Shown in pieces: positions 1 through 64,000 of a stretch of DNA of 64,000 nucleotides (its first letter is position 1; each line of letters opens with the position of its first letter). The stretch comes from Thermodesulfobacteriota bacterium. Its GTDB lineage: Bacteria > Desulfobacterota > Desulfarculia > JACQYL01. The stretch is taken from positions 192,001-256,000 of the forward strand of contig CAXXLZ010000001.1 in the NCBI GenBank assembly GCA_963675595.2, read 5' to 3'. The notes below the pieces were generated by a model that saw nothing but the letters and a program-made list of their open reading frames with translations, ran no database searches and had not been told where the DNA came from. A program made the translations under genes and the position numbers.

Positions 1-2140
1 GAATGGACCGCATGGAATCGGCTATGGCGGTCTCATCATCCACCACGGCAACCTTCTCCGTGCCCCTCGTAACCGACTCCTTCGGATGATACGATGGTGG
101 ATCATCCATTTCTATGGCCGGGATAAGAATATTAAATGTCGTGCCTTTTCCGACCTCGCTGTAGGCCGTGATGATTCCGCCCAGGCTCTTGACGATGCCG
201 TGCACTACGGAAAGTCCGAGCCCGGTGCCCTCACCTTGAGATTTTGTGGTGAAAAAAGGCTCGAATATGCGATCCAGCAGTTCCGGTTCAATACCGCGGC
301 CCGTATCCGAGACGCGCAGAAGAACGTGTTTCCCTCGCTTGATATCGGGATGGGTGCGCGCGTAGTCTTCGTCCAGGAAGTAATCTTGGAGCTCCAGCTT
401 GATGGTGCCGGCGGCGCCCCCAATGGCGTGGACCGCGTTCGTAAAGAGATTCATAACAACTTGGTGCAGCTGGGTCGGTTCGGCCATGACCGCGGAACCG
501 CAATCCATGTTCGTTTCAATATTGATCGTTGAAGGGATGGAGGCTCGCAGAAGCTTCAGTGTTTCCTTGAGCACCGATTCCGGTAACAAGGGCCTGAGTT
601 CAAAATCCGTCTTCCGACTGAAGGTGAGAATCTGGCCGACGAGATCACGCGCTCTCTCGGAAGCCGTCAATATCTGGCTGATGTAGTTTTCAACATCCGG
701 TATGGAATCTTTTTTCATCAGGATCAGCTCGGAATACCCGAAGATCACGTTGAGGATGTTGTTGAAGTCGTGAGCGATTCCACCGGCCAGGGTGCCTATG
801 GCTTCGAGCTTCTGCGCCTGGTTGAGTTTCTTCTCGAACACGGTTTCAGCGGTAATATCACGTGCTATTTCAAGGTAACCCTGTATGCCGCCTCGATCGT
901 CTCTGAAGTTCACCAGCATGACATCCAACGTAATGGGGTCCGGGTAGTTTCCGTGCAGCACAACGCGACCGGACCAGGGAATGCCGGCCTCCAGGGAAGC
1001 CCAAATTTCGGACGGCGCTATGTTGTGGGGATTCGTCAGGACAGGCTCCGTTCCAAGGATGTCTTCGACTCTAAGACCGGTAATTCTCTCATAAGCGGGA
1101 TTTGCGTAAGTAATCTTCCGATCCAACCCTACCTGTAAAATGATTTCGTTTGAGTGATAGGTAACTTGTTTCATCATATCCATAAGTTTGACTATTGGGT
1201 TGCTCACTTTGCTGTAAAAGAATACGATTATAATTATTGTAATCAGCAAAAAAATGATACCGCTAATGAAAATGGAAAGCAGTATTCTGTTCACAGGTAC
1301 CATGATTTCGGATTTGCTCTGTGTAAATGCCGTGATCCAACCCGTGGTCTGCACATGGTCGATACCTACGATCATCTTGACGCCGTCGAAAGTGTAGTCT
1401 ACGGCGCCTCTCTTCCCTCCCATAAGTATCTTCATGAGCTCTTCCGACCCGGGCTGATCCAGAAGGTTCAGGTGAAGAATAAATTCTTTCTTGGGATGGA
1501 TCAGAATGAGTCCTTGTGAGTTCATGAGAAAGGCGTATCCGGTCTGACCGAGCTTTTCTTGAGAGATAACATTAACGATAAAATCAGTGGTAATTGCGAT
1601 GGCTATGATTCCGTAAAACTCGTTATGGTCTTCAATCGGGGCGGAGATCACGACAATGGGGTTTTCGGGTGTCGCCTTTCCCCTGGGAAAGTACGGCCCG
1701 CCTACGCATGGGGCGCCTTTCCGCGCGCCGATGAAGTATTCCCGATCAGAGATATCCAGGCCGATCTGTTGAGGGAAAAAAGGGTCTTCTCTGATGATTC
1801 CCTGCCGGTCGGCCAGGAAAATAGTGAAGAACTTCTTGCCTACCCGTCCGTAAATATTTGTCAGTTCCAAGGAAGCAATTTGATAATCCTCCGTTTTCGC
1901 GGCGGCGATCACATCCAGGTCCGATGCAATCGTTTCAGCCAATTTCATTTCCTCACTCAAAGTAGCATCGATTAAGACGGATACATTATTGGCGATACGA
2001 ACGGAATTGGCCTTAGTCATCTCCAACAGGGATCGGGAAAGCTGAATATAGATAATGACTGCTACAAGGGTGAAAGGAATGAAAACGGCGGCTATACCGC
2101 CGAGTACCAATCGGTGCTTTAGGGGAAGGTCCTTAGCCAT
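1..2140 (-). CDS. Hybrid sensor histidine kinase (TM-Cache-TM-PAS-HisKA-HATPase-start of REC), runs off the left edge
   Basis: Manual translation from ATG at 2140 (MAKDLPLKHRLVLGGIAAVFIPF...). Cache motifs (ISDREYF, LGQTGYAFLMNSQGLILIHP), H-box EAIGTLAGGIAHDFNNIL near 780, and REC start (EKVAVVDDE) at the window edge. Absent from the ORF track because the stop lies outside the window. Confidence 0.9.
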   Translation of the reverse strand, partial: MAKDLPLKHRLVLGGIAAVFIPFTLVAVIIYIQLSRSLLEMTKANSVRIANNVSVLIDATLSEEMKLAETIASDLDVIAAAKTEDYQIASLELTNIYGRVGKKFFTIFLADRQGIIREDPFFPQQIGLDISDREYFIGARKGAPCVGGPYFPRGKATPENPIVVISAPIEDHNEFYGIIAIAITTDFIVNVISQEKLGQTGYAFLMNSQGLILIHPKKEFILHLNLLDQPGSEELMKILMGGKRGAVDYTFDGVKMIVGIDHVQTTGWITAFTQSKSEIMVPVNRILLSIFISGIIFLLITIIIIVFFYSKVSNPIVKLMDMMKQVTYHSNEIILQVGLDRKITYANPAYERITGLRVEDILGTEPVLTNPHNIAPSEIWASLEAGIPWSGRVVLHGNYPDPITLDVMLVNFRDDRGGIQGYLEIARDITAETVFEKKLNQAQKLEAIGTLAGGIAHDFNNILNVIFGYSELILMKKDSIPDVENYISQILTASERARDLVGQILTFSRKTDFELRPLLPESVLKETLKLLRASIPSTINIETNMDCGSAVMAEPTQLHQVVMNLFTNAVHAIGGAAGTIKLELQDYFLDEDYARTHPDIKRGKHVLLRVSDTGRGIEPELLDRIFEPFFTTKSQGEGTGLGLSVVHGIVKSLGGIITAYSEVGKGTTFNILIPAIEMDDPPSYHPKESVTRGTEKVAVVDDETAIADSMRSI

Positions 2141-3176
2141 GGTTCATGAGCTTCCTAAAGGACATTTGCTGCGAGGCCCGTCGTCCGACAGTGACCCTTT
2201 TATACCCGTTTCCCGGAAACACTCCATGCACAGGTAATCGAAAAATCTCCATGAAGAACGTTATCCGTCCGTTCCGCCTGTTCAAGGAGGAGCGGGTATT
2301 CCGTAGGTATCCGCGGGTAGGCGGAGCTTACGGTGTGATAGTAAAAGAATACGTCGTTAAATCTCCTTTCCGTGGCCATTTCACTTAGTATCCTTCATTG
2401 ATAGGGATTCATTCCGGATGGGTTTCACTACCCGTCCGCCAGTGTACTCGCGCAACCAATACTTCGACGTTGGATTGTTTACAATCAACCACCCTATGTG
2501 AAAGGCCTGTTGCTGTCAAACCGAATGCCCCGCTCTGCAAAAGCCTCAAAGAGCATGCGGAGGAGTCGCGCACAACCCGGAGCAGGATGCCTTCAACAAC
2601 GAGGAGAGCCTTCCAAGAGCTCGTGGACGGTTCTTCTCGTTGCTCCACTTTGAACGGGGTGTGGTAATCATTCGTGGGGGAACTCGTCTATTGATAGGAG
2701 GGCAGGCCATAGTGCTTGCCCACAATGCGGCCGAAGGCCCACCTTATCCGCTGTACCCACCGTGCCGGCGGTCCCCCGGTGACCCTGTGAACAAACACGG
2801 AGTGTGGGCCGTCGCCGAGAACGGCCTTTACCCATTGACGGGAGTCCATATCCACATAGGTATCTCGTATTTTCGAGCAGTTCGGACAAATGCGTGGTTG
2901 AATCAGGCCTCGGATTGAGCGCGCAGGTTCATCAACGACAACGAAGGAGTGGAAGATAACAGTGGGGAAACCGAACTGCTGAACCCGGGCGAGATCCTGT
3001 AGGCCGGGACCGGCCGGTTGGATGTGCAAGAGCGAGGGGGACCGCTGGAGCGGCCCTCCTCGTTGAGTTCCACGGGCCCGCAGGCCGTTGTGTGAGCTCA
3101 AGAAGGAGGCAGCGGGCGCGAGCAGAGTTCGGGAAGACGCAGCACCTTTTTCGGACTCGTTTTCACCTACACAAGA

Positions 3177-3578
3177 TCAATCCAGATAGGCCTCTTTGTG
3201 CTCCAGGCCGCCCTCCACATAATGCTTCACGGCCTCATCAATCTTTTCGATGTCCGTAGCCACTACCCTGACGCCGGCGGTGGTGAAATGACGGAAGGCT
3301 CCGGTACCGATCTTGTGCACGATCAACGCCTCGCAATCTTTGAAGGTTTCGAACATGGCGCCGTGCCTGCGTTCAGCCTCCGGACCGAACCCGTGCCGTC
3401 CCTTCTCATCGGTCAGGGGATGGCCTGCTTCTCCTGAGAACTCCGGGTGCCCCGGCTTGACTCTGATTTCCTTGGCGACGACTCCATCGGGTCCCACAGT
3501 CGCCACGAGAATGTAGCTGCTTCCCGCGAAATGCTCGGCAATGTTCTCTTTATCGTGGGTTACGATTGCGATCTTCAT
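3177..3578 (-). CDS. NifB/NifX-family (FeMo-co biosynthesis-like) metal-cluster-binding protein
   Basis: MKIAIVT...IAEHFAGS...DCEALIVHKIGTGAFRHFTTAGVRVV...IDEAVKHY matches the NifX/NifB-C family pattern. Confidence 0.85.
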   Translation of the reverse strand: MKIAIVTHDKENIAEHFAGSSYILVATVGPDGVVAKEIRVKPGHPEFSGEAGHPLTDEKGRHGFGPEAERRHGAMFETFKDCEALIVHKIGTGAFRHFTTAGVRVVATDIEKIDEAVKHYVEGGLEHKEAYLD

Positions 3579-3784
3579 AACGGATGATCCTTTGTCTGAT
3601 GTTCACGCTTGGTTGTCCGTGCACAGGGGCCGGGGGTATCGGCGACTCTTTCAACAAGACGGTCGAGACGGCCGGTGGTGTGCGTCGACCCCGATGAAAT
3701 GTTTCAGACCTTCTCGCGGCCCGCGGACATGCGGGCCCCTCCCCAACCACCGGCGTCCGACCCGGGATGGTTCGGTTGAGGTTG

Positions 3785-3810
3785 CGTGGGGGGAGTGAGA
3801 CTCCCCCACG
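3785..3810. terminator. GC-rich hairpin downstream of the porin gene
   Basis: CGTGGGGGGAGT-GAG-ACTCCCCCACG inverted repeat ~35 nt after the porin stop; no clear U-tract. Confidence 0.4.
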
Positions 3811-3842
3811 GATGATCAGCCGCGCCTTAGCGTAGAAGAGCG

Positions 3843-5105
3843 CTAGAACTCGACGGCGAGCTGAGTGGTGAACAGATCCCGGGAATCCAATCCGTCGTCG
3901 TTATCGTCGAAGTCGCCGTGGAGATACTCGAAGGACAGGGTGGTTCCCGCGAAGAGTTCCCAGCCGAAAACGGCGCCGAAGTTGGATTCCGGATACAAGC
4001 CGAACAAATCCTTGGAACCTTCATACTTGGCGGCGATTTGGAATCGGTCGAGAAAGCCGTAACCCAGCTCGACATTCCAGGCCGCCGGTTTGGCCTCCCG
4101 ATCTTCCCCGTCCAGCACGGCGAACCCCAATTCTCCGGGCTCGAAATCGCTCAATGCGGTCACGTATTCGAGGTTCAGGCCGAAGGAAGCGTAACTCAGC
4201 GTGAAGTGTCCGGCGAGACCGGGGATGGAGTCTTCGAGGGTATCCACCGCCACCTCATCCTGCAGGGTGTCCGTATCCACCATATTGAACAGAAACCCGA
4301 CGCCCACGTTGAAGGACAGGTCTCCAAAGGAGCCTTCCGGGTTGAATACGTCGATGTTGAAAAAGAGATTGTTGATATGATCGTTTTCTTCCGTGGAAAC
4401 GTCTCCATTGAAGCCGCCGAAGGATGCATAAAGCCAATCGCCGGAATAGCCCACGGCGGCTGCGCTTTCCTGAATTTCACCGATCTCCAGGGTCAACGGG
4501 TCGGACACGAAAAAGGTCTCAAAAGGGGAAAACGGAGGATAGAAACGCCCCGCCAGGAGGAACCACGGGAAGTCGGGTGTGGCTCCCAATGTGATGGTGG
4601 CTTCATCCAGGTCCACGGGTTCCGTGTCGTCCTCCTCCCACAACAGGATCATATGGGCGTTGACGTATTTGTGAACGGCGGCGTCCAATTCGATTTGAGC
4701 GGTGGCCAAGCTGATGTCGCTGCTCTCCTCGTCTTTGGCGTTCTTCTTGGTCAGCTTCTCATATCCGGCTTCCACTTCGACCACGCCGTTGATGGAGACT
4801 CGTTCCGCGAGTTCATCGAGGATGGACCGCATATCCTTCTGGCGCCGACCCACGGACTCGAGTTCCTGCGAGATTCGTTCGTTTTCGGATCGAACCTGCT
4901 CGAACCCCGGGTGCTTCGCGGGGGCTGCTCCTTGAGCCCCTACGCCGCGGCCTTCGAGCATCTTCTCCAATTGTTGCACTCGCTCCTTCATCGTCTCCAA
5001 TTCCCGCATCAGATCGTAATTGGACATCTCCTCGGCGTAAGCCGGGAAAGAAATCAGAGACCCGCATGCGAGCATCAATACCAAAATTCGCACCAACTTC
5101 TTCAT
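3843..5105 (-). CDS. LbtU-family (iron/siderophore-associated) outer-membrane porin with N-terminal coiled coil
   Basis: Signal peptide MKKLVRILVLMLACG...AYA after GGAGGAGAG RBS; coiled coil; beta-barrel motifs (SINGVVEVEA, LWEED...LDEATI, FVSDPLTLEIGE); C-terminal QLAVEF. Confidence 0.8.
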   Translation of the reverse strand: MKKLVRILVLMLACGSLISFPAYAEEMSNYDLMRELETMKERVQQLEKMLEGRGVGAQGAAPAKHPGFEQVRSENERISQELESVGRRQKDMRSILDELAERVSINGVVEVEAGYEKLTKKNAKDEESSDISLATAQIELDAAVHKYVNAHMILLWEEDDTEPVDLDEATITLGATPDFPWFLLAGRFYPPFSPFETFFVSDPLTLEIGEIQESAAAVGYSGDWLYASFGGFNGDVSTEENDHINNLFFNIDVFNPEGSFGDLSFNVGVGFLFNMVDTDTLQDEVAVDTLEDSIPGLAGHFTLSYASFGLNLEYVTALSDFEPGELGFAVLDGEDREAKPAAWNVELGYGFLDRFQIAAKYEGSKDLFGLYPESNFGAVFGWELFAGTTLSFEYLHGDFDDNDDGLDSRDLFTTQLAVEF

Positions 5106-5237
5106 TTTACTCTCTCCTCCGTTCAAGTTTCTTCCATAGTAAATTTCGACTGTTGTTAGACTATCCTCAACACCGGTTCTGTGTTGCATCCTTTATGAAG
5201 TCGTCAGGTCCTGGTGAACCACCTCCTCTCCGGTCGG

Positions 5238-5320
5238 AAAAAAAGGCGCAAGAGGCTTCATAGGGATAGAAGCCTTCCTGCGCCTTCACTTGCCCCTCCA
5301 TGTATTGGAGCCCTTAAGAC
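5238..5320 (-). ncRNA. Candidate cis-regulatory attenuator/riboswitch-like element, copy 3 (upstream of porin)
   Basis: Minus strand TCTTAAGGG-CTCCA(atacA)TGGAG-GGGCAAGTGAAGGCGCAGG...CTTGCGCCTTTTTTT; homologous to copies at 9895 and 12072. Confidence 0.7.
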
Positions 5321-5546
5321 GATATCGATTATATAATTTAATGATGCTTATACTTCAGGTCGTATATGGATTACATATGACTTTCGGAACGACAGTTATC
5401 GCAAATTTATGCAAATATTGCTCAAGTCATGTACAGTGACATTCAAAACTCGGAAGAGTCGACTATAATACGGATAGAACCTCTTTCTCGGTTTCAATAG
5501 GTTGAATTGCGGCATACGGATGTATCCTGAGTTTTCGGCTCATACA

Positions 5547-5705
5547 CTATTCTTTGTCCTCCGAAGCGGAGGTCGGCTTGCCGCAGCAGGCTTCGCAGCC
5601 CCCACAAGCGCATGACGAGCCGCCTCTTTTCAGATTCGCGGAAAGACGTCGGTACAAATATAAGATCGCAATGGCGACAATGACGATTACAATGATGGCA
5701 TCCAC
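5547..5705 (-). CDS. FeoB-associated Cys-rich membrane protein (52 aa)
   Basis: Manual translation from GTG: MDAIIVIVIVAIAILYLYRRLSANLKRGGSSCACGGCEACCGKPTSASEDKE*; single TM helix plus CxCxxCxxCC. Too short for the ORF track. Confidence 0.85.
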   Translation of the reverse strand: MDAIIVIVIVAIAILYLYRRLSANLKRGGSSCACGGCEACCGKPTSASEDKE

Positions 5706-5915
5706 TTATCAGACCTGTCTTATCGTTATTACCCATTGATGATTTCTTGCGGCCATGTCCGAATACCTTGTCGGCCGGGAATACAAGAGTCGGAGCTTCG
5801 CTCCTTGTTTCCCGGCCGAACGGACGGCCGAGGTTGATGATGCCGACCGCCTCGTTCGTGATAGGCGATTCGTTGGTTGGGGGAGGTTCCGTGATCGGCC
5901 TCTCCGCAAGTTCTT

Positions 5916-6716
5916 CTATTTCATGTCCACGGCCTTGACCCAGATCACCGCGTCCTGGGACAGTTCCTTCCCTTTGTATTCCGTGTCGGGACCCACGCCC
6001 AGAGCGCAAAATCCCCACCATCCCGCTCTGGGAATGCCGAAGGAGAACTCACCGTTTACATTGGCTTTGATGGTCATGGTGACAAAGGCGCTTTGGGGTG
6101 CTTCCACTTGGCCTTTTTCGGCAAAGGCGTTCTTGGCCGGAAGCGGCTCGTGGTTCAGGTATTCCATTTCAATTTCGGCATAGGGCACGGGCTTGCCGTT
6201 GCTTTTGACGATCCCTCTGAAGACGTTGCCGGTCCAGAGGGCGTAAGGTTTGTCCAGAGGGACGATCTCGGCCGGTAAACCGACTTCCGTGTCCCAGTCC
6301 GTGGGAAATCCGCCGGTGTTGACCACCACTTTGGTGATTTGCTGGATATAGCTGTCTTCTTCCGATTCGAAATAGGGCGACGGAACCAGACAGAACACAT
6401 TGTCTCCCATGCCTCGCAGCCTGTAGGTGGTATCGTAGGCCGCTCCTTTATTGGACAGACCGGCCCAGGTAATGGGCCGCAACTTCTGCAGAAGGTCCTC
6501 CTTCTTTCCCTTGCGAACGACGAAGAACTGCTCGGGTTTGCCCATATCCATGGTGTGTCCCGCTTCAAAGGGGTGTGTGAAAACCAGCTTGAGGTCGATG
6601 GTTTGTGCTTTCTCCAGTGCCGCTTCCGGCGTATAAATCATCTGAAAGTGGGCGGATGCGGATCCCGTCAGGCCCATCAACATCAAACCGGTCAACATTA
6701 CGGTGAGTTTCTTCAT
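5916..6716 (-). CDS. DUF4198 (NikK/NikM-like) periplasmic metal-uptake protein
   Basis: Signal peptide ending ASA-HFQMIYTP; FTHPFE, PAEIVPLDKPY, AGWWGFCAL motifs typical of DUF4198. Confidence 0.85.
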   Translation of the reverse strand: MKKLTVMLTGLMLMGLTGSASAHFQMIYTPEAALEKAQTIDLKLVFTHPFEAGHTMDMGKPEQFFVVRKGKKEDLLQKLRPITWAGLSNKGAAYDTTYRLRGMGDNVFCLVPSPYFESEEDSYIQQITKVVVNTGGFPTDWDTEVGLPAEIVPLDKPYALWTGNVFRGIVKSNGKPVPYAEIEMEYLNHEPLPAKNAFAEKGQVEAPQSAFVTMTIKANVNGEFSFGIPRAGWWGFCALGVGPDTEYKGKELSQDAVIWVKAVDMK

Positions 6717-6836
6717 GAATGTAACTCCTTTCTCGATCCTTGTTGTTTTCCGTTTACAGACAGTTTGTTGTGTTTTCGTAAACAGTGATGTTTAGAAAGT
6801 TGATTAGGTGATTAACGATCATTTCGGAGCGATGTT

Positions 6837-7160
6837 CTACTCAAAAATATCCTTTCCGTCTGTCCTTATGATGTGCCCTTCTCCGGCATCGAAGACTACG
6901 GTGTAGTCACCGGAAGGCTTCTTGAAGGTGAATTCGCTGTCTTGATCCATTTTGCCTTTGATCAATACTTTTCCGTTGCCGTCTTCAACTCGCATCTCTA
7001 CGCCGGCGGCCGATGAACCGTCGGAGAAGCCTCCTTCGCAAGTAATTGTGGCGTCCCCATTGTCGTAGCATGAGCAAAGCGGGGTGTGGGCCGAGGCGAT
7101 TCCGGCGGACATCAGCCCAACGATTATAATTGCGATAAGAATCAGTTTCCGTTCCATCAT
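6837..7160 (-). CDS. Small secreted NikL/CbiL-like protein
   Basis: Signal peptide then HTPLCSC...GGFSDGS...FTFKKP...VFDAGEGH, resembling Ni/Co transporter L accessory subunits. Confidence 0.7.
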   Translation of the reverse strand: MMERKLILIAIIIVGLMSAGIASAHTPLCSCYDNGDATITCEGGFSDGSSAAGVEMRVEDGNGKVLIKGKMDQDSEFTFKKPSGDYTVVFDAGEGHIIRTDGKDIFE

Positions 7161-7178
7161 GAACAATCCTCCATTTTG

Positions 7179-9647
7179 TTAAACGTATCTTGGTTTATTA
7201 TTGATCAATCCCATCAGGATAGTGAATCCCACCGCCAAACCATAGAAGGCGAACATGGCCTGCAGACCGGACAGGCCCAAGGCTCTTCCGCCGGAGAAGA
7301 CCACGGTCGCAGCCAGCAGCCCCAGCACCATGGGGTAGGCCATGGAGAACAGCATCCATTTGGTGGACCCGGCCTGTAGTTTGACCGTGATGGCGGTTGC
7401 AACGCAGGGAGGATAGAGCACCATAAACAACATCAACGCCAGGGCGTGCAGAGGTGTGAAATCCGTCTCCCCCTCGGCCATACGCTGTTCAAGGGCTTGG
7501 CCTTCCTCCTCTTGTTCGTAAAGCGCTCCCAAGGTGGCCACGCTGCTTTCCTTGGCTGCGAGGGCGCTGAGCAGCGCCACGTTGACTCGCCAGTTGAAAC
7601 CGGCCCACTGCGTAGTGGGTTCCAGCGATTTGCCCAGTCTTCCCAGAAAGCTGTTATCGATGCGCTCCTTGCGCATTTCCCTGAGGAGCCCTTTGCGCTC
7701 TTTGAGCAGAGCCTTGAAGGCTCGATTGACCTTTCGCGCGACCTTGTCCTTGCCGGGTCGGACAATGCCGAAGAAGAGCGGATTCCGCGTTTCGAACCGA
7801 TCATTGACCTCTTCCATGGCCTCCCGGCTTCGGACTCCCATTTGGGCGTCTTTGTACTGGTCCTGGAAAAGAGCTAGTTCCATGAGATTTCCGGGACCCA
7901 GTTTCTCCGCATAGGAGGTGTTTCCGATTTCGTCGAAAAAGGTGTTGAGGACCCTGTCTTTCTCCTGATGGTAATGGACCATCCGTTCGTTGCCGATTCC
8001 CGGAAACTGAAGGAGAACGAAGATGACTACGGCCACGGCGGCCACGATGGTGGTGATCTTCCTCATGAACAGCCACACACGCTCGGCCGCCCTTCCGAGA
8101 ATTCCACGAATCGTCGGCAGGTGATAGGGCGGCATTTCCATGACGAAAGGGGCCGTTTCCTTGTTCTTGAGGACCGTCATGGTCAGTATTTTGGCCACGG
8201 GAAGCACGAAAAAGAGACTGATGGTGGAGATGAAAAACATGGCCCAGGCCTTGTGGGCCGCGAAGTAGATGTTCACCAAAAGGACATACAGCGGCACCTT
8301 GGCCAAACAATTGAGCATGGGAATGATCAGGATGGTGGCCAGCCTGGATCGTTCGTCGGGGATGCCTTTACACGACATCACCCCGGGGACGGCGCAACCG
8401 CCGACATAGATTCCGCCCAGAACCATGGGTAGGGTGGACTGCCCGTGCAGACCGAAACGGTTGAAGATTCTGTCCATCATGAAGGCCATGCGCGGCATGT
8501 AGCCGCTGTCTTCCAGGATGGCGATGAGGCCGAACAGGATGAAGAAGATGGGGATGTAGTTCAGCAAGGCGTTGATGCTGTCCATGAACCAGAGAGCAAA
8601 AGAACGGAGCAGGGGCACTTCGATGAAGCCCGGATCGGGTGTCAGCGACTCCACAAGGCTCCTCAGTTTTGCCAAGTAGGGCCAAGTGTAATTGGTGAGG
8701 TTGTACCCCTGAACCACCGAGAGGTAATAAAGGAGCCAGATGACGCCCACCATGATCAGGGGTCCCAGGATGCGGTGGCACACAAAACGATCGATTTTGT
8801 CGGAAAGAGGGGTCTTCCTCGCCCCTGTGGGTTTGATGCACGATTTGGCGATGTCGTCCGCCGCACGATATCTCCGGTTGGCTATATACAGTTCCGGCAT
8901 CTCGCCGTATCGGGCTTCGAAATCCGCCCTCATCTTATCCACGAATGCCGGAAGGGATTCGGCGTCCGAACAGTTTTCTTCAATCAGCCGTCGGGCTTCA
9001 CGGTCGCCTTCCATGAGTTTGATGGCCATCCATCGAAGGGGATAGTCCGTTGTCGGGAAGGTCAGCGTGGAGAGCCTGTCCACGATGTCACGAAAGAAGG
9101 GTTCCATTTCGCCGTAGTCGATGTTGGCCGCCTTGGTCGTAGTCGTCGCCTCGGAAACGGCTGTAATGGCATCCAGCAGTTCTTTCTTGCCTCGACCGCT
9201 CTTCATGGTGGTGGGGACGACATGGATGCCCAACATTTTGGAAAGCGCCCCTACGTTGATGTCGACTCCGCGTTTTTCCGCGACATCCATCATGTTCAGG
9301 TCCAGAATCACCGGGATGTCCATTTCCAGCAGTTGGAACGTAAGATACAGGCTTCGTTTCAGATTGGAGGCATCCATGACGTTGACGGCCACGGAGGGCT
9401 TTTCGTGCAGGATGAAATCCCGTGAAACGCGCTCCTCGGGCGAGTAGGAAGTGAGGCTGTAGGTGCCGGGCAGGTCGACCACTTCGATCTTGGCGCCGTT
9501 GTGCCTGTACCGGCCGACCATCTTGTCGACGGTGACGCCGGGATAGTTGGCCACGTGCTGGCTCGCACCGGTAAGTGAGTTGAACACGGTGGATTTGCCG
9601 CTGTTGGGTTGGCCGGCAAGGGCCACCAAGCATCTTTGAGCTTTCAC
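7179..9647 (-). CDS. feoB: Ferrous iron transport protein B
   Basis: G1 GQPNSGKS, G2 NYPGVTVD, G3 DLPGTYSL, G4 NMMD; ILEDSGYMPR gate; LYPPC motif. Confidence 0.97.
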   Translation of the reverse strand: MKAQRCLVALAGQPNSGKSTVFNSLTGASQHVANYPGVTVDKMVGRYRHNGAKIEVVDLPGTYSLTSYSPEERVSRDFILHEKPSVAVNVMDASNLKRSLYLTFQLLEMDIPVILDLNMMDVAEKRGVDINVGALSKMLGIHVVPTTMKSGRGKKELLDAITAVSEATTTTKAANIDYGEMEPFFRDIVDRLSTLTFPTTDYPLRWMAIKLMEGDREARRLIEENCSDAESLPAFVDKMRADFEARYGEMPELYIANRRYRAADDIAKSCIKPTGARKTPLSDKIDRFVCHRILGPLIMVGVIWLLYYLSVVQGYNLTNYTWPYLAKLRSLVESLTPDPGFIEVPLLRSFALWFMDSINALLNYIPIFFILFGLIAILEDSGYMPRMAFMMDRIFNRFGLHGQSTLPMVLGGIYVGGCAVPGVMSCKGIPDERSRLATILIIPMLNCLAKVPLYVLLVNIYFAAHKAWAMFFISTISLFFVLPVAKILTMTVLKNKETAPFVMEMPPYHLPTIRGILGRAAERVWLFMRKITTIVAAVAVVIFVLLQFPGIGNERMVHYHQEKDRVLNTFFDEIGNTSYAEKLGPGNLMELALFQDQYKDAQMGVRSREAMEEVNDRFETRNPLFFGIVRPGKDKVARKVNRAFKALLKERKGLLREMRKERIDNSFLGRLGKSLEPTTQWAGFNWRVNVALLSALAAKESSVATLGALYEQEEEGQALEQRMAEGETDFTPLHALALMLFMVLYPPCVATAITVKLQAGSTKWMLFSMAYPMVLGLLAATVVFSGGRALGLSGLQAMFAFYGLAVGFTILMGLINNKPRYV

Positions 9648-9868
9648 GAGAGTTCCACCTCTACGAACCGGGCTTCGTTGTGCCTCAGAGTCACGAAGTA
9701 TCCCTCCAACTCCACTTCCATGGGGTCTTCAAGAGGGGCGTTCCGAATGACTTTGAGTTTCAATCCCGGATATACGCCCATATCCAGAAGCCGTTGGCAT
9801 AACCTGTCGCGGACCGCCAGCCTCTTGATGAGGCATTCCGTGCCCGGTCCCATTTGATCCAGCGTCAT
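9644..9868 (-). CDS. feoA: Ferrous iron transport protein A
   Basis: MTLDQM...QRLLDMGVYPG...IRNAPLEDPMEV...LRHNEA; its stop overlaps the feoB GTG. The ORF-track 5' extension runs through the leader element and is probably not translated. Confidence 0.95.
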   Translation of the reverse strand: MTLDQMGPGTECLIKRLAVRDRLCQRLLDMGVYPGLKLKVIRNAPLEDPMEVELEGYFVTLRHNEARFVEVELS

Positions 9869-9894
9869 GGCTCGATTTCCTTTCCCTGTCGGAG

Positions 9895-9984
9895 AAAAAC
9901 AAAAGGCGTAACCGGGCGCGCACGACGCGCCTGAGATTACGCCTTCACTTCCTTCGCACCGATGGACGGTCGAAGGCCGTAAGA
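9895..9984 (-). ncRNA. Candidate cis-regulatory attenuator/riboswitch-like element, copy 1 (feoA leader)
   Basis: TCTTACGG-CCTTCG(accg..cggt)gCGAAGG-AAGTGAAGGCGTAA...TTACGCCTTTTGTTTTT, lying between a sigma70-like promoter and the feoA RBS. Confidence 0.75.
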
Positions 9985-9997
9985 GCAATCTTGCTTG

Positions 9998-10013
9998 CTT
10001 AGATACTTCTATC
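9998..10013. promoter_or_regulatory. Putative DtxR/SirR-type operator (GTTAG-N6-CTAAC-like)
   Basis: CTTAG-ATACTT-CTATC just downstream of the predicted feoA promoter. Confidence 0.45.
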
Positions 10014-10029
10014 TGGTAGAGACGCCCCT

Positions 10030-10057
10030 AATTTACAGACCGGCTTCTTCTTGTCAA
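10030..10057 (-). promoter_or_regulatory. sigma70-like promoter for the feoAB operon
   Basis: Minus strand TTGACA-N16-TAAATT. Confidence 0.55.
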
Positions 10058-10085
10058 GATATTTCTGAATGACCCTGAACGTGAC

Positions 10086-10343
10086 TCAACGTTCTTCGCT
10101 GTCCTCCCCACTTTCCGCTTTCAGACGAGAGGCCGACACACGACGGAAGAGATTCCGAGCCGATCCGTCGCCGATCATCGTTCGTCCGATGCAGCTTTCC
10201 AGGCAAAGCCGCCTCAGACACTGTTTGGACCTTATATCGAGACAGCGGAAATCCGCCGCGCATACGCGACCTTCCAAAAGGAGCCGAACCACCGTTTCTT
10301 CGGCGATTTCAACGCGGACGCTCTTTCCGGACGCGGCGTGCAT
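10086..10343 (-). CDS. Small Cys-rich hypothetical protein (VCAADFRCLD...CLRRLCLESC)
   Basis: C-terminal 85 aa of track ORF 10086..10556, read from ATG 10343; fits without overlap after the 10370 gene; five clustered Cys. Confidence 0.65.
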   Translation of the reverse strand: MHAASGKSVRVEIAEETVVRLLLEGRVCAADFRCLDIRSKQCLRRLCLESCIGRTMIGDGSARNLFRRVSASRLKAESGEDSEER

Positions 10344-10369
10344 GAAGGACTCAACAGAGCGGATAGGGC

Positions 10370-10735
10370 TCAATTCCGCCGCTTTTTGTCCGAGCAAGGG
10401 CAATTCACACAATTCCCATTGCACCGGCACGGCTCTTTCGGGGGCACGATGACCTTGCTGCCTCTGAGTGCGATTTCGTACCCTTTTTCGCCTTTGAAGA
10501 AGAGCCGATCCGCCGGCAGTCTGTTTTTGTCCAGGTTCCGCCGAAAGGTGCTGCATCCGAAGGGGTCCATTTCTCGAAGGCTGTGGGTGTCTGTAAAGAC
10601 TCGCCCCGTCCCGTCATATTGTTCATGAAGCAGGTTGATCAACTCGCATGCCGAGGTTCCGTCGAAGTCTCCTCTTGTGCTTACGTGCAGGTTCCCGTTG
10701 CTCTTTTTAAATGCGACTCTGAAGTTGGCGCTCAT
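10370..10735 (-). CDS. STAS-like small protein with Cys-rich tail
   Basis: GNLHVSTRGDFDGTSACELINLL resembles an anti-anti-sigma STAS N-terminus; tail CRCNGNCVNCPC; GGAGGAAAAGG RBS. Confidence 0.7.
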   Translation of the reverse strand: MSANFRVAFKKSNGNLHVSTRGDFDGTSACELINLLHEQYDGTGRVFTDTHSLREMDPFGCSTFRRNLDKNRLPADRLFFKGEKGYEIALRGSKVIVPPKEPCRCNGNCVNCPCSDKKRRN

Positions 10736-10785
10736 CCTTTTCCTCCGAAACGTCTTTCCGTGATGGATCAGTGGAGACTATCGGC

Positions 10786-12024
10786 CTATGTATTCATATC
10801 CGAAATGGCCTTGGAAACAGCCGTAAGGCTCGAGTTGGCCAGCATATGAACCGGCTTTCGATGCTTCTTTCCAAGATTCTTCACTACGGAGCAGGCCGCG
10901 TGACTGTTACAGTTGATTGGACAGAGGACAATATCGGCTCGTTTCAGACGAACCTCCAGACTCTTGGAGCCGCTTCTCATGTAACCATCGTGATAGTCGA
11001 ACACGCCCCCGTTGTTTTCGATAATATCTCGATAACGGGATTCCATCTTGGTGATTCCTCCTACGATCAAGATTCGCTTCTTGCAGAGATCGAAAGAAGG
11101 GCAACTCTCATCACAACGTTTCATATTTGCAAGTTGCACCATCTTATCCCGATTCTCCCCCACCAGACGGAGGTTCGCTTGGCTCAGACGTTCAACTTCG
11201 GAGGCGAACGCCTCGTTCTTGCTCATGAGCGAATCGATCCGGAGTTGTTGCTTTCGGCAGGTTTCCTCCCACATGGCGACTTCTTCCCTAAGCCTCGCAT
11301 TCTCCCCCTCGATTCGCGAGAGTTCCCTTCGATCGGCTCTCCCGGCGATTTGTTCCTCCTGTCGAACCAGGTTCTTTTCAGCGGAACCCAGACTAGCGGC
11401 CAATTCTTTCCTATCCTTCTCCAGGTGCGCGTTTTCCTTCTGCAAAGCGCGTCTAAGCTTTGCCGCGTCTTTGAGCTCAGTTCTCATGTCTTCCAGGCGT
11501 CGGGCCCGCCTTTCCATTTCTCGGCGAAGTTTCATAACCTGGGTGCCGCTCCAATGCATGGTCATATGTATTTCTCCAAAGATTTCCTTCTTTGCTTCTT
11601 TGGACAACCTAGGGTGAATCGCAGCGGCATAGAGAATCCCCAAGTAATCTCCGGAGGCGAAAGCGGACTTCCATCGCAAAATGAAGTCCTCTTGAGAAAG
11701 TTGGAGCAGTGAGAACGCTTCTTTCCCGAAGTTGCGACTCAGGAAATTTTCCACCTTCCTCGAAAGTCGATTTTCGTCTTCCAAACTTGCGACAATCAGC
11801 TCATGGATTTCGAAAGGAGTCTTGTCTTTGAAAGAATAGCCCGCTCGTTTGAGAAACTGTTTTTGGTCCGCTAAAGGCAGGCACATGCCTACTACGGGGC
11901 ATTTGTAACAGTGTTCGATCTCCCACAGTTTCAGCGGTGTAATTCGGTTTGGTACACGATTTAGATAGGCAAGATCGCCCAATTGATCGTAGGCCTGAAC
12001 AGAAGTTTCATAATCGGTCGTCAT
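10786..12024 (-). CDS. DUF2325 domain protein with N-terminal Cys motif and long coiled coil
   Basis: KLWEI..CYKCPVVGMCL; central coiled coil; C-terminal ILIVGG...HDG...ADIVLCPINCNSHAAC..VK..GKK (DUF2325). Start is 12024 (RBS GAAAGGA) or 12048. Confidence 0.85.
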   Translation of the reverse strand: MTTDYETSVQAYDQLGDLAYLNRVPNRITPLKLWEIEHCYKCPVVGMCLPLADQKQFLKRAGYSFKDKTPFEIHELIVASLEDENRLSRKVENFLSRNFGKEAFSLLQLSQEDFILRWKSAFASGDYLGILYAAAIHPRLSKEAKKEIFGEIHMTMHWSGTQVMKLRREMERRARRLEDMRTELKDAAKLRRALQKENAHLEKDRKELAASLGSAEKNLVRQEEQIAGRADRRELSRIEGENARLREEVAMWEETCRKQQLRIDSLMSKNEAFASEVERLSQANLRLVGENRDKMVQLANMKRCDESCPSFDLCKKRILIVGGITKMESRYRDIIENNGGVFDYHDGYMRSGSKSLEVRLKRADIVLCPINCNSHAACSVVKNLGKKHRKPVHMLANSSLTAVSKAISDMNT

Positions 12025-12071
12025 TGATCCGTTCCTTTCCATGTACATAATTATTCAAATCGCCGTTTTAC

Positions 12072-12155
12072 AAAAAAAGGCGTATCTCGATCGTCGATCC
12101 ATCGAGTTACGCCTTCACTGCTTCCTCACTCATCAAGAGAGTGGGAGCCGTAAGA
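12072..12155 (-). ncRNA. Candidate cis-regulatory attenuator/riboswitch-like element, copy 2 (upstream of DUF2325 gene)
   Basis: TCTTACG-GCTCCCACTC(tcttgat)GAGTGAGGAAGC-AGTGAAGGCGTAACTCGAT...ATCGAGATACGCCTTTTTTT. Confidence 0.75.
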
Positions 12156-12170
12156 CATCCCGGGACTACA

Positions 12171-12464
12171 TCAATCTGCGTCGATCAGCGTTTGTGTAAG
12201 CTTCTTGCGCAATGCCTCAAGCGTCTTTGACTTGAAGGCCTTTCTGCTTTCCTCCAAGATTTCTATGGCTTCCTTAATTGCGATTTCCAGTTTGACTTCT
12301 CTGGACCGCTTGGGACAGAGACTCAAGAGCGCCAACAGGTCGTTTTCATCCACCCGATTCTCCAAAATGGAGGACATGAGGCGACAATGCATTTCCATGT
12401 TCTCCTGCAACTCTTGGAGATTGGAGTTGAGAGCGTCGAGAATGTCCGTTTTTTCCAAGCCCAT
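12171..12464 (-). CDS. Hypothetical helical protein (~97 aa)
   Basis: Co-oriented ORF in the iron island; helical sequence ending LEESRKAFKSKTLEALRKKL. Start 12464 preferred because 12497 overlaps the putative operator. Confidence 0.7.
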   Translation of the reverse strand: MGLEKTDILDALNSNLQELQENMEMHCRLMSSILENRVDENDLLALLSLCPKRSREVKLEIAIKEAIEILEESRKAFKSKTLEALRKKLTQTLIDAD

Positions 12465-12486
12465 AATTCTAGTCGGTCCTTTTGGT

Positions 12487-12502
12487 GTTTGAGTCATCTA
12501 AC
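12487..12502. promoter_or_regulatory. Putative DtxR/SirR-type operator
   Basis: GTTTG-AGTCAT-CTAAC, 9/10 match to the GTTAG-N6-CTAAC palindrome. Confidence 0.5.
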
Positions 12503-12840
12503 TTAAATCTCAAAAAAAATGAGGCTCTTCAAATTACTCAGGAGGCCGCCCAAACGTCGTTGCACCGGGGAAGACGACTCCGGGCGCCGGCGAAGGTCGT
12601 GAGTTCGCCGTGGGGTCTGCCTTCAGGCATCGGGCGTCACCTCGCTTCGCTCGCCGTGCATCGGCTTTTCGTCGATGAATCGCCGGGAAAGGATCCCCTT
12701 TGTTGGTTCGCATTTTCCGAATCCCCGAAACCCGCGCCGACTCATTCGAGCGGGGCTCGGCAACGAAATAGTGTGGGCGCCCGAAGTTCCCGTATGAAGG
12801 CGGGAAGCCCTCCTCCACCGAGGACCGATCCTGGCGATGG

Positions 12841-13386
12841 TCAGTCGGCCTTGATGGAATCCACCCGCTGCTTGAACTCACTTGAAAATTCCTCGGTACG
12901 TTCCATACACTTGTCGGCTCTGCGGCCGTGTCGGCGAAACTCTTCGAAATACTGGAGCCAGCTTTTCCCGGCCCGTGGACAGGTTCGGATGAACTCGACG
13001 AAATCCGTCAAACTGTCCAAAGTTTCCGGACTCAGAGTGTGCTCCATCTTACAGGCCTCGGCATCCGCCGTCTCGAAATCGATTTTCAATATCTCGGTGA
13101 GAAACTCACGAAGTATCTCATGCCTTCGCCGCATTTCCCTTCCCACATCGGCTCCGTCCCGTGTCAGTTCCACGTACTCGTATTTTTCATAATGGACCAA
13201 GCCTCGGTCGCTCAGGGTCTTGAGCATGCTGGTGACCGTGGGCATTTTGACATCCATCCGTTTGGCGATGTCCTTAACCCGAACGACTCTCTTTTCCTCA
13301 TCAAGTTCGAAAATCGCTTCCAGATAATCTTCCATGACGGAGGTCAACGGCTTTGCCGCCAGATGATTTGTCTCTTGTGCTACCAT
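12841..13386 (-). CDS. DtxR/MntR-family metal-dependent transcriptional repressor
   Basis: MEDYLEAIF...VRVKDIAKRMDVKMPTVTSMLKTL...RRHEILREFL...EACKMEH; no C-terminal FeoA domain. Confidence 0.95.
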   Translation of the reverse strand: MVAQETNHLAAKPLTSVMEDYLEAIFELDEEKRVVRVKDIAKRMDVKMPTVTSMLKTLSDRGLVHYEKYEYVELTRDGADVGREMRRRHEILREFLTEILKIDFETADAEACKMEHTLSPETLDSLTDFVEFIRTCPRAGKSWLQYFEEFRRHGRRADKCMERTEEFSSEFKQRVDSIKAD

Positions 13387-13401
13387 GATGCCGTCCTCAA
13401 T

Positions 13402-13461
13402 GTTAGTATTATAAAACTTACATTGAAGGTACTAATAAACGATTCGGCCCGCGGTTGTCAA
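13402..13461 (-). promoter_or_regulatory. dtxR promoter region with putative autoregulatory operator
   Basis: Minus-strand TTGACA at 13456-13461; GTTAG-TATTAT-AAAAC at 13402-13417, just upstream of the RBS. Confidence 0.45.
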
Positions 13462-13850
13462 CTTTTTTTACCGTATTTGTAAGCGCGTGAGCTGAAGCAA
13501 CGCGAAGCTCGGGGGAGACGCGGTTCGAACAGGCCGATTCATGCTCGGCCGTGAATGCCCGTCGGATGGGGCGGGAGCCGCAAAAACGGAAGAGTGGCGG
13601 GGTGGGAATATGGGGCAAGGGATCGGCTGTCTTGGTCCAATCCTCTTTCGGCGAACGGAGCTCTCCGCTATGATGAAACGGCTGGAGGGCCGGTTACCAG
13701 GCCGTTGAAAAACGTGATCCGCAGCGTTGCACTCGATCCCTCGTCCCTGCGACGTACTTTTGGGTACGCTTCGCTCTGGAATGCCCCCCGATAATTGGTC
13801 CATGTATAATGAGAGTCTGAATGCCCAAAGAACGGAAGGAGACTTTTTGC

Positions 13851-14132
13851 ATGGCCAAGAGAAAGAGACACAGCGCGGAGCAAATCATCCGGAAACTTGA
13901 AGACGCGGACCGTCGTCTGACGGCAGGGCAGACGATAGCGCAGGTTTGCCAATCGCTGGAGGTGAGCGAGGCGACGTACCACCGGTGGCGAAACCAGTAT
14001 GGGGGGATGAAGGCTGAGGAGGCCAAACGGCTAAAAGAACTGGAAAAGGAAAATGCACGCTTAAAAAAGCTGGTCGCCGATCTGATGTTGGACAAGGCAA
14101 TGCTGAAGGATCTTGCGGAGGGAAACTTCTAA
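13851..14132 (+). CDS. IS3 transposase OrfA
   Basis: MAKRKRHSAEQIIRKL...TYHRWRNQYGGM...RLKELEKENARLKKLVADL. Confidence 0.95.
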   Translation: MAKRKRHSAEQIIRKLEDADRRLTAGQTIAQVCQSLEVSEATYHRWRNQYGGMKAEEAKRLKELEKENARLKKLVADLMLDKAMLKDLAEGNF

Positions 14133-15031
14133 GCCCGGCGCGTCGTAGGAAAGCGGTTGATTATGTTCGAAGTGAACATGCCGCTTCAGAGCGTCGGGCC
14201 TGCCGCGTAGCCGGTCAACACCGATCCACCCAACGTTATGAGCCGAAGGAACGGGACGATGAGGTGGAACTGATCAAGGCTCTTCACCGGTTGGTTGGAG
14301 AACATCCCCGTTTTGGATGCCGTAGGATCACTCGGCTGCTGCGTGATGCGGGGTGGGCGGTAAACTACAAGCGAATTCATAGACTTTGGAAAGAGGAAGG
14401 ATTCAAGGTACCTCGAAAAGCCAAGAAGAAACGCTTCCTGGGAGTTGATGCCAATGCGTGCAACAAGCGTAAGGCGGCTTTTGCAAATGATGTCTGGACG
14501 TTGGATTTCATTCATGACCGCTTGGTCGACGGCCGTCAGTTCAAGTGCTTGGCCATTGTCGACGAGTTTACTCGGGAAAACCTGGCCCTGAGGATCAACC
14601 GCTCCATTACGGGTGAAGACGTTTTGAACGAGCTGAGCCGATTGATGGGCGAGCGGGGAGTTCCAACGGGCATTCGATCGGATAACGGTCCCGAATTTAT
14701 AGCCCAAAAGGTGAGAAATTGGCTGAAAGACCTGGGAGTGGGAACCTTTTTCGTCGAGCCGGGAGCCCCTTGGCAGAACGGGTACGTGGAAAGTTTCAAC
14801 AGCCGTTTTCGGGATGAATTCTTGAACATGGAAATTTTCAACAACATCAAGGAAGCGCAGACTCTGGCCGCCAAATGGCGGAAAGTCTATAACGAGGAAA
14901 GACCGCACAGTGCATTGAATTACATGACCCCGGCCCAGTTCGCGGCGAGCCCTTGGGGCCTCGACTCCGCCTCGCTCAGCTCGGCTTCGCCGTGGCCCCA
15001 AGGGCCGGGGATGGAAAACCGCGAGTCATGA
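14120..15031 (+). CDS. IS3 transposase OrfB (DDE integrase core), reached by -1 frameshift
   Basis: Slippery G GGA AAC at 14120-14126; the -1 frame reads LSPARRRKAV...SERRACR; WTLDF, IRSDNGPEF, PWQNGYVESFN. Confidence 0.93.
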   Translation, partial: GKLLSPARRRKAVDYVRSEHAASERRACRVAGQHRSTQRYEPKERDDEVELIKALHRLVGEHPRFGCRRITRLLRDAGWAVNYKRIHRLWKEEGFKVPRKAKKKRFLGVDANACNKRKAAFANDVWTLDFIHDRLVDGRQFKCLAIVDEFTRENLALRINRSITGEDVLNELSRLMGERGVPTGIRSDNGPEFIAQKVRNWLKDLGVGTFFVEPGAPWQNGYVESFNSRFRDEFLNMEIFNNIKEAQTLAAKWRKVYNEERPHSALNYMTPAQFAASPWGLDSASLSSASPWPQGPGMENRES

Positions 15032-15169
15032 TAAAACTCTCATAACTCCTGGACCAAAAACTGGGGGCTTGACAGCTCCTCGGGATTTGCGCGCCTTGCA
15101 TCTCATTGTTTTTCGCCGGCCTGCAATAATCCGACTCTTTCTATGGGCTGTTATGGTGGAGGTGTTCCA

Positions 15170-16261
15170 TTATTCGAAGGACCGTGACCAGCTCGGGTCT
15201 GGACCGAGAAGCTCGGCCAGGGCGTTGGAGCCGAGACTTACCAGTGCCCGGTATTCCCGCTCGTTTTCAAGTCTTTTCGTCTTCACCAACGATACGAAGT
15301 ATTCCGGTTCTTCAAGATGCCGCATAAAGAACCTGTTGTAGAGAACGTGCAGCCACGGCATGCCATGCCAGTTGATTTGCAGGTTCGGTTCGCCTGCGAA
15401 GTGTTTGAAATCGTCCTCCCTCCAGTCGAATCGCAGCACCGACGCCGAACCCGTTTTGGTTTCCTTGTTGTACCGGACGACGATGCCGCTCAGGCCGGTG
15501 TAGGTTTGCTCGGAGGTCCTCCAAGGACGGTACCACGGATATTGCATGGTAACGTAGTTTCCTTTGCCCGGTGTCACGTTGAGGGCGTTGATGATGAAAT
15601 CGTCCTGGCAGTACCCGGGCAAGCCCACATAGGTGTAGCTCTCTCCCTCACTCAACGGCAGGTGTTTTCGAATGTACTCCACCGTGAAGTGCCCGCTCGC
15701 CACTCCGACACAATAATGGTCGTGGAAGGCGGCCGCATGCAGTATCTCGTCCGGAGCGCCGTCCGCCCATGCGTTGAGCAGAGTAACGACGGCGAAAGCG
15801 CGTTCGCCGAAGACTTGTTTGAAGAGATCGAAGGATCGGTGTTTTTCCGTGTGGATGTTGATGGGCTCGCTTGCCTCGACATCGGCTCCGTTGATTCGTA
15901 TGTCGGTCGCCAGGAGCTCGTCCTTGGAACGTTTGTGAGCGAAAACAAACCACAACGGCGCGTCGACGCTGCTGTGGACCGAAATGAGATTCGACTTGCC
16001 GGTTGTCGTGCCGGCCGTGGACGCCAGGACGTCGAAAAGAGGCCTCGTGGACACTTCGCCCAGGCGTGTCCACCCGGCATTGGTCAGGCAGGCGACCTCC
16101 GACGTCGGGGCGTCCAGCCCCAATCGCACAAAGGCCGCTCGAACCGCTTCCTTCCCGATCCCTTGAAGATCGGGGACGCCCTCAGGTGAAGCGGCCGAGA
16201 CGGATATTGCGGTAAAGAGCAGAAGGACGGCCGTCAGGCCGATGAGGATTCGGTTTTTCAT
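15170..16261 (-). CDS. Secreted FmdE-family protein
   Basis: Signal peptide; LTNAG; AAFHDHYCVGVASG and YCQDD motifs of FmdE-like proteins. Confidence 0.8.
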   Translation of the reverse strand: MKNRILIGLTAVLLLFTAISVSAASPEGVPDLQGIGKEAVRAAFVRLGLDAPTSEVACLTNAGWTRLGEVSTRPLFDVLASTAGTTTGKSNLISVHSSVDAPLWFVFAHKRSKDELLATDIRINGADVEASEPINIHTEKHRSFDLFKQVFGERAFAVVTLLNAWADGAPDEILHAAAFHDHYCVGVASGHFTVEYIRKHLPLSEGESYTYVGLPGYCQDDFIINALNVTPGKGNYVTMQYPWYRPWRTSEQTYTGLSGIVVRYNKETKTGSASVLRFDWREDDFKHFAGEPNLQINWHGMPWLHVLYNRFFMRHLEEPEYFVSLVKTKRLENEREYRALVSLGSNALAELLGPDPSWSRSFE

Positions 16262-16351
16262 AGAATCTTTCCCTCATGATGAACTTGCTTTCGTGGTTCG
16301 ACCCATGATGCGCGTTCGGAACACGAAGTGGATTTCGGCTTCCCTCGCAAT

Positions 16352-16963
16352 TCATTCTTCCGAATACAGTTCCGCCAATGGATCGCGTCCATCGGGGAAC
16401 ATCGCACCGTACGGTTCGAAGCGGCCCGTGTCCCTGACGGTGACGAATCGCATGCCGTTCTTGTTGAGAAGCACCATGAGCGGGTCGGCCGTTGCGGGGT
16501 CCAGGCCTTGATTCGCATCCGTTCCGTGCTCGTCCATTTCAAAGTGTTTCACGCGTCCGATGAGAAGAACGTATTCCTTTTCCACATACTGTCGATGAAG
16601 GCTGCATTCGAGCCATGCGAGGCAGCCTTGTATACCCGGGGGACTCACCGTTTTCGAAGGTCTGGGAATAAGGCCCGCTTCCAAGAACTCATCGACGTCC
16701 GGCGGATAGTGACGTGCCGTAGTCATGACCGCTTCCGCCATGTTCACGGGGGGAACGTTCAAGACGAACTCGCCCGTCTCGCGAATGTTCTTCAACGTGT
16801 CCCGCTTATGCCAAGAGGCTGCGCAGACCAGATCGGTGGACCGCAGAAGCGGTGTGATGTTGGAATAAGGGGCGACGTTTCGAATCCCTTTTCGATCGAT
16901 CGTGCTGATGAGCCCGACAATTTGCGGGAAAGCGAATTCTCGTTTGATCGGTTTCAGTTGCAT
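16352..16963 (-). CDS. Flavin reductase-like (DIM6/NTAB) family protein
   Basis: NVAPYS...DTLKNIRETGEFVLNV...DEFLEAGL...WLEC. Confidence 0.9.
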   Translation of the reverse strand: MQLKPIKREFAFPQIVGLISTIDRKGIRNVAPYSNITPLLRSTDLVCAASWHKRDTLKNIRETGEFVLNVPPVNMAEAVMTTARHYPPDVDEFLEAGLIPRPSKTVSPPGIQGCLAWLECSLHRQYVEKEYVLLIGRVKHFEMDEHGTDANQGLDPATADPLMVLLNKNGMRFVTVRDTGRFEPYGAMFPDGRDPLAELYSEE

Positions 16964-17013
16964 GGTTGGCTCCCGGAGAAAGGGGTTTGTCCGATTCCGT
17001 GGTTTGTCCGGAA

Positions 17014-19149
17014 CTACAAAGCTATCCTCAAACCGCCCACGAAAGTAGCGCCGGGCTGCGGATAACCCTCACGTTCCTGGTAGTCTTGGTCGGTGATGTT
17101 CTCTGCGGAGAAGAACGCCTCCCAGCTGCTCCAACGGTTCTCGAAGAATCGATAACGAGCGTTGAAGTTGAGCAACAAATAGGAGTCGAGTTCCATCAAG
17201 TCCGCGCCGGAGAAGTGCTCCCGTGAGTCCACGTAATTGGCGAAAAGCTCGGCCGAGAACTTGTTCTCAAATGCGTATTCGATCCCGATGTTGAACATCT
17301 TCTCGGGGAGGTCCGGTAGTTCGGAAGTCGTTTCGTTACCCGAATCCCAAGGATCGTCGTCCTTGTCGCTGTCCTGATAGGTGAAATTGGCCCAGGCGGA
17401 AAAGCCGTACGGCAGCTTGGCGCCGACTTCCAATTCCACGCCTTGCACGGTCACGTCCCCGATGTTGTAGACGACCTGACCGGTTCCGGGTACGGTCACG
17501 GAGGCTATGTAGTCGTTGATGTCATAGAAATAGTAGCGCAACCTTGTGGTGAGGCTGTCGAAGAAGACTTGTTCCACGCCCAATTCATACTGAAAGGCTT
17601 TTTCAACGGAAAGGTCTGTGTTGAAGAAGTCGGTGCTCCGATTCAGGTACCACCAGAAGTATTCGGGCGAGTTTGGATAGCGGTGTACGATCCCGAAGCG
17701 ACCGTTGACCGAACCGCCGTCCCAAGGACGAAACACGATTCCGATCCGTGGGTCCGCATTGAATTCATCCAGGTCGCTCGGCTGGGCTCCTGCCGGATAA
17801 CCGAAGGCGTCGGGATCAATCTCACAGGCCTTGAACCATTCGGCGCGCACGCCGGCTTCCAGGTCCAGACGGGAATGAATGCGCCACCTGTCCTGTAGGT
17901 AGGCCGCATTGTATTCCAGACACTTGGGCTGGCCTTTGAAGCCTTCCTTGATAAACGCGAAATAGGGGCTGTTGATGGAGGCATTGAAGGCGCTCGCGTC
18001 GATGAAGTCGACCACCTGATCGCCCCAACCGTAACGCCGAATCTCGAACCCCGCTCCAACGGTGTGGTCGCCCAGGAAGAGTTCGGAATCTCCGACGATC
18101 TCCCAGTTCGCGTCTTCCCCTTCGGTTTCGCGTTGGTATATGAGTCTGCCGTCATCCGACGCATAAAAGGATTCGTCCTGATCATGGTTCCACTGCAGAT
18201 AGGAAACGCGCGCATAACCCAATTCAAAATATTTCGCCAGGTACACGTCGAAGAAGTTGTTCTTGTCATGCGCCTCCGTACCGTCTCCCCAGCCGTAGTC
18301 GCCCTCGATGAGTCGGGCGCCCACACCCGGTCCGCCCAATTCACGGGAAACGCTTGTGGGGTCGTCGGAGTCGAAATAGGGGCTGTCGGACATGTTGTAG
18401 GCGGGCATTCCGGTCTTTGCATCGGAGTAGAGACCTCCCGCGCCCAGTTCGAAGTTGAAGGGCAGGTCCAGAGTGAGCTTGCCGAAGAACTGGTTGCGTT
18501 CGAAGTCGTTGTTTCGCAAATACCCGTCGGTTTCGTAGTGGTTGGCGCTCAGTACCCAGCCCACCGGTCCCACCTTCCAAAGATGAGAGAAACGGGTGTC
18601 CCAAGTATCGAAACTGCCGTATGAAGTCCTGATGACGGTATTGGGTTTTTCGACCGGCCGTTTGGTGACGATATTGATGGTTCCGCCCAATGTGTCGCCG
18701 TATCGAGCAGGTCCGGCGCCGCGAATGATCTCGATCCGCTCGACGTACTCCGACGTCAAGACGGACCAGTCCACAGGGCCGGAACCGTAAGAGCCGTCGC
18801 GTTTGAAAGGCAGGCCGTCGACCAGCACGCGGAAGCGGGTTTCATCGAAACCGCGGAGTCTGACCTTTCGGCTGTCCGCTCCGGCGAAAGAACCGCTCCT
18901 GAACTGGATTCCCGCCTGATTACGGAGCGCCTGGACCACGGAGTCCATGATGTCGGCCCGCTCCAGCTCATTTTCCTGGATGACGTTGTCGACATAAACG
19001 GGAATGGCGCCTTCGGCTTTCTTCGCCCAAACGGTCACTTCATCCAATTTGACCGGCGACTCCGACACCGTCTCCGCAGCAGACCGGTTCGCCCAAAGTA
19101 AGCACAGCAGCAATGCCGCCGAGAATGAAATTCGGACCCAGGTTCTCAT
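17014..19149 (-). CDS. TonB-dependent outer-membrane receptor
   Basis: TonB box LDEVTVWA; plug LRGF...VLVDG...VERIEIIRG...GGTINIVTK; C-terminal ENITDQDY...GYPQPG; GGAGG RBS before ATG 19149. Confidence 0.95.
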   Translation of the reverse strand: MRTWVRISFSAALLLCLLWANRSAAETVSESPVKLDEVTVWAKKAEGAIPVYVDNVIQENELERADIMDSVVQALRNQAGIQFRSGSFAGADSRKVRLRGFDETRFRVLVDGLPFKRDGSYGSGPVDWSVLTSEYVERIEIIRGAGPARYGDTLGGTINIVTKRPVEKPNTVIRTSYGSFDTWDTRFSHLWKVGPVGWVLSANHYETDGYLRNNDFERNQFFGKLTLDLPFNFELGAGGLYSDAKTGMPAYNMSDSPYFDSDDPTSVSRELGGPGVGARLIEGDYGWGDGTEAHDKNNFFDVYLAKYFELGYARVSYLQWNHDQDESFYASDDGRLIYQRETEGEDANWEIVGDSELFLGDHTVGAGFEIRRYGWGDQVVDFIDASAFNASINSPYFAFIKEGFKGQPKCLEYNAAYLQDRWRIHSRLDLEAGVRAEWFKACEIDPDAFGYPAGAQPSDLDEFNADPRIGIVFRPWDGGSVNGRFGIVHRYPNSPEYFWWYLNRSTDFFNTDLSVEKAFQYELGVEQVFFDSLTTRLRYYFYDINDYIASVTVPGTGQVVYNIGDVTVQGVELEVGAKLPYGFSAWANFTYQDSDKDDDPWDSGNETTSELPDLPEKMFNIGIEYAFENKFSAELFANYVDSREHFSGADLMELDSYLLLNFNARYRFFENRWSSWEAFFSAENITDQDYQEREGYPQPGATFVGGLRIAL

Positions 19150-19210
19150 TTGCTCAATCCTCCATGAACGTGATTTCCGCCTCTCGTGAGGCTTCCGGCG
19201 TTTGCCTTTC

Positions 19211-19260
19211 AAAAAAAAGACCACGAAAGACCGACTCAGGGGAGCCGGACCTTCATGGTC
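19211..19260 (-). terminator. Intrinsic terminator/attenuator between the XRE regulator and the TonB receptor
   Basis: GACCATGAAGGTCCGGCTC-CCCT-GAGTCGGTCTTTCGTGGTC followed by T8. Confidence 0.75.
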
Positions 19261-19288
19261 CGTAATGCCATCCTTATGTTGTGGCGCT

Positions 19289-19834
19289 TCAGATCAGATT
19301 GTAGTGAACCAGAAACAACTCGGCGTCTTCGAGCACATCCATACGGTGCTCGTGCAATGCCTTGAAACGGAGCGAATCGCCCGCTTGCAGTTCATGGGAC
19401 CGTCCTCCCACTTCGATCCGTACAAGACCTTTTGAAACGAAACACACTTCCCAAGTGTTTTCATGCAGGTCAGGATCGAAACAGGTCTGGACGCCCGCAC
19501 GCACACATAGATGATACAGCTCGAGGTCGGCATACCTGACTCGAGTACCCTGATAGCCTTCGCGATCAAAAGTTTCGCATCGACCGGTTTCAGCGGTTCT
19601 GGATTCGGCCAGTCCCACCAGTTCGCTGGGAGAAACGTGCAGGACCCTCGCAAGCGCCTCGATGGTCTGCAAAGTGGGGTTCCCCGCATCGGCTTCGATT
19701 TTCAGAACCGTTCCGCGGGTCAAACCGGCCTTCTCGGCCAGTTCATCCGCGCTCAGCCCCCACTTTCTGCGGAGGTTTTTGACGACGCTCAGGTCGCAGG
19801 CCTTGGAATCTTTCCGAGTTCGCTGATCATCCAT
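19289..19834 (-). CDS. XRE-family HTH regulator with C-terminal cupin domain
   Basis: LRRKWGLSADELAEKAGLTRGTVLKIE...NPTLQTIEALA; cupin LHENTWE...GDSLRFKALHEH. Confidence 0.9.
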   Translation of the reverse strand: MDDQRTRKDSKACDLSVVKNLRRKWGLSADELAEKAGLTRGTVLKIEADAGNPTLQTIEALARVLHVSPSELVGLAESRTAETGRCETFDREGYQGTRVRYADLELYHLCVRAGVQTCFDPDLHENTWEVCFVSKGLVRIEVGGRSHELQAGDSLRFKALHEHRMDVLEDAELFLVHYNLI

Positions 19835-19932
19835 TAAAGTACGCCTTAGATATATTAAAATATACTATCCGGTCAATGAAAATTTACACTGCGTTCCCGG
19901 CTCAAGGAATCGGCTTGCCGGCGTAGGCGTAA

Positions 19933-20081
19933 CGGGCCGTTGAAAAAAGCGATCCGCGGCGTTGCGCTTCCTTCCTCGTCACTGCGGCGTACTCTATGTA
20001 CGGCTCCTTCCTCGGGACTTGCGCGCCTTGCATCTCATCGTTTTTCGGCGCCTGCGGCAACCGGCCTTTTCCAACGGGCTG
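19933..20081. repeat. MITE/REP-like element copy B
   Basis: CGGGCCGTTGAAAAAAGCGATCCGCGGCGTT...GCGCGCCTTGCATCTCATCGTTTTTC...TTTTCCAACGGGCTG. Confidence 0.85.
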
Positions 20082-20253
20082 GTAAGGATAGGTCATAAGA
20101 GGGCGGCTCGACCGGTTCAGGACTTTCGGTACCCTTCCGTCCGGGAAGCGGTTTTCCGGTTCCTCGCCATCGCCGCCGATGATCAACATTTGATATCCGT
20201 ATGTCGGAGAATGGGGCCGTCCGAACGAAACGGAAGCGGCCCCGGATTGCTCG

Positions 20254-20406
20254 GCAGGCCGTTGAAAAAAAGCGATCTGCGGCGTTACGTTTCATCCCTC
20301 GTCACTGCAACGTACTTCTATGTACGCCTCGTTCCTCAGGATTTGCGCGCCTTGCATCTCATCATTTTTCAACAGCCTGCCATAACCCGTCTTTTTCAAC
20401 GGGCTG
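20254..20406. repeat. MITE/REP-like element copy C
   Basis: GCAGGCCGTTGAAAAAAAGCGATCTGCGGCGTT...TTTTTCAACAGCCTGC...TTTTTCAACGGGCTG; abuts the oxidoreductase stop codon. Confidence 0.85.
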
Positions 20407-22659
20407 TCAGCCAAGCTCGGGAGCGGCGGGTTCCAAACGACAGGGCACGTACCGGTGCAACGGCGTTCCAATGGGATCCCGGTGCGTGCTCTTGGTCAAT
20501 CGGTTCACGTTGATGCCGAAGACCTTGCCGTCGTAATCCAGGCCGAAGCCGTGGGGAATGAGCACCGTCCCTTGTCTCACTTGGCGGGTGGTCTGGAGTT
20601 CCCCTGTTTCGCTGCCCGCTTCGGTGGTCACGACCACCTTCAGACCGTCTTTCAGCCCCAATGCCTCGGCGTCGTCGGGGTTGACGGCCACGGTACAAGC
20701 CCGCTTTCCTTCGTTCCATGCCGGATTGCGCATCAACGTGTTGGCGTTGTAGTCCATGTGCCGCCCGGCGTGGAGAATGAGCGGGAATTCGGCGGGCATC
20801 TTCAGTTCCCGAGACTCGCGTTCGGGGTTCAGATTCCGTGCCTGCTCTTCCAGTTCCGGGATGTGAACCTCGATCTTGCCGGAGGGGGTTTTGACGTTGG
20901 ACAGATTGTTTTCCGTGTCTGTTTTGCCGATCCAAAGTCCCTGCGGGGTATCCAGGAGGGCCTGGAATATACGGTCCCCCTGGTCCGGACCCGGTTCGAA
21001 TCCAGCCCTCGCCGCGTTCTCCCGGAAGGACGCAGGGGCGGTCATAAGCAAGCCCCAGAGCGCAGCCAAGTGGGCGCTTCCCCAGGCATGCCCAAGGGTC
21101 TTTGCAAGCACGAAAGGCATGGCTGCTTTTGCCTTGGCTTCTTCCGCCGCCCAACGCATCAGGCGGCTTCCGAACACCGGCCGCGGACCTTGCGCGGCTT
21201 GGATCAGGTCTTGAGGGATGTCCGGCACCAGCCCCAGCCTGTCCGCCAATCGCGTGTAGATCTCACCGGCTTCCAGGCAATCTCCCGGCGTGGGCACGAG
21301 AGGGCGCCGCATCTGGAAAAAGACCTCCGGATAGGTCCAGGGGAAGAAGGTGCCGTCCCAGGATTCGTAAAAAGACCGGCAGGGCAGAACGTAATGAGCC
21401 TCACGCGCGGTCTCGGTCATCACGATCTCGTTGACCACCAACAGGTCGAGACGAGCGAAAGCCTTCTCGTAAGCCTTTGTGTCGGCATAGGCTCTCAACG
21501 GATTGCAGGCGCTGACCACCACTCCGCGGAGACGCTCCTCGTGATCGCTCAGGATTTCCTCGGGCATGACGTTGGGAGGAAAGGAACCCGCGGCGGCGGG
21601 AGGCAGGTTCGTAACCCGAGTCCGCCACGTTTTGGGGTCGCGTTCGTCGCTGTGAAACCCCATGGGCATGAACATTCCGGGTATCACGTTACCGCCGCGA
21701 ACGCCGAAGATGCCGCAGACCGCTCCAAGGAGGTGCAGAAAGTAGGAATTCAGGGTGCTGTGACGGCCCATGTAAATCCCCAGGTCCGGATGCACGCACC
21801 ATCGTTTGGTGGTCAGGAGGCGACAAAGTTCGCGGACCTGTTCGTACGATAATTCGCACACGTCCAATGCGCCGCGCACGTCGAAGTTCTCAAACCATGG
21901 ACGGACCAGGGACCAGCCGTCGACATTCTTATCCAGATACTCGCGGGCTTCCCATCTTTCTTCGAGGATGACCGTAATCATCGCCTTCATAAGTAAGGCG
22001 TCGGTGCCGGGCCGGACGGCCAGGTGGAGGTCCGCCGCCGCCGCGGTTTCACTCTTTCTTGGATCAATCACCACAAGGAGGCGATCCGGGTCCGCACTGA
22101 ATTCCTTGAGCACTTTTCTGGCCCGAGGCATCTGGTGGCTCATCATTCCGTTCCAGCCCCAGGCGACCAGCATTTGCGAGGCATGCTCATCCGGCATGGC
22201 CACGTTGTACTGCTTCCCAAACAGGCGGCCGGTGACCCACCAATGCCCGCTGAACTCTTGCCCGGCCGAGGAATAGTAATACTGAGAGCCCAACCCCCTC
22301 AACAGCCGTAACCCGAAGGCCGCTTCGAAATTTCCCCCTTGAGCGCCGCCTCCCATATAGGCCAGACTTCGAGGACCATGCCGTCGGGCCAATTCCCCCA
22401 GCTTTTCCGCGATCTCATCAAGGGCGTGGTCCCAAGGGATGGGCTCGAATGCGTTTCCCACTCGCTTGAGAGGCGTAGTGAGGCGTTCTTTGGGATATTG
22501 ATGGTAGAGGACGTTGAGGCCCTTGCGACATACGTAGCCTTGGCTGCGAGGATTTTCCTTATCGGGTCGGACCTTGACCATCCGACCGTTTTCCACCAGG
22601 GCTTCCAGACCACAGTTCTGGGCGCACAACACACAAGCGGTTTTGTGCCACGAGTTCAT
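20407..22659 (-). CDS. Molybdopterin-dependent oxidoreductase (DMSO reductase superfamily), cytoplasmic
   Basis: N-terminal CVLCAQNCG...C [4Fe-4S] motif; VIDPRKSETA; PGTDA; TETAREAHYVLP; C-terminal molydop-binding domain; no Tat signal. Confidence 0.92.
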   Translation of the reverse strand: MNSWHKTACVLCAQNCGLEALVENGRMVKVRPDKENPRSQGYVCRKGLNVLYHQYPKERLTTPLKRVGNAFEPIPWDHALDEIAEKLGELARRHGPRSLAYMGGGAQGGNFEAAFGLRLLRGLGSQYYYSSAGQEFSGHWWVTGRLFGKQYNVAMPDEHASQMLVAWGWNGMMSHQMPRARKVLKEFSADPDRLLVVIDPRKSETAAAADLHLAVRPGTDALLMKAMITVILEERWEAREYLDKNVDGWSLVRPWFENFDVRGALDVCELSYEQVRELCRLLTTKRWCVHPDLGIYMGRHSTLNSYFLHLLGAVCGIFGVRGGNVIPGMFMPMGFHSDERDPKTWRTRVTNLPPAAAGSFPPNVMPEEILSDHEERLRGVVVSACNPLRAYADTKAYEKAFARLDLLVVNEIVMTETAREAHYVLPCRSFYESWDGTFFPWTYPEVFFQMRRPLVPTPGDCLEAGEIYTRLADRLGLVPDIPQDLIQAAQGPRPVFGSRLMRWAAEEAKAKAAMPFVLAKTLGHAWGSAHLAALWGLLMTAPASFRENAARAGFEPGPDQGDRIFQALLDTPQGLWIGKTDTENNLSNVKTPSGKIEVHIPELEEQARNLNPERESRELKMPAEFPLILHAGRHMDYNANTLMRNPAWNEGKRACTVAVNPDDAEALGLKDGLKVVVTTEAGSETGELQTTRQVRQGTVLIPHGFGLDYDGKVFGINVNRLTKSTHRDPIGTPLHRYVPCRLEPAAPELG

Positions 22660-22721
22660 GGGTTCTCCTTTGGAGGGCGGCCCCACAGGCTCTCTTCGGA
22701 GACCGCCGCTCCGGCTGTCGG

Positions 22722-24728
22722 CTAAACGATCCTTCTCCCTGCGGCAAAGCCTTGATGCACGGCGTCGAAAGCCAGACCGATGCGAACTGCGTCGCCGGCC
22801 GCCAAGCAGGCAATGCCCTTCTGCTCGAGGGAGGCCTGAAGAGGATTAAAGGAAGTGGCCCCCGTTGCCAGCACCACGGTGTCGCACGGTAGGAACGACT
22901 CCTTCCCGTTCTCGTCCACCTTTACCCCTTCGGAGGTAATCTCCAGGGCCTTGGTACGTTTCTTCAGAGCAACACCTTGACGCTCCAGGTCCTGCATCAT
23001 GGTCCATCGGGTGGTCAGGCCAATGTCTTTTCCGATGACGTCTTCCATTTCAATCACCGTGACCTGTTTCGATCCATGGGTGGCCCATTCGTAGAGGGTT
23101 TTCGGATCCTCGGCCTGGTTGACCAGCAGGAATTTCAGCCCCTCTCCGGAAAGAGTGCCTTTGTCCGCCAAGTACAGAGCGGTCTCCACACCCACCGCTC
23201 CACCGCCGATGACCACCACGCTCCCGCCGGTGAGCACGTTGTCGGCCAATACGTCCCAAGCCTGAACCACATGAGGCGAATCGACACCGGGAATGGGAGG
23301 CGTCAGAGGGGTGGCTCCGGTAGCCAGGACCACGGCATCCGGATTTTCTTGTTCCACCAATGAGATATCCACTTCTTTGTCGGTCACGACCCGGATACCG
23401 GCGGCAACGACCCGGCGGGCCAAATCCTCGGCCAGCTCTTTGAATTCCTCCCTTCCCGGAGGAGCACCGGCAAGCAGAAGTTGGCCTCCCAGGCAACCGC
23501 TCTTTTCGTACAATGTTACGCTGTGTCCGCACCCGACGGCGGCCAGCGCCGCGTTCATACCGGCGGGCCCGCCCCCCACCACCATGATGCGACGGGGATC
23601 GGAACTCGCGGACAGGGCGCACTCCTTCTCATGGCCGGCCTGAGGGTTGCAGAGGCATTCCACCGGCTTTTCCCTGAAGATGTGATCAAAACAACCTTGT
23701 CCGCAGGCTACGCAATGGATGATTTCCGATTCCCGGCCGTTCTTGGCCTTTTCAGGCAATCGGGGATCGGCGAGAAGAGCTCTGCCCATGGCCGCCATGT
23801 CGCACATGCCGTCGGCGATGAGCTCCCGAGCGATGGTGGGATCACTGATGCGGTGACCGGAGATGACCGGTATTCCGACCCGCTCTTTGATGCCCCGGGC
23901 CAGATAGGCGAAGACGCCTCGGGGCACGGAAGCCACAATCTGAGGCACTCGCGCTTCGTGCCATCCCACATTGATGTTGAGAGCATCTACACCGGCTTCC
24001 TCCAATGCCCGTGCGTACGTTTGCAGTTCTTCCCGACCGTTGCCGCCGGGCATGAAATCATTACCGTTCATCCGCACCAGAAGAGGAAATTCGTTTCCCA
24101 CCTGTTTGCGGATCGCCCGGACCACATCCAAGCCGAAGCGCATGCGGTTTTCCAAGGAACCGCCATAGTCGTCCGTCCGTTGATTGGTCAAGGGGGACAA
24201 GAATTCGCTGATCAGATATCCGGTGCCGCTCAGCACCTCGACGCCGTCGAAACCGGCTTCCTGAATACGCCGGGCCGCGGCGACGAACGAGCTTACCACC
24301 TGTCCGATTTCATCGAGTGTCAGTTCCCGGGGCGTTTCGCGAGTGAGACGGGAAGGCAAAGGGGAGGGGGCCACCGGCTGTTGTTTGCCGATCTGACGCG
24401 AAAGAGCGTATCGGCCTGCGTGGTTGAGCTGCACCATACACCGGGCCCCATGGTCTTTGACGGCGTCGGCCAGCCGTCGCAACCCCGGAACGAATCGGTC
24501 GTCATGGGCGCCGATGCCGGAGGGACCGCCGGAGCGTTCGTCCACCGTGGCAAAGCCAACGATGATCAAGCCCGCTCCGCCCTTGGCCCTTTCCGCATAG
24601 AAGTCGATCAGACGGTCGGTTACCTCGTAATCCCGGCACATGACCATGTACATGGCCGGCATGACGATGCGGTTCGAGATGGTCATCCCATTGATCTGGA
24701 TGGGCTGAAACAACGGATCATTCTTCAT
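22722..24728 (-). CDS. NADH:flavin oxidoreductase / 2,4-dienoyl-CoA reductase (FadH-like)
   Basis: OYE barrel (NRIVMPAM, QLNHAGR, RTDDYGGSLENRMRF), CVACGQGC Fe-S motif, two GxGxxG Rossmann motifs. Confidence 0.92.
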   Translation of the reverse strand: MKNDPLFQPIQINGMTISNRIVMPAMYMVMCRDYEVTDRLIDFYAERAKGGAGLIIVGFATVDERSGGPSGIGAHDDRFVPGLRRLADAVKDHGARCMVQLNHAGRYALSRQIGKQQPVAPSPLPSRLTRETPRELTLDEIGQVVSSFVAAARRIQEAGFDGVEVLSGTGYLISEFLSPLTNQRTDDYGGSLENRMRFGLDVVRAIRKQVGNEFPLLVRMNGNDFMPGGNGREELQTYARALEEAGVDALNINVGWHEARVPQIVASVPRGVFAYLARGIKERVGIPVISGHRISDPTIARELIADGMCDMAAMGRALLADPRLPEKAKNGRESEIIHCVACGQGCFDHIFREKPVECLCNPQAGHEKECALSASSDPRRIMVVGGGPAGMNAALAAVGCGHSVTLYEKSGCLGGQLLLAGAPPGREEFKELAEDLARRVVAAGIRVVTDKEVDISLVEQENPDAVVLATGATPLTPPIPGVDSPHVVQAWDVLADNVLTGGSVVVIGGGAVGVETALYLADKGTLSGEGLKFLLVNQAEDPKTLYEWATHGSKQVTVIEMEDVIGKDIGLTTRWTMMQDLERQGVALKKRTKALEITSEGVKVDENGKESFLPCDTVVLATGATSFNPLQASLEQKGIACLAAGDAVRIGLAFDAVHQGFAAGRRIV

Positions 24729-24785
24729 GAGACCTCCTTGGTGATGGGAGATGACTTGCATACGAACTATTTGCTCAAAAAAAGA

Positions 24786-25205
24786 TCACTCTTTCAGGTC
24801 CCGCAGGAACCGCTTCAGCAGGAGCTTTTCTTCCAGGCCCAGGCCGCCCAGGATTTCTGCGTTGGTCCGCTCTCCTTCTTCCACGAGCACGCCGTGAATC
24901 TCTTTGGCCTTGTCCGCCAAGTAAATCCTGACGAACCTCTTGTCCGCGTCGTCGGTTTCTTTTACAATCCATCCCTTTTCAGTCATTCGCTCCAAGATAC
25001 CCGACAACGTGGCGCTGTCCAGCATCAACTGCTTGCCGATATCTCCCGCGGACTGTCCTTCCTCTTCCCAAAGCGCTTCCAGGACCAGATATTGAGCGGG
25101 CGTCAAACCGTACTCGAGAAGTCGTTTCTTCAGCAGCCCATGGGCCCGCTGGTAGGCTTTGGCCAACAAAAAGATGATGCAGTCCTCGTATTGCTTCATA
25201 GCCAT
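24786..25205 (-). CDS. MarR-family transcriptional regulator
   Basis: GLTPAQYLVL...LDSATLSGILERMTEKGWIV...DKRFVRIYL. Confidence 0.93.
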   Translation of the reverse strand: MAMKQYEDCIIFLLAKAYQRAHGLLKKRLLEYGLTPAQYLVLEALWEEEGQSAGDIGKQLMLDSATLSGILERMTEKGWIVKETDDADKRFVRIYLADKAKEIHGVLVEEGERTNAEILGGLGLEEKLLLKRFLRDLKE

Positions 25206-25538
25206 GGGATAACCCTTTCGTACACAAGAGACTATACTCGACCCATAAACCCGTCAAGCAAAAATGAAGCGCTGTTCGTAGGAATCCAGGCGGTCGGTCT
25301 TGCCTTCACAAGCCGAAGGTCCCGTTCAACGCATGGGATCCGGGATGACCATTCTCAGCGCAGGGTGATGAAGGAGGGGCATTGTTGTGCGGGCGTCGGA
25401 AGACGGTTTGGAGATTCCTCTTCGCGCTTCCGGGATTTTTCGGCTTCCACTCGTGCGCGAAAAGCGTCTCTCTCATTCTCAGAGTCCACAGGTGCTTGAG
25501 AACATTAGGCCTTTTGTGATTCCGCTCTTCATTTGGCG

Positions 25539-25568
25539 TTGACAATCTTTCAGGCTCCACACTAAAAT
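25539..25568 (+). promoter_or_regulatory. sigma70-like promoter
   Basis: TTGACA-N18-TAAAAT, ~400 nt upstream of the kinase gene. Confidence 0.5.
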
Positions 25569-25964
25569 CCCGCAAAAATGGATCGCCGTCCGCAGGCGGG
25601 CAGGTGGATGCGAGTTTTGAAAGTGTGAGGCGTACGCTGCGAACCGGCCGAAACCCGGCTGTACCGCCGGATGAAACCGGAGATCGGTCCAAACGTAAAA
25701 GGAGAGGTTTTCCCGTATTACGACGCCTGAAATTGCCGATCATTCCCGACGATATTTTTTCTCTCCTGTCCGCCAAGCAAGACCGGATCGTTCCGGAACT
25801 CGGTCTGAACGAGTCCCGGGATATTCGGCGCCAACGACAACTCAAACCACTTTTTTCTGCGGACGACTTCTCTCGGCCGAATGCGGCTGAACCTGACCGG
25901 AGCGGTGGCGCCCTCCTTCCTCATGCCGAATGATTCATCGGTGCCGGCGTTTGCGTAGAAGTCT

Positions 25965-28796
25965 TTGGCGGTTCCCTATCACGAGGAGAATCCGGTGACC
26001 GGAGAAGGACCGACCTACGATCAGTTGGAAGTCCGGGCGGCCCGAGCCGAGGAGGACCTACGGCTGAGCAACGAAAGATTCTTGAAGGTGTTCAATGCCG
26101 GTCTCTCCTTCATGTACATCCGTTCCATGGAAGATCGGAAACTCATTGAAGCGAATGACGCCTTTCTCCAGTTAGCGGGTTTTTCACGAGAAGAAGTGAT
26201 CGGCCGGACCTTGGTGGAGCTGGGGATTCTCGAACCGAATGCCCAAGAGGCCATACTGGCGGAGTACTCGCGAACCGGGCGGATCAATGATCGTGAGGCG
26301 GAGATCAAATCCGGAACCGGTGGAACCAAACACGTCGTTTTTTCCATGGACGGAATGGAATATGGCGGACGGCCTTGCGTCATCGTGTCCGGGATGGACA
26401 TCACTCGGCACAGGGAGGTTGAAGAGGCGTTGCGCCGCAGCGAGGCCCGGGCCAAACGCAAGCTGGCCGAGCTGGAGGCCATATACGATTCCGCGCCGGT
26501 GGGATTGTGCGTACTCGATCAGGACCTTCGTTTCCTGCGTATCAACAAGAAGCTGGCCGAAAACGACGGCACGTCCCCCGAGGAAGCACTCGGCCGTCCG
26601 TTTCGCGAAATCGTGCCCGGTTTTGCCGACAGACTGGAAGTGCTCTTTCGCCGCGTATTGGACAACGGTGAGGCTGTGCGGAACGTCGAGATCAGCGGTG
26701 AGACGCCGGCTCGGCCGGGAGCCGTCCGCACCTGGGTTGCGGATTATCTCCCCCTTAAAGATGAGCATGGTCACGTGTTGGGCGTCAACGTGGTCGCTCA
26801 TGAGGTGACCGAACAAAGGCGTCTTGAGGCGTCTCTCAGAAAGAGCGAGCACAATGCCCGACAAGCGTGGGAGGAAGCGGTACGAACGGCCGCGGAACTT
26901 CGGGCGGCGCTGGAGTCGGCGTCCGAAGGCGTGGTGTTCTACAGTACGGAAAATAGGATTTCTTATCTGAATCCGGCGGCGGAAGGCCTGATCGGTCTTA
27001 CTCTGAAAGAGGTTTCGGCGATACCTGCTGAAGAGAGGGTTGGTCTGTTTCGGATTAAGAACCCGGACCATAACTGTGTTGAGATTGACGAGCTGGTGAG
27101 CCGACGGGCTCTTAAAGGCGAGGTTCTGGTCAACCACGAATTCTTACTGCTGCCCCGAGGGAGCGATGAATATCGCCACCTTCTTTCCCACGCCGCGCCC
27201 ATCACGCTGGAGGATGGAGAAATCGTCGGGGCGGTTCAGACCTTCACGGACATTACCGAACTCATTCAGGCGAGGGAACAGGCGCGTATGGCCAATGCGG
27301 CGAAGGACCGCTTCTTGGCGAACATGAGTCACGAGCTTCGTACGCCCCTTTCGGGCATTATGGGCCTCACCGATCTTCTAATTCAGCGGCTGCAGAAAAC
27401 GGAGAATCTCCAATATGCACAACTGATCAAAGAATCCGCCGGTTCTTTGAACTCGCTTCTAAGTGAGATTCTGGACTCCAGCAAGATTGCCTCAGGCAAG
27501 CTGACCATTGCTTCACGCCCTTTCAATATCCGAACGGAAATCAACAAAGTCATCAATCTCTATCAAACCAAGGCGGAGGCGCAGGGGATTCACATTGGTT
27601 CGGACCTGGATCCGGACCTGCCTACACTTCTGCTCGGAGACGCCGAAAGATTGGGGCAAGTCCTTCGCAACCTGGTTTCCAACGCGGTCAAGTTTACGGA
27701 TAAGGGGGATATCGAAGTCGGCGCGAAATGTTCTTATGAACCCTCCGGAGAGGTCAACGTCACTTTCCATGTTCGCGATACGGGACCGGGTATCCCTGAA
27801 GATCAGCAGGCCCGCCTTTTTGAAGATTTTTACCAAGTTGAAGATCATCTGACCAAAACGCACTCCGGTACCGGGCTGGGGCTTACCATTGCTCGGGGCA
27901 TCGTGCAGGCCATGGGCGGTCGCATATGGGTGCAGAGCAGCCCGGGGCGGGGCAGCGTGTTCTTCGTCGAAATCGGGTTCCCGGAGTCTGTCGACCAGGC
28001 GGATGCTCCGGAGGAGAAGAGTCCGGAACCGGGCCCGAATGTAAGTAAGGAATTGGCCGTCCTCTTGGTGGAGGACAACAGCATCGTTCAACTGTACATG
28101 CGGAAAATGCTCGAGGACATGGGACACCGCGTCAAGACCGCTCAAGACGGACGAGAAGCCCTGGATGCATTAGAGGCGTTTCGCCCGGACTTAGTCTTGA
28201 TGGACATCCAGATGCCCGTCATGGACGGCTATACAGCCATCCGGGAAATCCGTCGGTCCGACCGGATCCGAAGGGACGTCCTCATTTACGCCCTGACCGC
28301 CTACGCATCGGCGGACGATGTACAAGAAGCTCTGAAAGCGGGAGCCGACGGCCATCTCGTTAAACCGGTGAATTCGGAGAAGCTGAAAATGATTCTATGG
28401 GAGGCCGCCGGGAAACTGGGCCACAAGGAAACGGAAGATTATGAAAAGCGAGTACCGAGGTTCAAAGAGGTACTGGACCTATTCAGCAAGAACGCCGAAT
28501 TCTACTTGGACCTGTGCGATAAGGCAAGAAACGAAATCGTTGGGAAAATGGGAGAGCTCAAGGAAAAGTATCGAGACGGAGACCTTGAAAGGACTGCGGC
28601 CATATGCCATTCCCTGGCCGGCATGGGCGCCACCATCGGTTTCGAAGAACTTTGGCGGGTCGCGGCGGACAAAGAGGCCGAGATATCGGAGGCTGAGGGC
28701 CCCGGCGATTGCGGCGGGCTGGAAGAGATTGAAAGTACGGCCGCAGATGCCGTGGGTTATCTCGATGCTTTGATGGTCCGTCTGGGGAATAAGTGA
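25965..28796 (+). CDS. Multi-PAS hybrid histidine kinase with REC and Hpt domains
   Basis: Three PAS domains; FLANMSHELRTPL; NLVSNAVKFT; DTGPGI, GTGLGL; REC DLVLMDIQMP; Hpt ICHSLAG. Confidence 0.95.
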   Translation: MAVPYHEENPVTGEGPTYDQLEVRAARAEEDLRLSNERFLKVFNAGLSFMYIRSMEDRKLIEANDAFLQLAGFSREEVIGRTLVELGILEPNAQEAILAEYSRTGRINDREAEIKSGTGGTKHVVFSMDGMEYGGRPCVIVSGMDITRHREVEEALRRSEARAKRKLAELEAIYDSAPVGLCVLDQDLRFLRINKKLAENDGTSPEEALGRPFREIVPGFADRLEVLFRRVLDNGEAVRNVEISGETPARPGAVRTWVADYLPLKDEHGHVLGVNVVAHEVTEQRRLEASLRKSEHNARQAWEEAVRTAAELRAALESASEGVVFYSTENRISYLNPAAEGLIGLTLKEVSAIPAEERVGLFRIKNPDHNCVEIDELVSRRALKGEVLVNHEFLLLPRGSDEYRHLLSHAAPITLEDGEIVGAVQTFTDITELIQAREQARMANAAKDRFLANMSHELRTPLSGIMGLTDLLIQRLQKTENLQYAQLIKESAGSLNSLLSEILDSSKIASGKLTIASRPFNIRTEINKVINLYQTKAEAQGIHIGSDLDPDLPTLLLGDAERLGQVLRNLVSNAVKFTDKGDIEVGAKCSYEPSGEVNVTFHVRDTGPGIPEDQQARLFEDFYQVEDHLTKTHSGTGLGLTIARGIVQAMGGRIWVQSSPGRGSVFFVEIGFPESVDQADAPEEKSPEPGPNVSKELAVLLVEDNSIVQLYMRKMLEDMGHRVKTAQDGREALDALEAFRPDLVLMDIQMPVMDGYTAIREIRRSDRIRRDVLIYALTAYASADDVQEALKAGADGHLVKPVNSEKLKMILWEAAGKLGHKETEDYEKRVPRFKEVLDLFSKNAEFYLDLCDKARNEIVGKMGELKEKYRDGDLERTAAICHSLAGMGATIGFEELWRVAADKEAEISEAEGPGDCGGLEEIESTAADAVGYLDALMVRLGNK

Positions 28797-28879
28797 TCTG
28801 GAATTCACCAAAGTGGAAAACGTCGATCAAGTGTGTCCCCGTGTTCCGATTCGCAAAAGAATATAAGTTCCTCCTATCT

Positions 28880-29248
28880 TCAATCGACCAATTCGGCAAC
28901 AATGCTGTGTTTCCGTTTGATTTCCATGATGAGCCGATCATATCGTCGAATACGGATCGTCGCCCGTATAATGAGATAGCCGCCCAGGATCAGAAGCAGG
29001 CAGACAAGCACACCCAATGGAACGAGCAAGTGGATGACCTTCTCGATATCATAGTATTTCGAAGTGGCGATGAGGACGCTTAAGACCGAGATGGGCAGAG
29101 CCAATACCGCAATGCCGGTTCTCATAGCGGACAAAGACGTTCTTTTTTCCGCCAGAAGAAGCTGAGCCTCGTTAATGGCGATCGTCGTGTCCTGAAATTT
29201 ATTCTGCTTCAAGTCGTGACCCTTTTCGCTTTCGTTTCTTTTCGTCAT
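28880..29248 (-). CDS. DUF202/YidH-like small membrane protein
   Basis: LLAEKRTSLSAMRTGIAV motif followed by two TM helices. Confidence 0.75.
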   Translation of the reverse strand: MTKRNESEKGHDLKQNKFQDTTIAINEAQLLLAEKRTSLSAMRTGIAVLALPISVLSVLIATSKYYDIEKVIHLLVPLGVLVCLLLILGGYLIIRATIRIRRYDRLIMEIKRKHSIVAELVD

Positions 29249-29390
29249 GCTTTTTCTTCTTATCCGGGTTGTCCTCAAGCATCAAGTGGAAGCTCCATAA
29301 AACCGGCGTAGGTTGGTCGTCGGGGTTAATAGAGCCCAATTCCTCACGTCTTCCGGAGAAATTGAGGTGACCACACGGAACGGAGGCTTC

Positions 29391-29744
29391 ATGCAGATTG
29401 TGACCAAACGCGTGTACGAGAAGGCTTCCGAGTCCGATGGACGGCGGGTTCTCGTGGACCGGTTGTGGCCCAGAGGCCTGTCCAAGGAAAAGGTTCTCGT
29501 CGACCAATGGGCCAAGGAAGTTTCCCCTTCGAACGAGCTCCGGCAATGGTACGCCCATGATCCGGAGAAATGGGAAGAATTCAAGAAACGATACTTTGCC
29601 GAACTGGACTCGAATCCGAACGCGGTGACAAGTTTCCTGAACGAAATAGGGGAGGGTACGGTCACGTTCTTATACAGCTCCAAAGAGCCCGAACTCAACA
29701 ATGCGACTGCACTGAAGGAATACGTGGAAATCCGGAAAGGATGA
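29391..29744 (+). CDS. DUF488/YeaO-family protein
   Basis: KRVYE...DGRRVLVDRLWPRGLSKE...PSNELRQWYAHDP...NNATALKEY. Confidence 0.92.
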   Translation: MQIVTKRVYEKASESDGRRVLVDRLWPRGLSKEKVLVDQWAKEVSPSNELRQWYAHDPEKWEEFKKRYFAELDSNPNAVTSFLNEIGEGTVTFLYSSKEPELNNATALKEYVEIRKG

Positions 29745-29870
29745 TCTGTTCTTGCGACTTCCGGCAATGCGCGGCGAACCCCTAAGAAAGTGATACGGAC
29801 CAACGGCCGGCGTGGTCGGAAATTTCTCCCCGTGACGGATGCTGGGTTCAAGACAACCGAGAGCGGGGGG

Positions 29871-31259
29871 CTATGACGGGTTTTCCCCGGTTTGGCTCGG
29901 TTGAAACAAGTTCAGCAACGTTTCGATGAGCTTCGCCGCATCCGCGGTTTTCACCACGTAGGCGTTGACTCCGATTTCCTTCGCCCTCTTTCTGGATTCG
30001 GGGGTGTCCTGGTCGGTGAACAGAACCAGCCGAACATCGCGAAGGGAATCGTCCGCGCGTACCCTCCGGCATACTTCGAGACCGTTGATGATGGGCAGCT
30101 TCGCGCCTATGACCACGGCGTCCGGTTTTTCTTTTCGGATCAACCCAAGGGCTTCGGAACCGTCCGAGGCTCCCATGGGAACAAATCCGGCCCGTTGCAC
30201 CAGTCTCGTATAAAGGCCCAAGATTACCGGGTTATCGTCCACCACGGCGACCCTGCGCATTCGTGAGGGCCCCTGCGGTTTTTCCTCCTCCGCCTGACGC
30301 TCTTCGATCACCAGGAGCATGTCCCCTTCCTCGATCCTGAAGTCGGGATGGGGGTCCAGGCTATCGGTTTCCTTCCGGCGAAGTCCCACTATTTTCCGGC
30401 TCATCTCGGCGGCCACCGTTTCCACGGTGTGCCCCGCCATGCTGGACCCTTCCTGGACCAGAACCCACTGTGAGGTCACGTCCGGCAGCGTAAAAGTGCA
30501 GACGTTTTCGATCTCCCGACTGTCTCCTGTGGCCACAAGCATGTTGCTTGCGATTTGTCGGCCGGCGGTGGCGAAGGGCGAGATTACGTTGTCCGCACCG
30601 GCGCGAAGGAGTTTTCGCTCCGAAGAAGCTTCTTCAGCCCGGGCGATAATGTGTAGGGTTGGATTGAGCTCTCGCGCCGTGAGCGTGATGAACAGGTTGT
30701 CGGGGTCGGAAGGTAGAACCGCAATCAGGCCTCGCGCCGTCTTGATGCGCGCTTCATTAAGAAGCTCCTCGCTGGTGGCGTCGCCGACCAGATGGAGTAA
30801 CTCCCTGGCCTCCAACAGGTCCTTCCGTGAAGCGGCTGAGTCGATGACCACGAAATCCTTCCCGGATTTCTCGAAGTGCTCCGCCGCGGCGATGCCCACA
30901 CGACCGCAACCGCAGATGATGTAGTGTCCCTTGAGTTCGGAAATGAGCTTCTTCATTCTTTTTCTCTCCGATGACGCCGAAGCGATTCGTTCCAGAAAGG
31001 ATTCACCGAGAGCATGGCCGAGGAATCCGATGACGGCGAATCCCGCAGCGATCAGAAACGACGTGAATGCCCGGCCTCCCGGACCCAGCGGACGTACCTC
31101 TCCGAAACCCACCGTCGAGATGGTGATTACCGTCATGTAAAGACCGTCCGTTAGTGAATAACCTTCCAAGACCATGTAACCCGCCGTCCCCATGACCAGG
31201 ACGGAGAAGCAGAGCAGGGAGGCCACGAAAAAACGTTGTCGCGAAGTCATCTTGTGCAT
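29871..31259 (-). CDS. 2TM K+ channel with RCK (TrkA-N/TrkA-C) domains and C-terminal receiver-like domain
   Basis: TISTVGFGE filter; HYIICGCGRVG; GDAT; TrkA-C; C-terminal VAVVDD...K receiver fold. Confidence 0.9.
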   Translation of the reverse strand: MHKMTSRQRFFVASLLCFSVLVMGTAGYMVLEGYSLTDGLYMTVITISTVGFGEVRPLGPGGRAFTSFLIAAGFAVIGFLGHALGESFLERIASASSERKRMKKLISELKGHYIICGCGRVGIAAAEHFEKSGKDFVVIDSAASRKDLLEARELLHLVGDATSEELLNEARIKTARGLIAVLPSDPDNLFITLTARELNPTLHIIARAEEASSERKLLRAGADNVISPFATAGRQIASNMLVATGDSREIENVCTFTLPDVTSQWVLVQEGSSMAGHTVETVAAEMSRKIVGLRRKETDSLDPHPDFRIEEGDMLLVIEERQAEEEKPQGPSRMRRVAVVDDNPVILGLYTRLVQRAGFVPMGASDGSEALGLIRKEKPDAVVIGAKLPIINGLEVCRRVRADDSLRDVRLVLFTDQDTPESRKRAKEIGVNAYVVKTADAAKLIETLLNLFQPSQTGENPS

Positions 31260-31906
31260 ATTAGTTGGATCATTCCGGAATACAGGTCCCGGCGGAATTC
31301 GGGTTTCAAACCGTTGCGCTCCAGAAGTCCCGCCGGCCCACCTGAAACCAGATATTCCCGAAAACAGCGGTAGTGCTCTTCACCCGCGGCTCGTTCCACA
31401 AGGTGAATCATGAATCGAGCCGGCCGCGCCCGGCGGTCCGCGGCATCACCATAGTCCACGATGACAAGGGCACCGTGATCTTTGATTACTCTTCGGGACT
31501 CTTTGAGAATACGGGATTGCGTCTCACCTCGTTTTTCGTGAAGGGCCAGAGAGAGAACGACCAGATCGAACGTGGCCGCCGGAAAGTGCAGGTCGGATGC
31601 GTCTTCGAGGAAGAAAGGGACGTCCTCGGGTGCGTTTTCTCGCGCGACGGCGAGCATGGCTGGAGACAGGTCCACTCCCATGACCTGGAAACCATTGCGG
31701 TGAAGAAGCGAGACCTGGGTACCGGTGCCGCAGCATAGGTCAAGGACGCGATGTGCCCCGAGATCCCGGCAGACGCGGAGGACCGCTCGGCGGATCGGGA
31801 CCAGGAAAGGTCCCGGGAAGATGTCGTAGAAGGTCGCGATTCGCCGATATGGGTCCCGCACATTGACTCCCTCGGGGAGGAAGGGAGGAAGGGCTAAAAT
31901 ACGCAT
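31247..31906 (-). CDS. Class I SAM-dependent methyltransferase
   Basis: VLDLCCGTG; GVDLSPAML; FDLVVLSLALHE. Confidence 0.88.
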   Translation of the reverse strand: MRILALPPFLPEGVNVRDPYRRIATFYDIFPGPFLVPIRRAVLRVCRDLGAHRVLDLCCGTGTQVSLLHRNGFQVMGVDLSPAMLAVARENAPEDVPFFLEDASDLHFPAATFDLVVLSLALHEKRGETQSRILKESRRVIKDHGALVIVDYGDAADRRARPARFMIHLVERAAGEEHYRCFREYLVSGGPAGLLERNGLKPEFRRDLYSGMIQLICTR

Positions 31907-32625
31907 CAGCCCAGATAAGCCTTCCGCACTTCCGGATTGTTCTTCAGGTCTTCGGCCGTTCCCTCCATGACGATGCGTCCGGCTTCCATCACATAGGCCC
32001 GATGGGCGTGGGCCAGGGCCAGATGGGCGTTTTGCTCCACCACGAGGAACGTGGTGCCGTTTCTGTTCAGGTCCACGAGCACGGAGAACAGCTCCTTCAT
32101 GAGCAGAGGCGCAAGGCCCATGGACGGCTCGTCCAGGAGTATGAAAGAGGCCCCGGTCATGAATGCTCTGCCCGTGGCCAGCATCTGCTGCTCGCCGCCG
32201 CTCAGGGTGTCTACTCTCTGACGCTTCCGATCGGCCAGTCGTGGAAAAAGACTGAAGACCCTCCGGTAGTCTTCGGCGATGCCTTCCGGGTCTTTGCGGG
32301 CGTAAGTCGCAAGTTTGAGGTTTTCAAAGACCGTCAGGTTGCCGAAAGTGTGTCTTCCCTCCGGAACCAGGGCGATTCGATGCTTGGCCACCACATCGTG
32401 GGCGCGGACGTCCAACAGGTCGACCCCTCGGAAAGTGATGCCGCCGTGAGTGACTATGGGGGCCTCGGGAGGAGGAAGGCGCATGATGGAAAGCAGGGTG
32501 GTGGATTTCCCGGCGCCGTTGGCGCCCAGTAACGCCACCAATTCCCCGGCTCTCACGTCGAGGGAAACACCGTGCAATGCTTCGATGTTTCCGTATCTGA
32601 CCTTGAGGTCCCTGATCTCAAGCAT
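31906..32625 (-). CDS. livF: Branched-chain amino acid ABC transporter ATPase
   Basis: GANGAGKST; LSGGEQQML; LDEPSMGLAP; VEQN. Confidence 0.93.
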   Translation of the reverse strand: MLEIRDLKVRYGNIEALHGVSLDVRAGELVALLGANGAGKSTTLLSIMRLPPPEAPIVTHGGITFRGVDLLDVRAHDVVAKHRIALVPEGRHTFGNLTVFENLKLATYARKDPEGIAEDYRRVFSLFPRLADRKRQRVDTLSGGEQQMLATGRAFMTGASFILLDEPSMGLAPLLMKELFSVLVDLNRNGTTFLVVEQNAHLALAHAHRAYVMEAGRIVMEGTAEDLKNNPEVRKAYLG

Positions 32626-33394
32626 TTCCGGAGTCCCCTCCTCCCAGATAGGCCTCGATGACCTTCTCGTTGTCGCAAACCTCTTGAGGAGAGCCTTCGC
32701 AAATGATGCGTCCGAAGTTCAGCACCTGAATACGGTTGCAGAGCGTCATGACCACTCGCATATGGTGTTCGATCAGCCAGATGGTCAGACTGAAATGTTC
32801 GTGGATCCATCGGATCGTCTCTATAAGCTGATCTATTTCTCCGGGATTCATGCCGGCGGCGGGTTCGTCCAACAAAAGGAGTTTGGGGCGGGAGGCCAAA
32901 GCCCGCCCGATTTCCACTCGTCGCTGCATTCCATAGGGCAGATTCTTCGGCAGTTCGGAAGCGAATCGGGAAAGTCCCATGATCTCGAGAACTTCTTCGG
33001 CGGCCTTTATTGTCCTACGTTCCGACTCCCGGAATCTCCGGTTGCGAAGGACGGCGTCCACCAATCCGTAACCCAGTCCGCTGTGTTGGGAGATGCAGAG
33101 GTTTTCCAGGACGGTCAGGCTGTTCCAAAGACGAATGTTCTGGAAAGTTCGTGATAACCCGAGAGAAGTCACGGAGTGGGGGCGCAGTCCTTTGATGGTT
33201 TCACCTAATAACAGAATATCACCGCGGGTCGGCTGATAAAATCCGCAGGCCAGGTTGAATACCGTAGTTTTGCCCGCTCCGTTGGGTCCGATGAGTCCCA
33301 CGAATTCGCCCGGCTCCAACTTGAGTCGGTAGTCTTGCAGGGCGGTCAGTCCGCCGAAGGAATGCGTGAGGTCTCTGATTTCCAGGAGCGCCAT
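32618..33394 (-). CDS. livG: Branched-chain amino acid ABC transporter ATPase
   Basis: GPNGAGKTT; RTFQNIRL; LPYGMQRRVEI; LDEPAAG. Confidence 0.93.
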   Translation of the reverse strand: MALLEIRDLTHSFGGLTALQDYRLKLEPGEFVGLIGPNGAGKTTVFNLACGFYQPTRGDILLLGETIKGLRPHSVTSLGLSRTFQNIRLWNSLTVLENLCISQHSGLGYGLVDAVLRNRRFRESERRTIKAAEEVLEIMGLSRFASELPKNLPYGMQRRVEIGRALASRPKLLLLDEPAAGMNPGEIDQLIETIRWIHEHFSLTIWLIEHHMRVVMTLCNRIQVLNFGRIICEGSPQEVCDNEKVIEAYLGGGDSGNA

Positions 33395-33400
33395 GTCGGG

Positions 33401-34426
33401 TTACGGTTCCTTGGATGCGAACCACCGACGCAACTTGGGAAAGACGGTGGTGAGCTCTCGATTTCCCATGAGTCCTTCGGGCCGGAACAGCATGAGAAGG
33501 ATGAGCAACATAGGGATAATGACCCATTTGAGCACCTGCAGGGGGCGCAGCAGTTCGAGCAGGATGGTGAATCCTACGGCGCTGAGTATCGAGCCGCTCA
33601 AAGAGCCCATGCCTCCCAGGTAGACCATGACCATGACCTCGGTGGATTTCAGTATGGTGAAGGACCCCGGGTTGATGTACCCCAAAATGTGTGCGAACAA
33701 ACCCCCCGCCACACCCGCCAGGCCGGAGGACAGCATGAACGCGGTGATCTTCATCTTCCTCGTGTCCACGCTCATGATTTCCGCGGAAATTTCATCGTCG
33801 CGGATGGCCATGATTCCTTTGCCGTAGACCGAATTGACGAAACGGTGAATTACGTAGACGCACAGCCCCACGAATACCATGATCCAGATCATGGTCCAAG
33901 GCAGGTCCCAGACCTCCTCCATGGCGTTGACCACTTTTCGCATTCCCATAAAGCCGCGGGCGCCCCCGATGGCCTGCACGTTCTCCACCCCGCTCTTGAC
34001 GATGTAGTTTACCGCCAGGGTGATAATCGCCAGGTAATCGCCGCGGGTTCGAAAGGACGGAATCGCCACCAGAAGCCCGGCGAGGGCCGCGCCCACCCCT
34101 CCGACCACAAGTGTGAAGGGAAACAAAAAAAGGGCGCTCTCAGGAGGCAGCACCGGCGGACCGAATACACGATCGGACGCAAAAAGCCATACGTTCAATA
34201 CGGAGGTGATGTAGGCTCCCACGGCCATGAAACCTGCGTGGCCGCACGAAAACTCCCCCATGTAGCCGTTGATCAGATTGAGAGAGGAGGAGAGGATGAC
34301 GTTGATCCCGATAAACATCAAGACAATCTGCACATAGGCATTGATCCAGTTGCCGCGGGTTGCGGCTAGAATCGCCAGGCAGAGCAGGGCGTAAAGCGCA
34401 TAGGAGGAATAGGATCGTATGGGCAT
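33401..34426 (-). CDS. livM: Branched-chain amino acid ABC transporter permease
   Basis: GEFSCGHAGF; RGDYLAIITL; LGGMGS. Confidence 0.92.
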   Translation of the reverse strand: MPIRSYSSYALYALLCLAILAATRGNWINAYVQIVLMFIGINVILSSSLNLINGYMGEFSCGHAGFMAVGAYITSVLNVWLFASDRVFGPPVLPPESALFLFPFTLVVGGVGAALAGLLVAIPSFRTRGDYLAIITLAVNYIVKSGVENVQAIGGARGFMGMRKVVNAMEEVWDLPWTMIWIMVFVGLCVYVIHRFVNSVYGKGIMAIRDDEISAEIMSVDTRKMKITAFMLSSGLAGVAGGLFAHILGYINPGSFTILKSTEVMVMVYLGGMGSLSGSILSAVGFTILLELLRPLQVLKWVIIPMLLILLMLFRPEGLMGNRELTTVFPKLRRWFASKEP

Positions 34427-34430
34427 GGAG

Positions 34431-35363
34431 TCAGATTTTCGTTGCCCGCGCCATACCGAAAAATCCGGTGGGCTTGACGCTCAAAAAGATCAGCAACACG
34501 GAAAAGGCGATCAGGTCGCGAAGCGTGGATGGAAACAGCGCCGCCACGAAGATTTCCACGAAACCCAACATGAAACCGCCCACCAGCGCTCCTCGGATAT
34601 CCCCGATGCCTCCCACCACGGCGGCGATGAAGGCCTTCCAGCCGATAAGCGCCCCCATGTAGGGTTCCAGTACCGGGTAGGCGGTGACGAAGAGCACGCC
34701 CGCCAACGCGGCCATGGAGGACCCTAAAACAAAGGTGAACACGATGACCGTGTCCACCGGGATTCCCATAAGCGGAACGGCGAACCGGTCGTAGGAGATG
34801 GCCCTCATGGCCATACCCAGCTTGGTCTTCCGGACGATGGTTTCCAAGAAAAGGAACACGCAGATCGTGGTAATGATCACCAGGAGCTTGACGTTGGTCA
34901 CCACCACCTCGCCCCATTGGAACACGGCCTTTGGAATGATTTCAGGGAAGCTACGACGGCCGGCTCCCAGGAGCGCCAGATTGCCGTGTTCCAACACCAG
35001 CCCCGCCATCAGGGCGGTGATGACCACGTAAAGGCGTGCCGCTCCCCTCCTCCGGAGGGGCCGGTAGGCCACGCGTTCGATGGTGACTCCCACGCCTGCC
35101 GTGAGGATCATGGTGACAATCACCGTGGCGATGAAAAGCAGACCGGCGGAGAGTCCCGAGGGGACGGAAAAGGCTTGGATTCCGATGAGGAATGTGGCGA
35201 CGAAGAAGCCGATGTAGGCTCCGACCATGAAGATGTCGCCGTGGGCGAAGTTAATCAGCAGCAGGACACCGTATACCAACGTGTACCCTAAAGCGATGAG
35301 AGCGTAGAAACTTCCCCATTGGAGTGCGTTCAGCAGGTTCTGCAGAAAAACATCAAGGGTCAA
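34431..35363 (-). CDS. livH: Branched-chain amino acid ABC transporter permease
   Basis: YALIALGYTLVYGVLLLINFAHG; KAFIAAVVGGIG. Confidence 0.93.
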   Translation of the reverse strand: MTLDVFLQNLLNALQWGSFYALIALGYTLVYGVLLLINFAHGDIFMVGAYIGFFVATFLIGIQAFSVPSGLSAGLLFIATVIVTMILTAGVGVTIERVAYRPLRRRGAARLYVVITALMAGLVLEHGNLALLGAGRRSFPEIIPKAVFQWGEVVVTNVKLLVIITTICVFLFLETIVRKTKLGMAMRAISYDRFAVPLMGIPVDTVIVFTFVLGSSMAALAGVLFVTAYPVLEPYMGALIGWKAFIAAVVGGIGDIRGALVGGFMLGFVEIFVAALFPSTLRDLIAFSVLLIFLSVKPTGFFGMARATKI

Positions 35364-35515
35364 ATCTTACTTCCTTCTTGAGTGCCGATATGGAGGAGCG
35401 AACCTTGGCCCGAACCCGCGCACACGAGTACCGACGGTCGTGAGTGCGGACTTCCGCTCTCACGATCTCTTCATAGCCGGCGAGGCGGCTTTCCGTCGCG
35501 AGGGCGGAAGATTCC

Positions 35516-36685
35516 CTATTCGGGACACACGGACTTGTAGAATTCGTATTCACCTTGATCGTTGATTTTGACCACCACGGCGCACTTGGACGGATCGCCG
35601 GACTCGGTGAAGCTCATTCGTCCGGTGATGCCTTCGAAGTCCTTGATCTTGGCCAATTGGTTTCTCACCGCATCCCGATCCTTTTCAAGCTTCCCCTTGA
35701 GTCCCCCGGTATTGCGAATCGCTTGGAGCAGCAGGCGCGTGGCGTCCCAGGTCAGGGCCGCCACGTCGTTGGGGACCTTACCGTATCGGTCTTTGTATCG
35801 GTCGATGAACTCTTTGGTCGCCCCTTTGGCTCCCACGGGAGAGTAATGGGTTGTGAAAAAAAGGCCTTTGCAGTCATCGCCGCACAAACCCATCAAGTCG
35901 CCGCTGCCCCAACTATCGCTTCCCAGGACCGGCTTGTCCCAGCCCAACTCGCGAGCCTGCTTCACAATCAGCGGTACTTCTCCGTAGTATTGGGGTACGA
36001 AGAGCACGTCCGCACCGGACTTCGCGATATTGGTGAGCTGGGCGCTGAAGTCGGAATCCTTGGTGGTGAAGGTCTCGAAGGCCACGATGGAATCTTTGCC
36101 GTGTTTAGATTCGAAGGCGTGTTTGAAGTCGTTGGCCAGTCCGTTGGGGTAATCGCTGGCGATGTCGTAAAGCACGGCCGCTTTTGTGGCTCCGAATTCC
36201 TGCGTCGCGAAATTCGCCGCCACCGGACCCTGGAATGTGTCGAGGAAGCAAGCCCTGAAAACATAGGGACGATTCAGGGTGGTATTGGGGTTCGTGGACC
36301 AGGGAGAAATCATGGGAGTACCGAACGAGTCGGCGGTTTCCCCGGCGGGCACCGCCTGCTTGCTGGCCTGAGGGCCTATGAGGGCCAGTACCTCGTTCTG
36401 CGTGATGAGCTTGAGAGCGGCCGCCGTGGCGGATTCCGCTTTTTCTTCATTGTCTTCGTAAAGGAATCGGAGTTTGTAGGTCTTGTCGCCCACTTTGAGG
36501 CCGCCTCCGTTATTGATGTCGTCCTTGAGCATTTCGGCGGCTTGTTTGGAGCTCTCTCCCACATCCGGGATCCCTCCGGTCATGGGCAGGTTGAAGCCGA
36601 TCCTGATCTCTTCCGCCAAGGCCCTTCCCTGGAGAAAAAAGAACAACCCCATCACCGCGACTGCACAAACCAGAACCTTCCGCAT
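35516..36685 (-). CDS. Liv-type ABC substrate-binding protein
   Basis: Signal peptide; IRIGFNLPMTG; STNP; FRACFLDTFQG; DFSAQLT. Confidence 0.92.
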   Translation of the reverse strand: MRKVLVCAVAVMGLFFFLQGRALAEEIRIGFNLPMTGGIPDVGESSKQAAEMLKDDINNGGGLKVGDKTYKLRFLYEDNEEKAESATAAALKLITQNEVLALIGPQASKQAVPAGETADSFGTPMISPWSTNPNTTLNRPYVFRACFLDTFQGPVAANFATQEFGATKAAVLYDIASDYPNGLANDFKHAFESKHGKDSIVAFETFTTKDSDFSAQLTNIAKSGADVLFVPQYYGEVPLIVKQARELGWDKPVLGSDSWGSGDLMGLCGDDCKGLFFTTHYSPVGAKGATKEFIDRYKDRYGKVPNDVAALTWDATRLLLQAIRNTGGLKGKLEKDRDAVRNQLAKIKDFEGITGRMSFTESGDPSKCAVVVKINDQGEYEFYKSVCPE

Positions 36686-36839
36686 GGCGCGACCTCCGTC
36701 GTGGACTGAATGTATCGACAAAACGACCTGTTCGTTCTCCTTTCCTCATGGAAAACTGAATGCGCATTCTAAAACATCGGACGTGGTTTGGTCCAGTTTC
36801 GAAGTGAAGACGGTTGTTCGGGACTGAACGTCGCGACGA

Positions 36840-37721
36840 TCAGTCCCGCTTGAGTCCCGCCATCTCCGCCAGGATCGCACAAACCGACGCGGTGTCTTCC
36901 TTGTCCCGACCGTGGGCCAGGGCGTTGGTGTAGACTTGAGCCGAGGCGGCGAAGAGTGGGGTGGGACATTTGAGCTCATCGGCGAAGTCTCTGATGATCG
37001 TCATGTCTTTCCGCCAGATATCCACTTTCATGGTGGCCTGATCGTACTTATTGGCCACCATCATAGGACCCCGTACTTCGAACATGCGCGATGTTCCCGC
37101 ACCGTCGCCCACGACTTCCAGGATTTGCTGCGGGTCGAGTCCGGCTTTCATGCCCAACACGAACGCCTCGGCGGCGGATACATTGTGGATGGCCACCAAC
37201 AGATTGGCCACGAATTTCATTTTGGAGCCGTCCCCGTATTCTCCTATGAAGTAATGAGAACGAGCGAAGCCCTCAAATACGGAAATGCACTGCTCGTAGG
37301 CCTCCTTCTTGCCGCTCGCGTATACGGAAAGGTCTTTGGTGACGGCCTGAGCTCCGGTTCCGCTCAAAGGGCAGTCCAACGTCTCGGCACCCGACTCCTC
37401 CAGTATATTCTTCACTTGCAGCTTGGTTTCCAGGGGCATGGTGCTGCATTCCACGAAAATTTGTCCGGATCCCGCGGCGGCCGCCGCTTCCCAAGCCGAC
37501 TCAAGCACCGACGCCTTCGTGGGAAGGACGGACACGATGACACGGCATTTCCGGGCCAGTTCACGGGCCGAAGTCGTACTCAAACCGCCCATTGCTTTCA
37601 GTGCATCCACCTTTTCCGGGACCACGTCATACCCCATGACCGTAAAACCGGCTTCCAGCAGGTTCTTCGACATCGCGGAACCCATAATGCCCAAGCCGAG
37701 CACGCCCACCGTTTTTTCCAT
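36840..37721 (-). CDS. beta-hydroxyacid dehydrogenase (3-hydroxyisobutyrate/threonate dehydrogenase family)
   Basis: GLGIMGSAM; DCPLSGT; KMKFVANLL; WRKD. Confidence 0.9.
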   Translation of the reverse strand: MEKTVGVLGLGIMGSAMSKNLLEAGFTVMGYDVVPEKVDALKAMGGLSTTSARELARKCRVIVSVLPTKASVLESAWEAAAAAGSGQIFVECSTMPLETKLQVKNILEESGAETLDCPLSGTGAQAVTKDLSVYASGKKEAYEQCISVFEGFARSHYFIGEYGDGSKMKFVANLLVAIHNVSAAEAFVLGMKAGLDPQQILEVVGDGAGTSRMFEVRGPMMVANKYDQATMKVDIWRKDMTIIRDFADELKCPTPLFAASAQVYTNALAHGRDKEDTASVCAILAEMAGLKRD

Positions 37722-37803
37722 TTGCTTTTCCTCTCTTGCAGCAGTTTGCGGATGGAAGAGACACCCGACCAGGCATCCGTCCTTCTTTGGTTTCTTCCGA
37801 CTC

Positions 37804-38238
37804 TTATTCTCCAATGTCCGGTTTCAGGCCGGCGCTTATTACACCGTGCACGGCGCACTCTTCGTCGCGGTCCGAAGTGTCGCCGCTGACGCCGACCGCG
37901 CCCATCAGCACACCCTGATCGTCGCGAATGAGTACACCACCGGGCAGGGGCACCATTTTGCCGCCGGACATGGCGGCCAAGGCGTTAAAAAAAACCGGCA
38001 TTTTTTCCGCGCGACGCGACAGCTCCCGGGAAGCGAAGCCCATACCCAGGGCGCCCCAAGCTTTTCCAAGGGCGATTTCGACCCTCATCAGGCCCGACCC
38101 GTCCTGACGTTTCACTACCTTGAAATGGCCCCCCGTGTCCAACACCACTACGGTGAGGGGATCACAATCGATATCGCCGCCTTTCGACAAAACGGCGTCC
38201 GCAATGGCGGACGCCTTTTCCAGACCAATATTGGCCAT
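37804..38238 (-). CDS. GlcG/HbpS-family heme-binding protein
   Basis: VVVLDTGG...RQDG...IALGKAW...GGVLI...GAVGVSG...DEECA. Confidence 0.9.
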   Translation of the reverse strand: MANIGLEKASAIADAVLSKGGDIDCDPLTVVVLDTGGHFKVVKRQDGSGLMRVEIALGKAWGALGMGFASRELSRRAEKMPVFFNALAAMSGGKMVPLPGGVLIRDDQGVLMGAVGVSGDTSDRDEECAVHGVISAGLKPDIGE

Positions 38239-38401
38239 GCCGTCTTCTCCTTATTCGGGTAAACAGTTGAAGGACGCGGTACTTGAAGGTGAGGCGCCCG
38301 CCGAGCCGCCAAGCGGCGACGGCTCGCCCCGACTGATCACACCGGCGTGCGGGCCCTGGACGATCTCTTAACGAGCTACATGGATATGGGCGCCGTCTCG
38401 C

Positions 38402-39001
38402 CTATTTCAGTATGGAATCCGCTATTCGAGAAGCCAGAAAGGCGACGCGGGCGGTTTCCTCCACCAGTTCCGCAAGATTCTGCGCTTCGGTGACGTCCGC
38501 TCCGGCGGTGATGATGCCGTGCTCCGCCAACAGGGCGGCTCGCACCGTGGGCTCGGAGAAGGCCCGCTTCAAAGCTGAGGACAATTCGGGACTCCCCTCT
38601 CCGGGAGGCGTGATCAGCGGCACGCGTTGCAGGGTGCGACGGGCGTGCACCGTGGGTAAGGGCAATTCGCAACCGGCGGCCGCGTAGGCTGTGGCGTAAG
38701 GGGGATGATAGTGCACGACGGCTCCGGTTTGGGGAGCCGCCTCGTAAATCGCCAGATGAGAGCCGAATTCCTTGGTAGGCTTGCCCGACCCCTTCACGAG
38801 ACGGCCTTGTCCGTCGCAGATCAGTAACTCCTCGGGAGTTAGATCGACCAGAGCCTTACCGCTGGGCTTGACTAGGAAGTCCGATGGATTGAGGCGTATG
38901 CTGATGTTGCCCCCGGTGGACATTTGAAGCCCCAGGGAAAAAGCTCTCCGACAGACTCCGATAAAGCGAAGGCGAACTTCTTTTTCTTCAAGAGGTTCCA
39001 C
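38402..39001 (-). CDS. Class II aldolase/adducin family protein
   Basis: GGNISIR; KPTKE; VVHYHPPYA; AEHG (Zn ligands). Start uncertain: GTG 39001 with GGAG RBS, or ATG 39040. Confidence 0.88.
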   Translation of the reverse strand: MEPLEEKEVRLRFIGVCRRAFSLGLQMSTGGNISIRLNPSDFLVKPSGKALVDLTPEELLICDGQGRLVKGSGKPTKEFGSHLAIYEAAPQTGAVVHYHPPYATAYAAAGCELPLPTVHARRTLQRVPLITPPGEGSPELSSALKRAFSEPTVRAALLAEHGIITAGADVTEAQNLAELVEETARVAFLASRIADSILK

Positions 39002-39107
39002 GATTGTCTCCGGTTGCGACGCAAAGGCGCCGCAGCCCATGGAGGTATTGTTGTCGGCAAGTGACCCGGAAATGGTTTCTCGGAGAATTTCCTTGGTCGA
39101 TGTCGTT

Positions 39108-39860
39108 TCAGGGCCAATGGTCCTGTTTGTACACCCCGGTACCATGACCGGTCAGCACCGTGTCCGCCCGTTGAATGATCTTCTCCATGCCTTCATACAG
39201 CTGGAATACGTTCACGAAACGGCCCATAGGGGTGAAACTCAGACCGCGTTTCTTGTCCGGCAGCAGGTTTTCGTCGGCGAAAACCGCGTCGCCCGCGATG
39301 ACGAAGACTCCCGAATCGGTTCGGATTTCGACCGACTGGTGCCCGGGACAATGGCCGGGGGTGGGAAACATGGTGACGGCGGCACTGAAGGCGTGCTCTC
39401 CGGCCACGGTGTGAAACTCAACCCCCTTGAAGGGCGGCACGGCTCCCAGTTTTTCCGAGTTATAGGATTTGTAATAAAGGATATGGGGGTCCAGGGCGAA
39501 AGCCAGTTCGTTCTCGTGAACCCAGAATTCGGCGTTCTTGAAAAGCTTCATATTGGCGCAGTGATCCCAATGCAGGTGCGTAAAGATCACGGCGTCGATT
39601 TCCTCGGGACTCACTCCCAATGCGGCCAAACGTTCGTCGATGCGGTATCCTTCCGGCTGGTAGGAACCCGGGTGGTGCCAGTCCGCTTCTTCGGTCGCGG
39701 CCATGCCCGTGTCCACTAAAATCTTCTTGTTGGCGTCCTCCACATAGAAAGCGTTGCAGGGGACCTGAACCTCGACCCCATAGCCGTGTCCGCCGGTGAT
39801 GTATACGCCTTTATCCAGAGAGATGTACCCCGTGTTCAGCGGGGTGATTCTTGTGCCCAT
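39108..39860 (-). CDS. MBL-fold hydrolase, N-acyl-homoserine lactonase family
   Basis: LVDTG; THLHWDH; TPGHCPGHQS; IAGDA; GH. Confidence 0.9.
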   Translation of the reverse strand: MGTRITPLNTGYISLDKGVYITGGHGYGVEVQVPCNAFYVEDANKKILVDTGMAATEEADWHHPGSYQPEGYRIDERLAALGVSPEEIDAVIFTHLHWDHCANMKLFKNAEFWVHENELAFALDPHILYYKSYNSEKLGAVPPFKGVEFHTVAGEHAFSAAVTMFPTPGHCPGHQSVEIRTDSGVFVIAGDAVFADENLLPDKKRGLSFTPMGRFVNVFQLYEGMEKIIQRADTVLTGHGTGVYKQDHWP

Positions 39861-39888
39861 AGATACGTCTTCTCCTTTGGTTGCGAGT

Positions 39889-41100
39889 CTAACGAGGCAG
39901 CAAAGCGGTGATCTCCTCGGCCGCTCGTTTCACGAACGCACCGTCGTTGATATGAAAAGGCAGTTCAATGACTTCAATGGACGAATTCAGCAAGGTCTTC
40001 AGTCGCTCTCTGAACGCACCGTCCGCCTGGGGATCGTAGAATTGCTTGCCTTTGGCATTGGGCTCGGAGAAACCCTCGAGAGGGATCATCACTTTGACCG
40101 GAGCCAAAGCCCGGTTGAGCTTGCCCGCAAGAAAGCCTGCGGCGTTCATCATCTCTTCCGCCGTTGCGCGGACCAAGGTGATGTTCCGGTTATGAACGAT
40201 TACGTTCCGATTTCGCCAATGTGGCGGCATCTTTTCGAAAGGTCCCATGCAGGCATAATCAATGGCGCCGGTTCCCACCACGCAGGGAATTTCTCTCTCG
40301 GCCAGGATATCCAGGTGATCGTCTCTCGCCGCGAATATGCCGCCCGCCTCACGATCCAGAATCTCGTGGGTGGTCCAGTCCAGCAGCAAATCGAAATACC
40401 CCTCCCGTGCAAGGGATTCCATGGCGGCTCCGCCCGTACCGTTGGCATGGAAGAACACCATTTCCAGGTCCGGGCCGGAGAGCAGCCGTCGGAGCTTCAT
40501 AAGTCCGAGGGTGGTCACGCCGAAAGCAGTCGCTCCAACGGTGTGGCGGGCGGGAGCCACGGGAACCGGGGGGTGAAGGACCATGGCCGCGAGGGCGTTG
40601 GCGGCGTTTCCCAGTGTGATCTCGAGTAATCGATTCATGCCCAACATGTCGGCCACGGAAGGAAAGACCGCGATGTCCTTGGACTCGATGAAAGGCCGCA
40701 TGTTTCCGGACGCCAAGGTGGTGACCATTACTTTGGGAAAGCCCAAAGGAGGAATCTGCATGGCGACGGTGGCCATGGAGGTACCTTGGCCGCCCCCCAA
40801 TCCGAGCATGCCGTGGATGGCCCCTCGTTCGTACAGATCGCTCGCCCAGCCGGCAACTCCTCTGGTCATGGAGGCCATGATCAGCCCTTTATCGCCCGAA
40901 GACACCAGATCCGCCAAGTCACAACCCGCCCGTTTCGCCACCTCCTCGCGGGAGATATCCGCCTCGATTCCGGGCTTGCCGAGCGCTCCGCCGTCGATGA
41001 TTCGGGTTGACAGACCGCGGCGTCGAAGGACGTCGCGCACATAAGCCGCCTCTTCGGGTTTCGTATCCAGGGTTACGATGATCAGAACATGCCGGTTCAT
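39889..41100 (-). CDS. Tm-1-like ATP-binding domain protein (UPF0261)
   Basis: TLDTK; GLGGGQGT; PLGFPKVMVTT; FHANGTGGAAME; HIND. Confidence 0.9.
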   Translation of the reverse strand: MNRHVLIIVTLDTKPEEAAYVRDVLRRRGLSTRIIDGGALGKPGIEADISREEVAKRAGCDLADLVSSGDKGLIMASMTRGVAGWASDLYERGAIHGMLGLGGGQGTSMATVAMQIPPLGFPKVMVTTLASGNMRPFIESKDIAVFPSVADMLGMNRLLEITLGNAANALAAMVLHPPVPVAPARHTVGATAFGVTTLGLMKLRRLLSGPDLEMVFFHANGTGGAAMESLAREGYFDLLLDWTTHEILDREAGGIFAARDDHLDILAEREIPCVVGTGAIDYACMGPFEKMPPHWRNRNVIVHNRNITLVRATAEEMMNAAGFLAGKLNRALAPVKVMIPLEGFSEPNAKGKQFYDPQADGAFRERLKTLLNSSIEVIELPFHINDGAFVKRAAEEITALLPR

Positions 41101-41139
41101 GATGGAACGTCGGAAGAGTCACTGGACATGGATCGTGAC

Positions 41140-41865
41140 CTAAAGTTGGATGCCGCAGTATTTCACCAATGGATCCCGGTCGGAAAGCAGGGCCTGAATA
41201 CCGCATTGATGGCAGATTCTGCCTTTTTCCATGATGTAGACGCGCGATTGGTCGCTGAGGCCGAAAGCCATTTCGTAATTCTGCTCAACCAGTAGTACGG
41301 TCACTCCATCCTGGACGAAGCGCTTCAAGATTTCTCCGATTTCCTTGACCAGGAGGGGCATGACCCCTTCGGAGGGCTCATCCACGAGAATGAGCTTGGG
41401 TTTGGCCACCATGGCTCGAGCCAGAGCCAGCATCTGCTGTTCTCCCCCGCTGAGAGCGTCTCCGCGATTGCTCAGACGTCTCTTCAGATTGGGGAAGTTG
41501 CTGAAGATCAGCTCAAGGCTCTCATCCGTTTCCTGCTGGCTGAGTTTGCCTCTGACCAGCATGGCCAATTTCAGGTTCTCCAGCACGCTCAAGTTGGGGA
41601 TGATGCGCCGTTCTTCAGGCACGAAAGCGATGCCTTTGCGCGCGATTTCATACGGCTTCAAGGACGTGATGTCCGCTCCGTCAAAAATGATCTTTCCGGA
41701 CCGCGCGGACTCGATTCCCATGATGGTCTTCAGAGTGGTGGTTTTGCCCACTCCGTTCCGACCGATGAGAATCACCAGTTCTCCCTGCGCGACCTCGAGA
41801 TCGATGCCCTGGAGGATATGGCTCCGTCCGTAGTAGGTATGTACGTCCTGCAAAGTGAGGAACAT
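41140..41865 (-). CDS. livF: Liv-type ABC transporter ATPase (LivF-like)
   Basis: GRNGVGKTT; LSGGEQQML; VEQN. Confidence 0.9.
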   Translation of the reverse strand: MFLTLQDVHTYYGRSHILQGIDLEVAQGELVILIGRNGVGKTTTLKTIMGIESARSGKIIFDGADITSLKPYEIARKGIAFVPEERRIIPNLSVLENLKLAMLVRGKLSQQETDESLELIFSNFPNLKRRLSNRGDALSGGEQQMLALARAMVAKPKLILVDEPSEGVMPLLVKEIGEILKRFVQDGVTVLLVEQNYEMAFGLSDQSRVYIMEKGRICHQCGIQALLSDRDPLVKYCGIQL

Positions 41866-42611
41866 CAGTGCCCTCCCAGATAGACCCGCTGCACATCGTC
41901 GTTGTTGTGGATTTCGGTCGGCGTGCCTTCGGCGAGGATGGACCCGTTGTGAAGTACGGTGATGGAGTTGGATATCCCCATCACTACGCTCATGTCGTGT
42001 TCCACGATCACGATGGTAAGAGTTTCCGCCAGTTTCTGCACTAGTTTCACCGTGTCCTGCGTTTCGGCCGGCGTCATGCCCGCGGTGGGTTCGTCGAGCA
42101 GTAAGATTTCCGGGTCCGTGGCCAATGTGATGCCTATCTCCAGGTATCGCTGGTCCCCGTAAGGCAGGTTGGCCGCCACCGCATCCTTCTTCTGCGTCAG
42201 ACCCACCTGATCGAGGATATTACGGGTCTTCTCGTTCACCTCGGGAAGTCGGTCATACCGTTTCCACAGGTTGTATCGCGTTACTCTCATCTGGGCGGCC
42301 AGGCGTACGTTTTCAAAGACCGACAGCTTTGGAAAAATGCTGGTGATCTGCTGGGATTTGGTGAGTCCCAGGCGGCAAACCCGATATTGGGGCAGGCTGG
42401 TGATATCGCGACCGTGGTACAGAATGCGCCCCGCGGTGGGCTTGAATACACCCGCCAACAAGTTGAAGAAGGTGGTTTTCCCCGCTCCGTTAGGGCCGAT
42501 AATGGACCGAATCTCTCCCTTGGGCAGCCGGAAGTTCACTTGGTGAACCGCCTTGATCCCGCCGAAATCCTTTTCCAATCCCCGGGTTTCTAAAACAATT
42601 TCTTGAGCCAC
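41865..42611 (-). CDS. livG: Liv-type ABC transporter ATPase (LivG-like)
   Basis: GPNGAGKTT; LPYGDQRYLEI; LDEPTAG; VEHDM. Confidence 0.9.
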   Translation of the reverse strand: MAQEIVLETRGLEKDFGGIKAVHQVNFRLPKGEIRSIIGPNGAGKTTFFNLLAGVFKPTAGRILYHGRDITSLPQYRVCRLGLTKSQQITSIFPKLSVFENVRLAAQMRVTRYNLWKRYDRLPEVNEKTRNILDQVGLTQKKDAVAANLPYGDQRYLEIGITLATDPEILLLDEPTAGMTPAETQDTVKLVQKLAETLTIVIVEHDMSVVMGISNSITVLHNGSILAEGTPTEIHNNDDVQRVYLGGH

Positions 42612-43567
42612 ATCGCCACCTTGCCGCTTTCCCGCCCGCCTTCCGCATTCAGGCGTTCCTTGATGCTTCCCAGAATTCCCTCGGGAAAGGTCAGAATCAG
42701 AAATACCACCATTGCGCCCACGAACACTTCCCAGCGGGGAGTGTACACACTTACCGTGTCTTCGAAGAAAATAAAGATACCCGCCCCCAGCAGGGGACCG
42801 AAGAAGGTATGCATCCCGCCCAGAAGCGTCATGACCAAAGGACGCCCCGAATTAAGCCAGAAAAACGAATCGAGAGGCACATACCCCAAGTTCACCGTGT
42901 ACAATGCCCCGGCCATTCCGGAGAAAAGACCGGAAACGGTAAAGGCCAGAATTTTGATCGACACGTTGTCGTAACCACAGGCCTTGAGCCGTTGTTCGTT
43001 TTCTTTCAGGCCTTGCAGGAGTGATCCGAAAGGGGAGTTCAGAATGTGGTGCATGATCAGAATGCAGACGAGGGTCAGAAACAACACGAAGAAGAACAAG
43101 TTGTGAGGGTCGCCCAGATTCAGGTGGAAAGGAAAGCGCAGTTCGAGCAATGGGATTCCTTTCAGACCGTCTTCTCCGCCGGTAATGTGTTTCAAGGGCG
43201 AAAGGGCCAGGAAGTAAAACATCTGTGCAAAGGCCGCGATGAGAAGTGCGAAATAGACCCCCCGTTTCTTAACGCACATCGCCCCTAAAACGAGAGCCCC
43301 CAAAGAGGCGGCGGTCAAACCCCAGGCCAGGGATATCCACACGCTCGCGTCGAAATAGCGCAGGGCCATACCCGCGCCATAGGCTCCCAGACCGAAGAAC
43401 GCCGCGTGACCGAAGGAAAGCACTCCTGCGAAGCCGAGGGCCACGTTGAACCCCATGGCATAGAGACCGAAAATAAGAATGTCCGTGGCTGTGGACACGG
43501 ATATCCACAGCGGCAGGGTCAGAAGGATCACCCCGACTAAGACGATGTTAAGATATTCTTTGAGCAT
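42590..43567 (-). CDS. livM: Liv-type ABC permease (LivM-like)
   Basis: GVLSFGHAAFFGLGAY; RGVYFALL; TGGEDG. Confidence 0.9.
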   Translation of the reverse strand: MLKEYLNIVLVGVILLTLPLWISVSTATDILIFGLYAMGFNVALGFAGVLSFGHAAFFGLGAYGAGMALRYFDASVWISLAWGLTAASLGALVLGAMCVKKRGVYFALLIAAFAQMFYFLALSPLKHITGGEDGLKGIPLLELRFPFHLNLGDPHNLFFFVLFLTLVCILIMHHILNSPFGSLLQGLKENEQRLKACGYDNVSIKILAFTVSGLFSGMAGALYTVNLGYVPLDSFFWLNSGRPLVMTLLGGMHTFFGPLLGAGIFIFFEDTVSVYTPRWEVFVGAMVVFLILTFPEGILGSIKERLNAEGGRESGKVAMWLKKLF

Positions 43568-43609
43568 GATTCCTTGCCCATCGGTTTGTTGCGCGGCGTT
43601 ACCGCGGTT

Positions 43610-44494
43610 CTATTCCCTGCCGATTTCGCCCATGAGCCCACGTGGTCGGGCAAGGAGAATGACGGCCATGACCAGGTAGATGACGACGTCGGCATATTCT
43701 CCGGCAAAGAGACTGGTGAAGGACACCACCTGACCGATAATGATTCCGCCCACAATGGCTCCGCCCAGACTGCCCAGTCCGCCCACGACGGTGACCACGA
43801 AACTCTGGAGAATCATGTTCAACCCCATGTCCGGCTCCACGGCCACCATGGGCGCCGCCACGCCGCCCCCCAAGGCGGCCAGGCCGATGCCGATGGTGAA
43901 GCCCACGGTGAGCACCCTCGAGACGTTTACGCCCAAAGCGTCCACCATCAACTTGTCCGTGGTGCTCGCCCTGAGGATCATGCCGAGGCTGCTTTTCTTG
44001 AGGAACAGGAACAACGCGGCCATGGCCACCGCGGTCACGACGATGACAAACATGCGGTACTTCGGAATAATGAGGCCCCAGAACATGAAGCTGCCCGAAA
44101 GACCTTCGGGATAATTCACCGGCATGGCCATCAGGCCGTAGAGGATTTTCACGACATCCGGAACGGCCACGGAGAGCCCGAAAGTCAGGAGCAGCGGATA
44201 GAGTGGGTTGCCCGTTTTGTATAAAGGCCGGAGCAGTCCCATTTCCGTGAGAGCCCCCAGACCCGCGACCAAGGGAACCGCCAAAATCAGCCCGATCCAG
44301 AAGTTTCCTACCAGCATGTTGATTTGGAACAGCGCAAAGGCGCCCAGCATGTAGAAAACGCCGTGGGCGAAGTTTACCACGTCCATCAGGCCGTAAATCA
44401 TGGAGAGTCCGCTTGCCAACAAGATGAACACGGCTCCCAGGGCCAATCCGATGACGGCTTGCATGACCAGGATATTGAAGGGAATATCGAACAT
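43610..44494 (-). CDS. livH: Liv-type ABC permease (LivH-like)
   Basis: GLSMIYGLMDVVNFAHG; FVVTVVGGLGS. Confidence 0.9.
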   Translation of the reverse strand: MFDIPFNILVMQAVIGLALGAVFILLASGLSMIYGLMDVVNFAHGVFYMLGAFALFQINMLVGNFWIGLILAVPLVAGLGALTEMGLLRPLYKTGNPLYPLLLTFGLSVAVPDVVKILYGLMAMPVNYPEGLSGSFMFWGLIIPKYRMFVIVVTAVAMAALFLFLKKSSLGMILRASTTDKLMVDALGVNVSRVLTVGFTIGIGLAALGGGVAAPMVAVEPDMGLNMILQSFVVTVVGGLGSLGGAIVGGIIIGQVVSFTSLFAGEYADVVIYLVMAVILLARPRGLMGEIGRE

Positions 44495-44633
44495 GATTTC
44501 TCTCAGCTCGGCGACCCGTTCTTCGGAACCCGCACCCGGGCGCCGGCCGCTCCGTTATGGATTTCTGTGTCGGTATGGGGGCGACGGGAACGGCGGCGAC
44601 CCGACATTGGAGGCCGCCGCCGAAACTCGGTCG

Positions 44634-45866
44634 TTACCTCGGCAGAGGAATCTCGGCATTGGGCAGGTCTTTCTTGGCCTGCTCACAGTCCCGCATGATG
44701 TCTTCAGCCGGTATTTCGGCTACGATCTTGGCGACTTTCCAATCCTTGGCATCCTTGCCGAGTCCCTGCAGCACCAGATAGCTTTCAGCACGCTGATGGT
44801 TGCATTTCTGGTAATATTCCTCGCCCTTGGTGAACGAGTATTTTCCGTCTTCGAGGGCCTTGATCACGGCATCCGCTTCCACGGTTCCAGCCCGCTTCAC
44901 GGCATCGGCCAACGCCATGATCTGGTGGAAGCCGGACTCGCCGTCCTGACGGGGCGGCCGACCATATGCCGCGGTGAACGCGTCCACGAACTTCTTGGCC
45001 GAGGGATACTTGTCGGCGAGTTCCCAATAGAAGTCCACGCCGCCGTAGATGTTTTCATCGTACAGAGGATACACTTCCTTCATGGTCAGGATGGTGGTCT
45101 TGCTGCACACGATGGGAATTCTGCCCACGATACCGAGCTCGTAAGCCTGCTTGATGGCCGCGTTTTGATCTCTGCCCAGGTTGTTGAACACGATGAAGTC
45201 GGGGTTGGCCGCCATGATGCGCGGCAGAAAGGCGGAGAAATCTTTCGTGCCCAAGGGAGCGTAAACATTACCCAGGAAGGTGCCGCCGTGTTTTTCGCTC
45301 GAATAGATCCAGCCCTGCAACAGGCGTTGGCCCCAACGGTAATCGGCGGTGAGAGCGAACCATTTCTTGCCCAGATTCTTGAACGCATACTGGGACATGG
45401 CCTGCACCGCCATGAACGGGGTCACCATGCCGGAAAATCCATATACGCTGATATCTTCACCGGTGACCATGTCCGATTGCGGGAACCCCATATAGATGAT
45501 CTTGTTCTTTCCGGCGAATTCGTTGAGCACCTTGGAAACGGCGCCGGAAAGTGAGCCTGCCAGGAAGTCGACCTTCTCTTCGAAGACGAGTTCTTTCGCT
45601 TTTCTGAGCGCTACGCCGCCATTGAGCTGCGAGTCGCGCACCACGATTTCCAGTTTCTTGCCCAAAAGGCCGCCCTCGTCATTGATCATCTTGGCGGCAA
45701 GCTCGGCGCCTTTCTGTTGGTCGTCTCCCAAGGCCGCGTACGGACCGGTAAGAGGCAGAATGGCCCCCACCTTGATCGTATCGGCCGCATGGGCCTGTAC
45801 CGCAAAAAGCATACATACGGCCAACGCAAGCGTGATACGAAACATGGACTTCCCCATCGTTTTCAT
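44634..45866 (-). CDS. Liv-type ABC substrate-binding protein
   Basis: Signal peptide ending AHA; IKVGAILPLTG; GGLLGKK; DYRWG; PLGTKDFS. The track's 5' extension overlaps the SDR gene and is rejected. Confidence 0.9.
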   Translation of the reverse strand: MKTMGKSMFRITLALAVCMLFAVQAHAADTIKVGAILPLTGPYAALGDDQQKGAELAAKMINDEGGLLGKKLEIVVRDSQLNGGVALRKAKELVFEEKVDFLAGSLSGAVSKVLNEFAGKNKIIYMGFPQSDMVTGEDISVYGFSGMVTPFMAVQAMSQYAFKNLGKKWFALTADYRWGQRLLQGWIYSSEKHGGTFLGNVYAPLGTKDFSAFLPRIMAANPDFIVFNNLGRDQNAAIKQAYELGIVGRIPIVCSKTTILTMKEVYPLYDENIYGGVDFYWELADKYPSAKKFVDAFTAAYGRPPRQDGESGFHQIMALADAVKRAGTVEADAVIKALEDGKYSFTKGEEYYQKCNHQRAESYLVLQGLGKDAKDWKVAKIVAEIPAEDIMRDCEQAKKDLPNAEIPLPR

Positions 45867-45922
45867 GCATCTCCTCCTCTGTTGAAATCGGTTAATAACA
45901 GCGGAAAAACCGCCGACTCCTC

Positions 45923-46687
45923 CTATTTGATGGTCCAGCCTCCGTCCACCAGCAGCACGTGACCGGTGACGATGGCCGAGAAGTCGCACACCAGATACAG
46001 GACGGCGTGGGCGACTTCCTCTTCCGTGGCCATGCGGCCCAATGGGATGCTGTCCAGCACATAGCGCTTGAAGGACTCGTCTTTGAACATTTCGGTCACG
46101 AAGGGGGTTTGCACAAAGGTGGGAGCCACCGCGTTGACCGAGATGCCGTGAGGGGCCCATTCAAGGGCGAGCACTTTGGTCAGTTGGTCCACACCCGCTT
46201 TGCTCGAACAGTATGCCGCGCGCAAAGGGATGGCCACCGTGCCGGTCTGGGATGAAATGTTCACGATGCGACCGTATTTTTGTCGGATCATGTGCCTCCC
46301 GGCGGCCTGGCAGACAAAGAACAGCGAACGCAGATTGATGTTCAACACCGCGTCCCAGTTCTCGGGTGTGACGTCTTCCGCTTTTTGAGGACGATTGATG
46401 CCCATGGCGTTGACGAGCACATCCAGTCGCCCCATGCATCGGACCGCCTCGTCGACCAGACGCGCGGGCTCGCCCTCGGCGGTCAGGTCGACGGCCAAGT
46501 GCCCACAGTCGGCACCCAAGGCCTTGATCTCCCGCTCCACGGATTGAAGTTTCTCTTCGCTGGTCCCGGAAATGAACAGGGCTGCGCCGGCTCGCGCCAA
46601 AAGGAGGGCCGTCGCTTTGCCGATGCCTCCGCTTGCCCCGCAGACCAGGGCACGCTTCCCTTCCAAATCGAATTCCGGTTTCTTCAT
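45923..46687 (-). CDS. Short-chain dehydrogenase/reductase (KduD/gluconate 5-dehydrogenase-like)
   Basis: GASGGIG; NISS; YCSSK; LALEWA; VDGGW. Confidence 0.92.
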   Translation of the reverse strand: MKKPEFDLEGKRALVCGASGGIGKATALLLARAGAALFISGTSEEKLQSVEREIKALGADCGHLAVDLTAEGEPARLVDEAVRCMGRLDVLVNAMGINRPQKAEDVTPENWDAVLNINLRSLFFVCQAAGRHMIRQKYGRIVNISSQTGTVAIPLRAAYCSSKAGVDQLTKVLALEWAPHGISVNAVAPTFVQTPFVTEMFKDESFKRYVLDSIPLGRMATEEEVAHAVLYLVCDFSAIVTGHVLLVDGGWTIK

Positions 46688-47955
46688 CGCCCGTATTTCT
46701 CCACCCGTACTTTGCAGCTGATGCCGTGGCCCAGCATGTTTTCGTAATTGCACGCCCGTTCACAAACCTCGGCGATCTTGTACGAAGCGTCTTTGGCGGC
46801 GTACTGGTAGGTCACCGTCTTGACGAATTTGCCCACGGACAGGCCGCCGGTGTAACGCGCCGCCTTCATGGTGGGCAGTACGTGGTTGGTGCCGATGGTT
46901 TTGTCGCCGTAGGCCACCGTGGTCTCCTCACCGCAGAACATGGAACCGTAATTCCTGCAGTTGTCCAGATAGTAGCGCCAATCCTGGGTCTGAACCTCCA
47001 AGTGCTCGGGAGCCCAGTCGTCGCTGAGTTGCACCGCTTCGTCCCTCGATTCGGCCACGATCACCTCGCCGTTGTCATTCCACGCCGGCTCCGCGATTTC
47101 CCGGGTCGGCAGCACTTTCAACTGCTTTTCGAGCTCGGCCATGCATTTCCGGGCCATGTCGGAGGAAAGGGTGATCAGGCACTGACGGGCGTTGGGATCG
47201 TGTTCTGCCTGCCCCAAGATGTCCGCGGCCACGATGTACGGGTCGGCGTAATCGTCGGCGATGACCAGGATTTCCGTAGGGCCGGCCAGGAGATCGATGC
47301 CCACGTCGCCGAAGAGCTGCCGCTTGGCTTCGGCCACGTACTTGTTCCCCGCTCCCACCACCATGTCCACCGGGTCCAGACCTTCCATGCCGCAGGCAAG
47401 CGCCGCCAGAGCGTGAACTCCGCCCATGCAATAGATCTCGTCAGCGCCGCCGGCCGCCATGGAATAGAGCGTGGCCGGATACATGCCTTGGCCCTTCACG
47501 GGAGGAGTGCACGAAACCACTCTCGAGACGCCGGCCACTTTGGGCGTGATTACCGTCATATGCGCGGAAGCCAGCATGGGGTATCGCCCCCCGGGCACAT
47601 AGGAGCCACTGGATTCGACCGGGATGATCTTCTGGCCGAGAAAGACCCCGGGCATGGTTTCCACTTCAAAGTCCACCAGACGTTTCATCTGTTCGGAGGC
47701 GAAGTTTCGAATCTGCTTCTGGCAAAATTCGATGTCCTCCACCATGCGGGGAGCCAGCTTGTCTTTGGCCGCACTGATTTCGTCATGGGATATTTTGAAG
47801 CTCTTGGGGGTCCATCCGTCGAATTTTTCGGAGTAGAACCGGACCGCGGCTTCTCCTTCACTTCGTACCCTGTCGATGATTTCAGCCACGGTGTCCCGCA
47901 CCGCGGTGAGGTCTTCCTTGGGTTTTTGCTTTGCCTGCTTAAGATGTTCAGCCAT
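46684..47955 (-). CDS. Histidinol dehydrogenase-family enzyme, HpsN (sulfopropanediol 3-dehydrogenase)-like clade
   Basis: YVPGGRYP; GNKYVAEAKRQ; AGPTE; QAEH; PEHL; GDKTIGTNHVLPT..AARYTGGLSVGKF. The GDK/RYTGGL pattern differs from the GDY/ARF.S.L of biosynthetic HisD. Confidence 0.85.
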   Translation of the reverse strand: MAEHLKQAKQKPKEDLTAVRDTVAEIIDRVRSEGEAAVRFYSEKFDGWTPKSFKISHDEISAAKDKLAPRMVEDIEFCQKQIRNFASEQMKRLVDFEVETMPGVFLGQKIIPVESSGSYVPGGRYPMLASAHMTVITPKVAGVSRVVSCTPPVKGQGMYPATLYSMAAGGADEIYCMGGVHALAALACGMEGLDPVDMVVGAGNKYVAEAKRQLFGDVGIDLLAGPTEILVIADDYADPYIVAADILGQAEHDPNARQCLITLSSDMARKCMAELEKQLKVLPTREIAEPAWNDNGEVIVAESRDEAVQLSDDWAPEHLEVQTQDWRYYLDNCRNYGSMFCGEETTVAYGDKTIGTNHVLPTMKAARYTGGLSVGKFVKTVTYQYAAKDASYKIAEVCERACNYENMLGHGISCKVRVEKYGR

Positions 47956-48021
47956 GTTTATCTCCCTGTTTTGGGCGGTGTCTCCCTTGGGTGAACAAGG
48001 AAGAAAACAGTTCGCCGCCCG

Positions 48022-48723
48022 CTATGCTTCCGACAGAACGGCCACCGCCCTCATGGGGGAACCGGTGCCCCCGCGTATCTTCAAGGGCAGGCCGATAAAG
48101 GTGAAACGCTTGCCCACCAACTTGTCCAGGTTGCAGAGGTTTTCGATATGCGTCACCCCGCGTTCGGCGCAGACGCTGTGGCACGGGTAGGTCTTGTCGT
48201 ACCACATGTCCGGACTGGGGGAGTCCACGCCGAAGTTGACCGCCCCCTGGTCGATGATGAATTCGGTGGCTTCCCGATCCAGCCCGGGAAAGTCCGTCAT
48301 GTATTCGGGCTTTCCGTAAAAACGGTCATAGTGGGCCGTGTAGAAGAGGACCGTGTCCCCGGGAAGAATTTTTTGACCGTATTTGGCCAGCTCATCCTCG
48401 ATCTTCTTTCTCCCGAATTGGGTCTTACGTTCCACGTCGCTCACGTCGACGCACACTCCGGGAGTGATGCACTTCTCAAGGGCGAGCTGATCAATGGATT
48501 CGGCGTTGGGATCGCTCGAAAGATGGCTCACCGAATCGATGTGGGTGGGCCCGTGATCGCAGATCAAAATGCCCCTGGTCTCGTAGGAGAAGCCGGTACC
48601 CAGTTGCTTCCGACACTCCTCGTGAGACAAGTGCGTCCAGATCACGGTCTTCAAATGACCCGGATACACAGGCATGCCCGAATAAATCTCCTGCGAAAGA
48701 TCGATTATTTTCCCCTCAAACAA
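48022..48723 (-). CDS. Cyclase-family (kynurenine formamidase-like) metal-dependent hydrolase
   Basis: DLSQ; HGPTHIDS; FPGL; GVDSPSPD; IENLCNL; GTGSPMRAVA. Confidence 0.9.
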   Translation of the reverse strand: MFEGKIIDLSQEIYSGMPVYPGHLKTVIWTHLSHEECRKQLGTGFSYETRGILICDHGPTHIDSVSHLSSDPNAESIDQLALEKCITPGVCVDVSDVERKTQFGRKKIEDELAKYGQKILPGDTVLFYTAHYDRFYGKPEYMTDFPGLDREATEFIIDQGAVNFGVDSPSPDMWYDKTYPCHSVCAERGVTHIENLCNLDKLVGKRFTFIGLPLKIRGGTGSPMRAVAVLSEA

Positions 48724-49801
48724 TGTTTCCTCCCGACATTTTGGGCTGCATCATCCGCCCGGTTTCCGAGCGGTAGCCCTTTTGATGGTACCCGCAGGTC
48801 TTGCGAACAACCAGTTCGGGTTCCAAAGTCACTTGGTACGGTTTACTGTAACCACGGCGTTTGCCGACTTTATCGATGATTCGTTGGGCCGCCAGCACTC
48901 CCATTTCTACGGAATGCTGTTCAATGGTCGTCATTTCGACGGTGCGCAGGGAGGTGGCTTCCACGTTGTTGAATCCCACCAAGGCCATGTCTTCCGGCAC
49001 GGAGAGACCCGCGTCCAGAAGGGCTTCGAACGCTCCCATGGCCATGTCGTCGTTGCATGAAAAAATCGCGGTGGGGCGTTCTTCGGTCGGTAATCCCAGA
49101 AAGTAATTGGTGGCCAGATATCCGCACGCGCTGAAGTAGTCGCCCTCGAAAAAAAGGTTGCGGTTGATGGGAAGCCCGTAGGTCTTCATGGCCCGTACCG
49201 CGCCTTTAAAACGTTCCAGTCCGGTGGATGTGTTCCGGGGGCCCCTGATGACGGCGATGCGCAGGTGACCCAGCTTGATGAGATGCTCCACCGCCATGAA
49301 ACCGCCTTTGACGTTGTCCACAATGACGTAGTCCATTTCAGGACAGGAATAGATTCTGCGAAGCACGGAGACCGTGGGGAAGCCTTCGCGGGCCAGCCGA
49401 GTGAGGTGCGGATCGTCGATCAACCCGCAGGAGGCGATGAGTCCGTCGATCCCCCGAGCCCTCATGTTCTCGATCTTCTTTCCCTCGATTTCGAGGTCGT
49501 CGAAGGTCGAGATGATGTTCAAGGAGAGTTCGGTGTGTTGAAGGACTTCCTCAACCCCGAGGCCGATCTCGGGAAAAATGGGATTCTTGGTGTTGGTGAT
49601 GAGCAGGGCCACGGAATCGGAGTGCCGGCTCACCAGGGACCGGGCCACCAGGTTGGGAGTGAAGTTCAGCTCTCGGGCCACCCGGAGTACTCGGTACCGG
49701 GTTTCCTTGGAGATTCCCGGTTTGCCGTTGAGCACCAGCGATACCGTGCTCGGCGAAACGTGAGCGATGCGCGCGATGTCTTTGATGGTGATTCGGCTCA
49801 T
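48716..49801 (-). CDS. LacI-family transcriptional regulator
   Basis: TIKDIARIAHVSPSTVSLVLN; PNLVARSL; VPEDMALVGFN. Confidence 0.95.
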   Translation of the reverse strand: MSRITIKDIARIAHVSPSTVSLVLNGKPGISKETRYRVLRVARELNFTPNLVARSLVSRHSDSVALLITNTKNPIFPEIGLGVEEVLQHTELSLNIISTFDDLEIEGKKIENMRARGIDGLIASCGLIDDPHLTRLAREGFPTVSVLRRIYSCPEMDYVIVDNVKGGFMAVEHLIKLGHLRIAVIRGPRNTSTGLERFKGAVRAMKTYGLPINRNLFFEGDYFSACGYLATNYFLGLPTEERPTAIFSCNDDMAMGAFEALLDAGLSVPEDMALVGFNNVEATSLRTVEMTTIEQHSVEMGVLAAQRIIDKVGKRRGYSKPYQVTLEPELVVRKTCGYHQKGYRSETGRMMQPKMSGGNIV

Positions 49802-49850
49802 TCCATTTACTCGCAGACCGGTGGTGTCGTGATTCGTGCCGGGGTCAAAC

Positions 49851-49875
49851 TAAAACGATTTACTAAAACGTTTTA
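49851..49875. promoter_or_regulatory. Tandem LacI-type operators
   Basis: TAAAACGATTTA (49851-49862) and the perfect palindrome TAAAACGTTTTA (49864-49875), with the central CG typical of LacI sites, ~50-75 nt upstream of lacI. Confidence 0.7.
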
Positions 49876-50294
49876 ACTCTTTAGTCGATTCGTCGCATTC
49901 GGGTCAAGAACTTTTTGCTTAATCTTAACTAATTGATATCTAAACATGTTTTGTGTGATTTGCGAAGGAGAAGCGTTTCTTTTACGATGACTGCAGGGCC
50001 GGTGGACGTTCACTTGGATCTCATGATTTCGCATTCGTCCCGGATATCGGGAGAGGGGCCTCATCTGTCTCGTTGTCCTGAAAAAGGAGCTTTCCCGTCT
50101 CCTTGCGAAGAGCGCCGTTTCTTTCCGCCGCGACAGCCGGGTGAAGACATGGGGAGGGGGTCCGAGTTGTATTCATGCCGCCCGTTCGGTTAAGATACGG
50201 AGCTTCAGTAATCGGCGCATTGGGCGAGCGGGATCGGACACGGGTTCTTGGGACCGCTGGACAAACACAACATCAGAGCTATGAGGAGTCGGGA

Positions 50295-51167
50295 ATGAGC
50301 AGCAGATCGTGGATCGTAACGGCCTTTCGAAGAATCGGGCTCCTAATGGCGGTGCTGAGCACCGTTTGCCTGTTTATGAGCGGCATGGGGTATGCCGAGC
50401 TGGAATGGATGCCCGGCAAGGGCTTCGATTTGGGAGAGACGCCGCTGGACCTGGCGGTATCCCCGGACGGACAATGGGTATTCGTCCTCTCCAAAGGGAT
50501 GTTGACGGTCTATTCGGAAAGCGACGGCAGCGTGATCGGCCGGACTCCGGTGGACCTGGACTTCGACCGTATCAGCATTTCTCCCAGGGATAACAGGGTC
50601 GTTCTGGCCGGCGGTGAGAAGGGCAAGGTACGGTTCATCGACGTGAGCGAGGTCTACTCGTTTGATCTTTCGGGACTGGCCTACAAGGGAGCGAAGGACG
50701 CCGAGGTGCCCATCGTGGTTTTCTCGGACTATCAGTGTCCGTATTGCGCCAAAATGGGTCCTTTGTTGGATCAGGTACTCCGGAAGCATCCCAAGCAGGT
50801 CAAGGTGGTTTATAAGAGTTTTCCTCTCGGCATGCATCAGTTCGCAAAACAGGCGGCCGAAGCCGCCTTGGCCGCGAACAAGCAGGGAAAATTCTGGGAG
50901 TTCCATGATGAGCTTTACAAGAATCTCCGCAGCCTTTCCAATCAGAAGATCGATGAGATCGCCAAAGAACTCGGGCTGAATATGGATCAGTTTCATCAGG
51001 ACATGAAGTCCGAGGAAGTCCGGAAGCTGATCTTGCGGGATCTGGAGGAAGGACGCCTGGCCAAAGTTCGAGGGACGCCCACAATTTTCGTCGGAGGCAG
51101 GCTTCTCAGACAAAGATCTCCGCAAGGATTCGATCAGCTGATTCAAGCCGCGCTCCAAAAGAAATAG
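50295..51167 (+). CDS. DsbA/thioredoxin-fold protein with N-terminal beta-propeller-like segment
   Basis: FSDYQCPYC; GKFWEFHD; VRGTPTIFV; signal/TM segment; LAVSPDG repeat. Confidence 0.88.
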   Translation: MSSRSWIVTAFRRIGLLMAVLSTVCLFMSGMGYAELEWMPGKGFDLGETPLDLAVSPDGQWVFVLSKGMLTVYSESDGSVIGRTPVDLDFDRISISPRDNRVVLAGGEKGKVRFIDVSEVYSFDLSGLAYKGAKDAEVPIVVFSDYQCPYCAKMGPLLDQVLRKHPKQVKVVYKSFPLGMHQFAKQAAEAALAANKQGKFWEFHDELYKNLRSLSNQKIDEIAKELGLNMDQFHQDMKSEEVRKLILRDLEEGRLAKVRGTPTIFVGGRLLRQRSPQGFDQLIQAALQKK

Positions 51168-51293
51168 CCATCATTGGAGGAGAAACCCGACTTTCGGGTT
51201 TCTCCGATTCCATCCCCTTCGTACTCGGGTCGGACGCCGGTTCTCCGGAGACGGGCGCGGCGGCCGGACCCTCCTCTCGTTGATCGGCGGCCT

Positions 51294-51354
51294 CCTCTCG
51301 TTCCCAAGTTCAACTTGGGAACGAGAGGGGTAGTTCAACTTGGGAACGAGAGGG
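51294..51354. repeat. REP-like palindrome with partial tandem duplication
   Basis: CCTCTCGTTCCCAAGTT-C-AACTTGGGAACGAGAGG followed by a second AGTTCAACTTGGGAACGAGAGGG. Confidence 0.75.
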
Positions 51355-51440
51355 AATCGCCTGTTTCAACCGTCCGTTGTCAGGGTGTGACGGCGCTCTC
51401 ACGCATAGAATCCTTCTCTTTTTTTTTCATCCCGGAGACC

Positions 51441-52610
51441 ATGGAGCAACGTCTTTACACCACCGGTTTCTTCGCCATGGCGGCTGCGAATTTCTTTGTG
51501 TCGGCAAGTTATGGTTCCCTTTTCGTTTTTCCTCTTTTCGTAACCGAATTGGGAGGCGTCAAATCCGATATCGGGATTCTCATGGGGTCTTTCACCCTGG
51601 CATCCGTTTTCTGCAGGCCATGGATTTCCGAGCTGGTGGATCGGTTGGGACGCAAACGGTGTTATACATTGGGAAGCCTGATCATGACCGCCGTGCCCTT
51701 GTTCTATTTGGGGCTCGACCGCGGAAATCTGGGCAGTGTCTATATACCGCTTCTTCTGGCCCGGGTCTGTCACGGGGTGGGACTGGCGTTGTGTTTCACC
51801 GCGGCATTCACCTTTATCGCGGACATCGTACCTCAGCACAGGCTCAATGAAGGGATCGGCATGTTCGGAGTTTCCGGGCTCGTAGGCCTGGCCTTGGGGC
51901 CCGTGGTCGGGGAAATCGTCGTACAGCGATCCGGTTTTGAAATGTTCTTTTTCGCCTCCTCCTGCCTGGGGCTTGCAGGTTTGCTGGGACATCTGCCCGT
52001 GCGCGACTCCTACGGGTATCGGCCGACCGTGAAGAGCGTCGGGTTTTTCTCGGTGGTTTCCCGGAAAAAAATGCACCTCATTGCCGAGATGTCCTTCTTG
52101 TTCGGTTTCGGATTGGCGGCCGCGGGAGGATTCGTGTTTCCTTTCGCCAGAGAACGCCTGCTCGACTTCGCTTCGGTCTACTACATTGCGTACTCCTCGG
52201 CGGCGATCTTGGCGCGGGTGCTCGGCGGGCGCTTTGTGGACCGGGTGGGAGAAGGCAGAGTGATCCCTTATGCTCTGGCTTCGAGCGGAGCCGGGTTTCT
52301 TTTTCTGATCCTGCTCGAAAGCACGTCCATTCTGATTGTCTCCGGGTTCCTGTCCGGATTGGGACACGGTTTCCTGTTTCCCTGTCTCAATGCCTTGGCG
52401 GTGCGCAACGAACCTGTGGAAATTCGGGGGAAGATTACGGGGATATTCACGGGAGCCATCGACGGGGGCGTCTTCGTGGGATCGATTCTTCTGGGGTATG
52501 TCGGTGAATGGACGGGATATCCCTCACTTTTTTTCGTGGCGGGGATTTCCCTCCTGTCGGGGCTCTGGGTGTTTCACATCCAAAGAAATGCCTTGGCCCG
52601 GGCGGTCTAG
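51441..52610 (+). CDS. MFS transporter
   Basis: About 12 TM segments; motif A LVDRLGRK and FVDRVG. Confidence 0.92.
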   Translation: MEQRLYTTGFFAMAAANFFVSASYGSLFVFPLFVTELGGVKSDIGILMGSFTLASVFCRPWISELVDRLGRKRCYTLGSLIMTAVPLFYLGLDRGNLGSVYIPLLLARVCHGVGLALCFTAAFTFIADIVPQHRLNEGIGMFGVSGLVGLALGPVVGEIVVQRSGFEMFFFASSCLGLAGLLGHLPVRDSYGYRPTVKSVGFFSVVSRKKMHLIAEMSFLFGFGLAAAGGFVFPFARERLLDFASVYYIAYSSAAILARVLGGRFVDRVGEGRVIPYALASSGAGFLFLILLESTSILIVSGFLSGLGHGFLFPCLNALAVRNEPVEIRGKITGIFTGAIDGGVFVGSILLGYVGEWTGYPSLFFVAGISLLSGLWVFHIQRNALARAV

Positions 52611-52636
52611 GACGCCGGAGCCCGGGACTCTTGAGA

Positions 52637-54040
52637 TTATACTTCCTGTACGCCTTCCATACAGTACTTGGAGAATTCGCGACAAATTTCGGTGGGGTAA
52701 TTCCCGTTGAAGCAGGCCAGGCAGAACGACTCACGGTCCATGCGAGTGGCATGGAGCAACCCTTCCAGGCTCAAATAGCCCAAACTGTCCAGCCCGATGT
52801 ATCCTCGTATATCGTCCACGGTGTGGCTCGCCGCGATGAGCTCCCCTTTGCTCGAAAAATCGATTCCGTAATAACAGGGGTACTGATGGGGCGGGCAACT
52901 CACCAGCATATGGACTTCCTTGGCGCCCGCGTCGCGCAGGGTCTTGATACGGGTCTTGGTGGTCGTTCCTCGGATCACCGAATCCTCGATGACCAACACC
53001 CGCTTGTTCCGCAGGAGGGATCGCACGGGGTTTAATTTGATGCGAACGCCGAATTCCCGCATGGATTGGGACGGCTGTATAAAAGTGCGCCCCACATAGT
53101 GATTCCGGATCATTCCCATTTCAAAGGGGAGGGAGGACAGCTCCGCGTATCCCAGGGCGGCATAATTGCCGGAATCCGGAAACGGCATGATCAGGTCCGC
53201 TTCCACCGGGAATTCCCTGGAAAGCTGACGGCCTTGCCTCTTTCTAACCTGGTATACGTTCTGTCCGAAGATGTCGCTGTCCGGCCGCGCGAAGTAGATG
53301 AATTCGAAAATGCAACTGGCCGTTTTGACTTTGGGAAACGGCTTGATGGATTGGAGTCCGTTCTGATCGATAATGACGATTTCGCCGGGCTCGATGTCCC
53401 GTTCATACTTGGCTTCCACGAGATCAAGGGCGCAGGTCTCCGACGCGAGAACATAACTCCCGTTCAGTCGTCCCAGACAAAGCGGTCTGAATCCGTGGGG
53501 ATCGCGAGCCCCCACCAGGGTGTCGCGAGTCATCAGCACGATGGAGTAGGCTCCCACCACCTTGCCCAGGGAGCGGACCAGGGCTTCCTCCAGCTCGCTT
53601 CGTGTTTCAAACGGAACGATGTGGTGGAGGAACAGCTCGGTGTCCATGGTGGTCTGGAAAATATGGCCTTTGCGTTCCAGCTCGGACCGGAGTTCCGCCG
53701 CGTTCACCAGATTGCCGTTGTGGCCGATGGCGATGCTCTGCTTGCCGTGCTGAACCAGGAGAGGTTGCGCGTTCTTGAACAGCGAGGAGCCCGTGGTGGA
53801 ATATCGGACGTGACCGATGGCCATGCTGCCCGAAAGCTCGGAAAGCTTGCGATCATTGAAGACTTCAGGGACCAGGCCCATGCCCAGGTGTTGGCGAACC
53901 GTCCTACCGTCGCTCGTGACGATTCCCGCGCTTTCCTGGCCTCGGTGTTGCAACGCATACAGCCCGAAGTAGGTTAGTTTGGCCGCGTCGGTGTGGCCGT
54001 AAATCCCGAAAACTCCGCAATATTCTTTGGGTCCGTTCAT
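52637..54040 (-). CDS. purF: Amidophosphoribosyltransferase
   Basis: Propeptide then CGVFG; LQHRGQESAG; GHVRYST; IEDSVIRGTT; Fe-S cysteines (CLAC). Confidence 0.97.
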   Translation of the reverse strand: MNGPKEYCGVFGIYGHTDAAKLTYFGLYALQHRGQESAGIVTSDGRTVRQHLGMGLVPEVFNDRKLSELSGSMAIGHVRYSTTGSSLFKNAQPLLVQHGKQSIAIGHNGNLVNAAELRSELERKGHIFQTTMDTELFLHHIVPFETRSELEEALVRSLGKVVGAYSIVLMTRDTLVGARDPHGFRPLCLGRLNGSYVLASETCALDLVEAKYERDIEPGEIVIIDQNGLQSIKPFPKVKTASCIFEFIYFARPDSDIFGQNVYQVRKRQGRQLSREFPVEADLIMPFPDSGNYAALGYAELSSLPFEMGMIRNHYVGRTFIQPSQSMREFGVRIKLNPVRSLLRNKRVLVIEDSVIRGTTTKTRIKTLRDAGAKEVHMLVSCPPHQYPCYYGIDFSSKGELIAASHTVDDIRGYIGLDSLGYLSLEGLLHATRMDRESFCLACFNGNYPTEICREFSKYCMEGVQEV

Positions 54041-54055
54041 AAGAGGGTCATTCCC

Positions 54056-54835
54056 CTACCAAATGTACCTGACGGGAATTCCGTGGTCCTTCAGATGATC
54101 TTTGATTCCGCGGACGGTGTAATTTCCGTAGTGAGTCATGGAAGCGATCAGGGCCGCATCCGCGCTTCCCTGTTTCAAGACGTCTTCGATGTGCTCCACC
54201 GTGCCGGCCCCGCCGGATGCGATGACGGGTATGCCCACACTGGTTGAAATCAGGTGCGTCAATTCGAGTTCGTATCCGGCTTGGGTTCCGTCGGCGTCAA
54301 TGGAATTGAGGCAAATCTCGCCGGCTCCCAGGGCCTCGCCCCTCTGCGCCCATTCCAGAGCGTCGATGCCCATGTAGGTTCTTCCCCCGTTGATCACCAT
54401 TTCATAACCGGATGGAATGGCCTCACTCTTCTCCACTTTCTTGACGTCCATACCCAGGACGATGCATTGGGAGCCGAAGGCCTCCGCGCCTTGTCCGATA
54501 ATGTCCGGATTGGTGACGGCGGCCGAGTTGACGCTGACTTTCTCGGCCCCGGCCAGGAGCACGTCTCTCATGTCCTGTACGGTGCGGATTCCTCCTCCCA
54601 CGGAAAAAGGGATGAAGACCTCTGAGGCGACACGGCTGACCACGTCCAGCATGATCCCCCGCCCCTCGGCGGAAGCGGTGATGTCGTAGAATACGATTTC
54701 ATCGGCTCCCTCTTCATAATAGAAGCGTGCCATGGCAACCGGATCCCCGATATCCACATTGTCCATGAATTTGATGCCTTTGGTGGTTCTTCCGTCTCGG
54801 ACGTCAAGGCATGGAATGATTCTTCTGGTGAGCAT
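54056..54835 (-). CDS. hisF: Imidazole glycerol phosphate synthase cyclase subunit
   Basis: [12 protein letters not shown]; VGGGIR; GAEKVSVNS; NSIDADGT; VIASGGAG. Confidence 0.96.
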
Positions 54836-55098
54836 GGGCGGTTTCGTACCTCTCAGCCAGGGATTTTGTCTCAAATATAAGTCGGGCGGGTGCAAGAGTC
54901 CCGGCCGAAGGAAAAAAATATCAGTATCACCTTGACCCGACGCTTGGCAAATTTTTCCTTCTCGGAAAAGTGGAAATATCCGACTTCGACGGTTGCGAAC
55001 CGCCGCCCCGTTCCGGCCGTCCGAGGTGATCTTCTTCACCCCGGGACATTCCCGAATGATTTCGTCCCTCTGCCTATCTTATCTCTTATCTTGTAGGC

Positions 55099-55485
55099 TC
55101 AGTTGTCCGTTTCTTTGCCTATCAGCTGATTGACGAATAATGCCGTTACTCCGATTTCGTCCTTATTGGGGATTCGTACCTGTACCGGTTTGCCGTCGAC
55201 AAGGTAGCTTTTGAGCGCGATGTTGATGGCGGAAATGGGGGTGATCACCTGCTTGATCAGGAAGAAACATACAATGAATCCCAGGACCGCCCCCAGCACG
55301 CCCACCGTCACTGCGGTTTTCTGCAGCTGGTCGAGCAAAACGAGCACCTGAGGGTCCGCGTGGGGAATGGCGTCCTTGATTTTCTGAAGTCCCTGATAAA
55401 ATACCATGGGGCCGTAGCCCGAACAGAGGCCGATGACCACCAGGAAGGCGACGATGAATTTGTTGATCAGTTTAACGTTGTTCAT
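55099..55485 (-). CDS. Small 2TM + HAMP-domain protein
   Basis: Two TM helices, then ITPI...NKDEIGVTALFVNQL and stop; AAGGAG RBS. Confidence 0.7.
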   Translation of the reverse strand: MNNVKLINKFIVAFLVVIGLCSGYGPMVFYQGLQKIKDAIPHADPQVLVLLDQLQKTAVTVGVLGAVLGFIVCFFLIKQVITPISAINIALKSYLVDGKPVQVRIPNKDEIGVTALFVNQLIGKETDN

Positions 55486-55526
55486 GGGGTTCTCCTTATT
55501 GATTTTCCCGTGCTGAGGGCGCTGGG

Positions 55527-56576
55527 TCATGAAGTCGGCTTCGAGCGTTTCTTGAAAACGAACTTGGAGAGTTTTCGCGCCTGTTCCTGAAGGTTTTCCA
55601 CTCGGTCCGTTTCATCCACGATTTCCTCTCCGATGATCTCCTCCACTATGTCCTCCAGGGTAACGAGCCCTTCGATGCCTCCGTACTCGTCCACGACAAT
55701 GCATATCTGCTCTCTGCGCTTCAAAAGATGGCGCAGGAGGGTCAGACAATTCATGTTTTCCGGCACAAAGGAAACGGTCTTCACCAGGGACCGGATGGGG
55801 TCTTCAGGCTGATGCCTCGCCATTCTCGCAAGGTCCTTCAGAAGGACGTAACCCCGGATGTCCTCGAAGGAGTTTTCGTACACCGGGATTCTGTTAAACC
55901 CTTTGGCATAGGCGGGTTCATAAACTTGGTCGGCGGGGCACTCCCCGCTCAGTGCATAGATTACCGTCCTGGGAGTCATGACGTCTCGGGCGATTCTTTC
56001 CTCGAGTCCGATGATGTTCACCACCATCCGGCTTTCCATGTCGGTGATTTCTCCTTCGCGGGCTCCCAGACGAACCATGGCCAGAATTTCGTCTTCGGTG
56101 ACGCTTACGCTGCTCTGCTTGTTGGTGATGACCCGGGTCAGGGCCAAACTCATGCGTACAAAAGGAAACAGGATCCAGTTGAGCAGCTTCAGGGGAGTAA
56201 CGATAAAAGGCCAGAAGAATCGCCAGTAAACGGCTCCCACGGTCTTGGGCAGAATTTCCGAAAACACCAGAATGCACATCGTAAGTCCGATGGAAAGCCA
56301 CACCACCCATTGAGAACCGAGCACGGAATTGGCCAGGGATCCGGCCAGGGTGGCGCCGGCGGTGTTGGCTACGGTGTTGAGGATCAGGATCGAAGCCAAG
56401 GGACCGGCGATGGTCTTTTTCATCTTTATGAGGTCTCGCGCCTGACGGACGTGGTTGTGGGTCCGCAAGGCCGCCTCCAGTTCGGCGCGCCGGGTGGAAT
56501 AGAGCACCGCCTCGAATAGTGAACAATGCATGGAAATGGTCAAAGTCGCCGCAATGACGATGATGAGAGTGATCAT
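55527..56576 (-). CDS. CNNM/hemolysin-family (DUF21 + CBS) protein
   Basis: CSLFEAVLYS; ILNTVAN; FSEILPKT; VMTPRT; VVDEYGG..GLVTLEDIVEEIIG. Confidence 0.92.
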   Translation of the reverse strand: MITLIIVIAATLTISMHCSLFEAVLYSTRRAELEAALRTHNHVRQARDLIKMKKTIAGPLASILILNTVANTAGATLAGSLANSVLGSQWVVWLSIGLTMCILVFSEILPKTVGAVYWRFFWPFIVTPLKLLNWILFPFVRMSLALTRVITNKQSSVSVTEDEILAMVRLGAREGEITDMESRMVVNIIGLEERIARDVMTPRTVIYALSGECPADQVYEPAYAKGFNRIPVYENSFEDIRGYVLLKDLARMARHQPEDPIRSLVKTVSFVPENMNCLTLLRHLLKRREQICIVVDEYGGIEGLVTLEDIVEEIIGEEIVDETDRVENLQEQARKLSKFVFKKRSKPTS

Positions 56577-56885
56577 TGCCGTCTCCGGAGTTCAAAGCCC
56601 ATGCCGCTCGATGCGAGTTCCGCCTCGATCTTTCGCGATGTACGGAAACGTTCGAAGCGCCTCAGCATGATTCGTGCGGCGCTTCGAAGGACAGGGCACG
56701 GCCCTTTGAATCTCGTTTGGGGATTGGTCCAGCCACCGTTTGCGAGGAAAAAAGATGTCGGATAAGCTGAATAACGCTCCGTTCTCGTAACTTATACCAG
56801 GAAGAAGGCCGCCCTTGAAAGCCAAAAGACGCACCGCCGGCAACCCTGTCACAACGGTGGAGAAGCGTTTGCCGGATGTGCTCGT

Positions 56886-58715
56886 ATGATATCCTTCACT
56901 CGAAAAGCATGTCGCCTCGCCGCCGTGGTTTTACTGTTGCAGTTGCTCCCGGCGGCCCCGGGCGGCTCGACGGAACCTCCGTCATGGCCCGTCGCCGATA
57001 TCGATATTTCGGGACTCGTGGTGCTTCCCAAGTCCGAGGTGCGAAATCTGCTTTCCATTGAGACGATACCGTGGAAACCGTGGGCCAAGCGCCATGAGTA
57101 TACACGACGGGATGTGGAAGAAAACGCGGAACGAATCCGCCGTTTTCTGCAAAGAGAAGGATTCTACCATGGTTCCGTGGACTTCGTCATTGAGCAACCG
57201 GAAGAGAAGGGCGCGGTCCGAGTGCTCTTCCGTATTGTGGAAGGACCGCCCACCTTGGTGGAAGAGATTCGGATCGAAGGGCTGTTGGAGGCGGCCGAAG
57301 AGCTCCGCGATCAACTGAAGGCCCCGCCGGCCCTGAAACTCGGCGACCGGTTCCGTCTTGAACTTTTCGAACAAAGCAAAAAGAACATGACGGACCTGCT
57401 TCGAAACCAAGGGTATCCATGGGCGGAGGTCCGAGGCAAAGTGAAAATCTTGCGTGGAGAGCGGAGCGCGGAGATTGACTTCATCATCGATCCCGGCAAG
57501 AGAGTCGTCTTCGGGAAAATCGGCATTCGCGGTGTGGACGCTCGTGATGAGGCCGTGGTGAGAGCCAAACTTCGTTACAAAGAAGGCGATCTTTACAGTC
57601 GAAGCAAGCTTCAGGAAAGCCAGCGGGCCGTGTTCAACCTGGGACCGTTCGCATCGGTTGTCATGGAGCCCGGCGTGGACCGGGAGTCCGCGGAGGATCG
57701 TCTCCCCATCGAGGTTGACACAACGTATCGTAAACTCAGATCGGTCAAAGTCGGTGTGGGATGCGGGAGCGAGGATAAGTTCAGGATTCAGGCCGCATGG
57801 TTGCACAGGAATTTCTTTGGAGAGGCTCGACGGTTGGAGTTCTCCGGCAAGTTTTCTTTTCTGGTGAACAGCCTCGAAGGGCGGCTTTTTCAACCCGTTT
57901 TTCTTTCTCCGGAGCAATCCGCCGAGGAGGTTCTCGGTCTGCGTCGGGACGTGCAGCCGAGTTACACGAATCGAAAGATCTTCAACCGCATTTCCGTTTC
58001 AAGGAATATCGGCCCGTTGTACCAGGTGTCGCCCGCCCATCAGCTTGAGGTGAATTTTCCGGAAACGGTGGACCTGACCGATCCCAAGGAGCTTTCCGCC
58101 GAAGGCGAGAGGTTCATCATTTCGACGCTCGAGCTCGGTGTGCAAAGGGATTCTCGGGACGATTTATTAAATCCCACCCGAGGCAGTCTTGTTCACGGGT
58201 CTCTGGGCTATGCTTCTCAGGCGTTTGGTTCCGAGGTTGATTTCTTGGTTATGACGGCGGGAGTGCGGACCTATATGCCGCTCATCGAGGACGTGGTGAT
58301 TGCCGCTCGGCTGCTCGCCGGGACCATGACCCCCACGGAGAATACGGACGATATTCCCGTATTCAAACGCTTTTTCTCGGGAGGCGCCGACAGTGTCCGC
58401 GGATATCCTTATCAAGACTTGGGACCCAAGGACTCGAACGACAACCCACTGGGAGGAAGAAGCCTGATTGAAGGTTCCCTTGAGGTTCGGTTCCCCATCT
58501 GGAAGGAACTGGGGGGCGTGGCATTCTTGGACTTCGGCAACGTGTATGCCTCGTCCTTCTCCTGGAGCCCCGGGAAACTCCGCTACAGCAGCGGGGCGGG
58601 GCTTCGTTATGCCACGCCCGTCGGCCCCATACGATTCGATTTCGGATATCAGTTGAATCCCGAGGATGAAGGGGGACGATACCAATTTCACTTTTCCATC
58701 GGCCAGGCTTTCTGA
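56886..58715 (+). CDS. tamA: Omp85-family outer-membrane protein (TamA-like)
   Basis: POTRA repeats; RFFSGGADSVRGY; TPVGPIRFDFG; C-terminal SIGQAF; adjacent to tamB. Confidence 0.85.
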   Translation: MISFTRKACRLAAVVLLLQLLPAAPGGSTEPPSWPVADIDISGLVVLPKSEVRNLLSIETIPWKPWAKRHEYTRRDVEENAERIRRFLQREGFYHGSVDFVIEQPEEKGAVRVLFRIVEGPPTLVEEIRIEGLLEAAEELRDQLKAPPALKLGDRFRLELFEQSKKNMTDLLRNQGYPWAEVRGKVKILRGERSAEIDFIIDPGKRVVFGKIGIRGVDARDEAVVRAKLRYKEGDLYSRSKLQESQRAVFNLGPFASVVMEPGVDRESAEDRLPIEVDTTYRKLRSVKVGVGCGSEDKFRIQAAWLHRNFFGEARRLEFSGKFSFLVNSLEGRLFQPVFLSPEQSAEEVLGLRRDVQPSYTNRKIFNRISVSRNIGPLYQVSPAHQLEVNFPETVDLTDPKELSAEGERFIISTLELGVQRDSRDDLLNPTRGSLVHGSLGYASQAFGSEVDFLVMTAGVRTYMPLIEDVVIAARLLAGTMTPTENTDDIPVFKRFFSGGADSVRGYPYQDLGPKDSNDNPLGGRSLIEGSLEVRFPIWKELGGVAFLDFGNVYASSFSWSPGKLRYSSGAGLRYATPVGPIRFDFGYQLNPEDEGGRYQFHFSIGQAF

Positions 58716-58725
58716 AGTTATATCC

Positions 58726-61700
58726 ATGACAAAGAAGCTGCTTCTAATCCCCTTGATCGTGGCCGCCGCATTGGTTGTTGTGGTTGTCGTTTCCCTTCCG
58801 TATGTGATCCGGTCCTCCTTTGCCAAGAACTTGGTGCTGACAACCGTTCGTGACCGATTGGGAGAAGGGGGACCGTGCACCCTGGACTTCGAGCGCATGG
58901 GAGGGAACGGGATTTCGCAACTCGAGATCCACCGGCTGAGCCTGTCTGTATCGGAAGGGCCGCTGATTACGATTCCGAAAGTTCGTGTGACCTACGCGTT
59001 GTTTCCGTTGCTTTGGAACCGCATCGTCGTCACCGGGGTGAAGGTGGATCAGCCGGAAGTCTTTGTTGAACGCCGAGACGACGGCTCCTGGAACCTGGAT
59101 CAGTGCCTGCGTGTTTTCGAGCAGGGCGGGAACGGTGAAGACCAAGGTTCGACGTTGGACCTGGCGGTCAAGAGTGTGAAGATTCGAGGGGGGATGGGAC
59201 ACATCGACTTCGATGGGACCGGAAACTCCCGTCCCAGGGAATTGCGGTTCGAAGTTGACGGGGCCTACCGGGCGGGGCGAATCGAGTTGTCTCATTACCG
59301 GATCGATTCGGACGACGGAGAGGTGAGCGGGAGCGGCTCGGTCACAATGGAACCCGCTCTCAAGTATTGGTTCCGAGCCGACGCGGCGATATCTCGACTG
59401 GATGCTTGGTCCGACCTCATTCCGGACGCACCGGCCTTGTCCGGAATCGACGGGCGAGTTGAACTATGGGGAGGCGGTGCGTCGTGTGACTTGCGGTTCG
59501 AAGTGTCCTGCGAACCGGACCAACACTTGAACGGGAGAGCGAACGTCTCTCTGGGTGGAGAGGGTGTTGCGGTGCGGGCTTCCTGTCGCTTTCGCGGATT
59601 GGGTCCCGTCATCTTGCCGCCCGACGCCCACGGCATCTTTAATGGGAACCTGGAGATCGAAGGCTCCGGAAAATCCGAAGACACGCTGGTTCTCAACGGT
59701 GCTCTGGAATTGCAGGAATCACGGCTCATGGATCGCGCGGTTGAACACGCTCGGGTGAGTTGGCGTCTGAGAGAAGCGCGACTGGAGTGGCTCGGCGGCG
59801 AAATTACATCGGATTTCGGAGACTTGAAGGTTCGTGTAACCGGGGATGTCCGAGGGCTTCCGGATGGAAAGGGACCGGTCGAATTGCTTTATCAGGGATC
59901 GGTCTCGGACGCGGACCCTAGGGTCTGGTTTGGAGCCGATGCGCCAAAAGAACTTTTGAACTTCGAATTCGAGGGAAGGTCCGTGAAACCGGCCGGGGTC
60001 GGTTATGCGAAAGCGACTACGCGAGGACGAGTTCGGCTGCCGGCCATGCGTTTTCAGGACGTGTACCCAACCGCCGGTGAGGTGACCATTCGCGGCGGCT
60101 TGGCGGACGGATGGACCTTGGACGGTGAAATGAGGTTCGACAAAGGGCGTGCGGACGGCTTTTTCCGGATCGATTCCCAGGGTGAGTATGCTTACCGATT
60201 GAATCTGAAATTGCCCGATGTTTCGGCTGCGGCTCGGCTGTTTACGGACGATGAGTGCCGGGGAGGGCTGGAGGGAACGATCCAGGGTTCTCAAACGAAA
60301 ACCGGCCATTTCGTTTCCGCCTCCCTCACGGGCGAGAATATCGGTTTCCGAGATTTTCAGTCGTCCAAGTTGGTGCTTGATTTGGAGGGGAACCCATCGG
60401 AATCGGCGGGCCGGCTTCGCTTCGAGGTAGTGGAGGCCGAGGCCGGAGATTATCGATTGCGCGATTTGAAAGGAGATGCGCGGGGTGATGCCTCGGAACT
60501 CTCCTTAAGCCTTTCCGGTCGAACGGAGTCCGACGTTGAAGGGGATTTGAAGGGCACTCTGTTCAACTTGAGAGCATCTTCTTCCAGAGCCGTACTCGAA
60601 AAGCTGGCGCTTCACATTGAAGGACGCACCTGGACCAACAGGGAACCCGTGGAATGCGTATGGGACGACCGGGAGCTTCGCCTCGTTTCCTTGGTGATGG
60701 GGAGCGACGTCGGAAGCGGAAGGCTCTCGGGAAGATTCGGGTTTTCCGGGGATGTGGATGCGAAATATCAACTGCAACAGGTGGAGATCGGTGGGTTTCT
60801 CAAAGAGGTCGGAATGCCTGTCGCCGTATCCGGTTTTCTGACGTCGTCGGGATCGATCACCTTTTCCGAGGAAAAGCAGGCGCTGTCCGCCGAGGCCTCG
60901 GTTGAAACCTTGCGAGTGGCGGATAAGGAGCTTCCTCCGGTCAACGTCACGGTGGAGTCGGCGGAGGACAGACTTCGTTTACTGATGAATGCGGGGGGCG
61001 AGAAAACCGGTTTCCTGCGGCTCGAGGGATCTTTGCCCGTGGACGGATTATGGCCGTGGGATCCTCAGCGGATCGGCAAAGAAGGGTTGGAAGCTCGTCT
61101 TGAGGTCAAAGGTCTGGATATCTCCTTGCTTCAGGGGTTGGTTCCGACGGTTGAGGAGATCGGAGGCCGGGCCGATCTTTCGGGCGGATTTTCAGGAACG
61201 CTGCGTGAACCTAGTAGTCACGGCGTCGTCAATGTTGGAGATGGAAGGCTCCGGTTGGCGGGAATGGACAGGACGCTGACGGAAATTCTTGTAGAGGGTC
61301 GGTGGGACGACCGAGAGGTGGTCCTGACTCGAGGGGAGTTTCACACCGGCGCCCAGGGTACGGGCAAAATCTCGGGCCGGATGACCCATAAGGGATTCAG
61401 ACCGGAAAATTTCTCCGCGGAAGTGATGCTGGACGGTGTGGCCGTGGCGGCCTCCGATCAATACCGGGCTCTCGTGGACGGTGATTTGAGGCTTTCCGGT
61501 ACACCGATGCGACCCGTTCTGGAAGGGAAGGTGGAGATCGGGGAAGGCGAGCTGAATATGGATCGATTCCTCGCCGAGCGGAAAAGGGAAGTGGTCGTGC
61601 TGGAAGACGAGGAGGACAATACGGCTCGTTCGGGGTTGTTTGATCGCTGGCGGATGGATGCCGGTGTAAGGATACGCGGTCCCTTCTTTGTGAGAGGTGA

Positions 61701-62361
61701 AGATTTTCAAGTGGAACTGGGAGGCGAACTCGACCTTCACAAGAAGGCCGGAGCGGAGGACCCGGAAATTCGAGGCCGGCTCGATGTCGTTCGGGGCTAT
61801 TATGCCTTTTACGGCAAAACGTTTCTCCTCTCACGCGGTTATATGAGGTTTTTAGGAGTTTCACCTCCCGATCCGAATCTCGACGTCACCGGGACGTATC
61901 GGATTTCGGGGACGGATATCACTTTGCATCTTGGAGGAAAGGTCTCCAAAACCACACTGGATCTTTCCAGTGACCCTTCGCTGTCGAGATCCGATATCAT
62001 TTCGCTCCTGTTGTTCGGTCGCAAGGCTTCGGACCTGAACCGCTCTCAATCCGTCGAGCTGGCGAACACGGTTTACGGCTACTTGGGGGCGGAAGCGTTG
62101 AGGACGCTCAAGGAGCGGTTCGGTCGGGATATTCCGTTGGACCTGTTGACCATTGAGCAAGGCGGTGACACGAACGGGAGCGCTCTGATCCTGGGCAAGT
62201 ATCTGACTCCACGGCTGTTTGTAGTGTATCGCCGGGGATGGTCCGGCAGCGCACAGAATGAGGTTCGAATCGAATACGAATTACTTCCCGGTATATCGGT
62301 GGAAAGCGACATCAGCGAAGGTCGAACGGGGGCGGACGTTTTCTGGTCCATGGATTACTAG
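58726..62361 (+). CDS. tamB: Translocation and assembly module TamB (AsmA-like, DUF490)
   Basis: N-terminal TM; long beta-taco; C-terminal PDPNLDV...LSSDPSLSRSDIISLLLFG...GKYLTPRLFV. Confidence 0.88.
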   Translation: MTKKLLLIPLIVAAALVVVVVVSLPYVIRSSFAKNLVLTTVRDRLGEGGPCTLDFERMGGNGISQLEIHRLSLSVSEGPLITIPKVRVTYALFPLLWNRIVVTGVKVDQPEVFVERRDDGSWNLDQCLRVFEQGGNGEDQGSTLDLAVKSVKIRGGMGHIDFDGTGNSRPRELRFEVDGAYRAGRIELSHYRIDSDDGEVSGSGSVTMEPALKYWFRADAAISRLDAWSDLIPDAPALSGIDGRVELWGGGASCDLRFEVSCEPDQHLNGRANVSLGGEGVAVRASCRFRGLGPVILPPDAHGIFNGNLEIEGSGKSEDTLVLNGALELQESRLMDRAVEHARVSWRLREARLEWLGGEITSDFGDLKVRVTGDVRGLPDGKGPVELLYQGSVSDADPRVWFGADAPKELLNFEFEGRSVKPAGVGYAKATTRGRVRLPAMRFQDVYPTAGEVTIRGGLADGWTLDGEMRFDKGRADGFFRIDSQGEYAYRLNLKLPDVSAAARLFTDDECRGGLEGTIQGSQTKTGHFVSASLTGENIGFRDFQSSKLVLDLEGNPSESAGRLRFEVVEAEAGDYRLRDLKGDARGDASELSLSLSGRTESDVEGDLKGTLFNLRASSSRAVLEKLALHIEGRTWTNREPVECVWDDRELRLVSLVMGSDVGSGRLSGRFGFSGDVDAKYQLQQVEIGGFLKEVGMPVAVSGFLTSSGSITFSEEKQALSAEASVETLRVADKELPPVNVTVESAEDRLRLLMNAGGEKTGFLRLEGSLPVDGLWPWDPQRIGKEGLEARLEVKGLDISLLQGLVPTVEEIGGRADLSGGFSGTLREPSSHGVVNVGDGRLRLAGMDRTLTEILVEGRWDDREVVLTRGEFHTGAQGTGKISGRMTHKGFRPENFSAEVMLDGVAVAASDQYRALVDGDLRLSGTPMRPVLEGKVEIGEGELNMDRFLAERKREVVVLEDEEDNTARSGLFDRWRMDAGVRIRGPFFVRGEDFQVELGGELDLHKKAGAEDPEIRGRLDVVRGYYAFYGKTFLLSRGYMRFLGVSPPDPNLDVTGTYRISGTDITLHLGGKVSKTTLDLSSDPSLSRSDIISLLLFGRKASDLNRSQSVELANTVYGYLGAEALRTLKERFGRDIPLDLLTIEQGGDTNGSALILGKYLTPRLFVVYRRGWSGSAQNEVRIEYELLPGISVESDISEGRTGADVFWSMDY

Positions 62362-62768
62362 CAGGGTCGGGGGCATGGGTTCAAGAAACGGCCGGTCGGA
62401 TTCGACCGGTTCCGGCTCAAACAGACCGGCGCGCGCCGAAAATCGAAAGAAGGGTGGAAAGGAAACCCCGGCCTTCCGGGGCTTCGGCCGCTCACTGCTT
62501 GAGGTATGTTTTTTGCATTGCAAAGCCCCGATGATTTATCGGTGCGATCAGGCGAATTCGCCTTTGACGGAATTTATAGGGCGGCTCGTGAGAAGAGCTT
62601 GGTTTCCGGACGAGTGAGAAAGCATTTCGGCTCGATGTCTCGTACAAATCCCGAGGGACCCAATTCATAACCATACCGAAAAAGACATAACGCCGACTCC
62701 CTGCTTTAGGCGTGTGGTGTCCATTTGAGGCCCGTTGAGGTTGTGAGTACCGGGCGAGAAAGAAATCG

Positions 62769-64000
62769 ATGATGAGTTTGAGGCCGTATTTTGTAGTCCT
62801 GCTGTTGATTTTGAACGCTTTTGTCATGGGATCGTCACCGGCCCGGGCCGAAGATGCTGAAGAACCGGTCGCCGAGTCGGCTTGGACATGGGAAAACCCG
62901 TTCCCGCAGGGCAACGCTTTGAACGACATTTGGACGGAAGGATCCAATGCGTTTACGGCCGTGGGCGAAGGGGGCGCGTTGGTCCGGTTTGATGAGGGGC
63001 TGACGCAGGCTTATGCTCCGGGGATTCGCAACGAGATACTGGCGGTTTGGGGGGTTCGGAAAGACTCGGTGTACGCCGTGGGCACGGGCGGAACCATCCT
63101 GCACTTCGACGGTGAGACCTGGAACCTCATGGAGAGCCCCGTAACCGACTACGACCTGACCGGAGTGTGGGGGGCCGACGACGAAGACATATTCGCGGTG
63201 GGACGTTCCAGTTCACAGGATAAGTTTCAGGGTGTGATTCTGCGTTACGACGGCACTTCATGGCAGGAGATGTTCGTCGACCTTGAAGATTTCGAATTGA
63301 GCGGGGTTTGGGGAAAGTCGGGAGACGACGTCTGGGCGGTGGGTTTCCACTACGGTGCACAAACGCTGAGTGGAATCATCCTTCATTATGACGGCAGTGA
63401 ATGGCGCATCTCGTCGCGGGCCACCTATCCTCCTTTATACGACATCAATGGGAATATCCACGGCTTGGCTTACGCCGTCGGTTCCGATGGAGCGGTACTC
63501 CGACTGGAGGAGTCCGGTTGGACCGTAATGAACTACACTTCTTCCGAACTCGACGACCTCTCCTGGAGCGAGTTGAGGACCGTTTCCGTGGCCGGGGACG
63601 GGTCCATGGCCGTGGTGGATGTGTGGCAGAACCGAGTCCTTTCTTGTGTCGCGGACGTCTGTCGATGGATTGAGGCGCCTTCCGATTTGAGAGATATCCG
63701 GGCTGTGAGCGGCACCGAAACTCTCAACCTCACCGTGGCCGGGGAGGAGGGCAAAACCTATCGTTTCGAGAGCGAAAGTTGGGTTCCTCTGACGTATTCC
63801 CGCACTCGGACGACCTTGAACGACGTCCATGGCTCGGACGGAGAAAACGTTTACGCCGTGGGAGAAGAGGGAACGATTCTCCATTATGACGGGGTGACTT
63901 GGTTTTCCATGCGGTCGGGTGTTGAAGAAGCCTTGAACGGCGTTTGGGCCAGTCCTTGGAGTGCGGTTTTCGCGGCGGGTGAAAAAGGACGCGTTCTGAT
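62769..64000 (+). CDS. Secreted beta-propeller repeat protein (BNR/YCF48-like), runs off the right edge
   Basis: Manual translation MMSLRPYFVVLLLILNAF...WTWENPFPQGNALNDIW...; repeats of L.gVWG....vyAVG..GtILhfDG..W. Confidence 0.85.
   Translation, partial: MMSLRPYFVVLLLILNAFVMGSSPARAEDAEEPVAESAWTWENPFPQGNALNDIWTEGSNAFTAVGEGGALVRFDEGLTQAYAPGIRNEILAVWGVRKDSVYAVGTGGTILHFDGETWNLMESPVTDYDLTGVWGADDEDIFAVGRSSSQDKFQGVILRYDGTSWQEMFVDLEDFELSGVWGKSGDDVWAVGFHYGAQTLSGIILHYDGSEWRISSRATYPPLYDINGNIHGLAYAVGSDGAVLRLEESGWTVMNYTSSELDDLSWSELRTVSVAGDGSMAVVDVWQNRVLSCVADVCRWIEAPSDLRDIRAVSGTETLNLTVAGEEGKTYRFESESWVPLTYSRTRTTLNDVHGSDGENVYAVGEEGTILHYDGVTWFSMRSGVEEALNGVWASPWSAVFAAGEKGRVL

What the first reader, a model, noticed from the sequence alone, without database searches (positions are those of the whole stretch)
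5238..12155. Three copies of an unrecognised structured RNA leader (candidate iron/metal riboswitch or antitermination element) within the iron-uptake island
Seen in sequence: minus-strand elements at 12072-12155 (before DUF2325), 9895-9984 (before feoA) and 5238-5320 (before the LbtU porin). All share TCTTAMGG, a hairpin of variable sequence, AGTGAAGGCGYA, a long stem, TRCGCC and a U-tract. Internal hairpin sequences differ between copies while pairing is kept, and the terminator stem covaries (GGCGTA/TACGCC vs GGCGCA/TGCGCC), which points to selection on RNA structure rather than a mobile repeat. In the feoA copy, 5' TTACGGCCTTC can pair with GAAGGCGTAA (the terminator 5' strand, one bulge), giving mutually exclusive antiterminator and terminator folds; this copy lies between a TTGACA promoter and the RBS. 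The two conserved blocks also resemble a direct repeat (TKAMGG) flanking a hairpin, as expected for a dimeric RNA-binding antiterminator. Established knowledge: the element does not resemble the NiCo/czcD, yybP-ykoY, M-box or ANTAR consensus as I know them. Inference: a termination switch gating iron uptake, acting on top of DtxR repression.
Basis: partly seen in the sequence, partly recalled or inferred. Interest (0 to 1): 0.92.

Follow-up and report, generated by a model that had tools for sequence, protein, structure and literature searches.

The report
Iron-gene leader RNA with partner protein
The three repeats are copies of a widespread, undescribed RNA leader that can fold either into a transcription stop signal or into a form that blocks it, sits in front of iron-uptake genes of sulfate-reducing bacteria, and is inherited together with a small unknown protein that may operate it.

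Summary
The window holds three minus-strand copies (5233-5321, 9893-9986, 12067-12157) and the genome holds five. The element is about 90 nt: a strictly conserved helix P1, a GG/AA internal loop, a covarying hairpin P2 and an intrinsic terminator.

I found more than 115 distinct copies, nearly all in Desulfobacterota. No Rfam family matches. Same-strand downstream genes are feoAB, LbtU siderophore porins, TonB receptors, flavodoxin, P-type ATPases, DUF2325 and HD-GYP/STAS proteins, which is an iron-starvation regulon.

The 5' block YGYCUUAC pairs with GUG(A)AGGCG and sequesters the terminator's 5' strand. This fold forms in 93 of 106 nascent RNAs. It is about 6 kcal/mol less stable than the terminator fold. 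Two independent triple compensations support it.

An uncharacterised helical protein of about 100 aa (window 12171-12497) ends 6-34 nt before 27 of 117 elements. It was found in 12 of 14 element-bearing genomes, and in only 2 of the roughly 245 other genomes searched; one of those two carries a divergent element.

My reading is a new attenuator family, most likely protein-dependent (about 0.5). A direct metal or metabolite riboswitch is the rival (about 0.25). No expression data exist.

The parts
9893..9986 (-). Element B, the leader of feoA-feoB. The aptamer/antiterminator part is 9939-9986. The terminator hairpin is 9904-9944, with its U-tract running to 9893.
   Evidence: Sequence. R1 83.7 bits, E 4.5e-18. 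R3 53.5 bits. Fold -46.9 kcal/mol, z -5.36. The feoA ATG lies 24 nt after the element.
12067..12157 (-). Element C, an intercistronic leader between the ~100-aa helical protein gene and the long DUF2325 gene. The aptamer is 12109-12157 and the terminator about 12071-12115.
   Evidence: R1 80.8 bits. R3 47.0 bits. It starts 13 nt after the stop codon of the upstream gene.
5233..5321 (-). Element A, the leader of the LbtU-family siderophore porin gene. The aptamer is 5280-5321 and the terminator about 5238-5285. It carries the variant CUUAAGG, in which C8 is replaced by A.
   Evidence: R1 71.1 bits. R3 41.1 bits. The porin call comes from NCBIfam.
10052..10057 (-). TTGACA -35-like hexamer, 71 nt upstream of element B.
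   Evidence: The same spacing recurs across the family: TTGAC[AT] occurs in 54 of 116 upstream regions, mostly at -72 to -63.
10000..10011 (-). TAG-N6-CTA palindrome (operator-like), about 26 nt upstream of element B.
   Evidence: The palindrome is present in 41 of 116 upstream regions against 2.9 expected from shuffles, at fixed offsets -44/-45 and -26.
12171..12497 (-). Gene of the ~100-aa all-helical protein (called SP2 here), the candidate trans-acting partner. Its conserved basic C-terminal helix ends 13 nt before element C. The true start is probably the internal Met at about 12464.
   Evidence: Phyletic match with the element. No Pfam, PDB or fold match. The nearest Atlas clusters are 'hypothetical protein' of Thermodesulfobacteriota.
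9644..9868 (-). feoA, a regulated gene.
   Evidence: Pfam FeoA, 6.4e-18.
7179..9647 (-). feoB, a regulated gene.
   Evidence: Pfam FeoB_N, 6.3e-63, plus Gate and FeoB_C.
10786..12048 (-). Long DUF2325 protein: a Cys-containing N-domain, a coiled coil and a C-terminal DUF2325 domain. It is a regulated gene.
   Evidence: Pfam DUF2325, 5e-26. Translation.
10370..10735 (-). Small STAS-fold protein with a Cys-rich tail. It is an operon partner of DUF2325 and HD-GYP.
   Evidence: Alignments A7 and A8. AlphaFold pLDDT 85.9. Foldseek hits to SpoIIAA, RsbS and RsbV, E about 1e-4.
3843..5105 (-). LbtU-family siderophore porin, a regulated gene.
   Evidence: NCBIfam NF033652, 261.4 bits.
12841..13386 (-). 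DtxR-family iron-dependent repressor gene at the head of the island.
   Evidence: Pfam Fe_dep_repress and Fe_dep_repr_C.

Best explanation
The repeats are copies of a new family of cis-acting transcription attenuators for the iron-starvation regulon of Desulfobacterota.

Each copy is transcribed from an operator-bearing promoter, or read into from the upstream gene. The nascent RNA first folds into a long irregular hairpin. This hairpin consists of an extended P1 (5' YGYCUUAC paired with GUG[A]AGGCG, with one bulged A), a GG/AA internal loop and hairpin P2. It holds the AGGCG that forms the base of the downstream intrinsic terminator, so it acts as an antiterminator.

At equilibrium the terminator fold wins by about 6 kcal/mol. 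Read-through into feoAB, porin, receptor, flavodoxin and DUF2325/HD-GYP genes therefore needs something that holds the antiterminator. The invariant UUACGG/AAGUGAA core is the likely recognition site.

The most likely holder is the co-inherited, uncharacterised ~100-aa helical protein with a basic C-terminal helix. Its own gene often sits behind the same palindromic operator. That would give a feed-forward circuit: low iron lifts the repressor, the protein accumulates, and elongation through the leaders is licensed.

Shown: the family, its structure, the competing folds, the regulon and the protein's co-inheritance. Inferred: that the protein binds the RNA, the direction of its effect, and that iron is the signal. 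My confidence in the attenuator core is about 0.85, and in the protein as operator about 0.5.
For: Family and structure:
- 5 copies in the genome.
- 17 copies in 6 of 95 class genomes.
- 6 of 151 genomes of the phylum sample carry it.
- 108 model matches, 106 of them distinct.
- All 6 P2 pairs covary, 93-96% of cells are paired, and 0 of 500 shuffles reach the score.
- Terminator pair 54-105 is CG 7, UA 7, UG 3.

Competing folds:
- 93 of 106 nascent RNAs form the extended P1.
- Positions 1-3, which were not part of the scan pattern, pair with GCG in 83, 93 and 101 of 106 copies.
- The antiterminator-constrained fold is 6.0 +/- 1.7 kcal/mol above the minimum free energy fold (n = 116).
- In G125, A69>G is matched by U5>C and by U>C in the 3' strand.
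- In G226, G70>A is matched by C4>U and by C>U in the 3' strand.

Regulon, counted as elements with the family within 2.5 kb downstream on the same strand, out of 111 elements that had ORFs: FeoA 34, FeoB 34, long DUF2325 16 and short DUF2325 3, HD-GYP/STAS 18, LbtU-type porin 14, TonB receptor 9, flavodoxin 3, P-type ATPase 3. This set parallels the Fur regulon predicted for Desulfovibrio and Geobacter (PMC545781, passages read).

Protein:
- Its stop codon lies 6-34 nt (mode 12) before 27 of 117 elements.
- It is present in exactly the 6 element-bearing genomes of 95.
- It is in 5 of the 6 element-bearing genomes of the phylum sample, and in 2 of the 145 others, one of which has a divergent element right after the gene.
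- In a second class it is in 3 of 4 element-bearing genomes and in 0 of 17 without any hit; one further genome has a weak 27-bit hit and no SP2.
- 12 of 23 of its upstream regions carry the TAG-N6-CTA box.
Against: - There is no experimental or expression evidence of any kind.
- The protein has no recognised RNA-binding domain and no structural analogue. Its model has pTM of only 0.35.
- Co-inheritance could simply reflect one ancestral cassette (protein gene followed by the element) rather than binding.
- G252 (93% complete) keeps an intact element beside only a C-terminal remnant of the gene.
- G098 (66% complete) has two elements and no detected gene.
- In G014 the gene is followed directly by DUF2325 with no element between them.
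- Related genomes are not independent. The co-occurrence rests on about 9 family-level lineages.
- Most copies came from an exact-pattern scan, so the invariance of the pattern columns is partly by construction.
- P1 itself shows almost no covariation.
Confidence: 0.5

Rival explanations
1. It is a true riboswitch. The UUACGG/AAGUGAA core with its GG/AA loop and bulged A binds a small ligand directly. The ligand could be Fe(II) or another metal favouring the terminator fold, or a low-iron metabolite favouring the antiterminator. No protein would be involved.
For: The aptamer is compact, sequence-invariant and abuts an overlapping expression platform, with a typical 6 kcal/mol bias toward the terminator. 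The regulon is coherent and centred on iron transport. Two genomes have elements but no intact partner gene: G252, and G098 at 66% completeness. The conserved guanines around the internal loop could coordinate a metal; this last point is inference only.
Against: The near-perfect co-inheritance with one small protein family is not expected for a protein-free sensor. No copy with a different expression platform was found with the aptamer-only model in the own genome, 151 phylum genomes or 22 further genomes. Uptake genes would need an OFF switch, yet the conserved structure is the antiterminator. The promoters already carry an operator.
Confidence: 0.25
2. It is mainly a gene for a small regulatory RNA, a functional analogue of RyhB/PrrF. 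The terminated ~90-nt transcript, made when iron is low, would act in trans through its conserved blocks. Read-through would be incidental.
For: There are 5 copies per genome. 54 of 116 copies have a promoter-like hexamer at fixed distance with an operator-like palindrome. The terminators are strong and carry U-tails. Conservation is at the sequence level, not merely in pairing.
Against: For 95 of the 111 elements that had ORFs, a recurrent gene family starts within 450 nt downstream on the same strand. FeoA starts at a median of 22 nt after the element, which leaves no room for another promoter. 27 of 117 copies begin a few bases after a stop codon without a promoter of their own. The two conserved blocks are complementary to each other rather than single-stranded seeds.
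Confidence: 0.08
3. It is a constitutive leaky terminator or insulator, or an attenuator set by the ribosome that finishes the upstream ~100-aa ORF. No dedicated sensor would be involved.
For: The terminator fold is the minimum free energy state in the copies folded. The stop-to-element spacing is tight, with a mode of 12 nt, in 27 copies.
Against: A plain terminator does not need an invariant upstream aptamer that the aptamer-only model finds with E down to 1e-12. About three quarters of the copies have no upstream ORF. The triple compensations preserve the alternative fold.
Confidence: 0.08

Closest known systems
czcD (NiCo) riboswitch, re-read as an Fe(II)-responsive riboswitch
   Same: A leader RNA tied to transition-metal homeostasis that acts on transcription elongation (PMC9389577, search listing and start of abstract; PMC11672702, passages).
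   Different: There is no Rfam match. czcD is a four-way junction that turns ON efflux genes at high metal. This element is a single irregular hairpin in front of uptake and iron-sparing genes. The czcD architecture is taken from the review passage and from recall.
Protein-dependent antitermination: BglG/LicT-RAT and ANTAR (EutV, AmiR, NasR) systems
   Same: A hairpin whose 3' side overlaps the 5' strand of an intrinsic terminator. The candidate binding protein is encoded next to a target. Several targets occur per genome.
   Different: The candidate protein has no CAT/PRD or ANTAR domain. 25 members were scanned against Pfam and only scattered weak hits appeared. The RNA has one hairpin with a GG/AA loop, not the two hexaloop hairpins of ANTAR targets; that motif is recalled and was not tested beyond Rfam.
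IRE / apo-aconitase (IRP) control
   Same: Post-initiation control of iron genes by an RNA hairpin that a protein would bind when iron is low. An AGUG-containing conserved block is present.
   Different: In an IRE the CAGUGN sequence is an apical loop with a bulged C below it, and control acts on translation or stability (recalled). Here AAGUGA is a helix strand and control acts on termination. No test was done.
Dual control by a metalloregulator and a leader RNA (MntR plus the yybP-ykoY riboswitch)
   Same: An operator at the promoter plus an RNA switch in the leader of the same metal-transport genes.
   Different: yybP-ykoY is a known Rfam family and was not matched. Here the second layer may be a protein-RNA pair. 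The MntR/yybP example is recalled.
Fur regulon predicted for delta-proteobacteria (Rodionov et al. 2004, PMC545781)
   Same: A nearly identical gene set: feoAB, flavodoxin, an HD-domain protein, a P-type ATPase, an AraC-type regulator and OprB-type porins (passages read).
   Different: That work describes DNA Fur boxes in Desulfovibrio and Geobacter. In the passages I read it describes no iron-gene leader RNA. The palindrome seen here (TAG-N6-CTA) differs from their dFUR box.

Membership tests
Any Rfam 15 family (including NiCo/czcD, yybP-ykoY, M-box) | Covariance-model score at or above the family's gathering threshold | tested here: not met
   The whole window gave 0 matches. In 4800-12600 at E <= 10 there were 5 matches. 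Only one touches an element: Plastid-psbA-2 on the terminator of copy A, 23.5 bits against a gathering score of 55.8. In 15 loci of other genomes there were 6 matches, none at an element.
Riboswitch (as a kind) | Conserved structured aptamer supported by covariation | tested here: met
   All 6 P2 pairs change on both sides, 93.2% of cells are paired, and 0 of 500 shuffles reach the score. P1 is conserved in sequence, with only 1-2 compensations.
Riboswitch (as a kind) | Expression platform with mutually exclusive folds that overlaps the aptamer | tested here: met
   The extended P1 forms in 93 of 106 nascent folds. The free energy difference is 6.0 +/- 1.7 kcal/mol. Triple compensations occur in G125 and G226.
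Riboswitch (as a kind) | Direct, protein-free binding of a small ligand | not testable with these tools
   This needs in-line probing, ITC or in vitro termination assays.
Riboswitch (as a kind) | Same aptamer joined to different expression platforms in different lineages | tested here: not met
   The aptamer-only model R3 found only terminator-bearing copies in the own genome (5), the phylum sample (13 hits in 6 of 151 genomes) and 22 further genomes. The divergent G226 copy has a degenerate terminator without a U-tract, which is inconclusive.
Protein-dependent antitermination (RAT/ANTAR-like) | Protein-binding hairpin overlapping the 5' strand of a terminator | tested here: met
   The geometry is shown. 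Binding itself is not shown.
Protein-dependent antitermination (RAT/ANTAR-like) | Cognate regulator gene linked to and co-inherited with the RNA | tested here: met
   The ~100-aa protein is in 12 of 14 element-bearing genomes and in 2 of about 245 others. It is adjacent to 27 of 117 elements.
Protein-dependent antitermination (RAT/ANTAR-like) | Regulator carries a CAT/PRD or ANTAR RNA-binding domain | tested here: not met
   Pfam on 25 members gave no consistent family. The PDB profile search gave its best E at 0.89. Foldseek gave no hit with E < 8.
Intrinsic (Rho-independent) terminator | G+C-rich stem directly followed by a U-tract | tested here: met
   Seen, and in the alignments. A few copies (L060, L062, L066, L068, L065) have a mismatch or an interrupted U-tract.
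Hfq-type iron sRNA (RyhB/PrrF-like) | Independent transcript with a single-stranded conserved seed | tested here: inconclusive
   A promoter and a terminator are present in about half of the copies. However, the conserved blocks pair with each other. No RNA run was available.

The most novel reading that the evidence does not exclude
The leader is the first RNA switch that controls iron uptake rather than efflux. One version is a protein-free Fe(II) or low-iron-metabolite riboswitch. The other, which fits the data better, is the target of a wholly new class of small helical RNA-binding antiterminator proteins that license the whole iron-starvation regulon of sulfate reducers after the repressor has been released.
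Probability: 0.6. Interest if true: 0.9.

Novelty: new variant of a known kind. Interest (0 to 1): 0.82.

Why it matters
Iron acquisition in bacteria is taught as control by repressors (Fur, DtxR) and by trans-acting small RNAs. The metal-sensing leaders listed in the 2024 review passages I read (PMC11672702) cover Li, Na, Mg, Ca and the Ni/Co-or-Fe(II) czcD class. The czcD class is discussed there as mitigating iron toxicity, not as controlling uptake.

This element would add an elongation checkpoint in front of feoAB, siderophore porins, TonB receptors and flavodoxin in a large, environmentally important group: sulfate reducers, alkane degraders and syntrophs. It would also give a function to two orphan families, the ~100-aa helical protein and the DUF2325/HD-GYP/STAS module that is the second commonest target.

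The hypothesis is directly testable. Cultured carriers exist according to the record titles (Desulfosarcina variabilis, D. alkanivorans, Desulfonema limicola, Desulfobotulus alkaliphilus). The RNA core is only about 47 nt.

Tried and rejected
Partner proteins rejected as obligatory:
- The STAS-fold Cys-rich protein (window 10370-10735) is present in all 6 element-bearing genomes of the class. It is also present in 3 genomes without the element. It is absent from G107, G125 and G182.
- DUF2325 occurs in 28 of 95 class genomes, most of them without the element. It is missing from G001, G125, G230 and G098.

Search for terminator-less variants: the aptamer-only model R3 found none.

False positives dropped: three weak R1 hits (L051-L053, from G018, G032 and G061) were dropped as plain terminators because they lack the 5' blocks. 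A one-mismatch pattern search was at control level and was not used. One exact match turned out to be ferredoxin coding sequence.

Ideas set aside:
- A mini-ORF, GUG AAG GCG UAA, was considered. It was dropped because the UAA is lost whenever position 54 is C.
- Similarity to K-turn, sarcin-ricin and IRE motifs was considered from memory only. It was not pursued.

Wasted or void calls:
- searched the wrong, probably spurious ORF (10086-10556).
- In one search the folding constraint had the wrong sign, so its free energy difference is void. One search replaces it.

Expression: no RNA holder was listed.

Literature searches found no description of this motif. In one search the listed top rows held only the 7-mer.

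Full report
**Observation.** They share TCTTAMGG, a variable hairpin, AGTGAAGGCGYA, a long stem, TRCGCC and a T-run (alignments).
- The exact 10-mer AGTGAAGGCG occurs three times in the window, only at the elements.
- The two-block pattern occurs four times in the 6.8-Mb genome, all on one strand. The reversed control gives none.
- Each copy folds better than its shuffles, with z from -3.3 to -5.4.
- A covariance model built from five copies (R1) finds five copies in the genome at E <= 6e-9, and the next match has E 0.53.
- An aptamer-only model (R3) finds the same five and nothing else at E <= 1.
- The two copies outside the window precede an HD-GYP gene and a secreted 250-aa protein.

**Not a known family.** Rfam 15 gives nothing at gathering score in the window. 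At E <= 10 in 4800-12600 it gives only noise. The single match that touches an element is a terminator-like 23.5-bit hit against a cut-off of 55.8. Fifteen loci from other genomes give only group II introns and a HEARO RNA away from the elements. Seven literature searches found no description. Supplements could not be read.

**Family and distribution.**
- In the 95 genomes of the window's class, R1 matched 9 genomes. I accept 6 of them, with 17 elements. I drop 3 whose hits are plain terminators without the 5' blocks.
- In an even sample of 151 genomes of the phylum, 6 carry the element. The aptamer-only model returns the same 13 hits.
Nearly all are Desulfobacterota: Desulfobacterales, Desulfosarcina, Desulfonema, Desulfatiglandales, Desulfarculia, Syntrophaceae and Thermodesulfobacteriota. 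There are also two Acidobacteriota MAGs and one WOR-3 MAG.
- Model R2 then aligned 108 matches, 106 of them distinct. Together with the earlier set this makes 117 distinct sequences.
- Because most copies came from an exact pattern, the invariance of the pattern columns is partly by construction.

**Structure.** Hairpin P2 is strongly supported. All six pairs change on both sides, 93-96% of cells are paired, and no shuffle of 500 reaches the covariation score. The lower terminator stem also covaries; pair 54-105 is CG 7, UA 7, UG 3. The P2 5' strand is about 93% pyrimidine and the 3' strand is purine-rich. This is unexplained.

**The switch.**
- Folding each RNA only up to the terminator's 5' strand gives the same extended P1 in 93 of 106 cases. 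The pairs are C8-G, A7-U, U6-G, a bulged A, then U5-A, C4-G, Y3-G, G2-C and often N1-G.
- This helix holds the AGGCG that forms the base of the terminator.
- Positions 1-3 were not in the scan pattern. They can pair in 83, 93 and 101 of 106 sequences.
- Forcing this helix in the full RNA costs 6.0 +/- 1.7 kcal/mol relative to the terminator fold (n = 116). It also leaves the remaining hairpin detached from the U-tract.
- Two divergent copies carry triple compensations. In G125, A>G in the shared strand is matched by U>C in the 5' block and by U>C in the 3' strand. In G226, G>A is matched by C>U in the 5' block and by C>U in the 3' strand.
It reaches -6 kcal/mol in only 61 of 115 copies and is barely above shuffled controls.

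**Regulon.** I clustered same-strand ORFs within 2.5 kb downstream. 111 elements had ORFs. I named one representative per cluster with Pfam or NCBIfam.

| Downstream family | Elements |
|---|---|
| FeoA | 34 |
| FeoB | 34 |
| Long DUF2325 | 16 |
| Short DUF2325 | 3 |
| HD-GYP and/or STAS domain | 18 |
| LbtU-type porin | 14 |
| TonB receptor | 9 |
| Nitro_FeMo-Co small protein | 7 |
| Flavodoxin | 3 |
| P-type ATPase | 3 |

There are also Slp, OprB, MetA-type outer-membrane proteins and a radical SAM protein. For 16 of 111 elements no recurrent family started within 450 nt. FeoA starts at a median of 22 nt after the element, so its transcription must pass the terminator. The set parallels the Fur regulon predicted for Desulfovibrio and Geobacter (PMC545781, passages read).

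**Promoter.** Of 116 upstream regions, 54 hold TTGAC[AT], mostly 63-72 nt upstream and a few at 34 nt. 41 hold a TAG-N6-CTA palindrome against 2.9 expected, at fixed offsets of about -44 and -26. A DtxR-family gene heads the island. Which regulator binds the palindrome was not tested.

**Partner proteins.**
- The STAS-fold Cys-rich protein (model pLDDT 85.9; Foldseek hits to SpoIIAA, RsbS and RsbV) is not needed. It is absent from three element-bearing genomes.
- DUF2325 is not needed either.
- A ~100-aa all-helical protein (window 12171-12497) is different. Its stop codon lies 6-34 nt (mode 12) before 27 of 117 elements.
- It occurs in exactly the six element-bearing genomes of the 95 in the class.
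- It occurs in five of the six element-bearing genomes of the phylum sample. The sixth, G098, is 66% complete.
- Among the 145 other genomes of that sample it occurs in two. G226 has a divergent element 18 nt after the gene. G233 gives only a partial hit inside a longer ORF.
- In a second class of 22 genomes it occurs in three of the four genomes with strong element hits and in none of the 17 without any hit. One further genome has a weak 27-bit hit and no SP2.
- The exception there, G252, keeps only a C-terminal remnant of the gene next to an intact element. In G125 both the gene and the element look decayed.
- The family has no Pfam, PDB or fold match. The Atlas calls its nearest clusters hypothetical proteins of Thermodesulfobacteriota.
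- Twelve of 23 of its own upstream regions carry the same palindrome.

**Reading.** The shared core is a terminator/antiterminator attenuator of the iron-starvation regulon; my confidence in that is about 0.85. The factor that holds the antiterminator is open. I favour the co-inherited protein (about 0.5 for the whole statement). A direct riboswitch comes next (about 0.25). Smaller weight goes to a small-RNA role and to unregulated or ribosome-set termination.

Noticed in passing
window 12171-12497 (-): This is an uncharacterised ~100-aa helical protein family. Its C-terminal helix is very conserved and basic, and it always lies just upstream of an element. The annotated ATG overlaps an operator-like sequence, so the true start is probably the Met about 11 codons in.
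   Followed up: yes
window 10370-10735 (-); L135:4097-5197, L071:5937-7022: A small STAS-fold protein with a Cys-rich tail (CRCxGNCxxCxC) follows DUF2325 or HD-GYP genes. In two loci it is fused to the C-terminus of an HD-GYP protein. This points to an iron-linked signalling module of HD-GYP, STAS and DUF2325.
   Followed up: partly
window 10086-10556 (-): This 156-aa ORF overlaps the STAS gene in another frame. It has no homologue in 95 related genomes and is probably not a gene.
   Followed up: partly
upstream of elements, e.g. window 10000-10011; L200:825-845: A TAG-N6-CTA palindrome sits at fixed offsets from the element and in front of the small-protein gene. In G252 it reads like a DtxR/IdeR iron box, directly after a DtxR-FeoA fusion gene. 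The binding regulator is not identified.
   Followed up: partly
alignment A6/A9, P2 columns: P2 shows strong strand asymmetry. Its 5' strand is about 93% pyrimidine and its 3' strand is purine-rich, often GGAG/GAAG-like. Pairing alone does not explain this.
   Followed up: partly
L068:1400-1500 (-) and L200:1040-1100 (+): A second, degenerate copy of the element follows the first in tandem before the DUF2325 gene in two genomes of one class.
   Followed up: no
L115:2921-3538 (-): A group II intron is inserted between an element and its DUF2325 gene. That locus also has a second intron copy on the other strand.
   Followed up: no
L094:5307-5538 (-): A HEARO RNA (IS605/OMEGA-type element) lies a few kb from an element.
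   Followed up: no
window 5494-7166 (-): The feoAB operon continues into a DUF4198 protein, a weak NikL-like ECF-type membrane protein (58.7 bits, below its cut-off of 100) and a 175-aa protein without a family. This may be a second metal-uptake unit.
   Followed up: no
L138, L147, L097:830-1651, L079:3625-4446, L072:3004-3825: A conserved ~273-aa gene ending in ...GKELSQDAVIWVQALD recurs 25-40 nt upstream of the elements that precede LbtU-type porins.
   Followed up: no
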